Positions 1 to 38,672 of a stretch of 38,672 bases of DNA are shown here, one piece after another; positions within the stretch are counted from its first letter, which is position 1, and each line of letters opens with the position of its first letter. Source of the stretch: Methanomicrobiales archaeon (lineage in GTDB: Archaea; Halobacteriota; Methanomicrobia; Methanomicrobiales; Methanospirillaceae); contig JBAXJR010000023.1 of NCBI GenBank assembly GCA_037137755.1, forward strand, positions 1 to 38,672, written 5' to 3'. The notes beneath the pieces are model-generated. The model did no database searches, was not told the origin of the DNA, and saw only the letters and a list, made by a program, of their open reading frames with translations. The translations under genes were made by a program, and so were the position numbers.

Positions 1-1384
1 TTGAATCGACATCTGCCGGATCCAGGTCATGCCCGTTCAACGCGATTGGTGGGACGCCATCAATGAACCCAACGGGCAGGTAGAGGTTGCCAAAGTTATC
101 ATAGGACCCGGAGGTATCATAGGTCCCTGCCGGGCCTGGGTCCGGTACAAGCATATTGGACTCCAGCACCCCTCCGGTCGGGATTGATACCTGCTCACCA
201 AGAATATTAGTCGTCTGGAACAAGTTATACAAGTACATATTTGAGCGCAGTTTTCCATTTGAACCTGGTATTGACAGGGTTGAGTACATCGTACAGATAC
301 CCGGAGTCGCATAGTATTTTCCAAGCTCATCATTAATATTGATATTTTGATTTATCCAGGCATATCCCGGCGTTCCGATCTTCGTTAAGTCCGCCCAGAA
401 AGTCGATCCGCTTGTTACCGGTGTCCAACCCGAATTATCGAGTTTAAATGCAATTACGACCAGGTCGGTTATCCCTCCCGGGTCTCCGGCGGATGACCCC
501 TGGAACAGGGCAATTGTCGACAAATGTGAGTTAAAGTAGGTCTTCAGATCAGAGGTGGAGAACAACAGCGACTGTCCTCGTTCCTCAGGGTTATCCGGGT
601 TGACATACCAGGAGTAGACCTGGCCACCCGAGTCACTGATTCCCACGATTATGGTATCGTTTGTACCCGGATAGGTGGTGATTAACGCACTGTAAATTTG
701 AGATTCAGGGACCAGGAACCCCTGGGAATTTTCGACCTGGCAGACTTCAGTTGGGATAATGGTGCCTGATGTGGCCTCCAGTTGCTCTTCTGATATCATG
801 GAGATGTCAAGAACAGGGGTGCCACCGTTTATCTGCTGGGAAACAAGATAAACTCCATCTGATGAGGGTAGTACTTTAAACATTGACATCCCCCCACCCG
901 GGGAGGTATATTGCACAGATTTTGCCGCCGCCCAGCTCATGGTACCGCTTGTTGCACCCCCGGTGATAGTACCTGAATTTAAATCGAGGAGTGTTTCCGA
1001 ATTTTGTGTGAAGACATAGATGATGCCATTTACTAATGTGGCCTGAAGCCCGCTGTACTGGAAATTAACCGCTTGGGATGACCCGGATTCCGCCAGAGGA
1101 TACGAATTGGCAAGATACCAGATTGTGCCATCAGGGTTTGCCGTAAAAGAATTCGCTTTGGTAATCAGGTTTGCCGAAATTTGCTTATCTGCCACAACCG
1201 TAACAATTCCTGGAGATCCTCCAATTGGCATTCCGACACATCCCCAGGCAGAGGCCTGAATGTATTGATTTTCCGTTAAAATTGGACCATCAAAATCCCC
1301 ATATACATGCGAGGGAATAATCCATAATAATCCCAATACCAGTAACAGCAGTACCTGATCCCGATGACCCTTTAATTGCACCAT
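1..1384 (-). CDS. Large secreted/cell-surface protein of unknown function, partial (runs off left edge; >460 aa)
   Basis: Manual translation from ATG 1384, with GGTGA 6 nt upstream: MVQLKGHRDQVLLLLVLGLLWIIPSHVYGDFDGP... The frame stays open to position 2 (...PVGFIDGVPPIALNGHDLDPADVDS). N-terminal hydrophobic signal peptide; S/T/G/N-rich. Missing from the ORF track because it has no stop in the window. Confidence 0.85.
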   Translation of the reverse strand, partial: MVQLKGHRDQVLLLLVLGLLWIIPSHVYGDFDGPILTENQYIQASAWGCVGMPIGGSPGIVTVVADKQISANLITKANSFTANPDGTIWYLANSYPLAESGSSQAVNFQYSGLQATLVNGIIYVFTQNSETLLDLNSGTITGGATSGTMSWAAAKSVQYTSPGGGMSMFKVLPSSDGVYLVSQQINGGTPVLDISMISEEQLEATSGTIIPTEVCQVENSQGFLVPESQIYSALITTYPGTNDTIIVGISDSGGQVYSWYVNPDNPEERGQSLLFSTSDLKTYFNSHLSTIALFQGSSAGDPGGITDLVVIAFKLDNSGWTPVTSGSTFWADLTKIGTPGYAWINQNININDELGKYYATPGICTMYSTLSIPGSNGKLRSNMYLYNLFQTTNILGEQVSIPTGGVLESNMLVPDPGPAGTYDTSGSYDNFGNLYLPVGFIDGVPPIALNGHDLDPADVDS

Positions 1385-1821
1385 ACTATTCACCAATCTG
1401 ATCTTAATCGTCGTGTCGGCGGGAAGGCATATATAATTGGTTATTTTTGGCCTTTTCAACAGGTGAGACCATACAATTATTCCATCCGCTCCATACGCTT
1501 ATTAAAATGTAATAAGGGTCAAAAATAGAACCCATACAGAAATTTGAGTTCCGCATATCATTTTTTTACCGAAATAAACCCGGAATAGCCATAAAGATAC
1601 AACAGGAAAGCAATTCAACCTCAAAATTGACCGTAATTGAGAAAAATAGAAACGGTTCTCATAATATCAGAAATATTGAGACACCTTTCAGGTGAACCCT
1701 GCCAATGCATATCTTATCGGGGGGGAGGGGCAGGGGGGGATGAAAAACCCTCCTGTCTACGTGGTCCCGCTTCAGTTTTAAATCACAAAGGATTTTTAAA
1801 AGAAGCGAAAATCTGAAGTAA

Positions 1822-2418
1822 TTATTCTATTTTCCGCCAGGTATGCGCAAACCGCTGGGCTGCGGTGAAATGGCCGAACACCCCGAATATTACCAGTAAC
1901 CACCCGAGCAACGGCATCCCGAGTACTCCCTCCGGGAATACCAGTGTCAGGATCCCTGCAACCATGATCAACAACAGGCGGTCTGCCCGCCCAAGTACCC
2001 CGCCATAAAATCTCCCGACACCGACAGCCTGCGCCTGGGTACCGATATACGAGGACATGAGGACACCGGTCAGGGCAAAAATTCCAAGGAGCCAGCCGGA
2101 ATTTCCCCCACCGATAATACCGGTGATGATGAAAATGTCTGCGTAGCGGTCGACCACGTGGTCGAGGAAATCACCTTTAGGGCTCTGGATATTCATCGCA
2201 CGTGCAAGAGCGCCATCCAGTGCATCCAGGCCCGCATTTAACGCAACCATCACGACAGCAGCTGCAATATAGTTAAAATAGAAAAAAACACCTGCAGCAA
2301 TTGCTGCGACCAGTGATCCGACGGTCAGGATATTAGGGGTAAGACCCATCTTCATCGAGACCGCAATAAAAGGGTTGAACCAGTCCTTCACGTGCGGTCT
2401 GAAATGGTCAAGCGTCAT
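1822..2418 (-). CDS. CDP-alcohol phosphatidyltransferase family (archaeal phospholipid head-group synthase)
   Basis: Signature DALDGALAR...GDFLDHVVDRYAD (DxxDGxxAR...GxxLDxxxD) and multiple TM helices. Confidence 0.93.
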   Translation of the reverse strand: MTLDHFRPHVKDWFNPFIAVSMKMGLTPNILTVGSLVAAIAAGVFFYFNYIAAAVVMVALNAGLDALDGALARAMNIQSPKGDFLDHVVDRYADIFIITGIIGGGNSGWLLGIFALTGVLMSSYIGTQAQAVGVGRFYGGVLGRADRLLLIMVAGILTLVFPEGVLGMPLLGWLLVIFGVFGHFTAAQRFAHTWRKIE

Positions 2419-2927
2419 GTCATTGGCTCCAGGTAGTCCGACCAGTCGATCTTCCCATAAGAGGAAGGTATCTCCTTTCGGATAAACTGCACTATTTGTC
2501 CCACGCAGTCAGGAATCGTGGCACTGGTTGTGTCTATTTCAATAATGTGCCCTGGCGGGTGAATCTCAAGGGCCTCAACGAGGATCACATCAAGCGCTTC
2601 GGCTTCAACATTCTCCCGTATTTTCTCTTCGTGGTAACCCCGCTTCACCAGCCTTGACCTGAGGATATCCGGCCTGCAGCGAAGAAGGATAACAAGGTCA
2701 CAGGGCAGGAGATGGGCAAGATGCCCTTCAACAAACCCGTCAACCGGCATGAAAGATTCGATCCAGGCTTCCTCGTCAATGATGACGGTATCCCGCTCAT
2801 TGTCAGCCTCAATAATAAATTCACGGGCTGTTTCGGTCGCATGGACCACGGGGTAACCGTGCTTTTCCAGCTCTGCTGCAATCGCAGACTTCCCTGTACC
2901 GGGGGTCCCGGATATCCCGTACATCAT
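2415..2927 (-). CDS. Adenylate kinase, AK6/Fap7-like archaeal family
   Basis: Walker A GTPGTGKS, VEGHLAH motif, RLxKRGY..EKIRENVEAE; 4-nt overlaps with both neighbours. Confidence 0.9.
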   Translation of the reverse strand: MMYGISGTPGTGKSAIAAELEKHGYPVVHATETAREFIIEADNERDTVIIDEEAWIESFMPVDGFVEGHLAHLLPCDLVILLRCRPDILRSRLVKRGYHEEKIRENVEAEALDVILVEALEIHPPGHIIEIDTTSATIPDCVGQIVQFIRKEIPSSYGKIDWSDYLEPMT

Positions 2928-3985
2928 GGATTTAAGCGACTGAAGGCATCAATGCACATCTTGTTTTCCCAGTCTGCACCGATACTCACCCGTACATAAT
3001 GGTCTTCGAGACCGCGGAAACTCCGGCACGACCGGACAAGCACACCCATCCGGGCGAGACGCTCGACTGCCTCGTCTGATGTGAGCGGAGCGACGTCCAC
3101 CATGATGAAATTCGCATCTGATGGCATGACCGGATAGTTCAACCGCACGGACAATTCCTTTCTCAATCGTTGTACCCGTGCACGGGCTGTGTCGACATGG
3201 TGGATATCTGACAGGGCTCCCACTGCCGCGGCAGCCGATACCGCGTTGAGGGTGTGGGGTGTGGCGGCACGGAGGTAGTAGGGCCTGAACCACTCAGGCA
3301 CAAATGCATACCCTACCCGGAGCCCTGCAAGCGAGTACGCCTTTGAAAAGGTCCTCCCGATAATCAGGTTGTCGTACTCCCGGAGTAGCGGGAGATAATC
3401 CAGGTCTGAAAATTCCACGTATGCATTATCGAGGAACAGGACACATCCGATATGCTCAAGGATTTCCCTGATCACTTCCACTGATGTCCCGTTTCCTGTC
3501 GGGTTATTGGGTGTGCACAGGAACGCCAGTTTCACTTCTTCACATGCCTCGATAAACGGGTCAGGTTCAACGGTAAACCCGGGCCCCCTCAGTACTTCGA
3601 CAACACCAGCCCCCTGCGCAATGGCCGAAAGCCGGTAAAATGAGAACGTGGGTGTGGAAATCGCAACAAGGTCTCCCGGTTCCACCAGGGTCCGGATCGT
3701 TGTCTCGATGACCCCGTCCATGCCAACACCGGTTACGAAGGGATAATTCCCGTGCACCGCGATGAGGGCCTCGTTCAGGGAGGACTGCCGCTCATCCGGG
3801 TACCGGTTCGCGTGGGAAAGCGCTTCGTACCCCAATTTCAGCGCTACTTCCGAAAGTGGATCAGGGTTTTCGTTGCTTGCAAGCCTTGCGACCCGTTCAA
3901 TACCATGCTTTTTTCCGATCTCGGCCGCGTTCTTTGCAAAGACATAGCCCTCGCTCTGGTAGCATTCCCTAACCGATCGCTTCAT
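2924..3985 (-). CDS. hisC: Histidinol-phosphate aminotransferase
   Basis: LASNENP, PNNPTG, DNAY, RTFSKAYSLAGLRVGY (PLP lysine); ATG 3985 preceded by GAGGTG. Confidence 0.95.
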   Translation of the reverse strand: MKRSVRECYQSEGYVFAKNAAEIGKKHGIERVARLASNENPDPLSEVALKLGYEALSHANRYPDERQSSLNEALIAVHGNYPFVTGVGMDGVIETTIRTLVEPGDLVAISTPTFSFYRLSAIAQGAGVVEVLRGPGFTVEPDPFIEACEEVKLAFLCTPNNPTGNGTSVEVIREILEHIGCVLFLDNAYVEFSDLDYLPLLREYDNLIIGRTFSKAYSLAGLRVGYAFVPEWFRPYYLRAATPHTLNAVSAAAAVGALSDIHHVDTARARVQRLRKELSVRLNYPVMPSDANFIMVDVAPLTSDEAVERLARMGVLVRSCRSFRGLEDHYVRVSIGADWENKMCIDAFSRLNP

Positions 3986-5099
3986 TGACCACCTCAATCA
4001 CACGGTCGATCTCGCGGTCACTGATGACAAGGGGGGGCATAAGCCGCAGGTTCCCATCGGCAGCACAGTTTACCAGTACACCGTTCTTTGCACAATTGTC
4101 CCGGATGGACCCGCACCGGTCACCGGTGGTCATCCCGATCAGGAGACCGGCTACACGGGGGTTATGCCTGGAAAGCCCCTTCCTGAACCGTTCTGCCTTC
4201 ACGGAAATGGACGGCAGAATCTCTTCGATGACCCCGATCGTTGCAAGCGCTGCTGCACAGGCAAGCGGACCGCCCGCAAACGTGCTCCCATGCTCGCTCT
4301 TCTGGAATTCGAGCCCTTTCCGGGCCACGAGTGCACCCATGGGAAAACCACTCGCTATCCCTTTTGCGATGGTGACAATGTCCGGCATGGCACGGGTATG
4401 CTGGTATGCAAACCATTTCCCGGTCCTCCCCATCCCGGTCTGTACCTCATCCGCGATCATGAGCGTCCCATGGTCATCGCAGATCTCACGGACCCCTTCA
4501 AGGAAACCAGACGGTGGTAGTATGACACCGGCTTCACCCTGGACGGGTTCAACAAGCACGGCGGCGGTATCGTCATCGACTGCCTTTTTCAGTAATTCCA
4601 GGTCCCCATATTCCACAAATGAACATTCAATCCCAAGGGGTTCGAATGGTTCACGTATCGCCGGTTTGTGGGTGACTGCAAGTGACCCGATCGTCCTCCC
4701 GTGAAACCCGTGTTCAAATGATACAAATTTCTTCCTGCCGGTCCGCACACGGGCAAGTTTCATTGCACCCTCGTTCGCTTCCGCTCCTGAATTGGAGAAA
4801 AACGCCTTTTCAAGGCCTGATATCTCAACGAGCTTCTTCGCCAGTTCTGCCTGGTGTGGAACGTAGTACAGGTTAGAGCAGTGGATCAGGGTGTTCGCCT
4901 GGTCACAGAGTGCCTTCACCACGGCCGGATGGCAGTGACCGGTGCTGCAGACAGCAATCCCTGCCACGCAGTCAATATACTCCTTCCCGTCCGAGTCCCA
5001 TACTAATGATCCGGATCCCCGGGAGATCATCATGTCCCTCGTAAATGCGGGCATAACGTACTGTGCATCCAGTTCCCTGAAATTGGATGAATTTTTCAT
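3969..5099 (-). CDS. argD: Acetylornithine aminotransferase (class III PLP)
   Basis: NSGAEANE, FHGRT, EPVQGEAG, DEVQTGMGRTG, AKGIASGFP, HGSTFAG; start chosen at 5099 (5138 possible). Confidence 0.92.
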   Translation of the reverse strand: MKNSSNFRELDAQYVMPAFTRDMMISRGSGSLVWDSDGKEYIDCVAGIAVCSTGHCHPAVVKALCDQANTLIHCSNLYYVPHQAELAKKLVEISGLEKAFFSNSGAEANEGAMKLARVRTGRKKFVSFEHGFHGRTIGSLAVTHKPAIREPFEPLGIECSFVEYGDLELLKKAVDDDTAAVLVEPVQGEAGVILPPSGFLEGVREICDDHGTLMIADEVQTGMGRTGKWFAYQHTRAMPDIVTIAKGIASGFPMGALVARKGLEFQKSEHGSTFAGGPLACAAALATIGVIEEILPSISVKAERFRKGLSRHNPRVAGLLIGMTTGDRCGSIRDNCAKNGVLVNCAADGNLRLMPPLVISDREIDRVIEVVNEAIG

Positions 5100-5228
5100 G
5101 TAGTATCCTTCCTGTTTATGTTGCTTTGATTTTTTCATCTGTTTTCTTTCTGGTGGAGGAATGATTTAAGCGGAGACGTTCCGGAAGGGAAATTTTTCAA
5201 TTTCAAATCCTGTTCGTTTCCACCAGAC

Positions 5229-6146
5229 TCATTCGTATTCAATTGTCGCCGGTGGCTTAGGCGTGATATCGTACACGACTCTTGCCACGCTTCGGATCTG
5301 TCCGGTGATCCGGGACTCGATTTTTGCCAGTACCTCGTAGGGGAGATGGATCGGGTCCGCTGTCATACCATCGCGTGAGTTTACCGCTCGTACGGCCACT
5401 ATCCACCCATGGACCCGGTTATCTCCCTTCACCCCGGTACCGAGCCCTACCACCGCAGCTAAACACTGCCATGGACGGAACTGTTCAACCAGTTCATCCT
5501 CGACAATCCAGTTCGCTTCCCGGGCAACCTCAACTTTTTCAGGGGTCACTTCCCCGATTATCCTGACTGCAAGACCCGGTCCCGGAAATGGCATCCTGTG
5601 CTGGATTTCTGCCGGAAGTCCGAGTGCACCGGCGACATCTCTCACTTCGTCCTTGTAAAGGTCACGGAGCGGTTCAATGACACCTTCAAATTCCATGTGA
5701 AGTGGCATACCACCGACGTTGTGATGGCTCTTGATACCCCCTTCACTTTCGATACGGTCCGGGTAGATCGTGCCCTGGAGGAGCATGTTCGCTCCCGTTA
5801 ATCTGGCCTCACGTTCGAAGACGCGGATGAACTGTTCACCAATGGCTTTTCTCTTTGCTTCCGGGTCTGTGACCCCTTTCAGGACCGCGAGGAATTCAAC
5901 CGATGCATCGACAATTTTGAGGTTCATGTCACCAAACAGGTGACAGATCCGTTCGGTCTCACCCTTTCTCATGAGGCCGGTATCGACATAAATCGGCACC
6001 AGTTTGCACCCGATTGCCTTCGCTGCCAGCGCCGCCGCAACCGAACTGTCAACACCCCCGGAAAGGGCCATGACAACCCCCCTGCCGGCTGCAGCAGCCC
6101 TGATCTCCGTTATTGCCTGATCGATGAATTTTGCTGTATTAACCAT
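5229..6146 (-). CDS. guaAB: GMP synthase subunit B (ATP pyrophosphatase)
   Basis: SGGVDS PP-loop, [26 protein letters not shown]-terminus; no glutaminase domain (split archaeal form). Confidence 0.96.
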
Positions 6147-6163
6147 TCATTCACCTGTATTTT

Positions 6164-7744
6164 TTAGATTTTTTTATTCCGTTCACGGCATGCTTCCACA
6201 AACCCGAGGAACGGGGGTGATGGTCGCGTCGGCCTTGACCTGAACTCCGGGTGGAACTGGGTGGCAAAGAAGAACGGGTGTGCCGGCACCTCGAGGATCT
6301 CCATCCGGTCCCCCCAGGTCCCTGAAAACACCACACCTGCCTTTTCAAGCGTTTCTATGGAGCCCGGGTCCACTTCGTACCGGTGGCGGTGCCGCTCAGT
6401 GGTCGCGTTACTCCCGTACAGCTTCTTCGCCAGTGTCCCATCCTTAAGGGTTACCGGGTAGTTGCCAAGTCTCATGGTTCCACCCAGGTTTTTCACGTTC
6501 TCCTGCTCTGGCAGGATTGCTATCACGTGCTTCCCCGCACCGAACTCTTCACTCGTGGCATCAGTCCACCCGAGAACGTTTCGCGAATATTCGACAACCG
6601 CCATCTGGAACCCGAGACACAGGCCAAGGAACGGGATGCCTTTTGTCCTGGCATACGTGATGGCATCGATCTTACCCTGTATTCCACGCGGGCCGAACCC
6701 ACCAGGGACCAGGATACCGTCATATTCCTCAAGGTGTGACGGTTCGTACCGTTCTGCATCGAGCCAGCCTATCTTCACCTCGGTGGAAAGGGCACGACCC
6801 GCATGCTTAAGTGCCTCCTTGATACTCAGGTAAACGTCCTCAATTCCGTATTTAGAGACTATTGCAACGCTTATACGGCTTGTATACTCCCGGTTCACGA
6901 GGCTGTACCAGTCATTGTTTACCGCTCTCTTTTCAAGGCCCATATGCTTCGAAAGGACATCCGCCAGGCCTTCTTTCTCCATTTCCATCGGGACCTGGTA
7001 TATATCCGGAACAGTCGCTGCGCTAATCACGCCGGCCTGCGGGAGGTCACAGAACGCTGAAATCTTACGTTTCGTGTTGGGCCCGATGGGCTCGTCACTC
7101 CTCCCTACAATAATATCCGCGTAAAGACCGAGTTCACGGAGCGCCTTGACCGAGTGCTGGGTCGGCTTGGTCTTCATATCTCCCATCGAGTCCGCAGGTA
7201 TAAGGGTCACATGGATAAGGAGACTGTCAGCCTCAGGGAGTTCTCCCCGCATCTGCCTGACCGCTTCAAGGAAGGGCATGCTCTCGATGTCGCCCACCGT
7301 GCCGCCGACTTCAACGAGACACATTTCTGCCTGTTCACCGTTGTTAATCGGGGTTTCAGCGGCATTCCTGATACAGGTCTTTATCTGTTCGGTTATATGG
7401 GGGATGATCTGCACGGTCTCGCCAAGGAAATCACCCCGGCGCTCCATTTCGATGACCGTCCGGTAAACTTTCCCGGTTGTAATATTGTGGGTTGCCCCGA
7501 GGTCGATATCGAGGAACCGCTCGTAATTCCCGAGGTCGAGATCGACCTCCCCGCCATCTGAAAGGACGAACACCTCGCCATGCTGGCCGGGATTCATCGT
7601 GCCGGCGTCGATATTGAGGTACGGGTCTATCTTTACCGCCGTTACTTTGTACCCACGACTTTTCAGGATGCGTCCAACAGACGCCGCGGTAATCCCTTTT
7701 CCAAGCCCGCTCATTACTCCGCCGGTAATAAAAATATACTTCAT
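6164..7744 (-). CDS. pyrG: CTP synthase
   Basis: [43 protein letters not shown]. Confidence 0.98.
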
Positions 7745-7977
7745 ACGATCCCCCGTTCACCTGTATAATTATGATTACACATTATCACTCATTTTATGAT
7801 AGTTCTATTGCCCTCCATCAAAAAGGGTGATTGGGAAAAAAGAAGTGTCAGACGTCCGATTGCCCCATAAATGAAAAGAGATCGCGGTCTCCTGCAGGTT
7901 GCGGGGATAAATACCCAGGCAGGCCTGTTGTTCGGCCGGAAAACAGCGTTGAGGTGTACCGTTGTGTGATCCCCGGT

Positions 7978-8403
7978 TCAGGTCTTTTTCAACGTGGTTG
8001 AAATCGCAAAAGAAGCGGAAGAACGTGCGATAATATCCTGCAGACCATCAAGCCGCAGATCAGCTTCTGAGAATACCACCCTCCTCCCTTTTTTGATAAC
8101 GCGGCCTTCTGCAACCAGGACCATCCCGGGTCCGGCACCCCTCATGAAACTGGTTGATTCCGAAATGGTGGCAATGACCTGGTCTTCTTCGAGCAGGGCG
8201 TAAATGGCAAGTACCATGGCCTCGTCAGCGAGCGCGGTAAACATACCGCCCTGTAAAAAACCTTCACCGTTGAGCATATCATTCCGGACCCTCATGCTGA
8301 GCGTGGCCTTCCCATTCTCCAGCGAGACCACGTCGATCCCCATCAGGCAGAAAAACGGGTTTGCATCCCTCCCATGGTCCCTGATCCTTTCAATATAACT
8401 CAT
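7978..8403 (-). CDS. PaaI-family hotdog-fold thioesterase
   Basis: NGEGFLQGGMFTALADEA motif, GRVIKKGRR strand, 141 aa. Confidence 0.88.
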   Translation of the reverse strand: MSYIERIRDHGRDANPFFCLMGIDVVSLENGKATLSMRVRNDMLNGEGFLQGGMFTALADEAMVLAIYALLEEDQVIATISESTSFMRGAGPGMVLVAEGRVIKKGRRVVFSEADLRLDGLQDIIARSSASFAISTTLKKT

Positions 8404-8489
8404 TTAATTCCAATGTATCTTCGTGAGCGATACAATAAGGGTTTCCCACCCCGGGTGTATTCATCTTGTTGTGTGACAATCCTTTCAGC

Positions 8490-8750
8490 ATGTCCAATGA
8501 ACAGATGAAGGAGAACGAAGTGACCGGGTTACTCCGTGACCTTGTATGGCTGAATGCGGTCATCGCAACCGAATTAATCCAGATCACTGAGAACAGTTCG
8601 CAAATACTACGAAAGAGCCAGCCACCTGAGTCCTGTATGCGTGACCACCAGTCACTCCGTGAAACGGCCCTGCTGATAGCAGAGCGTTGCCGGCCGGGAA
8701 CTGCCTTAAAAGAGCACCTTACAAATCACCAGCAGGATAAATCTGCGTAA
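8490..8750 (+). CDS. Small helical hypothetical protein
   Basis: ORF divergent from the thioesterase in otherwise unoccupied space; ATG 8490 (TTG 8466 possible); no motif recognised. Confidence 0.65.
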   Translation: MSNEQMKENEVTGLLRDLVWLNAVIATELIQITENSSQILRKSQPPESCMRDHQSLRETALLIAERCRPGTALKEHLTNHQQDKSA

Positions 8751-8942
8751 TGTATTATCCATTGTGCCCCGAAATATACAGGTAGACAGCACGGGTGAGC
8801 TCGTACATGGGCGCCTCTGGCAGGCGCTACAGCATAATGCCCTGACCACCTGACCCGGATACCCGGGCCAGGGGCAGGTAGTAGTGAAATGCGCAGGGCA
8901 TGATAGTGTGAAAAAGGCGGGCAACAGGCCAATCTATCCGGA

Positions 8943-9671
8943 GTGAGTATACTGGACCAGACAGAGAACAATGCAGGGATGGCAGCGTGTACCCTTGTTA
9001 TACCGGCCTATAACGAGGAAGAGCGGATCCACCTGCTCCTTTCGGATATAACGGGTTCAGGCTCCACCTACCTTTTTATCTGCGACGGAAACGATAAGAC
9101 CGCAGAAATAATCCGTGATTTTGCAACGGCAAACACGGGTATGCAGGTACATTGCCTGGAATATTCTGAAAGGCTGGGAAAAGGAAAGGCCATACGGGAA
9201 GGACTTCAAAAGGCAGTCACACCGTTTGCAGGTTACATGGACGCGGATGGCTCTACATCACTCGGTGAAATGATCTCGCTCCTGAACGGGCTCGGGGAGG
9301 CGGATGGTGTGATCGGTTCCCGCTATGTGCCCGGATCAATGATCACCACACAGCAGGGACTATTCCGGAGATTGCAGAGCCGGACATTTAATCACATTAT
9401 CAGGTTACTCTTTGACCTGCCCTATAACGATACCCAGTGCGGGGCGAAAATCTTTAAAAAGGCACCATTGGACGTCGTCCTCCCCAAGATTACCTCAACC
9501 GGGTTCGAGTTTGATGTGGAGCTGATCTGGCGGATGAGGACCGGTGGCTTTTTTTTAAAAGAACTCCCGATTATCTGGCAGAACAGGGGGGACTCACGGG
9601 TAAAAGGCCAGGACGCCTTCTCAATGTTTATGAACCTTGTAAAACTCAGGTTTGGATGGGGACAGGCTTGA
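8943..9671 (+). CDS. GT2 glycosyltransferase, dolichyl-phosphate glucosyl/mannosyltransferase-like
   Basis: VIPAYNEE, GKGKA, YMDADGS (DxD), IGSR, DTQCGAKIF, GFEFDVE. Confidence 0.92.
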   Translation: MSILDQTENNAGMAACTLVIPAYNEEERIHLLLSDITGSGSTYLFICDGNDKTAEIIRDFATANTGMQVHCLEYSERLGKGKAIREGLQKAVTPFAGYMDADGSTSLGEMISLLNGLGEADGVIGSRYVPGSMITTQQGLFRRLQSRTFNHIIRLLFDLPYNDTQCGAKIFKKAPLDVVLPKITSTGFEFDVELIWRMRTGGFFLKELPIIWQNRGDSRVKGQDAFSMFMNLVKLRFGWGQA

Positions 9672-11476
9672 CGGGTTTTGGCGAGAGAAAACGGCAGGCA
9701 TTCCAGCAGTATGAAGAGGGGAACTATGAAGAGTCCTATGCCCTGTGCATAGTCCTCCTGGGCGAGAACCAGGAACCACAGGTTGAGGTACTGGCTGCGA
9801 CGAACCTGTTCAATCTCGGACGGCTCGAAGAGGCAGAACTGCATTTCCGTGACCTTGCACGGAAAATGCCTGATTCATCCCACGTGCACGGGTTCCTCGG
9901 GAAGGTACTCCGTGAAAAAGGCGATGATGGGGCAGTAGCGGAATTCTCCACGGCTGTGCGTCTCGACCCGGATAACCAGGACGCGCTTCGGAATTATATT
10001 AAGTGCCTTGTAGATACCAGGGATTACCGCCGGTCACTTCCTGCACAGCGTCGCCTTGCGACACACTCCCGGAGAGAGGATGACTGCAGGGACCTGATTG
10101 CCACGCTTATTGCCGTGGGTGAGGGTGCCGAGGCACTGGACCAGTACCAGAAGTTTCCGTCCCTGAAAGCAAACGCTGACCCGCTCTTCATCGATGCCCT
10201 CATTGCTGCAGGAGAGTTTGTAAAGGCAGGGGAGGCCGCATCGGCTGAGTTTGAACGCTCCGGTACAAGGGAGTTTCTCCGGAAATATCTTGCAGTACTG
10301 TCACGCTACAACGTAGATCAGGCCCTTTCGGGTTACCGTGACGCCTGCATGATGGGGACGGATCATGGCATTGCAAAGGACTATGTCAACCTCCTCATTT
10401 CTGTCCGGGAGAATGAAGAGGCACTGCGAATGTGCAGGGCGCTGGTAACGGATAACAAGGATCCTGATAGTGAACTACGCCTTATTGAATGCAGGCTGCT
10501 CGCCGGACTTGGTAAGAAAGAGGAGGCAAGATCTACCTACGAAGAGCTGATACGTTCAGGTATCGGAAGTGCCGGGACGGATGCCACCCTTCGTGATGCA
10601 CTCCCGCTCTACCGCGAGTTCCTCCTGACATATTACCCGAAAAACGAGACATTAAAGACATTTACATCGGTCGTCTCACCGGGTGCGAACCCGGTATGCC
10701 TCTACGAGACCGGGAACCTCTACGAACAGCTGGGCGATACTACCGAGGCACGCGGATGGTTCTACCGGGCATACCGAAGCGATTTCCTTACCGGCGGCCT
10801 TGAATATGCATCGTTCCTTGCCCGCCACAAGGAGTGGAGGGAATGTGAGAAAGTGATGCTGTACATCCTTTCCAACATTAAGCGGAGCCAGGACATTGTC
10901 AGGGTTGCACAGGTAACCACGGGAGGCAACATGATTCACCATACCCCGAGGCTCCTCTTCAGGCTTATCGAACGGCTTGAAGAACGACGGGACAAGCTCC
11001 CTGCAGAAGGACTTGAATTTCTGGCCGTTGCGTATCTTGTTGCCGGGACAAACGCGATAAGCGAGGGTAATTATCCGGCATGCAAACGGTACTGCCTGCA
11101 GGGAATTGATATCCTGCCCGCATATTCAACCTGCATTACAACGGCTGATTTCGTTGCTGTCCTCGGACGCTGCAAGGAGCGGGCGATAGTCGACCTGCCG
11201 GTAATGGGTGATGCAGAAGGGTCTGCAGGGATTCCCGCCCGGGAAATGCCACAGGTCCGGATTAGTGGTCTCGAGCCGCAGGAGGAGAAAATCCTCGAGT
11301 TCCTGAAACTGCACCGCAAGGCCAGTGAAACAGACCTGCGAAAACTCCTCGGAACCCGCCGGGTGACAGGGATAATGAACAGGCTGATTGCCAAAAGTGT
11401 TGCACAGGGTGTCAGGCACGTTGCAAAAAGAGGGAGTGGGGAGCAGGGGGAGATCTATGAGTATACGGGAGGGTGA
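9656..11476 (+). CDS. TPR-repeat protein with C-terminal winged-helix-like domain
   Basis: TPR-like helices (LGRLEEAELHF, AVRLDPDNQDAL, LGDTTEARGWFYRAY). Last ~70 aa (QEEKILEFLKLHRKASETDLRKLLGTRRV...EIYEY) read as a wHTH. Overlaps the GT2 stop codon. Confidence 0.8.
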   Translation: MGTGLTGFGERKRQAFQQYEEGNYEESYALCIVLLGENQEPQVEVLAATNLFNLGRLEEAELHFRDLARKMPDSSHVHGFLGKVLREKGDDGAVAEFSTAVRLDPDNQDALRNYIKCLVDTRDYRRSLPAQRRLATHSRREDDCRDLIATLIAVGEGAEALDQYQKFPSLKANADPLFIDALIAAGEFVKAGEAASAEFERSGTREFLRKYLAVLSRYNVDQALSGYRDACMMGTDHGIAKDYVNLLISVRENEEALRMCRALVTDNKDPDSELRLIECRLLAGLGKKEEARSTYEELIRSGIGSAGTDATLRDALPLYREFLLTYYPKNETLKTFTSVVSPGANPVCLYETGNLYEQLGDTTEARGWFYRAYRSDFLTGGLEYASFLARHKEWRECEKVMLYILSNIKRSQDIVRVAQVTTGGNMIHHTPRLLFRLIERLEERRDKLPAEGLEFLAVAYLVAGTNAISEGNYPACKRYCLQGIDILPAYSTCITTADFVAVLGRCKERAIVDLPVMGDAEGSAGIPAREMPQVRISGLEPQEEKILEFLKLHRKASETDLRKLLGTRRVTGIMNRLIAKSVAQGVRHVAKRGSGEQGEIYEYTGG

Positions 11477-11480
11477 TCGG

Positions 11481-12758
11481 ATGGACGAACAGAAACTGGA
11501 GAGCCTGAATATTATCAACGCCTTACGGCGGGGGACCGTGCCTGCCAGCGGGCTGGAGCGGATTGCAGTCGGTCTCGACGTGGAAGAGGACGTTATTGCC
11601 ACACAGCTGGATTATGTCTCTTCGGGGGGGGGCGACCTCAAGTTTATCAGGGGGGATTACGGGAGCGGGAAGACGTTTCTCGTCGCACGGTCACTTGAAA
11701 TTGCACGGGAAAAGGGATTTGCCACGGCCCATGTCATTATTTCCCCTTCATCCCCCCTGCACAAGCTGAAAGGGATTTACCAGCAGATATGCGGGACCCT
11801 GCGGACGAAGGAAGACGAGCACGCACTGAAGACGGTCATCGACAACTGGCTCTATGCTATCGAGGAGCGAATCATCCAGGTCACCGGCGATGGAATGGAT
11901 GAACAGGGACTCGAAGCAGCGACAGAACGGGAGATAGAGTCCGCACTTGCCGGGATCAGCGAGATGAACTCTTCACTTGCAGCAGCCCTGCGGACGTACT
12001 ACCGGGCGAATAATGCCGGGGACTTCCAGCTCGCGCAGTCTGCGATTGGCTGGCTTTCTGCCGAGCCGAATATCGGCCGCGATTTTAAACAGAAAGCAGC
12101 AATTAAAGGTGACATTGACGAGACCGTTGCATTTGTATTTCTGAAAGGTATCGTCCGGGTCATTGTCGGATCGGGAAGCAGGGGCCTGGCGGTCGCAATC
12201 GATGAGGCTGAGATTACGCAGTCTTCCCCGCGTGCGACCCGGGAAAAAGGATATTCCCTCATACGACAGGTGGTTGATTCCCTTGACGGGGGAGAAATGC
12301 CCAACTGTTATTTCCTGGTCACCGGAACGCCCTCGCTGTTTGAAGGCCCACGTGGGTTCCGCTCACTTCCTGCCCTTTTTGACCGGATCAATGTTGTCCC
12401 GACCGATAAATTCAGGAACCCGAGACAGCCGCAGATCATTCTCTCGCGTTTCAATACGAACAAGCTCGAGAAAGTCGCCCTGAAGGTCTGTGACATCTAT
12501 TCAGTTGCCTATAAAGAGGTCGATCGGGAACGGATCTCTCACCGGTTTATCAGGGCAATGATCAGCAAGGTAACCGGAAAATTCGGGGGGAGGGTGGATA
12601 TCATCCCGAGGATTTTCTTAAAGGAATTTGTGGATGTTCTCGACAAGTGCGAGCTCTACGAAGATTACGACCCTTGGGCCGCCTATGAATTTGATACAGC
12701 CCGCTTAAAAGGCGAACTCCGTGAAGAGGAAGAAGCGGTCATGACGATTGAGTTCTGA
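11481..12758 (+). CDS. brxD: BrxD/DUF2791-family P-loop ATPase
   Basis: IINALRRGTVP..GL..IAVG N-terminus, Walker A GDYGSGKT, Walker B LAVAIDEAE, RNPRQPQI, PRIFLKEFVDVLD; ATG 11481 follows GGAGGGTGA, 4 nt after the TPR stop. Confidence 0.85.
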   Translation: MDEQKLESLNIINALRRGTVPASGLERIAVGLDVEEDVIATQLDYVSSGGGDLKFIRGDYGSGKTFLVARSLEIAREKGFATAHVIISPSSPLHKLKGIYQQICGTLRTKEDEHALKTVIDNWLYAIEERIIQVTGDGMDEQGLEAATEREIESALAGISEMNSSLAAALRTYYRANNAGDFQLAQSAIGWLSAEPNIGRDFKQKAAIKGDIDETVAFVFLKGIVRVIVGSGSRGLAVAIDEAEITQSSPRATREKGYSLIRQVVDSLDGGEMPNCYFLVTGTPSLFEGPRGFRSLPALFDRINVVPTDKFRNPRQPQIILSRFNTNKLEKVALKVCDIYSVAYKEVDRERISHRFIRAMISKVTGKFGGRVDIIPRIFLKEFVDVLDKCELYEDYDPWAAYEFDTARLKGELREEEEAVMTIEF

Positions 12759-12799
12759 TATCACGAGCCCTGGGTTAACCGGCGAATACCACCCTTGTG

Positions 12800-12826
12800 A
12801 ATTACCTGCGGTAATTACCTTTTTTT
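12800..12826 (+). terminator. Hairpin plus T-tract after the brxD-like gene
   Basis: AATTACC-TGC-GGTAATT perfect inverted repeat followed by ACC and a T7 run, between convergent genes. Confidence 0.45.
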
Positions 12827-12862
12827 CCAATTGGACAGGCGAACATTTACAAGATGAAAAGA

Positions 12863-14296
12863 TTATCGAAACATACCCCTGGGAACCGTTATCTCGAACC
12901 GTGCCCCCTTGCCAGGCTCGCCGTTCTCGTGGATTGTGATCCCGGTGATCGAGAGAATTTCCATGGCGAGGAACAACCCCAGGCCGGTGTTCTTCCCGAA
13001 TCCCTGCCTGAATATCTTTGTCTTCTCTGCAGCCGGGATACCAACGCCATCATCTTCGCATACAATCAGGTAGTCCTTCCCCGATTCCATGGCTGTGAAC
13101 CGGATGGTCGTGATCGTACCACCAAACCGGACAGCGTTTTCCATCAGGTTAATGAAAACCCTGACAACCAGCGGATCGGCGAATATTTCCATGCCGGCAG
13201 GGAGATCGTTTTTTACCATTACCTTTCCAAGTGGGGCCTGCTTTGCAGCAGCATCTACTGTTGTCCGACATTCCAGCCAGATTGATTCATTAACGCCGAT
13301 CCGTTCATATTCGCTGGTAAACCTTACCAGGCCGGAGATCCCCCTGACAGCAGTTGAAATCTTCCGGAGGTACTCATCATGAACCTTATCTGTTTGTTTC
13401 CTCTGCAAAATCCGGAGGTTTTCTGTGAGTATCGAGAGTTGGCGATTGATATCCTGGCGGCTGATGCCGAAAAGAATGCCGAGTTTTTTATTGGATTCCC
13501 GCAACGCTGTTTCCACGCGTTTTCGTTCAGTAATGTCACGTGTGCTTCCCTGTAAACCGATGACCGTACCTACCTCATCACGGACTGCCTGGATCGACAC
13601 CTCAGTCCAGACAGCACTGCCATCCTTCCGCACTATCTGCAGCTCAAGGATCTGGTCCATCCACCGTTCACTCATTGGTTTTTCTGCTTCTTCCCCGAAC
13701 TTCGTCCGAATCACAGAGAGGCTTTCCGGACAGAATGTCTGCTCCATACTGACGGCGTTAGCCTCCTCCGGGGTATAACCACGTAGTTTCATTACTGCCG
13801 GGCTATGGTAGGTGAATTTCCCGTCAAGCCGCATCCGCCAGATCGTATCACTTCCATTGTCCGCAAGCAGGCGGTAGTTGGCTTCACTTTTTCTTAATGC
13901 CTCTTCTGCACGTTTACGCGATACAGCGTAGTGTATCTTCTTAGAAAGTTCTGTGAATTGTGCAACAGGATTCCCACCCTTCTGCAGATAAAAATCAGCA
14001 CCATTATTGAGCGCCTCGATCACCACTTCTTCACGCCCTTTTCCGGTAAAAATAATTATTGGTGTCGTATTCCCCATTGATTTGAGTTGTTTGAGGAAGG
14101 TGATCCCATCCATCTCCGGCATCGCATAGTCAGCGACGATGGCGTCATACTGACGGGTATCCAGTTGCTCAAGTGCGACTTTCGCTGACGTGAGTGTATC
14201 AACAGCAAACGATTCCTCCCTTTCAAGGAATAGTCTGGCAATTTTAAGGAGTTCAGGTTCATCATCGACACAAAGTACCCGGATGGTAGCTGTCAT
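12863..14296 (-). CDS. REC-PAS-HATPase hybrid signalling protein with degenerate H-box
   Basis: REC (VDDE, ADYAMP, FTG, QKGG), PAS/PAC (RKDGSAVW...RDITERK), HATPase (NLMENAVR, EDDGVGI, GLGL). H-box position reads RQDINRQL. Likely start ATG 14296. Confidence 0.88.
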   Translation of the reverse strand: MTATIRVLCVDDEPELLKIARLFLEREESFAVDTLTSAKVALEQLDTRQYDAIVADYAMPEMDGITFLKQLKSMGNTTPIIIFTGKGREEVVIEALNNGADFYLQKGGNPVAQFTELSKKIHYAVSRKRAEEALRKSEANYRLLADNGSDTIWRMRLDGKFTYHSPAVMKLRGYTPEEANAVSMEQTFCPESLSVIRTKFGEEAEKPMSERWMDQILELQIVRKDGSAVWTEVSIQAVRDEVGTVIGLQGSTRDITERKRVETALRESNKKLGILFGISRQDINRQLSILTENLRILQRKQTDKVHDEYLRKISTAVRGISGLVRFTSEYERIGVNESIWLECRTTVDAAAKQAPLGKVMVKNDLPAGMEIFADPLVVRVFINLMENAVRFGGTITTIRFTAMESGKDYLIVCEDDGVGIPAAEKTKIFRQGFGKNTGLGLFLAMEILSITGITIHENGEPGKGARFEITVPRGMFR

Positions 14297-14596
14297 TACA
14301 CTCCCTTGTTTTCCAGGTAACACATACCTTTCGGCATAGAAATTCCACGGACCCCGCTGCCGGTCCCGGCAGGACACCACCAGATACAATCCTGTTTTTT
14401 TTCTGCTCATAGTGGGGGGCAGGACATCCGGCTATTTTTTTGCAATGGAAAGAATCGGATGGTTAATCCCTTTTTTATCCGGCCCATTGTGTTGGCGTAT
14501 CCTGCGATTATCATAGATAGCAGGACCCCGGTTTCCGGGTTCCGTTTAGCAAAGACCCGAGTTATATTAAACAATACGCAACAAATTAGATTGCTT

Positions 14597-16672
14597 ATGG
14601 ACCTGCGGGCGAAAACACTCATTATTTTCGGAGCCGGATTATTGCTCATCATTGCCGGCTTTACGGTGTATTCCTCATATGTCCTGCAAAAAAGCTACGC
14701 GGATATTGAACATGCGGAAGTTGGGCAGGAATTGGAACAGGTCAAATTTGATATCGAGAATGAATTATCCACACTTGATTCCACGCTGTTAGACTGGTCC
14801 TCCTGGGATGATACCTATCATTTTGCACAGGGAGATAATTCTGTTTTTATAAAAGAAAATCTTCAAAAAGAAACGTTCCAGACGCTGGACCTTAATTTTA
14901 TCCTGCTGTTCAACCGGTCGGGTGACCTCGTCTACGCCAGTGCGTACAATAAAAGTACCGGTGATCTTGAACAGGTCTCTCCTTCGTTGCTCAATACGGT
15001 GAAAGAGGACAATCCTCTTTTTATTTTTGATGCTCCTGGCAGGAGTTCGTCAGTGGGGGGTCTTTTCTTTGTTGATAGCCAGCCAAGTATTGCCGCCGTC
15101 CGTCCCATCCTGAAAAATAACGGAGACGGGCCCGCCGAAGGAATCATGGTCATGGGTCGTAATTTTGATGAAAACCGTGTGGATAAGCTATCAAAATCCA
15201 CCGGGGTAACAGTTACCTTCATTGATCCTGCCACCCTGTCACAAACCCCATCACTTCGTTCAATTCCGGGCCAGTTAACGAGTGAAAATTTCACGGTACG
15301 TTACCTGGACAATCCGGATACGGTCGTAGCATATACGCAGTTGAAGGAACTCAGTAATGCCCCTGCCAGTTATATTCTGGAGGTGAAAGAACCCCGGGTT
15401 ATCTACCAGAGCGGGATATCGACTATCCATTCATTCCTTTTCATTGTCCTCATTGCCGGGCTGATCTTTGGAATCCTGAGCTTGATCTTAATTGACCGGT
15501 TTATCCTGTCAAGGGTCGGTACCATCACAACCGACGTTCTGAAAATTGGATCTGATAAAGAAAGCAACAGGATCAGGGAGGTTGCGGGTAATGATGAATT
15601 AACCCAGCTATCCAGGGCAATCAACCAGATGCTTGAAAAGATCTTCCTTGCCCAGGTACGCTACCAGAGTATTGTTGAGGACCAGACCGAAATGATCTGC
15701 AGGTTCAACCCGGACGGCCGTATCACATTCATGAATTCCGCATTTAAACGTATCGTATCGGGTTTCAAGGGAGATATGGACACCGTAACGTTTTATGATC
15801 TCAATTCCCCTCACATCTCCAGGGAGCGAATAGAAAGAATAATTAAGACCCTGACACCGCATTCACCAATAGTTGAGGGAGAACAGGATTTCGCGCTTGA
15901 AAGGGGTGGACTTTCAATTTCCTGGTCCATCAGGGCAATTTTCGATTCGGAGGAGATATTGCAGGAATACCAGTTCGTAGGGAGTGATATTACCATGCGG
16001 AAGCAGGCGGAGACCGCATTACAGCAGGTGACAAAAAAACTGACTCTGTTGAACCAGGTCACGTTTAATGATATCCAGAATGCAGTCTTTACACTCAACG
16101 GGTACCTCACGCTCGAAAAAATCCTTCCTGATGGTGAAAATGTCGACAATTACCATGATATGGAGATAGAATCAGTCAGGAAGATCGCGGATTCGCTCAA
16201 ATTTGCAAAAAATTACCAGGACCTGGGCGTACACCCCCCTGAGTGGCAGAATGTTCACCAGGTATTCATTATGGGCATATCGCACCTGGATTTTTCATCC
16301 ATGCAGCGGAACATTCACCTTGATGACCTGGAGATCTATGCAGATTCACTCCTTGAGCGGGTTTTTTTAACGCTGGCAGGAAATGTTCTCCGCCATGCAA
16401 AACATGCTACGGAGGTTACCCTTGGGTATCAGATTACCGTGGACGGTCTCGTGCTGTTTTTCGAGGACAACGGTGGGGGAATACCCGACGCTAATAAGGA
16501 AAAGATATTTGAACGGGGATATGGTACCCAGCAGGGGATGGAATTGTTCCTGGTACGGGAAATCCTTGGAATTACGGGAATCACCATACGGGAAACGGGA
16601 AGGTATGGGTCCGGTGCACGTTTCGAGATGACTATACCAAAACGGTCATACCGGTTCCCGGGCAACAAATAA
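14597..16672 (+). CDS. Membrane sensor: CHASE4-HAMP-PAS-HATPase with degenerate H-box
   Basis: TM, CHASE4 motif DWSSWDDTY, second TM, HAMP (GNDELTQLSRAINQML), PAS, HATPase (EDNGGGI). H-box position reads FNDIQNAV. Likely start ATG 14597. Confidence 0.88.
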   Translation: MDLRAKTLIIFGAGLLLIIAGFTVYSSYVLQKSYADIEHAEVGQELEQVKFDIENELSTLDSTLLDWSSWDDTYHFAQGDNSVFIKENLQKETFQTLDLNFILLFNRSGDLVYASAYNKSTGDLEQVSPSLLNTVKEDNPLFIFDAPGRSSSVGGLFFVDSQPSIAAVRPILKNNGDGPAEGIMVMGRNFDENRVDKLSKSTGVTVTFIDPATLSQTPSLRSIPGQLTSENFTVRYLDNPDTVVAYTQLKELSNAPASYILEVKEPRVIYQSGISTIHSFLFIVLIAGLIFGILSLILIDRFILSRVGTITTDVLKIGSDKESNRIREVAGNDELTQLSRAINQMLEKIFLAQVRYQSIVEDQTEMICRFNPDGRITFMNSAFKRIVSGFKGDMDTVTFYDLNSPHISRERIERIIKTLTPHSPIVEGEQDFALERGGLSISWSIRAIFDSEEILQEYQFVGSDITMRKQAETALQQVTKKLTLLNQVTFNDIQNAVFTLNGYLTLEKILPDGENVDNYHDMEIESVRKIADSLKFAKNYQDLGVHPPEWQNVHQVFIMGISHLDFSSMQRNIHLDDLEIYADSLLERVFLTLAGNVLRHAKHATEVTLGYQITVDGLVLFFEDNGGGIPDANKEKIFERGYGTQQGMELFLVREILGITGITIRETGRYGSGARFEMTIPKRSYRFPGNK

Positions 16673-16733
16673 CCCTTGGCGGATCTTTTCACCGTCACCA
16701 AATGTAGTATTAAAAAAATCACGAGGTAAAATT

Positions 16734-17987
16734 TCACGGCCGTCTCCGGCGGACACGTACCGATTCTGCGTGGGCAAAGAGCCCTTCAGCGTCCGCAATG
16801 GTCTCCACCGTATCCCCGATCAATTCGATCCCTTCCCGGTCGATGATCTGGACGGTCGAGGTCTTCGTGAAATGCCGGACATCGAGACCGGAATAGGTCC
16901 TTGCATATCCTGCAGTCGGGAGGACGTGGTTTGTACCCGATGCAAAGTCCCCGCATGCGACCGCAGCGTTCGGCCCGACAAAGATCGACCCGGCATGCCG
17001 GACCCGTGACAGGACATACATGGTATCACCTGTCTGGATAGACAGGTGTTCAGGGGCGAGGTAATTTACTGCATCGATTGCATCATCCAGGCAGTCAGCA
17101 ATAAAATATCCCGAATTTTCCAGGGCTTTTTCAATTATCGGCCGGCGGGATGCTGATATCATCATGGTCTCAACAATTGCACCGGTCTTTTTCGCAATAG
17201 TTTCATCGGTCGTGATCAGGACACAGGCTGCATGGGGGTCATGCTCGGCCTGTGCAAGGATATCCGCTGCAATAAACTCAGGGTCTGCATTCCCGTCTGC
17301 AATAATCGCGATCTCGCTCGGACCGGCGGGGAAGTCGATCTCGGCATGTTCTCTTAAGAGGACTTTTGCAGCGGTGACGTAGACATTCCCGGGACCGACA
17401 ATCTTCTGGACAGGTTCAATCGTCCCGGTCCCGAGCGCCATCGCGGCAATTGCCTGGGCACCGCCGACCTGGTAGACTTCGTCCACACCGGCGATATCAA
17501 GGGCGATTAAGGTTGCAGGGTGGACTGGCGGCGGGGAGCAGCAGCAGACTGAGGGGACACCGGCGACCCTGGCAGGCACGGTACACATGAGTGCGGTGGA
17601 GGGGTATGCCGCTCTTCCGCCGGGCACGTAAGCCCCGATCCGGTCAAGTGCGGTCGTCTTCACCCCGAGCGTGATACCCGGGGATACCTGCCGGAGCCAC
17701 AGGTCTTCAGGTCGTGACATTTCGTGGAAGGCTGATATCCGTGCCTCTGCTTCTATCAGGCTCTCGACAAGACGGGGTTCGACTTTTTCGTATGCCGCTT
17801 CGCGCTCCTCCTCGCTCACCAGGAGTTCTGAAAGCCGGATGTGATCGAACTTCTCCGTCAGGTCGAAAAGGGCCGCATCCCCGCCTTCCCTGACCATGCG
17901 GATAATCTCTTCAACAGGTCCTTTTACATCGGAAATCCCGGATCTCCGCGCCTCCACCCATTTTTCGATATCGACAGCCTGCCACAT
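16734..17987 (-). CDS. hisD: Histidinol dehydrogenase, copy 1
   Basis: [53 protein letters not shown]; start ATG 17987 chosen by homology to copy 2. Confidence 0.93.
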
Positions 17988-18373
17988 GTTAGCAGTCGTT
18001 CGATGAGATCCAATGTTAAAGTATCGACGAGGTCCGTTGATCAGCCCGGCCATTATCGCAACCAGTCGGGGGAGGATTTTTTCTGGCTCTCCCTGAACTA
18101 TCCCGTATCCCTTCTGGTGAACAATTTTGACCTGCACCTGTCATGTGAGGCGGACCAGGGCGGGATGATACACCCGCCTTTCTCTGAAATTTTGGATTCA
18201 GGTTTGTATTTCTCGCATGAATGTATCTCGCAAAAACCTGCTAAAACAGCTGGATGCTCCAAAATACAACTGCCACCAACAACGAAATGGTTCCGTGTGA
18301 AGAGTTTTTCACATCCAAATGGCGCTGCCGTCCCGAAACCTTAACAACCATTTCTGATGAAGCTATTCCTACC

Positions 18374-19624
18374 ATGTGGAAGGAAGTCGAGGTCGATACC
18401 TGGATCAATAACCGGACATCCAGTCTTGAGGGCGTCCGTGAAAATGTTACGGAGATAATCGCGCGTGTCCGGAATGAAGGGGACACGGCACTGAAAGCGA
18501 TGTCCCGGCACGTCGTCCTCGAAGAAGTCGCTGTTTCGGAGAAGGAAATTAAGGCAGCATACGACACGGTCGACGGGAAAATTGTTGAGAGCCTCGTCAA
18601 GGCAGAGGAACGCATCCGGCGCTTCCACGAACTCCAGCGCCCCCGTGACCTCTGGCTTGACACGATTGAACCCGGGATTGTCCTCGGCGTAAAAACAACA
18701 CCATTACGCAGGGTCGGCATTTACGTGCCTGGCGGAAGGGCTGCGTACCCGTCAACAGCCCTCATGTGTGCGGTTCCGGCCCGTGTGGCAGGGGTCCGCG
18801 AGATCTGCGCCTGTTCACCCCCACCCATAAAACCGCTCACGCTTATCGCCCTTGATATCGCCGGTGTCACCGAGATTTACAACGCCGGTGGCGCCCAGGC
18901 AATTGCTGCCATGGCAATTGGCACGGAAACCGTAAAACCCGTCCAGAAAATTGTCGGGCCTGGAAACGTGTACGTGACAATGGCAAAAATGATGCTCCGG
19001 GACCACGTGGAGATCGACTTCCCTGCCGGCCCGAGCGAGATCGCCATCATTGCCGATCATACAGCAGACCCTGATTTCATTGCAGCCGATATCCTCGCCC
19101 AGGCAGAACATGACCCGGATGCGGCCTGTATCCTGATTACCACCGATGAGAGCCTTGCAGAACAAGTCGGGAAGATTGTCGCTGCAATGACCGAAAAAGC
19201 ACCAAGGAAGGAGATCATCGAAAAAGCACTCGTTAATTCAGGGTACGTTGTTGTCCGTGACATCGATGAAGCGATTCGTGTATCAGACCGGGTTGCACCC
19301 GAGCACCTCTCAATACAAACCGCCGACTCACTTTCCATTGTAACCCGCGTGGAAAATGCAGGTGCAATATTTGTCGGGAAATATTCGGTAGTCGCAAGCG
19401 GGGATTATGCGATCGGGACTAACCATGTCCTCCCGACTGCAGGGTACGCAAAACTCTATTCCGGCCTTGATGTGAACCATTTCTGCAAGACAGCCTCTGT
19501 CGAGATGGTAAGTCCGGAAGGACTCGAAGCAATCGGTGATATCGTCGAAACCATCGCTGAAGCAGAAGGCCTTTTTGCCCATTCGGAATCCGTGAAAGTC
19601 AGGCGCAGGAAACATACCGTTTAA
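18374..19624 (+). CDS. hisD: Histidinol dehydrogenase, copy 2
   Basis: Same motif set ([39 protein letters not shown]); start ATG 18374. Confidence 0.92.
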   Translation: MWKEVEVDTWINNRTSSLEGVRENVTEIIARVRNEGDTALKAMSRHVVLEEVAVSEKEIKAAYDTVDGKIVESLVKAEERIRRFHELQRPRDLWLDTIEPGIVLGVKTTPLRRVGIYVPGGRAAYPSTALMCAVPARVAGVREICACSPPPIKPLTLIALDIAGVTEIYNAGGAQAIAAMAIGTETVKPVQKIVGPGNVYVTMAKMMLRDHVEIDFPAGPSEIAIIADHTADPDFIAADILAQAEHDPDAACILITTDESLAEQVGKIVAAMTEKAPRKEIIEKALVNSGYVVVRDIDEAIRVSDRVAPEHLSIQTADSLSIVTRVENAGAIFVGKYSVVASGDYAIGTNHVLPTAGYAKLYSGLDVNHFCKTASVEMVSPEGLEAIGDIVETIAEAEGLFAHSESVKVRRRKHTV

Positions 19625-20089
19625 TTTTTACCTTTTTTTGCTTTGTTGAACTACATGTGAACCGGGGGTTCACACCCCGGCCACGAAAATGCCTCTTCCA
19701 AATCTCTTTGAATTGGAATTCGTTCGAACAATTTTCGTGAGAAACCCCTCAGTGTTTAAAGAAAGAAAATACCAGGGGACAGGAGAGATTCTGTGGGCAG
19801 GGTTCAACGGTAGAATCTCTTAAAAATTTCAGACCGTTATAGTTCATTCCCTGTCCCAACCGGGGTCGCAAAAGCGGCGGGTCATGAGGCCCCGGAGGTT
19901 TCTTACCTTTGGGACGACCCGGGACTGTAACTTAATGCATGCAGGAATTCAACAAAGCCCAATTATTGTAAGTTTACACCCGGAATACTCCGGAATAGGT
20001 CACAAAAGGGAACAGAAAAGGGAACAGCGGATTTTGTCTTAAACAACTATAAATACCAATGTGGTCACCCCTGATCAGGTAATTTACAC

Positions 20090-21538
20090 ATGAGTGACAA
20101 CAGCGCACGTCAGAAAATGACCCCCAGAGAACTGATGATCGTCCTGGTAATCTCCCTCGGATCGTTCATGGCCGGGCTCGATGGTACCATCGTGAACATA
20201 GCCCTGCCAACAATCGGGAGGGCATTCGACGTCTCGACAGTGACGGTCTCCTGGGTGCTGAATGCGTACCTGATTGTCCTCGTCAGCCTGCTCCTCTTTG
20301 CCTCCCGTCTCGGGGATATCAAGGGGTTTCGGAAACTTTTCCTTGTGGGTTTCGCAATTTTTACGCTTGGTTCTGCCATGTGCGGCCTCGCCCCGTCACT
20401 CGACATCCTCATCATCTCCCGCATGCTCCAGGCAGTAGGAGGGGCTTTTATCGCGGCTCTCGGCGCTGTGATGGTGACCACCTACCTTTCCCCGTCGCTG
20501 CGGGGGCAGGCACTCGGGATGGTGGCGATGTTTACCATGCTCGGCGCAGCCCTCGGCCCGGTACTCGGGGGTTTCCTCACCAGCGCTCTTTCCTGGCATT
20601 ACATCTTTTTAGTGAACATCCCGGTCGGGGTCCTTGCAATTCTGCTCGGAATATTCATCCTTCCCCGAACTGACCCGGTCACCCCGGATGCGTCGATGGA
20701 CATGCCCGGAGTCATCATCATATTTGTTGCCCTCGGAACATTGATACTCGGCCTTAACATGCTCACCAGCCCGACTCCCGTGAGTGGCATTGCAGCATTG
20801 GTTGTATCTGCGATATTCTGGGGACTATTCTATATCCGCGAGCGGAGGACGACTGATCCGCTGATCAACCTTACGTTATTTAAAAACAGGGCATTTACAC
20901 TGCAGAACGTGAACGTCACGCTGACACAGATTGGCCTCGCAGGGGTCATGATCCTGATGCCGTTCTTTCTCGAGATGGTCAAATTAGTCCCTACCGACAG
21001 TGCAGGGACAATCCTCCTGGCCCTCCCTATCGGGATGATCCTCACCTCCCCCATCGCAGGAAGGATCTCGGATGTGATCGGAACAAAAAAACCGATTATT
21101 CTCGGTTTTGTTGTAAGTGCATTCGCCTTATTCCTGCTTTCCACCCTGGGTTCCCATTCGAGTATCGGGCACGTGGAAATCTACCTCTTTCTGCTGGGTG
21201 CCGGTACCGGGTTTGCCTATGCCCCGCTGAATAGTGCCGTAATGGGTGAAGCCCCGGTAAAGGACCGGGGGTCAACATCCGGCCTGATCAAGATGATGTC
21301 CAACCTGGGTTCATCACTGGGGGTCGCACTCGTCATGCTTGTGACTACGGTCGCAGCCGGGTCCCGGATGGCCCAGGAAGTAACCCATAGACTTATACCG
21401 GCAGAAATGGCCGGTGCATTTGATACGGGGTTTTTCTTCCTGATGTGTATCGAAGTACTGGGAATCGTCCTGATGCTCTTCGTTAAGGAACATGATACCG
21501 GTTACAGCACCGAAGGCGAGCCGGTAGCGGCGTATTGA
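20090..21538 (+). CDS. MFS efflux transporter, DHA2/EmrB-QacA family
   Basis: LDGTIVNIALP, RLGDIKG, GPVLGG, IFLVNIPVG motifs; about 14 TM helices. Confidence 0.92.
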   Translation: MSDNSARQKMTPRELMIVLVISLGSFMAGLDGTIVNIALPTIGRAFDVSTVTVSWVLNAYLIVLVSLLLFASRLGDIKGFRKLFLVGFAIFTLGSAMCGLAPSLDILIISRMLQAVGGAFIAALGAVMVTTYLSPSLRGQALGMVAMFTMLGAALGPVLGGFLTSALSWHYIFLVNIPVGVLAILLGIFILPRTDPVTPDASMDMPGVIIIFVALGTLILGLNMLTSPTPVSGIAALVVSAIFWGLFYIRERRTTDPLINLTLFKNRAFTLQNVNVTLTQIGLAGVMILMPFFLEMVKLVPTDSAGTILLALPIGMILTSPIAGRISDVIGTKKPIILGFVVSAFALFLLSTLGSHSSIGHVEIYLFLLGAGTGFAYAPLNSAVMGEAPVKDRGSTSGLIKMMSNLGSSLGVALVMLVTTVAAGSRMAQEVTHRLIPAEMAGAFDTGFFFLMCIEVLGIVLMLFVKEHDTGYSTEGEPVAAY

Positions 21539-21577
21539 GATTTGAATGGACATCTCTTTTTTTTATAGTATACCCAT

Positions 21578-21937
21578 CTATCTTGCTAAATCAGAAAGAA
21601 GTCTCCTCAGACCCGGTTCTACCTCCGGGTCTAATTTGTAAATTTTATGTTTTGAACGATAATAAGAATCGATAAGCCCACCATCTTTCAGGACTTTCAG
21701 ATTATATGAGATGAGATTCTGGGGTTCTTCAAACACATGATAAAATTCACAGACACAATGGTCACGTTTCAGGAGAAGGATAATGATATTGAGTCGAAGC
21801 GGATGACTGAGCTTCTTCATCATTCGGTTGAAAACCATGACTTTTTCTATGGATAACGCCTCTTTCTCCCTACGTAGTTCCTCCTCCCAATCGCTCCGGA
21901 GTGCACAGTCTGCAGGACAGCAGCGGGCAGATGCCAT
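21578..21937 (-). CDS. arsR: ArsR/SmtB family transcriptional repressor
   Basis: LSHPLRLNII...HCVCEF (alpha3 CVC site), ISYNLKVLKDGGLI; extra N-terminal CC-x3-C. Confidence 0.88.
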   Translation of the reverse strand: MASARCCPADCALRSDWEEELRREKEALSIEKVMVFNRMMKKLSHPLRLNIIILLLKRDHCVCEFYHVFEEPQNLISYNLKVLKDGGLIDSYYRSKHKIYKLDPEVEPGLRRLLSDLAR

Positions 21938-22056
21938 GTTAAAAAAAAGGGTTTTTGCGGAAAATAATACGTTCGGAACAATCGAAACATGATATTTTAA
22001 AAAATGTGACGAGTTTGCGGGATATTTTTAAAATAACGATAAGCCAATAATCAGTC

Positions 22057-22488
22057 ATGTCACAGAAAACATACGGCATAATTGCGTTAATCGTGCTCAT
22101 AGCGGCTTTTCTTGTTGGTCTGTATGGCATCCTCCAGTATTCAGTCACTGCAGCAGCCATCTATCTTATCGGAAGTATCGTTGTATTCCTGATCTTCGTC
22201 TATGCATTCTGTGCAAAATGCCCAATCCGTAACAACTGTACCCACGTGGTCATGGGTTGTGCGACACATCTCATGCCCAGCCGTGCAACCGGAGCGTATT
22301 CCCGCCCTGATCTGCTCGGTACATTATTGTTCTTTGGCTTTGTCGCACTCTTCCCCCAGTATTGGCTGATCCGAAATTCATTGTTGATGCTGGTATTCTG
22401 GATATTATTTTTGGGAAACCTGGGGATTACTCATTACACGTGCTGCAAGGGGTGCGGGAACATATACTGTCAGTTGCGGTATGAATGA
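22057..22488 (+). CDS. 4-TM membrane protein with two Cys clusters, unknown function
   Basis: TM-TM-FCAKCP-x4-CTH...TM-TM-CCKGCGNIYC; divergent from arsR. Confidence 0.75.
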   Translation: MSQKTYGIIALIVLIAAFLVGLYGILQYSVTAAAIYLIGSIVVFLIFVYAFCAKCPIRNNCTHVVMGCATHLMPSRATGAYSRPDLLGTLLFFGFVALFPQYWLIRNSLLMLVFWILFLGNLGITHYTCCKGCGNIYCQLRYE

Positions 22489-22537
22489 CCGTGGGGATGT
22501 CCTGGTTGGGAAGCAGATTTAATTTTTTTTTTGATTT

Positions 22538-22553
22538 TTCAATTTTTTTTGAA
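22538..22553. promoter_or_regulatory. Putative ArsR operator TTCAA-N6-TTGAA
   Basis: Inverted repeat upstream of DGC gene 1; the same motif recurs at 23666-23681. Confidence 0.55.
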
Positions 22554-22619
22554 ATCCAGTTCCACGATATATATGGGTTCCTGTTCCACGGATCACATAT
22601 CAAACGGATGTGAAAAACG

Positions 22620-23162
22620 ATGGGATTCGAAACAATTAAGATCGAGAAGGTAACGGGAAAATGCCCGGCATGTGAAGATTATTCAGAAATAAACTCCACA
22701 GCCCCACCGAAAATTGCAGTCATGGCCTGCGAAGGGGCATGTTCCCGGGGAGAGGTTGCAAGAAGGGCCGCAAATCTGGTTGCGCACAGGCTCGCACGGG
22801 ATGAAACCGTCCGTATTTGTCTGGGGGGAGCGTTTACCAAGGATACCGGGCAGCGGAATCTCGTGAGGAGAGCAGATAAGGTCATCGCAATCGAAGGGTG
22901 TTTCATCAATTGTTCCTCACGGATGATGGCCGGGGTTCTTCCGGATGTGCACCCGGTCCTCGTGCGTGCAGATCTTATTCATGAGGTTGACCTCCCGTTT
23001 GGGATCGATGAGGTACCAGATGAGATGTTTACTGTTTATGCATACAAGGTTGCTGAACAGGTTGTAAAGGATCATGTCAAAGGGTCCGGCTGTTGTGATA
23101 ATTCAGGACAGGAATCTGGTTGTTCAGCCGGTTTATGTGCTCCGGTTTCTGAACAGAAATAA
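22620..23162 (+). CDS. DGC-domain putative zinc-binding protein
   Basis: CPAC, ACEGACSRGE, RICLG, IAIEGCFINC; Cys-rich tail. Confidence 0.82.
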   Translation: MGFETIKIEKVTGKCPACEDYSEINSTAPPKIAVMACEGACSRGEVARRAANLVAHRLARDETVRICLGGAFTKDTGQRNLVRRADKVIAIEGCFINCSSRMMAGVLPDVHPVLVRADLIHEVDLPFGIDEVPDEMFTVYAYKVAEQVVKDHVKGSGCCDNSGQESGCSAGLCAPVSEQK

Positions 23163-23188
23163 AGATGAAATTAATAAAAGAAGAAAAA

Positions 23189-23617
23189 CTATTTCTTTTT
23201 CTTCCGGGGTTCCTTGCAACATGTGAGTATAGGTTCAGGTACCACCGTACCAGAATCCTGCGGAACAATGCGGTATTTCTTTCCCTTTTCAGTAAGACGG
23301 TATATGATCCAGCTCCCCTGCTGTTCTCCAACGATCAAGTCTGCCTTTTTGAGTGCGCTCAGATGGTACGATAACTTGGAATCAGAAATTCCAATAATTT
23401 CCCTGATCACGCAGACACAGAGGGGTTGCGAGGTGAGAAGGTGAAGGATCTTCATTCTGATCATGTCAGAAAGGGCATGGTGGACCTCGACAAGATTCTC
23501 TAGTTCCTGGTCATCAGGAAGCCGCGAAATCAATCCTTTCAATCCACCGCTCCTGTCCAGTTCATCCTGGATGGCTGGCGGAATCGGTAATGGCTCTTTC
23601 ACCACAGGTCCTGTCAT
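23189..23617 (-). CDS. arsR: ArsR/SmtB family transcriptional repressor
   Basis: ALSDMIRMKIL...LCVCVI, SKLSYHLSALKKADLI, WIIYRLT; C-terminal CC. Confidence 0.9.
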   Translation of the reverse strand: MTGPVVKEPLPIPPAIQDELDRSGGLKGLISRLPDDQELENLVEVHHALSDMIRMKILHLLTSQPLCVCVIREIIGISDSKLSYHLSALKKADLIVGEQQGSWIIYRLTEKGKKYRIVPQDSGTVVPEPILTCCKEPRKKKK

Positions 23618-23665
23618 TTCAAAAATATATGAAATGACAAAGTATATTACTCTTCACACCAAGAC

Positions 23666-23681
23666 TTCAATAAAAGTTGAA
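23666..23681. promoter_or_regulatory. Putative ArsR operator TTCAA-N6-TTGAA
   Basis: AGACTTCAA-TAAAAG-TTGAAATCT in the divergent promoter between arsR and the DGC-arsP-acr3-arsC operon. Confidence 0.6.
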
Positions 23682-23694
23682 ATCTGTGATTAGT

Positions 23695-24084
23695 ATGAGC
23701 CAGCAAAATTCATGTGGTAATTGTGGATCGGAAGGAAAAACAACCATAATTTATTCCTGTTCCGGCCTCGGATCGAACGTGGGACAATTATCAAACGCTG
23801 CGGCCTGTCGCCTGACAAATGAAGGATTCGGGAACGGTTCCTGTCTTGCGGGTGTCGGTGGATCTGTTGAAAAGCTCATCGGAATTGGATCAGCAGCAAA
23901 CCGGCGGATTGTCATCGATGGCTGTCCTCTTGCCTGTGGAAAGAAAATCCTGAATGAGAAGGGACTTGCCATTGATGACTACGTGATCATCACCGATCTC
24001 GGCATTGAAAAAGTCCCGGGTCCCGGTTTCAATGAACAGGACCTGGAAACGGTCATTTGTGCAGTGAAACACCAGGATTTGTAG
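23695..24084 (+). CDS. DGC-domain putative zinc-binding protein
   Basis: YSCSG..NVGQ, SCLAG, VIDGCPLACGKK; ATG 23695. Confidence 0.88.
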   Translation: MSQQNSCGNCGSEGKTTIIYSCSGLGSNVGQLSNAAACRLTNEGFGNGSCLAGVGGSVEKLIGIGSAANRRIVIDGCPLACGKKILNEKGLAIDDYVIITDLGIEKVPGPGFNEQDLETVICAVKHQDL

Positions 24085-24143
24085 AAAGGCATGATGGGCA
24101 TTACATGAGAAGTCCCAATATTCTATAGGGAAGGTGCAATTCC

Positions 24144-25106
24144 ATGATCCCGGATTATCTGCAGATGTTTGCCGACTGGCTAACCTACACCGTATTGGGT
24201 ATGACAGCAGGAAGTCCGCTTGCATCGTCGGTTAATTTCTTTATCTACGACTCGATCAAGGTCACGGCACTCCTTGCGATCATCGTATTTTTTGTAGGGA
24301 TTATCAGGACTTTCATCACCCCGCTGAAGGTGAAAAAATGGGTTGGAGGAAGGACGGAAGGAGTTGGTAATGTCCTTGCTGCATTGCTCGGGATTCCGAC
24401 TCCATTCTGTTCCTGCTCAGCGGTCCCACTGTTTATCGGGTTCGTGGAATCCGGTGTACCACTAGGGATTACCTTCTCGTTCCTGATTGCCTCACCCTTG
24501 ATCAACGAGATAGCCGTTGCAATGTTGTTCGCATTATTCGGCTGGCAGATTGCGGCGCTTTACATCGTATCCGGGCTGATCATTGCGATCGTTGCAGGAA
24601 TCATTATCGGCCGGCTCCACCTGGAAAACCAAGTCGAGGAATTTGTCTACAAATGCAAAATGTATGACAACCCCGATAAACCGATGACCTGGCGGGACCG
24701 GTTTGACTTTGCCGTTGGTGAATCAAAGAGTATCACCCTCAAAGTCCTGCCTTACATCCTCATCGGTATCGCCATTGGTGCGATAATTCACGGATATGCC
24801 CCGGCGGATTTCCTTGTAAACATCGCGGGACCCGATAATCCTCTGGCGGTCCCGATTGCGGTGCTGATAGGAATCCCCCTCTACTCTAATGCAGCCGGGA
24901 TGCTCCCGATCATGCAGGTACTGACCTCGAAAGGTATGGCCATGGGTACTGCCCTTGCTTTCATGATGGCGGTGGTAGGGCTCTCCCTGCCGGAAATGAT
25001 CATTCTCCGGCGGGTAATCAAAATAAAATTGATCGCAATATTTGTTGGAATCCTGTTTGTGGCCATTACCCTGACAGGGTTACTCTTCAACGCGGTACTC
25101 GGATAA
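24144..25106 (+). CDS. arsP: ArsP/DUF318-family permease
   Basis: TPFCSCSAVPLF, FLIASPLINE, GIPLYSN, LSLPE motifs; ars context. Confidence 0.88.
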   Translation: MIPDYLQMFADWLTYTVLGMTAGSPLASSVNFFIYDSIKVTALLAIIVFFVGIIRTFITPLKVKKWVGGRTEGVGNVLAALLGIPTPFCSCSAVPLFIGFVESGVPLGITFSFLIASPLINEIAVAMLFALFGWQIAALYIVSGLIIAIVAGIIIGRLHLENQVEEFVYKCKMYDNPDKPMTWRDRFDFAVGESKSITLKVLPYILIGIAIGAIIHGYAPADFLVNIAGPDNPLAVPIAVLIGIPLYSNAAGMLPIMQVLTSKGMAMGTALAFMMAVVGLSLPEMIILRRVIKIKLIAIFVGILFVAITLTGLLFNAVLG

Positions 25107-25128
25107 ACAACGAAAAGGGAGATGAAAA

Positions 25129-25578
25129 ATGACAAAATCTGATGATGCACTCAACGCGTTCCAGAGCGGGTTTACCTGCTCTGCGGCTGTGTTCTCGGCA
25201 TTCTCCGAAGATCTTGGGCTTGACAGCGAAATGGCAAAGAAGATCGCCTGTGGGTTTGGTGCAGGCATTTCAAAGACAGGTAACATCTGTGGTGCCGTAT
25301 CAGGGGCGGTCATGGTGATCGGCCTGAAATATGGGAAAACCGTGAAGGGAGACGATGCTGCGACCGAGAAGACGCGGGCTATGGTCAGGGAATTTATTCA
25401 TGAATTTACCACAAAGAACGGATCGGTCAATTGCACGGAACTACTTGGGCTCAACCTCGCGATCCCGGAAGAGTATGCAAAGGCCCGCGACAACAGATCC
25501 TTCTTCACATTATGCCCGGCACTTGTAGGCGATGCCGCCACAATCCTTGAAGAATTACTTGAAAACGCAGAACGGTGA
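25129..25578 (+). CDS. C_GCAxxG_C_C family putative redox protein
   Basis: FTCSAAV, GFGAG, ICGAVSG, VNCTELLG, C-terminal Cys. Confidence 0.88.
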   Translation: MTKSDDALNAFQSGFTCSAAVFSAFSEDLGLDSEMAKKIACGFGAGISKTGNICGAVSGAVMVIGLKYGKTVKGDDAATEKTRAMVREFIHEFTTKNGSVNCTELLGLNLAIPEEYAKARDNRSFFTLCPALVGDAATILEELLENAER

Positions 25579-25584
25579 ACCCAC

Positions 25585-26664
25585 ATGAATACCCCGGTTA
25601 AACGACTCTCCCTTCTTGATACCTACCTAACCCTCTGGATTTTCCTGGCAATGGCAGTAGGTATTGCAATCGGGTATTTTATACCAGTAGTACCTGCGGC
25701 AATTACAAGCCTGTCGGTTGGAACGACTTCTATTCCTATTGCGATCGGACTTATCCTGATGATGTATCCACCGCTGGCAAAGGTCCGGTACGAGGATTTG
25801 CGTTATGTTTTCCGGGATACGAAAGTGCTCGGCTTATCACTCGTGCAGAACTGGATTGTCGGACCAGTACTGATGTTTGCCCTGGCGGTCCTGTTCCTCC
25901 GTGACCAGCCACTCCTGATGTACGGGGTTATCCTCGTAGGTATTGCCCGGTGTATTGCGATGGTCATTGTATGGAATGACCTTGCCGGAGGTGACTGCGA
26001 GTATTGTGCGGCAATTGTGGGTCTCAATTCCATATTCCAGGTATTTTTCTATTCCCTCTATGCCTGGATTTTTATCACCATACTCCCCGCAGCACTTGGG
26101 ATTGCAGAAGGGGCGGTTGTAAATGTCACCATATCAGAGATCGCGATAAGTGTGTTTATTTATCTGGGGATTCCGTTTATCGCAGGTGTAATCACCCGTT
26201 TCGCCCTGTTGAGAATAAAATCAAGGGAATGGTATGACAATTATTTCATTCCAAAGATCTCCCCGATAACACTCATTGCCCTGCTCTTCACCATCATCGT
26301 GATGTTCTCGCTCAAAGGGGAGTATATCATCACGGTACCGCTTGATGTAGTCAGGGTCGCAATTCCATTGGTCATCTATTTCCTGCTGATGTTCTTCATC
26401 AGTTTCTGGATGGCGTTTAAGATGAAGGTGAATTATAAGAAGTCTACCAGTCTTTCATTCACAGCTGCATCCAACAACTTTGAACTGGCGATCGCCGTTG
26501 CAATCGGGGTATTCGGGATCGGGTCAATGGTGGCATTCGCTACCGTTATTGGCCCGCTCATTGAAGTCCCGGTAATGATCGGACTTGTCAATGTAGCATT
26601 ATGGCTGAAGACCTGGTGGTATGGGGGAGACAAATCCCTGATGTGCGAGGAGGGATGTTCATGA
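25585..26664 (+). CDS. acr3: Acr3 arsenite efflux transporter
   Basis: [23 protein letters not shown] (conserved Cys), [18 protein letters not shown]. Confidence 0.96.
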
Positions 26665-27092
26665 CCGGAAAGAAACGTTTCCTGTTTATTTGCACCCACA
26701 ACTCCGCCCGATCTCAGATGGCCGAGGGATACCTGAGAGCACGCTACGGAGACAGGTTCGAAGCATTTAGTGGCGGGACAGAAGTAACGAGGGTTCATCC
26801 GGTGGCAATTGCCGTTATGAATGAGATTGGAATCGATATTTCCTCACACCGGTCTAAGATGATCGATGAGTTTTACCACACCCCGATTGACATTGTTGTC
26901 ACGGTATGTGATTCTGCAAAGGGATTTTGCCCGTTTTTCCCCGGGAAACATGAGGAGATCCATTTCAGCTTCCCCGATCCATCAGGACTTACCGGGACTG
27001 ATGAAGAGGTCCTTGCCGGGTTTCGTATGATACGGGATGAAATTATATCGTGGATAGACAGGACCTTTGGAGAAGTGGACAATCGAACGTAA
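26661..27092 (+). CDS. arsC: Arsenate reductase, thioredoxin-coupled LMW-PTP type
   Basis: [13 protein letters not shown]-loop, resolving cysteines VCD-x5-CP, FPDP; ATGA overlap with the acr3 stop. Confidence 0.93.
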
Positions 27093-27112
27093 ATTTGTGT
27101 AACGAGGAAAAG

Positions 27113-27790
27113 ATGCTGAAGGTAAAACCACATCCCCAATACCCTCCGGAAGAGGGGAGATATCTCCGTGGAAATGATTTCTCACCGGTAGCTGTAGTGA
27201 TTATCCTTAATACTGATGCCGATAAAATCCCACCTGAAATTGAACGTCTTGTGCGGGTTGGCGTAGATACAGGTGCTGCGATATCCGGGACTGTACAAAC
27301 AGCAAATATCGGAATTGAGAAGATTATCTGTAACATTGTTTCGAATACAAATATCCGGTACCTGGTTCTCGGAGGCCCTGAATCTGCGGGACATCGGACG
27401 GGAGAAGCAATCAAGGCATTGTTTTCCAATGGTGTAGATGAAAAGAAACGGATTATCGGGACCGGGGCTTTGAGCCCGACGCTCTACAATGTCCCCATTG
27501 AATTCATTGACCGGTTACGGAAACAAGTTACCCTGGTCGACTGCCAGTTTAACAATGAAGAAGTTCTCAGGCAGGCGACACAAGCCTGTTACCAGGAAGC
27601 CCCGGTTCCGTTTGGAGTGTATTCACTCTATGATCCCGGTGCATATCCGGAGCCACCGTTAAGTGGAAAACTTACGTGGACTGTGACAAAGCCCTGGGCT
27701 GAGCCGGAAGACGAGAAGGAACGTCTTACAAAGCAGAAAATGCTTGATTTGATTGCCAGGATGAAGCAAAAGCAAGACAATAAACGATAA
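27113..27790 (+). CDS. Soluble MtrA/MtxA-like corrinoid-binding protein
   Basis: YPPEEGRYLRGN..SPVAV, GAAISGTVQTANIGIEKIICNIVSNTNIRYLVLGGPESAGH.TG, RIIG. Matches the MtrA core including the cobalt-ligand His position. No C-terminal TM anchor; no other mtr genes nearby. Confidence 0.85.
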   Translation: MLKVKPHPQYPPEEGRYLRGNDFSPVAVVIILNTDADKIPPEIERLVRVGVDTGAAISGTVQTANIGIEKIICNIVSNTNIRYLVLGGPESAGHRTGEAIKALFSNGVDEKKRIIGTGALSPTLYNVPIEFIDRLRKQVTLVDCQFNNEEVLRQATQACYQEAPVPFGVYSLYDPGAYPEPPLSGKLTWTVTKPWAEPEDEKERLTKQKMLDLIARMKQKQDNKR

Positions 27791-27824
27791 TTTGGTCTAA
27801 ATAAAAATTTTTAAAGGTGCCTGA

Positions 27825-27968
27825 TTAGCAGCACCCGTGTCCGCACTTGAACTCTTCACAAATCTTCTTGCAGTCCTCGGAACAGTCGATGTGGACTCCC
27901 TTGTCATCTTTCGTCGCTTTGCATACAACTTTTCCGTCGACTTCGACTTTCATTTCATTCCATTTCAT
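27825..27968 (-). CDS. 47-aa Cys-rich small protein (metallothionein-like tail)
   Basis: ATG 27968 preceded by GGAG: MKWNEMKVEVDGKVVCKATKDDKGVHIDCSEDCKKICEEFKCGHGCC (7 Cys, 2 His). It is the 3' part of track ORF 27825..28244. Confidence 0.7.
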   Translation of the reverse strand: MKWNEMKVEVDGKVVCKATKDDKGVHIDCSEDCKKICEEFKCGHGCC

Positions 27969-27985
27969 AGTGTATACTCCGGACA

Positions 27986-28074
27986 TATCGTATGTCCAAT
28001 ATCGGTTATGCGATATATGGTAAAAAATGTATCGGTTACCCGATAGATAGAATTTTGTTATCGGTTGTCCAATA
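27986..28074. promoter_or_regulatory. Four 16-bp palindromic boxes TATCGG-N4-CCGATA (putative PadR operators)
   Basis: tatcgtatgtccaata 27986-28001; tatcggttatgcgata 28000-28015; tatcggttacccgata 28030-28045 (perfect arms); tatcggttgtccaata 28059-28074. Confidence 0.72.
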
Positions 28075-28108
28075 ACTCTATAAGATCTTAAACATTGGGA
28101 AAGATACG

Positions 28109-28426
28109 ATGTGCCACTGCTGCGATATGAGAGGATTTTTGTCATATCTTGTACTCTGGATGCTGAAACATCACAAGATGAATGGCGCACAGATCGCAAA
28201 AGAGCTTGAGAAACGAAGGGGGTCAAAACCATCCCCGGGGACAATTTATCCGGTATTAAAAGAACTCAAAGAAGACGGGCTCATTGATTCCGATGACAAC
28301 AAGGAGTATTCCTTAACGAACAAAGGAGAGGAAGAGCTCAGGAATGCATGTACCGTGTTCTGCAAACAGTTTCATGATTTTCATAAAATGTTAGAATGTT
28401 GTAGAGAGGATTCTTCCAACGAGTGA
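28109..28426 (+). CDS. PadR-family transcriptional regulator with Cys-rich ends
   Basis: RGFLSYLVL, NGAQIAKEL, PSPGTIYPVLKEL, YSLTNKG; MCHCC start, CxxxC and CC near the C-terminus. Confidence 0.88.
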   Translation: MCHCCDMRGFLSYLVLWMLKHHKMNGAQIAKELEKRRGSKPSPGTIYPVLKELKEDGLIDSDDNKEYSLTNKGEEELRNACTVFCKQFHDFHKMLECCREDSSNE

Positions 28427-28522
28427 TAATTTACAGGGTAATTATCAAAATTTTCTATAAATTGAGGCCGACCACATGTCCAGAAAATGATTGGTGACCT
28501 GAAAACAGTGATATCAGGTGGC

Positions 28523-29158
28523 TCATGCGACCTGGGCAATGATTTGTCCAATGAGGCGTTTCTCCGCTTTGTGGATGTGTTCGAGCAGCGTGCTCTTATT
28601 AATTCCCATCTTTTCTGCGAGCTCGCCCGCGTTGAGCCGGCGGGGTTGATCGAAAAACCCCAGGCGATAGGATTCGATCAGGATCTTCTTTTGCCGGGGT
28701 GTGAGGACATCAAAGACCCCGCTGACATCGGGATTATAATCACAGACCGATAGGATCTCAAGACCCCATCCTTTCTCGGCGGCATCGGAAACGAACGTAT
28801 TGAAATCCTCCGGGGTCCCGACCATATTGAATGTCAGGCAATCGTTCTCGAAGACAACAGGTGGCTCAAATTTTGAACCATATGTCTGGAGAAATCGTGT
28901 AATATCTTCAGAAAACGTCCCCTTTATGAGGCAGGTATATTCACGACCCTTGTTCTGAAGCACCAGGAGATTCGACACATAATTGCACTGGATCTGATCG
29001 ACCGGGACACCTTCCCTTATGGTAAACTTGCACACCTCGCTGTGAATATCGTCAACCATGTTGAAGAGGGAGATCACCTCGAACCTTTCGATCACCTGGC
29101 CGTACGATTTACAGTAATCGAAAAGATCCCCGGAAAGCCGGACCGTCATTTTCTTCAT
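28523..29158 (-). CDS. HTH_10 (Bat-type) transcriptional regulator
   Basis: C-terminal LTPRQKKIL..Y..GFFD.PR..N..ELAEKMGI.KST..EH..KAE; likely start 29158. Confidence 0.88.
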   Translation of the reverse strand: MKKMTVRLSGDLFDYCKSYGQVIERFEVISLFNMVDDIHSEVCKFTIREGVPVDQIQCNYVSNLLVLQNKGREYTCLIKGTFSEDITRFLQTYGSKFEPPVVFENDCLTFNMVGTPEDFNTFVSDAAEKGWGLEILSVCDYNPDVSGVFDVLTPRQKKILIESYRLGFFDQPRRLNAGELAEKMGINKSTLLEHIHKAEKRLIGQIIAQVA

Positions 29159-29318
29159 ACAACCCGATCTGGTGTATGGATGTGATATAAATATGACCAT
29201 ACATGTACGGCTCAATTCATATCGTCATATCCTGCCTTTTCTTTATTGTAGTTCCATGAGGAATGATTGGATGAAAACAGACAGTTGTACTGAAATCACA
29301 GATGCAAAGCGGATAGAA

Positions 29319-29684
29319 ATGAAGAGCGGGCTGAAGGAATCCGGAGAACAACACAAACCTTACGGATTCATCATCCCTGCCGGTATCCTTATCGGACTCG
29401 GCGTGGGCATGCTCGTAGATAACGTTGGTTCCGGATTCCTTGTTGGCCTTGGACTCGGATTTCTTGGTTCGGGACTGTTTCCCATATTCAGGAAACAACA
29501 GATGAGTGAGGGGGTGCTGCCGGAAAGCACGGATGTGACATTGCTTCTAATCGGTGCCTTCCTGGTCTTTATCGGGATCGGGTTTGTTCTGGCGCCAGCC
29601 GCAATCTGGCCGTATGCCATTGCCGGATTCCTCATTCTCATGGGGATCTGGTTCCTGGTCCGGGGATTTTACAAGATCTCCTAA
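29319..29684 (+). CDS. Small Gly-rich membrane protein
   Basis: GILIGLGVG...GFLVGLGLG glycine-zipper helices, 4 TM; start uncertain (29271 or 29319). Confidence 0.7.
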   Translation: MKSGLKESGEQHKPYGFIIPAGILIGLGVGMLVDNVGSGFLVGLGLGFLGSGLFPIFRKQQMSEGVLPESTDVTLLLIGAFLVFIGIGFVLAPAAIWPYAIAGFLILMGIWFLVRGFYKIS

Positions 29685-29720
29685 TGGAGGGAGAATAGGA
29701 CGAATTCTGGTGAGACTGAC

Positions 29721-30287
29721 ATGATTGCGGCTATTGTAGCAACTATCCTTCCCCTTGGCTTCCTGGCTGTTTTATTCGGCGGAGGGGCGTTATTTCTGCG
29801 TAACAATGTTGAACAGGACGGTGAGGCCCCAATAAACAGGACCCTGTTTTATATCAGTAAATACTCGATTCTTGCCCTTTGGGGGGCGATGGTCCTTCAG
29901 ATCTGGGGAATCGGTATGACGGTTTTTGAAGTGCCCCCGTTCCTCCAGGTAACAGGCCTGGCATTATGGTTTTTCGGATTTGTACTTTTATATATCGGAA
30001 GGTTCGAAATGGGAAGTTCGTTCCGCCTGGGGACCGCAAAGGAACACACGAGTCTCAGGGTCGACGGGTTATTCAGGTTGAGCAGAAATCCGATGTACAT
30101 CGGTATGTATGCAACGCTGATTGCATCCGGCCTCTATACTATGGACCCGGTTGTGATATTACTTGCAGCATTCGTCATATCTATCCACCATTTCATAGTA
30201 CTTGCGGAGGAGAACCAGATGCACAAGGTATTTGGGCAGGAATATCTGGATTATCGTAACCGGGTGCGGCGCTATATCTTTGTTTGA
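29721..30287 (+). CDS. ICMT/PEMT-family membrane methyltransferase
   Basis: LRVDGLFRLSRNPMYIG, EE..M...FG.EY.DY...VRR. Confidence 0.87.
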   Translation: MIAAIVATILPLGFLAVLFGGGALFLRNNVEQDGEAPINRTLFYISKYSILALWGAMVLQIWGIGMTVFEVPPFLQVTGLALWFFGFVLLYIGRFEMGSSFRLGTAKEHTSLRVDGLFRLSRNPMYIGMYATLIASGLYTMDPVVILLAAFVISIHHFIVLAEENQMHKVFGQEYLDYRNRVRRYIFV

Positions 30288-30492
30288 ATGCAGGTAAGGC
30301 AGGGGGATCCTGACTTCAATATTTTTTTATGATTTGAACAGCTAGATCATAATCACAGATGATTTTTGATGTACTATTTCAATGGCATGTAATGGTTACT
30401 TTAAGTATTCAATAAAAAAACGTACTTTTAATATTTATCTGACTTGATCGGTCAACCTGCCGTAAGCCTGTAATTACCATATTCCATGGTTA

Positions 30493-30725
30493 TTATCGAG
30501 GTCCCACTCGTTTAGACGGACAACAGGTACTCTGGCATGTGGCAGTGCAGGTCTTCGAATGGAGGTTATCCCTCTTCTCAGCCCATTGAATCAAAGGGAT
30601 AATTGCTTCACACACAGTTGTTTTCCATCTTCTGTCAGAGAATATTCAACCCGCGGGGGTATTTCAGAAAATGCTTCCCGGTGGATCAGGCCTGTTTTCT
30701 GGAGATCTTTGATGACTGAGGTTAA
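30493..30725 (-). pseudogene. HxlR-family winged-helix regulator remnant (5' truncated, frameshifted)
   Basis: Minus strand reads IKDLQKTGLIHREAFSEIPPRVEYSLTEDGKQL. After a 2-nt shift in a TG repeat (~30608-30616) it continues EAIIPLIQWAEKR...CTATCQSTCCPSKRVGPR*. An in-frame stop lies just upstream. Confidence 0.8.
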
Positions 30726-30871
30726 TTGTCCTACCAAGATAGATCAGGACCCGGGCAGGATTGATTGAAAAACTTCAACCAACTGCGGTCATTCCACAGT
30801 GCGAAATCGTCCACCTCAATTAATAAGAAGATAATAAAAGGGCCTTCAAGGGCCCTGTCTCATGATAAAAA

Positions 30872-31210
30872 TTACTTTTTCACAGTTGTGTTGTTGACCT
30901 TTGTACCATTTGATGCGGTAACATTGGACGCGGTCAGGTTGGAGGTGGTCTTGTTTGTAGCTGAAAGATTTGTCACCGGGGTCTTAACCGTTGCATTCTG
31001 TGCAGATGCATTCACCGTGACAGGTTTGGTAATTTCAGCGGGGGCAGAGGTTGTTGTTACAACCTGGGTTGTCGGGACCGGCGTTGCAACGGGTGTTGAA
31101 ACGGTAGTGGTCGGGGTTGTTGCGGGCGGGGTCGAGGTACAACCAGCGGTAATCATGACCACTGCAATGACAAAGACTAGTAATAACGAAGATACTTTAA
31201 TCCAGCTCAT
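30872..31210 (-). CDS. Small Thr/Asn-rich surface lipoprotein-like protein
   Basis: Signal peptide ending TAGC, PT-rich linker, dense NxS/T sequons; GGAG upstream of ATG 31210. Confidence 0.75.
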   Translation of the reverse strand: MSWIKVSSLLLVFVIAVVMITAGCTSTPPATTPTTTVSTPVATPVPTTQVVTTTSAPAEITKPVTVNASAQNATVKTPVTNLSATNKTTSNLTASNVTASNGTKVNNTTVKK

Positions 31211-31407
31211 GTAAATTTCTCCAGCCAGATATATCATCTGATATATTATAAATGCACACCGATTTACTTCCGAAAAAATTTAGAGCCGGATTCCAAATCC
31301 CACCGTTTTTAAGCACATTTATTTATCCCTTATGTTGAAGGAATGTATTGAACATTTATTGGGCCCGGTGGAGAGAATCTACCGGTGGTGCCCTCGCTGA
31401 CCTCCCA

Positions 31408-32838
31408 TCACCACCCGAGGAACAGGGTCTTTGTCCGGGTATACCCCTGCAATGCCCGGTAACCATTTTCCCGTCCGGTCCCGCTTTCCTTTGTCCCTCC
31501 GAACGGTATTTCCGGGGGTACCGTAACGTGCCGGTTTACCCAGACAATACCTGCATGCACGTCCTGAAATACGCGCTTCACTGTTCCAAGGTCACTCGTC
31601 CATACCGAGGCCCCAAGCCCATAGGGACTCAGGTTCGCCTGTGAAATGGCATTATCGAGGTCAGGAAACACCACGATGGGGAGAATGGGGCCGAATATTT
31701 CCCCGGTCAACAGGGACGAGTCATCTGCAACATCCCCAACCAGGGTAGGCCCAAAGAAATACCCCTTATCATATCCCCCTCCCTTTAACGGACTTCCACC
31801 GGTGAGAATAGTACCTTCCCCATTCTCGCTGACGGATTTCATAATCCCTGACAGGGCATCATACTGCTGCCGGTTGTTGAGGGGACCCATTTCTACATGG
31901 GGATCAAGCCCGTTCCCCACTTGAAGCGATTCAACACGCCCTTTTAACTGGCGGATAAATGATTCGGCAATATCCTTATGCACGAAAAGTCGTTTTACCG
32001 CGGTGCATACCTGTCCCGCGTTGTAGAACCGACCCCGCAACGCACCCTCAACCGCTTTCGGCACGTCTGCATCATTCATGACGATCATCGGGTCTGACCC
32101 GCCAAGTTCCAGGACCAGGTCCCTGCTACGGGATCCTGCAAGTTCCCTGATGCGGCACCCGGTCGCACAACTGCCGGTGAATGAGACTTTTTGTACTGAC
32201 GGATGAGTAATGATCGCTTCCCCGGCAGAGCCACCACTTCCTGTAACTATATTCAATACCCCTGGAGGGAGGCCGGCTTCTTCGAGGATTTTGGAGATTG
32301 AGAGAACAGTCAGGGGTGCTGTTGATGAAGGTTTCATAACCATGGTGTTTCCGGCGAGTAATGCCGGTGCGGTCTTCCAGCCCATAATAAGAACCGGCAT
32401 GTTCCAGGGAATGATTGCCCCGCAGACCCCCAGGGGTTCATGGACTACCATGCAGTCACCCTGGCTGCCCAGGTGGACCGCATCTCCCGCAGGCTGCGAG
32501 GAGAGGCCGGCATAAAATTCAAGGATATTGCAAAAACCCCGGACCTCATCAGTTGCTTCCCGAAGGGGTTTTCCCTGTTCCATGGTAAGGAGCCGGGCGA
32601 GTCGCTTATGATCATCCCGGACCCTTGAAGCTGCGTGGAAAAGAAGGACACCACGTTCCCGCATGGTTTTTTCTGACCATTTCCGGCATGCTGATTCTGC
32701 AGATTCTACTGCCCCCCTTACATCTTCAGGCGTTCCGTCCGGAACGTTATCGATTACCTCACCAGTCGCCGGATTTAGTACGTCCCGCCATCCAGCACTG
32801 GCGGATGGGACTTCAGCTCCGTTTATTCGCATGTACAT
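31408..32838 (-). CDS. NAD(P)-dependent aldehyde dehydrogenase
   Basis: IIPWNMP, KPSS, FTGS, LELGGSDP, NAGQVCTA (catalytic Cys), EIFGP, PFGG.K.SG.GRE. Confidence 0.94.
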   Translation of the reverse strand: MYMRINGAEVPSASAGWRDVLNPATGEVIDNVPDGTPEDVRGAVESAESACRKWSEKTMRERGVLLFHAASRVRDDHKRLARLLTMEQGKPLREATDEVRGFCNILEFYAGLSSQPAGDAVHLGSQGDCMVVHEPLGVCGAIIPWNMPVLIMGWKTAPALLAGNTMVMKPSSTAPLTVLSISKILEEAGLPPGVLNIVTGSGGSAGEAIITHPSVQKVSFTGSCATGCRIRELAGSRSRDLVLELGGSDPMIVMNDADVPKAVEGALRGRFYNAGQVCTAVKRLFVHKDIAESFIRQLKGRVESLQVGNGLDPHVEMGPLNNRQQYDALSGIMKSVSENGEGTILTGGSPLKGGGYDKGYFFGPTLVGDVADDSSLLTGEIFGPILPIVVFPDLDNAISQANLSPYGLGASVWTSDLGTVKRVFQDVHAGIVWVNRHVTVPPEIPFGGTKESGTGRENGYRALQGYTRTKTLFLGW

Positions 32839-33113
32839 TTCAGAGACCCCTTGATTGTGGATTTGATTTTTACAATTATTTGGTGAAATACTGAACAGGC
32901 AGATAATTACTGTTCAAATGAACCTCAGCCTGATCGATTACACTACAATGGTACCAGGTTGTTGCTATATCATACTACCAGCCGTTCCACCGGTGAGAAC
33001 ATCAGATCTCCTGGCTACCGTGTAGGGATACTACAATGAATGTGTTCAGGATAGAACTATTTTCATAGAAACGACATGCATTGAAGTCTGATGAATACGT
33101 AAAAGAAGACGGG

Positions 33114-33983
33114 TTAATCAATCCCGGTTAGTACCGCCCCGAGGGGTGCCACTTTTTCCTTCAGTTCACGGCAAATCTGTGAAATCGCGACAATTCCCGG
33201 GCGGAAACCTGAGGATATTGCCGTTACATAGATCTCTTCAGGTCCAGGCGGGATCAACCGGTTCCTTATCGCTACCGATGTGAGAACGCTGGCTCCGGCA
33301 ATGGTCCGCTCCCTGTTGATATTCCCGGTCAATGCAGCAAGTTTTTCGTACCCACCGCCACCAATCCCGGCCGGAAAACTGATTCCCGCGGTTAACGATA
33401 CAATGACACCACGATTATCGCTCATCATGCCAGGATTTTTTTCTGATCTCCCTGATTTTTGTTTATCCCCCTGGCAGGTTTTGTAATCTTTAGGACATTG
33501 CATACATTCCGGAGGGATTGAATTCTTTTCCATCCATTCCACCCGGATCTTCTCATCCTGGCTGTTTTTAGTCTGGATCTCAGGGAAAATCCGGATATCC
33601 CGGATGACCTGTTCAATCGTGGGATCAGTCATCAGTGCGTTTGGAGCGGGAAGGTCCCCGAATACAATACCAGGAATTTCTATTGATTTGAAACCCTCAA
33701 TAATTGCGAAGTCCGTGCCGAGGTCTGCCAGCCGGTAGAGGGAATGAAGCAGGTCCGGGTCACGGATCAGGATAACAGATTTTTCAGTGTCAATGCCTTC
33801 AGAACTCTTCACTCCTGATTCAAAGAAGAGCGTGGTATCCTTTCCTTCCGGAAGAGCGTAGGTATGGTGCCCGAGATGCTTGATGGTCGCAACAGTACCA
33901 AGTTTTTGTAATTCAACGGCCAGCCTGGTAATGAAAGTTGTTTTACCTGAACCGGAATGTCCGACGATATGAATCGCTTTCAA
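33114..33983 (-). CDS. mobB: Molybdopterin-guanine dinucleotide biosynthesis protein MobB with degenerate MoaE-like C-terminus
   Basis: GHSGSGKTT, VATIKH.GH, GKDT, IIEGFK; TTG start; C-terminal domain has a MoaE-like pattern without the usual conserved motifs. Confidence 0.82.
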   Translation of the reverse strand: MKAIHIVGHSGSGKTTFITRLAVELQKLGTVATIKHLGHHTYALPEGKDTTLFFESGVKSSEGIDTEKSVILIRDPDLLHSLYRLADLGTDFAIIEGFKSIEIPGIVFGDLPAPNALMTDPTIEQVIRDIRIFPEIQTKNSQDEKIRVEWMEKNSIPPECMQCPKDYKTCQGDKQKSGRSEKNPGMMSDNRGVIVSLTAGISFPAGIGGGGYEKLAALTGNINRERTIAGASVLTSVAIRNRLIPPGPEEIYVTAISSGFRPGIVAISQICRELKEKVAPLGAVLTGID

Positions 33984-34280
33984 TCAGGATCCTCTCCCTA
34001 TGTTCCTTTATTAATAATACACCCGGATAGTAAAAAACCACAGGACAAATATCCACCGTTAGATTATATACAGCTCCTAAAATTGCGAATGAATAGAGAA
34101 ATCCGGGTATCCCCGACTATCCGGTATCTGGCAGATTGTTACCGTCAGTGGACCCCTTCTCCACTCTACCAACTGGAACTCCAATTGATACTCCAAGTGG
34201 TTTTACAATTGGTTTACATTAACAAAATGTTAAATGAATACATTCATATCGTCCTATCCTACAGTTTTAACGATCGTACT

Positions 34281-36260
34281 ATGACCAGAAATTCACACTA
34301 TGTACTCATTGTTGCCCTTATGGTGTTGCTCGTTGCAACGGCAGGCTTTGCCGGTTGTACCAGTACTTCACCCACAACCCAGTCGACAACACCTGTTGCA
34401 ACCGTGACCACCACCCAGCCGGTTAGCACACCGGTCACCACACAGGTAGTGACAGCTGTCTCAACACCGACAAAACCAACGGGGGCTCCACAGACCTTGT
34501 TAGTCGCTACAACAACGAGTCTCTATGATACCGGGCTCCTCGATTATCTCCAGCCGATGTTTGAAAACCAGACCGGAAACAAACTGAAGATCACGTCGCA
34601 GGGGACCGGGAAAGCGATTGAACTTGCAAAACGTGGTGACGCGGACATTCTTCTCGTCCATGACCCGGCAAGCGAAATGCAGTTCATGGAGAATGGTACA
34701 GGGTTGAACCGCCGGAGCTTTGCGGACAATTACTTCGAGATTGTCGGACCTGCAAGCGATCCTGCCGGTATCAAGGGAATGACTCCTGAAGCCGCTTTCA
34801 CCAAGATCATGGCTGAAGGTAAGAAGGGGACACCCGGAGTGGCTTTCGTCTCAAGAGGAGATGGTTCCGGTACCCAGTCGGCCGAGAAGAGGATTTGGGC
34901 CAATGCGAAGTACAACTATGCAAAGGATGTCCAGAACTCAGGAAAATGGTATGTAGAGGCTGGAAAGGGCATGGGAGAGACGCTCCAGATGGCAAGCGAG
35001 AAGGGAGCGTATACCCTCACCGATGAAGGGACTTACCTCGCCTACAAGGGAAAACTTAACCTTGAGCCGATTATTACAACTGGCGATTCTCTCTTAAATG
35101 TATACAGCGTTATGACCGTTTACAACGCAAAACAACCAGCTGAAAAAATCAGCGCTGCAAATGACTTTGTCAATTTCCTGATAGCACCTAGTACCCAGGC
35201 AGCAATTGCAGCCTATGGAAAGGACAAGTATGGCAAGAGCCTCTTCACCCCGATGTCCGCAGGAGTGCCAAAAGGTATACCCGCCGGTATCGCTGTTGAT
35301 TACACCACACCTGCAGTCGCGACAAAACCGTTGATCATCTTCAATGCAGGAAGCCTCCTGAACTCGTTCACCAAGGTTGCGGTACTCTATGTAAAAGCTC
35401 ACCCTGACACTGATGTGCAGATCTATTCAGGTGCAACCAGCGCCATGATTGACAAGATCACGAAGAATGGTGAGAAATCTGACATCCTTGGAAGCGCCGA
35501 TGCTGTGCTTATTCCAAAGCAGATGTTCCCGAAATATGCGGATTATTACGTGAAATTTGCAAAGAACTCAATGGTCCTGATGTACACGAACCAGAGTCAG
35601 TATGCAAACGAGATCACATCCGACAACTGGTATAAGATCCTCGAGCGAGATGGCGTCAGGGTTGTCACCAGTGACCCGAACACAGACCCCGGCGGATACC
35701 GTGCATACCAGACCGTTAAGCTTTCAGAGCGGTATTATGGTCTTGATAATATCTTCAGCACCATCATAGGCTCACACAGCAAGATTACGACTTCCGCTGT
35801 AGACGGTGCATATGTAATCGATGTGACAAATGCAACCCCTGACGGAAAAGGTCTGATTATTGCTGCGACCGGTCCGAAACCGATTGACCTCCTGAAAGCA
35901 GGGAGCGCAGATTATTACCTCGGCTACATGAACACGGCTGTTGAGAACAAGGTATCATATATCTCACTGCCCCCTGAGATGGATCTCTCTAACCCGGCAA
36001 TGGCTGATAAGTATGCCACGGTAAAGATTAAGCGGACTCTCGGTACAGGAACGACCCTTGAGACAGGAATACCGATTGAGTACGGTATCACCGTCCCAAC
36101 CGTTGCTGTGAACCCGTCTGCGGGTATCCAGTTCATCCAGCTGCTCCTCGGCAGTGACGGCCAGGCAATCCTGAACGGGAACGGCCTGCCACCCATCGTC
36201 CCGCCGACCGGATTTGGAAACGTCCCGTCATCCCTAATGCCACCCGTGGTAAAGGGCTGA
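34281..36260 (+). CDS. tupA: Fused substrate-binding lipoprotein: TupA-type domain plus WtpA/ModA-type domain
   Basis: Lipobox FAGC, Thr-rich linker. TupA motifs: ATTTSLYDTGLL, GTG.A, SRGD.SGT. Second SBP: FNAGSL, SAD, DPNTDPGGY, IEYGITVP. Start 34281 by homology to the downstream copy. Confidence 0.87.
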   Translation: MTRNSHYVLIVALMVLLVATAGFAGCTSTSPTTQSTTPVATVTTTQPVSTPVTTQVVTAVSTPTKPTGAPQTLLVATTTSLYDTGLLDYLQPMFENQTGNKLKITSQGTGKAIELAKRGDADILLVHDPASEMQFMENGTGLNRRSFADNYFEIVGPASDPAGIKGMTPEAAFTKIMAEGKKGTPGVAFVSRGDGSGTQSAEKRIWANAKYNYAKDVQNSGKWYVEAGKGMGETLQMASEKGAYTLTDEGTYLAYKGKLNLEPIITTGDSLLNVYSVMTVYNAKQPAEKISAANDFVNFLIAPSTQAAIAAYGKDKYGKSLFTPMSAGVPKGIPAGIAVDYTTPAVATKPLIIFNAGSLLNSFTKVAVLYVKAHPDTDVQIYSGATSAMIDKITKNGEKSDILGSADAVLIPKQMFPKYADYYVKFAKNSMVLMYTNQSQYANEITSDNWYKILERDGVRVVTSDPNTDPGGYRAYQTVKLSERYYGLDNIFSTIIGSHSKITTSAVDGAYVIDVTNATPDGKGLIIAATGPKPIDLLKAGSADYYLGYMNTAVENKVSYISLPPEMDLSNPAMADKYATVKIKRTLGTGTTLETGIPIEYGITVPTVAVNPSAGIQFIQLLLGSDGQAILNGNGLPPIVPPTGFGNVPSSLMPPVVKG

Positions 36261-36268
36261 CGGTCAAT

Positions 36269-36286
36269 CTCATTTTTCTCTTTTTT
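36269..36286 (+). terminator. Pyrimidine-tract terminator, duplicated after both tupA-like genes
   Basis: CTCATTTTTCTCTTTTTT, identical at 36269-36286 and 37971-37988. Confidence 0.6.
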
Positions 36287-36465
36287 CAGATCATTTCAAA
36301 CAGTTGAATAATTTCCATTAAATATTATTTTTTATTCGAAAACGGAGATATACTAAGCCCCTGTGATCTTGACCGGATACTGATGCCAGGTATATGTTGC
36401 GATATTAGGAAATCGTAAATGAAAACATTCATATCACGTTATCCTATAATTTTATCGATCGTACT

Positions 36466-37962
36466 ATGACCAAGAATTCACATTATGTACTCATCGTTGC
36501 CATGATGGTGTTGCTCGTTGCAACGGCAGGCTTTGCCGGTTGTACCGGTACTACACCCGCAACCCAGCCGACAACACCTGTTGCAACCGTGACCACAACC
36601 CAGCCGGTTAGCACAACGGTCGCTACAGTGGTAGTTACCGCGGTACCAACCACGGCAAAACCAACAGGGCCTCCACAGACCCTGCTGGTCGCCACGACAA
36701 CGAGCCTCTATGATACAGGACTCCTCGATTATCTCCAGCCGATGTTTGAAAAACAGACCGGCGACAAACTGAAGATCACGTCGCAAGGGACCGGAAAGGC
36801 CATCGAACTTGCAAAACGCGGCGATGCAGATATCCTGCTCGTACATGACCCGGCAAGCGAAATGGCGTTCATGGAGAACGGTACCGGGCTAAACCGCCGC
36901 ACCTTTGCCGACAATTACTTCATTATCGTTGGACCACCCAATGACCCTGCAGGTATCAAGGGTATGACCCCCGAAGCAGCGTTTGCTAAGATCAGGGCTG
37001 ACGGGAAGAACAATACCGCGGGCGTTGCATTCGTCTCAAGAGGTGACGGGTCCGGCACTCATTCAGCAGAAAAGAGGATCTGGGCAAATGATAAGCTAAA
37101 CTATGCAAAGGACGTCCAGAACTCAGGGAAATGGTACGTAGAAGCTGGCAAGGGCATGGGAGAGACGCTCCAGATGGCCAGTGAGAAAGGGGCATACACC
37201 ATCACCGACGAAGGGACGTACCTCGCCTACAAGGGAAAACTCAAACTTGACCCGATTGTTACACAGGGCGACTCACTCCTGAATGTCTACAGCGTTATGA
37301 CCGTATACAACCCGAAACAGCCGGTTGAAAAGATCAACGCTGCCAATGACTTTGTTAATTTCCTGATTGCACCTGATACCCAGGCAGCAATTGCAGCCTA
37401 TGGAAAGGATAAGTACAACAAGAGCCTCTTTACACCAATAACCGCAGGGGTGCCCAAAGGCATACCCACTGGTATAGCGGTGGATTACACGACTCCGGCA
37501 GTTGCAACAAAACCACTGGTTATCTTCAGTGACAAGGGACTCTCGCCTGCCTTCGTAAAACTTGCAAACCTCTATGTGGTAAAATACCCTGACACCGATG
37601 TCCAGGTCTATTTCGGTCCAACCAGCACCATGGTTACCAAGATCACGAAGAACGGTGAGACCGCTGACGCCATTGCAGTCGCAGATCCAACGGTCCTCGA
37701 AACACAGATGTACCCGAAATATGCGGAATATTATGTCAAATTTGCAAGCCAGACTAATGCAACGACGGGTGTAAAAACTGAGTACGCTATTACCGTCCCA
37801 TTAGTTGCGATTAATCCTGACGGTGGTCTCCAGTGGATCCAGTTGCTCCTCGGAGATAGCGGCAAGGCAATCCTGAAGGATAACGGCCTGACACCAGTTG
37901 ATCCACCATTAGGACGTGGAAATGTCCCCTATTCCCTCATGCCACCCGTTCAAAAGGCCTGA
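36466..37962 (+). CDS. tupA: TupA-type binding lipoprotein with internally deleted WtpA/ModA-like domain (tandem paralog)
   Basis: N-terminal region nearly identical to 34281 copy (TTTS, SRGDGSGTH). Second domain jumps from YYVKFA to EYAITVP via a short linker. Confidence 0.87.
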   Translation: MTKNSHYVLIVAMMVLLVATAGFAGCTGTTPATQPTTPVATVTTTQPVSTTVATVVVTAVPTTAKPTGPPQTLLVATTTSLYDTGLLDYLQPMFEKQTGDKLKITSQGTGKAIELAKRGDADILLVHDPASEMAFMENGTGLNRRTFADNYFIIVGPPNDPAGIKGMTPEAAFAKIRADGKNNTAGVAFVSRGDGSGTHSAEKRIWANDKLNYAKDVQNSGKWYVEAGKGMGETLQMASEKGAYTITDEGTYLAYKGKLKLDPIVTQGDSLLNVYSVMTVYNPKQPVEKINAANDFVNFLIAPDTQAAIAAYGKDKYNKSLFTPITAGVPKGIPTGIAVDYTTPAVATKPLVIFSDKGLSPAFVKLANLYVVKYPDTDVQVYFGPTSTMVTKITKNGETADAIAVADPTVLETQMYPKYAEYYVKFASQTNATTGVKTEYAITVPLVAINPDGGLQWIQLLLGDSGKAILKDNGLTPVDPPLGRGNVPYSLMPPVQKA

Positions 37963-37970
37963 TGGGTACC

Positions 37971-37988
37971 CTCATTTTTCTCTTTTTT
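37971..37988 (+). terminator. Pyrimidine-tract terminator (second copy)
   Basis: Same 18-mer as 36269-36286, 8 nt after the stop codon in both cases. Confidence 0.6.
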
Positions 37989-38166
37989 GTAAATTACACT
38001 CGTTAAGATTGCGATTTCCTAATTTTGACGGTTTTTTTTTCGCGGAGGATAGGTAAAATAAAAGAGATCCCGGTCAGAGCATGGTAATGATGTTATTTAT
38101 ATATGGCTTAAAAAGCAACTTTAAACGGAGATTATTTCTTATTGGGAATGGGGGGTGAAGTGAACC

Positions 38167-38672
38167 ATGGATACACCTGAAATTATAATGGAAATGCCGG
38201 AAATACCCTTGTTTTGTTCCATAACAAATGGCCCCAGCTTTTGCGTAACTCTTAAACGGGGAGGGTTGACCGATAAAATAGTCAACCAGTCACCAAAACA
38301 GTACCTGGATGCGGTTCGTGATGCCTCAGTTGCCTGGGTCGACTTCACCACGAAGGAGCTGGAAACGGAGATAGAGTGTATCGGCCCTGCCATGGGATTC
38401 CAGAGGGTTGACTACCAGAAACTTTTTTCAGGGTTCTATTCCTCGTACGAGGACTACGATGACGAGCTCGGGATCATGCTCCCCGCTGTTGCGATGACCG
38501 AGACCGACATTATTGTTCGCCCGATTATCATCCTGATTAAAGGGAATACTATTGTCACGGTGCATAACGAGGACATCAACAGGCTTCTTAAATTCTCCCG
38601 GTATGCCCAGCCCTTCCTGAAAAAACTGAATGCTGACAATACCCCGGATAGTATCACGCTTGTCCTTGAACG
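38167..38672 (+). CDS. corA: CorA-family divalent cation transporter, N-terminal part (runs off right edge)
   Basis: Manual translation from ATG 38167 (GGTGA upstream), open to the window end: ...VAWVDF...SSYEDYDDELGIMLPAV...IIILIKGNTIVTVH... Resembles the CorA cytoplasmic domain. The GMN motif would lie outside the window. Confidence 0.72.
   Translation, partial: MDTPEIIMEMPEIPLFCSITNGPSFCVTLKRGGLTDKIVNQSPKQYLDAVRDASVAWVDFTTKELETEIECIGPAMGFQRVDYQKLFSGFYSSYEDYDDELGIMLPAVAMTETDIIVRPIIILIKGNTIVTVHNEDINRLLKFSRYAQPFLKKLNADNTPDSITLVLE

Follow-up and report, generated by a model that had tools for sequence, protein, structure and literature searches.

MtrA is the corrinoid subunit of the Na+-translocating methyl-H4MPT:CoM methyltransferase (MtrA-H), for which structures are available (5L8X, 8Q3V, 9QTQ). 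Cytoplasmic homologues, such as that of M. fervidus (5LAA), are soluble proteins of 170-180 aa that are 60-97% identical to MtrA and hold cobalamin in the base-off/His-on state (PMC4915002). In the accessible portion of that study, distant MtrA homologues are given no function or context and arsenic is not mentioned.

Methylation of a soft metal(loid) by a corrinoid protein is represented by HgcA of mercury methylation, which joins a CFeSP-like domain to a transmembrane domain and has a dedicated ferredoxin, HgcB. Cobalt ligation in HgcA is Cys-on. Within ars operons, As(III) is methylated by the SAM-dependent methyltransferase ArsM, which has both a methyl-donor site and a cysteine cascade to reduce the pentavalent intermediate. 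The hgcA gene is itself often flanked by acr3, arsC and arsM, and in P. mercurii it is ArsR-controlled and arsenic-responsive (PMC7438021; bioRxiv 10.1101/2022.10.17.512643). Methylcobalamin, arsenite and GSH yield MMA without an enzyme (PMC2801198), and arsenic methylation by methanogens has been ascribed to methylcobalamin-dependent side reactions (review PMC13262295). For anaerobic arsenic demethylation, corrinoid methyl transfer is the current hypothesis and the genes are unresolved (PMC10579292; bioRxiv 10.64898/2026.08.27.747368); the string 'mtr' does not occur in the accessible text of the preprint. The methylotrophic corrinoid systems (MtaC/MtaB/MtaA and relatives) have been proposed for demethylation of dimethylarsenate.

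The locus described here belongs to a Methanomicrobiales archaeon (assembly GCA_037137755.1), and the window that we analysed comprises positions 1-38,672 of contig JBAXJR010000023.1 (Table 1). Its coordinates match exactly the arrangement given in the original prediction, in which co-directional genes for DGC, ArsP, C_GCAxxG_C_C, Acr3, ArsC and an MtrA-like protein follow an ArsR gene with gaps of 59, 22, 6, -4 and 20 nt. The -4 gap is an ATGA overlap of the ArsC start with the Acr3 stop. A GAGGAA motif at 27104-27109 lies 5' of the MtrA-like ATG, and a T5 run lies 3' of the stop codon. ArsC has a CX5R loop, and its C11 and C90 are invariant in 13 aligned neighbour ArsC proteins. The ars island possibly extends over 21578..23162, as suggested by recurrence: proteins 74-85% identical to the second DGC protein are encoded next to the ars loci of relatives. 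Profile matches within the window detect neither mtrB-H genes nor ArsM, in agreement with the prediction, and the 90.6%-complete source genome has no ArsM above the cut-off (best match 55 bits versus 263).

Table 1. Features of the ars locus and its possible extension (window coordinates)
Feature	Position	Strand	Evidence and remarks
Second ArsR-like regulator	21578-21937	-	HTH_5 26.7 bits; possible island extension
143-aa membrane protein	22057-22488	+	Possible island extension
Second DGC protein	22620-23162	+	DGC 59.8 bits; possible island extension
ArsR/SmtB-family regulator	23189..23617	-	PF01022 (HTH_5) 46 bits; NF033788 74.5 bits vs cut-off 55; divergent from operon
Presumed promoter/operator of the ars operon (intergenic, 77 nt)	23618..23694	.	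A+T-rich, TATA-like stretches; between divergent ArsR and DGC start
DGC-domain protein, Cys-rich	23695..24084	+	PF08859 103.5 bits
ArsP-family permease	24144..25106	+	PF03773 248.5 bits; FCSCS motif
C_GCAxxG_C_C putative redox protein	25129..25578	+	PF09719 118.2 bits; TIGR01909 94.9 bits
Acr3 arsenite efflux permease	25585..26664	+	TIGR00832 442.6 bits vs cut-off 282.8
ArsC, low-molecular-weight-phosphatase (thioredoxin-coupled) type	26661..27092	+	PF01451 64.7 bits; TIGR02691 127 bits, below cut-off 174
Soluble MtrA-like cobamide-type protein, 225 aa	27113..27790	+	PF04208 117.9 bits; last operon gene

The product of the terminal gene shares with MtrA a Rossmann-like fold, the PF04208 domain, the His-on ligand position and the cobalamin-contact residues. 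Its AF2 model (pLDDT 86.1) finds its best structural match in the cytoplasmic homologue (Foldseek, 5laa_B, TM 0.92), and phmmer aligns it with PDB 5LAA at E 3.7e-30. As originally predicted, it has a His at the cobalt-ligand position: the motif PESAGHRTG lines up with EVQGH of solved MtrA, whose His is the cobalt ligand, and the corresponding residue, H94, is invariant in the aligned family. The residues of MtrA that contact cobalamin, His84, Thr53, Asn55, Gly57, Asn64, Tyr18 and Val61 (Wagner 2016, PMC4915002), correspond to H94, T63, N65, G67, N74, Y17 and I71, and all seven are either invariant or conserved to 90% or more among 53 aligned family members. The conserved His ligand, contact residues and modelled fold suggest that the protein binds a cobamide. 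Glu54 of MtrA, which hydrogen-bonds the His ligand, is replaced by Ala64 in the window protein, whereas the family consensus is Glu.

In other respects the protein departs from MtrA. It is only 35-37% identical to it, passes the NF002126 model (179.1 bits versus 161) but falls below the TIGR01111 equivalog cut-off (110.6 bits versus 249), and sits on a long separate branch; it is also longer and more divergent (225 aa, 37% identity) than the cytoplasmic homologues. The C-terminal membrane helix of MtrA is missing. The maximal 19-residue Kyte-Doolittle mean is 1.05, compared with 2.39-2.87 for two canonical MtrA proteins, and no transmembrane helix is found by this measure, which bears out the predicted lack of a membrane anchor. 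Additional features are a helix at residues 41-52, a conserved 60-residue soluble tail and an invariant Cys73, which takes the place of an Ala in MtrA. Of 61 aligned proteins, 60 keep both C73 and C159, and the two cysteines are also invariant in a sister clade found outside ars surroundings; Cys73 probably lies on a helix lining the nucleotide-tail pocket and has no evident place at the methyl face. The domain matches include no Fe-S or flavin domain. The protein does not have the SAM-binding fold of ArsM, its fold is unrelated to that of HgcA, and HgcA/CdhD models do not match it. It is likewise unlike the methylotrophic corrinoid proteins, which have the PF02310 B12-binding fold and dedicated MT1 and MT2 enzymes and are encoded outside ars operons.

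In a phylogenetic tree, the ars-linked proteins form a 55-row clade (SH-aLRT 98), distinct from the non-ars sister forms and split from canonical MtrA with a branch support of 100. The species-representative genomes that we scanned contain 57 loci of the clade; 47 of them, bearing 10 phylum labels, have Acr3, ArsC or ArsP no more than 5 kb away, and the ten that do not are all close to contig ends, with one flank shorter than 5 kb. Clustering of ORFs gave 44 of 53 loci as ars-linked, or 47 of 53 when ArsR was included. The density of Acr3/ArsC/ArsP homologues per 10 kb is 3.19 within 2.5 kb of the gene and 0.47, 0.17 and 0.00 in the next 2.5-kb bins (57 loci). An independent sample of the order contained the MtrA-like gene in 22 of 251 genomes, and 21 of 22 copies (the window's own left out) were ars-linked. 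A canonical tandem mtrA locus, the only one retrieved (35% identity), shows no homologue of an ars gene over 13 kb. A lack of enrichment of homologues near ars genes would have counted against the original prediction, and on this point the scan, the order sample and the decay in density do not refute it. These data support genuine, conserved membership of the MtrA-like gene in ars operons. Unlike MtrA, the family occurs in ars operons of bacteria and non-methanogenic archaea. The literature searched contained no paper tying a soluble MtrA-like protein to arsenic.

Gene order and downstream genes vary among the relatives. The commonest gene directly upstream of the MtrA-like gene is ArsP (12 of 53 loci), while Acr3 lies directly upstream in 10 loci and downstream in 7. 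Of 53 related loci, 33 have ArsR at a distance of up to 5 kb, and DGC genes recur in 13; a DGC gene is also part of the arsenic-induced ArsR-ArsP operon of P. mercurii (bioRxiv 10.1101/2022.10.17.512643). Three loci include hgcA, one recognized by NF040863 (L017, 449.9 bits) and two assigned by clustering (L022 and L033). In some organisms the protein is fused to ArsC. P0005 and P0007 are ArsC-MtrA-like fusions (82-84% identity) and P0122 is an MtrA-like-ArsC fusion (54% identity), and the differences in domain order and identity indicate that the fusions arose independently.

In the window we found neither a methyltransferase for loading or unloading the corrinoid nor a reductive activase, and no dedicated partner of either kind is conserved beside the gene in the relatives' loci. 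Recurrent neighbours include thioredoxin (in several loci), redoxin, an ArsG-like DsbD_2 protein, FTR-beta and C_GCAxxG_C_C. Many neighbours are thiol/sulfur redox genes and not C1 genes, and the same holds for the sister clade, which includes TusA fusions and is flanked by genes for glutaredoxin, a DsrE-like protein and a pyridine-nucleotide-disulfide oxidoreductase. Four of six neighbour methyltransferases scanned pass the ArsM cut-off, and the ArsM-type neighbours keep three cysteines in 9-10 of 12 aligned rows. Among genomes of the order sample, 7 of the 22 that carry the MtrA-like gene also have ArsM, as do 52 of the 229 that lack it; by these counts the gene is neither a substitute for ArsM nor dependent on it. 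The original suggestion of a SAM-independent stand-in for a missing ArsM is weakened, because a true ArsM shares the locus in other lineages. In line with cobamide availability, B12-binding-domain proteins number 6-17 per genome in all five non-methanogen carriers examined. CobS was found in only two of five bacterial and archaeal carriers.

Our preferred reading, which we offer tentatively and as somewhat short of probable, is that these proteins are a clade, horizontally spread among anaerobic archaea and bacteria, of ars-dedicated soluble His-on cobamide proteins with the MtrA fold that exchange methyl groups between cobalt and arsenic with ArsC and the exporters. Methyl movement between the two elements together with ArsC is the most likely role that we infer. 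The protein would act with the thiol-cascade arsenate reductase ArsC and with ArsP and Acr3. In the favoured direction, CH3-Co(III) would methylate As(III) bound to thiols, the pentavalent methylated product would be reduced by ArsC-type cysteines, and ArsP would export methylarsenite. A pair or fusion of ArsC and the MtrA-like protein would supply both parts of ArsM, methyl-donor site and cysteine cascade, and would give the same products if methylation is correct. A second possibility is the reverse, in which Co(I) would take the methyl group from pentavalent methylarsenicals and Acr3 would export As(III). Cobamide binding, the transfer, its direction and its methyl source or sink are all deduced. 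In favour of this reading stand the fold and cofactor site, the ars linkage, the separate clade, the ArsC fusions, the precedent of methylcobalamin chemistry and the B12-binding-domain proteins of the carriers. Several points count against methyl exchange: the lack of a conserved methyltransferase or activase for the corrinoid, the presence of ArsM in the same loci elsewhere, the thiol/sulfur redox surroundings, Ala64, the position of Cys73 and the scarcity of CobS.

The same observations bear on other explanations. C73 and C159 could bind As(III) or methylarsenite, so that the protein would be a carrier or metallochaperone from ArsC or ArsM to Acr3 or ArsP, as ArsD is for ArsA, with a structural or vestigial cobamide site. 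The near-invariance of both cysteines, one of them Ala in canonical MtrA, fits this, as do the exporters as commonest immediate neighbours, ArsC fusions in either order (channelling), co-location with ArsM and ArsP (methylarsenite hand-over) and the dispensability of a methyltransferase partner. However, the His ligand and every cobalamin side-chain contact are invariant or nearly so over at least 10 phylum labels, which a vestigial site would not predict, and the sister clade keeps both cysteines without ars genes; we regard a carrier as unlikely, if worth serious consideration. A redox helper, in which cobalt (Co(I)/Co(II)) and/or the Cys pair would pass electrons, regenerating ArsC in thioredoxin's place or directly reducing pentavalent arsenicals, is rather improbable. 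The fusions to a thiol-cascade reductase, the recurring redox neighbours and the setting of the sister clade favour it, but there is no Fe-S or flavin domain to supply electrons to cobalt, several loci already encode thioredoxins, and the established role of MtrA-type His-on corrinoid proteins is to carry methyl groups, not to act as reductases (PMC4915002).

The alternative raised in the original prediction was cobamide protection or trafficking under arsenic stress, with the protein sequestering, repairing or dealkylating damaged or mis-methylated cobamide. A conserved cobamide site, no conserved catalytic partner and cobamide use by the carriers are all compatible with this, but it leaves the ArsC fusions and the tight ArsP pairing unexplained, and the gene is patchy (22 of 251 genomes) even in methanogens, all of which are cobamide-dependent. 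Arsenicals target thiols, and the literature searched held no report of arsenic damaging cobamide; we consider such protection highly doubtful. That the gene is a passenger, an MtrA paralogue at the operon end by chance and with no arsenic role, would suit its terminal position and the variable genes downstream, but is already disfavoured by the linkage across 10 phylum labels in differing gene orders, by the order-sample copies and by the independent ArsC fusions, and is scarcely credible. The MtrA-like gene is a conserved yet undescribed member of ars operons in many microbes that live without oxygen, and it points to a putative B12-dependent arsenic step.

The original prediction had placed an MtrA-like gene at the end of an ars operon whose six co-directional genes are separated by gaps of 59, 22, 6, -4 and 20 nt, and these gene coordinates and spacings proved correct. 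GAGGAA lies just 5' of the MtrA-like start codon and a T-run follows the stop codon. Both the 20-nt spacing that separates the MtrA-like gene from arsC and, farther upstream, the ATGA overlap would be compatible with co-transcription. The gene was also expected to have no Mtr subunit or ArsM near it, and none is present in the rest of the 38.7-kb window; nor did we find a corrinoid methyltransferase or an activase there. Elsewhere in the window, two full-length histidinol dehydrogenase paralogues (PF00815, 514 and 526 bits) stand side by side, and a BrxC/BrxD-type ATPase (PF10923, 411 bits) adjoins a TPR protein with which it may form a fragment of a defence system.

Genes of the ars operon and other features of the window
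Feature	Position	Strand	Remark
ArsR	23189-23617	-	divergent, faces the six co-directional genes
DGC	23695-24084	+	first of the six co-directional genes
ArsP-family permease	24144-25106	+	
C_GCAxxG_C_C protein	25129-25578	+	
Acr3	25585-26664	+	
ArsC, LMWP-type	26661-27092	+	ATGA overlap with Acr3
MtrA-like gene	27113-27790	+	last operon gene
Cys-rich ORF, 47 aa	27825-27968	-	ends CGHGCC; convergent to operon end
PadR-family regulator	28109-28426	+	divergent from the Cys-rich ORF
Histidinol dehydrogenase	16737-18137	-	divergent from its paralogue
Histidinol dehydrogenase	18254-19621	+	divergent from its paralogue
BrxC/BrxD-type ATPase	11388-12755	+	adjoins TPR protein

The product of the MtrA-like gene scores 117.9 bits with PF04208, whose cut-off is 25, over profile positions 2-137 of 173. 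Its score falls below the cut-off of TIGR01111, the equivalog model of true MtrA (110.6 against 249.15 bits), and above that of NF002126, which represents the PRK00964.1-4 subfamily (179.1 against 161 bits). NF002126 was dropped as a clade marker: because canonical tandem MtrA scores equally well, above the cut-off, the model does not define the clade of ars-linked proteins (the ars clade). For an AlphaFold2 model (pLDDT 86.1, from a 53-sequence alignment), the best structural matches are an M. fervidus MtrA homologue in complex with cobalamin (5LAA) and M. jannaschii MtrA. Foldseek aligned it to 5laa_B with an E-value of 4.9e-17, a TM-score of 0.92 normalised to the target and 37% identity, and the protein is accordingly modelled with a Rossmann-like MtrA fold.

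We compared the cofactor site residue by residue. In the published account of the MtrA cobalamin site, as far as that source describes it, His84 is the ligand, Thr53, Asn55, Gly57 and Asn64 make contacts, and Tyr18 and Val61 surround the base (Wagner 2016, PMC4915002). A HMMER alignment pairs these residues, in the same order, with H94, T63, N65, G67, N74, Y17 and I71, each of which is either invariant across the family or conserved to at least 90%; the histidine that had been proposed at the cobalt-ligand position is thus H94, the counterpart of His84. Glu54 of MtrA, which is described as hydrogen-bonding the ligand His (PMC4915002), is Glu in the family consensus and Ala64 in the window protein (codon 27302-27304), as it is in three close relatives (P0005-P0007). 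Replacement of this His-bonding Glu by Ala could alter the redox or ligation behaviour of the cobalt. On these residues, we predict that the MtrA-like protein probably binds a cobamide.

The proposal that the protein has no membrane anchor was borne out. Its highest 19-residue Kyte-Doolittle mean (KD19) is 1.05, against 2.39-2.87 at the C-terminus of canonical MtrA, and a transmembrane helix is absent from all 54 ars-clade proteins examined (maximum KD19 1.56). Compared with MtrA, it has an added helix (residues 41-52) and a conserved soluble tail in which D174 and G176 are invariant. The cysteines C73 and C159 each occur in 60 of the 61 proteins aligned. At the position of C73, the solved MtrA and both canonical MtrA sequences compared have Ala; C159 aligns with a Cys of the solved MtrA but lacks an equivalent in the two canonical sequences.

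These properties set the protein apart from known systems. It differs from the MtrA of the Mtr complex in its TIGR01111 score, in having no membrane anchor and in lying outside an mtrEDCBAFGH context. The cytoplasmic MtrA homologues of methanogens are given as 170-180 aa long and 60-97% identical to membrane MtrA in the relevant part of their description (Wagner 2016, PMC4915002), whereas the window protein has 225 aa, is 35-37% identical to solved or canonical MtrA and lies on a separate long branch. ArsM has a class I SAM-methyltransferase fold and three conserved cysteines, whereas Pfam and NCBIfam profile searches found no methyltransferase domain in the window protein. HgcA carries a CFeSP-like corrinoid domain (NF040863), a model that the window protein does not match. 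With the arsenic metallochaperone ArsD, the comparison is one of function alone: the invariant C73 and C159 might bind As(III), and the two proteins are unrelated in sequence.

To place the gene in its wider context, we ran a pattern scan over one genome per species (185,579 species), which yielded 66 loci, and built a maximum-likelihood tree of 65 rows (quick search, SH-aLRT support only). Canonical MtrA is split off by a long branch (support 100), and a 55-row clade (support 98) holds every ars-linked protein. Eight loci outside this clade encode tandem or long (411-437 aa) forms and have no ars genes. Gene context was read by clustering all ORFs within 5 kb of the gene, with cluster representatives annotated using Pfam and NCBIfam, and by tblastn with the window's own Ars proteins. 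By one or other approach, Acr3, ArsC or ArsP lies within 5 kb of 44 of the 53 clade proteins (window excluded); 47 have an ars gene at this distance if ArsR is counted too. With tblastn alone, linkage to Acr3, ArsC or ArsP is found at 47 of 57 loci, a set enlarged by four loci at which a contig end had truncated the MtrA-like ORF or the ORF filter had removed it. Each of the 10 unlinked loci has under 5 kb of sequence on one side or both. Matches to Acr3, ArsC and ArsP are densest close to the gene, at 3.19 per 10 kb in the first 2.5 kb, and thin out to 0.47, 0.17 and 0.00 per 10 kb in the three 2.5-kb bins beyond.

The linked loci are labelled Methanobacteriota, Spirochaetota, Planctomycetota, Verrucomicrobiota, Lentisphaerota, Aerophobota, Nitrososphaerota, Bathyarchaeota, Chloroflexota and Thermodesulfobacteriota/delta-proteobacterial; these phylum labels are those of MAGs, the source of most loci, and some contigs may be mis-binned. 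Gene order is ArsR-ArsP-MtrA-like in Planctomycetota, ArsP-MtrA-like-ArsR in Nitrososphaeria, ArsG-like-MtrA-like-Acr3-ArsM in Chloroflexota and Acr3-(ArsC)-MtrA-like in Methanomicrobiales. Because the order differs among lineages, the linkage does not reflect one element copied around.

We extended the analysis to 251 genomes of the window's own order, picked regardless of gene context and searched with the window protein itself instead of NF002126. The gene is present in 22 of them (by family, 16/70, 4/20 and 1/39, with 0/121 in three other families). Leaving out the window's own copy, 21 of 22 copies adjoin Acr3, ArsC or ArsP, and the sole unlinked copy is on a 2.7-kb contig. Complete genomes from the window's own family are among those with the Acr3-ArsC-MtrA-like arrangement. 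The one canonical tandem mtrA locus fetched, which comes from a genome of this sample (35% identity), has no ars-gene homologue in its 13 kb. The enrichment of homologues near ars genes that the original prediction called for thus holds in both samples, and we consider it very likely that ars operons include the MtrA-like gene as a genuine and conserved member that had not been listed before.

The window's own genome is that of a methanogen of the Methanomicrobiales, as McrA is encoded on another contig of the assembly, and the closest relatives carry Methanomicrobiales or Methanoregulaceae names. The assembly is 90.6% complete; PF04208 matches nothing in it but the window gene, and neither canonical mtrA nor mtrH (PF02007) was found although McrA is present, which probably reflects an assembly gap. 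No ArsM above the cut-off was found in the assembly either. The genome contains a second, decayed ars island (contig C39, 2803-5933), with an ArsR and a DGC that are 81% and 82% identical to those of the window. Its ArsP is split into two ORFs by a frameshift, and only the last ~55 codons of an MtrA-like gene remain, interrupted by a stop codon and a frameshift; the next gene encodes a class I SAM-methyltransferase that is not ArsM.

Among the recurrent neighbours of the MtrA-like gene, an ArsP-family permease is the commonest immediately upstream (12 of 53), ahead of Acr3 (10) and ArsC (6). ArsG-like DsbD_2 permeases occur near the gene at 15 loci (NF040495, 247 bits on the representative), DGC at 13 and ArsF-like proteins at seven; thioredoxin and redoxin proteins and ArsM also recur. 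Three loci (L017, L022 and L033) have hgcA in the same ars locus, that of L017 (7386-8465) matching NF040863 with 449.9 bits and the other two assigned by clustering. A 286-aa ORF with no family match adjoins hgcA and recurs beside ArsG-like genes. In some Methanomicrobiales loci (L012, L015) a DUF166 gene is directly upstream of the MtrA-like gene. Three natural fusions join the MtrA-like protein to LMWP-type ArsC. In P0005 and P0007, which are 82-84% identical to the window protein, ArsC is N-terminal; in P0122 (54% identity) the MtrA-like part comes first and ArsC last. These opposite domain orders indicate independent fusion events. At another locus (L066, 9136-10008), the ArsC ORF upstream of the MtrA-like gene is called at 290 aa, ~150 residues longer than other ArsC, and overlaps the MtrA-like start.

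We also asked how the MtrA-like gene relates to ArsM. The neighbouring methyltransferases are mostly true ArsM: four of six scanned members (L053, L037, L050 and L069) pass the NF008823 cut-off, and the three ArsM cysteines are kept in 9-10 of 12 aligned rows. The L012 enzyme reaches 224 against the cut-off of 263, its ORF call being probably truncated, and that of L017 is atypical (53.6 bits, no NF008823 match). In the order sample, ArsM is encoded by 7 of 22 genomes with the MtrA-like gene and 52 of 229 without it, counts in which kin are not independent. Neither replacement of ArsM nor dependence on it is supported by these frequencies and, with true ArsM among the neighbours, the idea that the MtrA-like protein substitutes for ArsM is weakened.

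Related MtrA-like proteins of the sister clade lie outside ars context (L059, L060, L062, L064, L065, L046, L068 and L072). They include the long (411-437 aa) forms, which are followed by a short second MtrA-like ORF, and their neighbours are MFS, glutaredoxin, DUF4346, DsrE-like, disulfide-oxidoreductase and ferredoxin genes. Database relatives of this clade carry a TusA domain (P0127, P0131, P0142 and P0154), and a further group (P0184-P0190, 36-47% identical to the window protein) fuses a thymidylate-synthase domain (PF00303) to the MtrA domain. Plasmid matches number four and are all weak: apart from one record from Paraburkholderia, they are distant DUF4346 proteins encoded on small plasmids of Planococcus. 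The single plasmid locus inspected, on Planococcus kocurii plasmid NZ_CP013660.2 (L097, 464-1840), encodes a 458-aa DUF4346 domain-containing protein that is 41.5% identical to window protein residues 9-143 and has no ars genes near it.

As a mechanism, we tentatively commit to methyl exchange between cobalt and arsenic, carried out in cooperation with ArsC, while putting its probability a little short of even. The strong conservation of the cofactor site supports a cobamide-dependent reaction, and cobamide use is supported by the genomes of non-methanogen carriers: all five that were tested have genes for 6-17 B12-binding-domain proteins, but just two of the five yielded a CobS. The ArsC fusions support cooperation with ArsC. 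The sources, in the sections that bear on the chemistry, describe methyl transfer as the established reaction of MtrA-type His-on corrinoid proteins (PMC4915002), the non-enzymatic methylation of arsenite by methylcobalamin with glutathione (PMC2801198) and reports that methanogens methylate arsenic via methylcobalamin-dependent side reactions (reviewed in PMC13262295). A point against a simple methyl-carrier role is that neither an activase nor a methyltransferase for loading or unloading is conserved near the gene in the compared loci.

The direction that we prefer, though we rate it as fairly unlikely in itself, is methylation of As(III) followed by export through ArsP. CH3-Co(III) on the MtrA-like protein would methylate thiol-bound As(III). 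Such oxidative methylation would give a pentavalent product in need of reduction, which a thiol-cascade reductase could supply; the ArsC cysteine cascade would reduce this intermediate, and ArsP would export the resulting methylarsenite. Methylation is preferred because the chemistry has precedent and ArsC would supply the reduction step, and because a cassette of ArsP and the MtrA-like protein alone, as in the Nitrososphaeria loci, would be self-sufficient. Ranking next, and less probable again, is demethylation of pentavalent methylarsenicals by Co(I), in which ArsC and the MtrA-like protein would run in reverse and strip the methyl group without oxygen. Demethylation would be consistent with the Acr3 pairing and would meet the need for a methylarsenic defence that works without oxygen. 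That ArsC and the MtrA-like protein, separate or fused, form a cobamide-dependent functional analogue of ArsM, which is also the reversible reading, we regard as speculative.

Other roles would leave methyl transfer aside. The invariant C73 and C159 would suit a carrier, thiol or redox function, and the protein might use this Cys pair to carry arsenic, which we judge unlikely. The many redox genes among its neighbours, like the glutaredoxin, DsrE-like, disulfide-oxidoreductase and ferredoxin surroundings and TusA fusions of the sister clade, also point towards this group of functions, in which the protein could instead be a redox helper for ArsC; we give that distinctly less credence. Protection of the cobamide pool, which had been offered as an alternative, is improbable in our estimate, and that the gene is a passenger we hold to be very improbable against its recurrence beside ars genes.

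In summary, we class the MtrA-like protein as a probable corrinoid protein of the MtrA fold that arsenic operons have recruited. No linkage of an MtrA-like corrinoid protein with ars genes was found in the literature searched, with subscription-only papers and supplements outside its scope, and 'arsen' occurs 0 times in a 2024 paper on other non-methanogen MtrA-like and MtrAH proteins, from Asgard archaea. The accepted ars-gene list of recent surveys contains no cobamide protein in the available portions of a 2026 paddy-soil preprint, which likewise do not have an MtrA-like protein among their candidate genes of anaerobic arsenic demethylation (bioRxiv 10.64898/2026.08.27.747368). ArsI is oxygen-dependent and ArsH canonically so, the anaerobic role of ArsH being called unclear in these portions; the enzymes of anaerobic methylarsenical demethylation and of oxygen-independent methylarsenite detoxification are described as unresolved in anoxic habitats (PMC10579292; bioRxiv 10.64898/2026.08.27.747368). 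The nearest conceptual parallel is HgcA, for which association with ars genes and ArsR control are documented and, in the text available, left unexplained (PMC7438021; bioRxiv 10.1101/2022.10.17.512643). The MtrA-like protein adds another link between corrinoids and arsenic to this hgcAB-ars association.

The MtrA-like gene is thus very probably an unlisted ars gene: it encodes a putative cobamide protein, is retained in ars operons across 10 phylum labels and occurs fused to ArsC. Methylcobalamin-dependent arsenic methylation by methanogens has reportedly been on record since the 1970s, from the work of McBride and Wolfe in 1971; if the proposed mechanism is true, ArsC and the MtrA-like protein would be its missing enzyme. 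They could also be the enzyme of anaerobic arsenic demethylation in paddy soils which, with sediments and groundwater, are among the anoxic habitats concerned, and where demethylation and detoxification control arsenic speciation in rice. The corrinoid proteins of ars loci, MtrA-like and HgcA, would then be suggested to share an arsenic-related native role. Being small and soluble, with a cofactor that would be visible and a defined partner in ArsC, the MtrA-like protein is tractable at the bench and, if its chemistry is confirmed, could prove to belong to a new kind of arsenic-transforming system.
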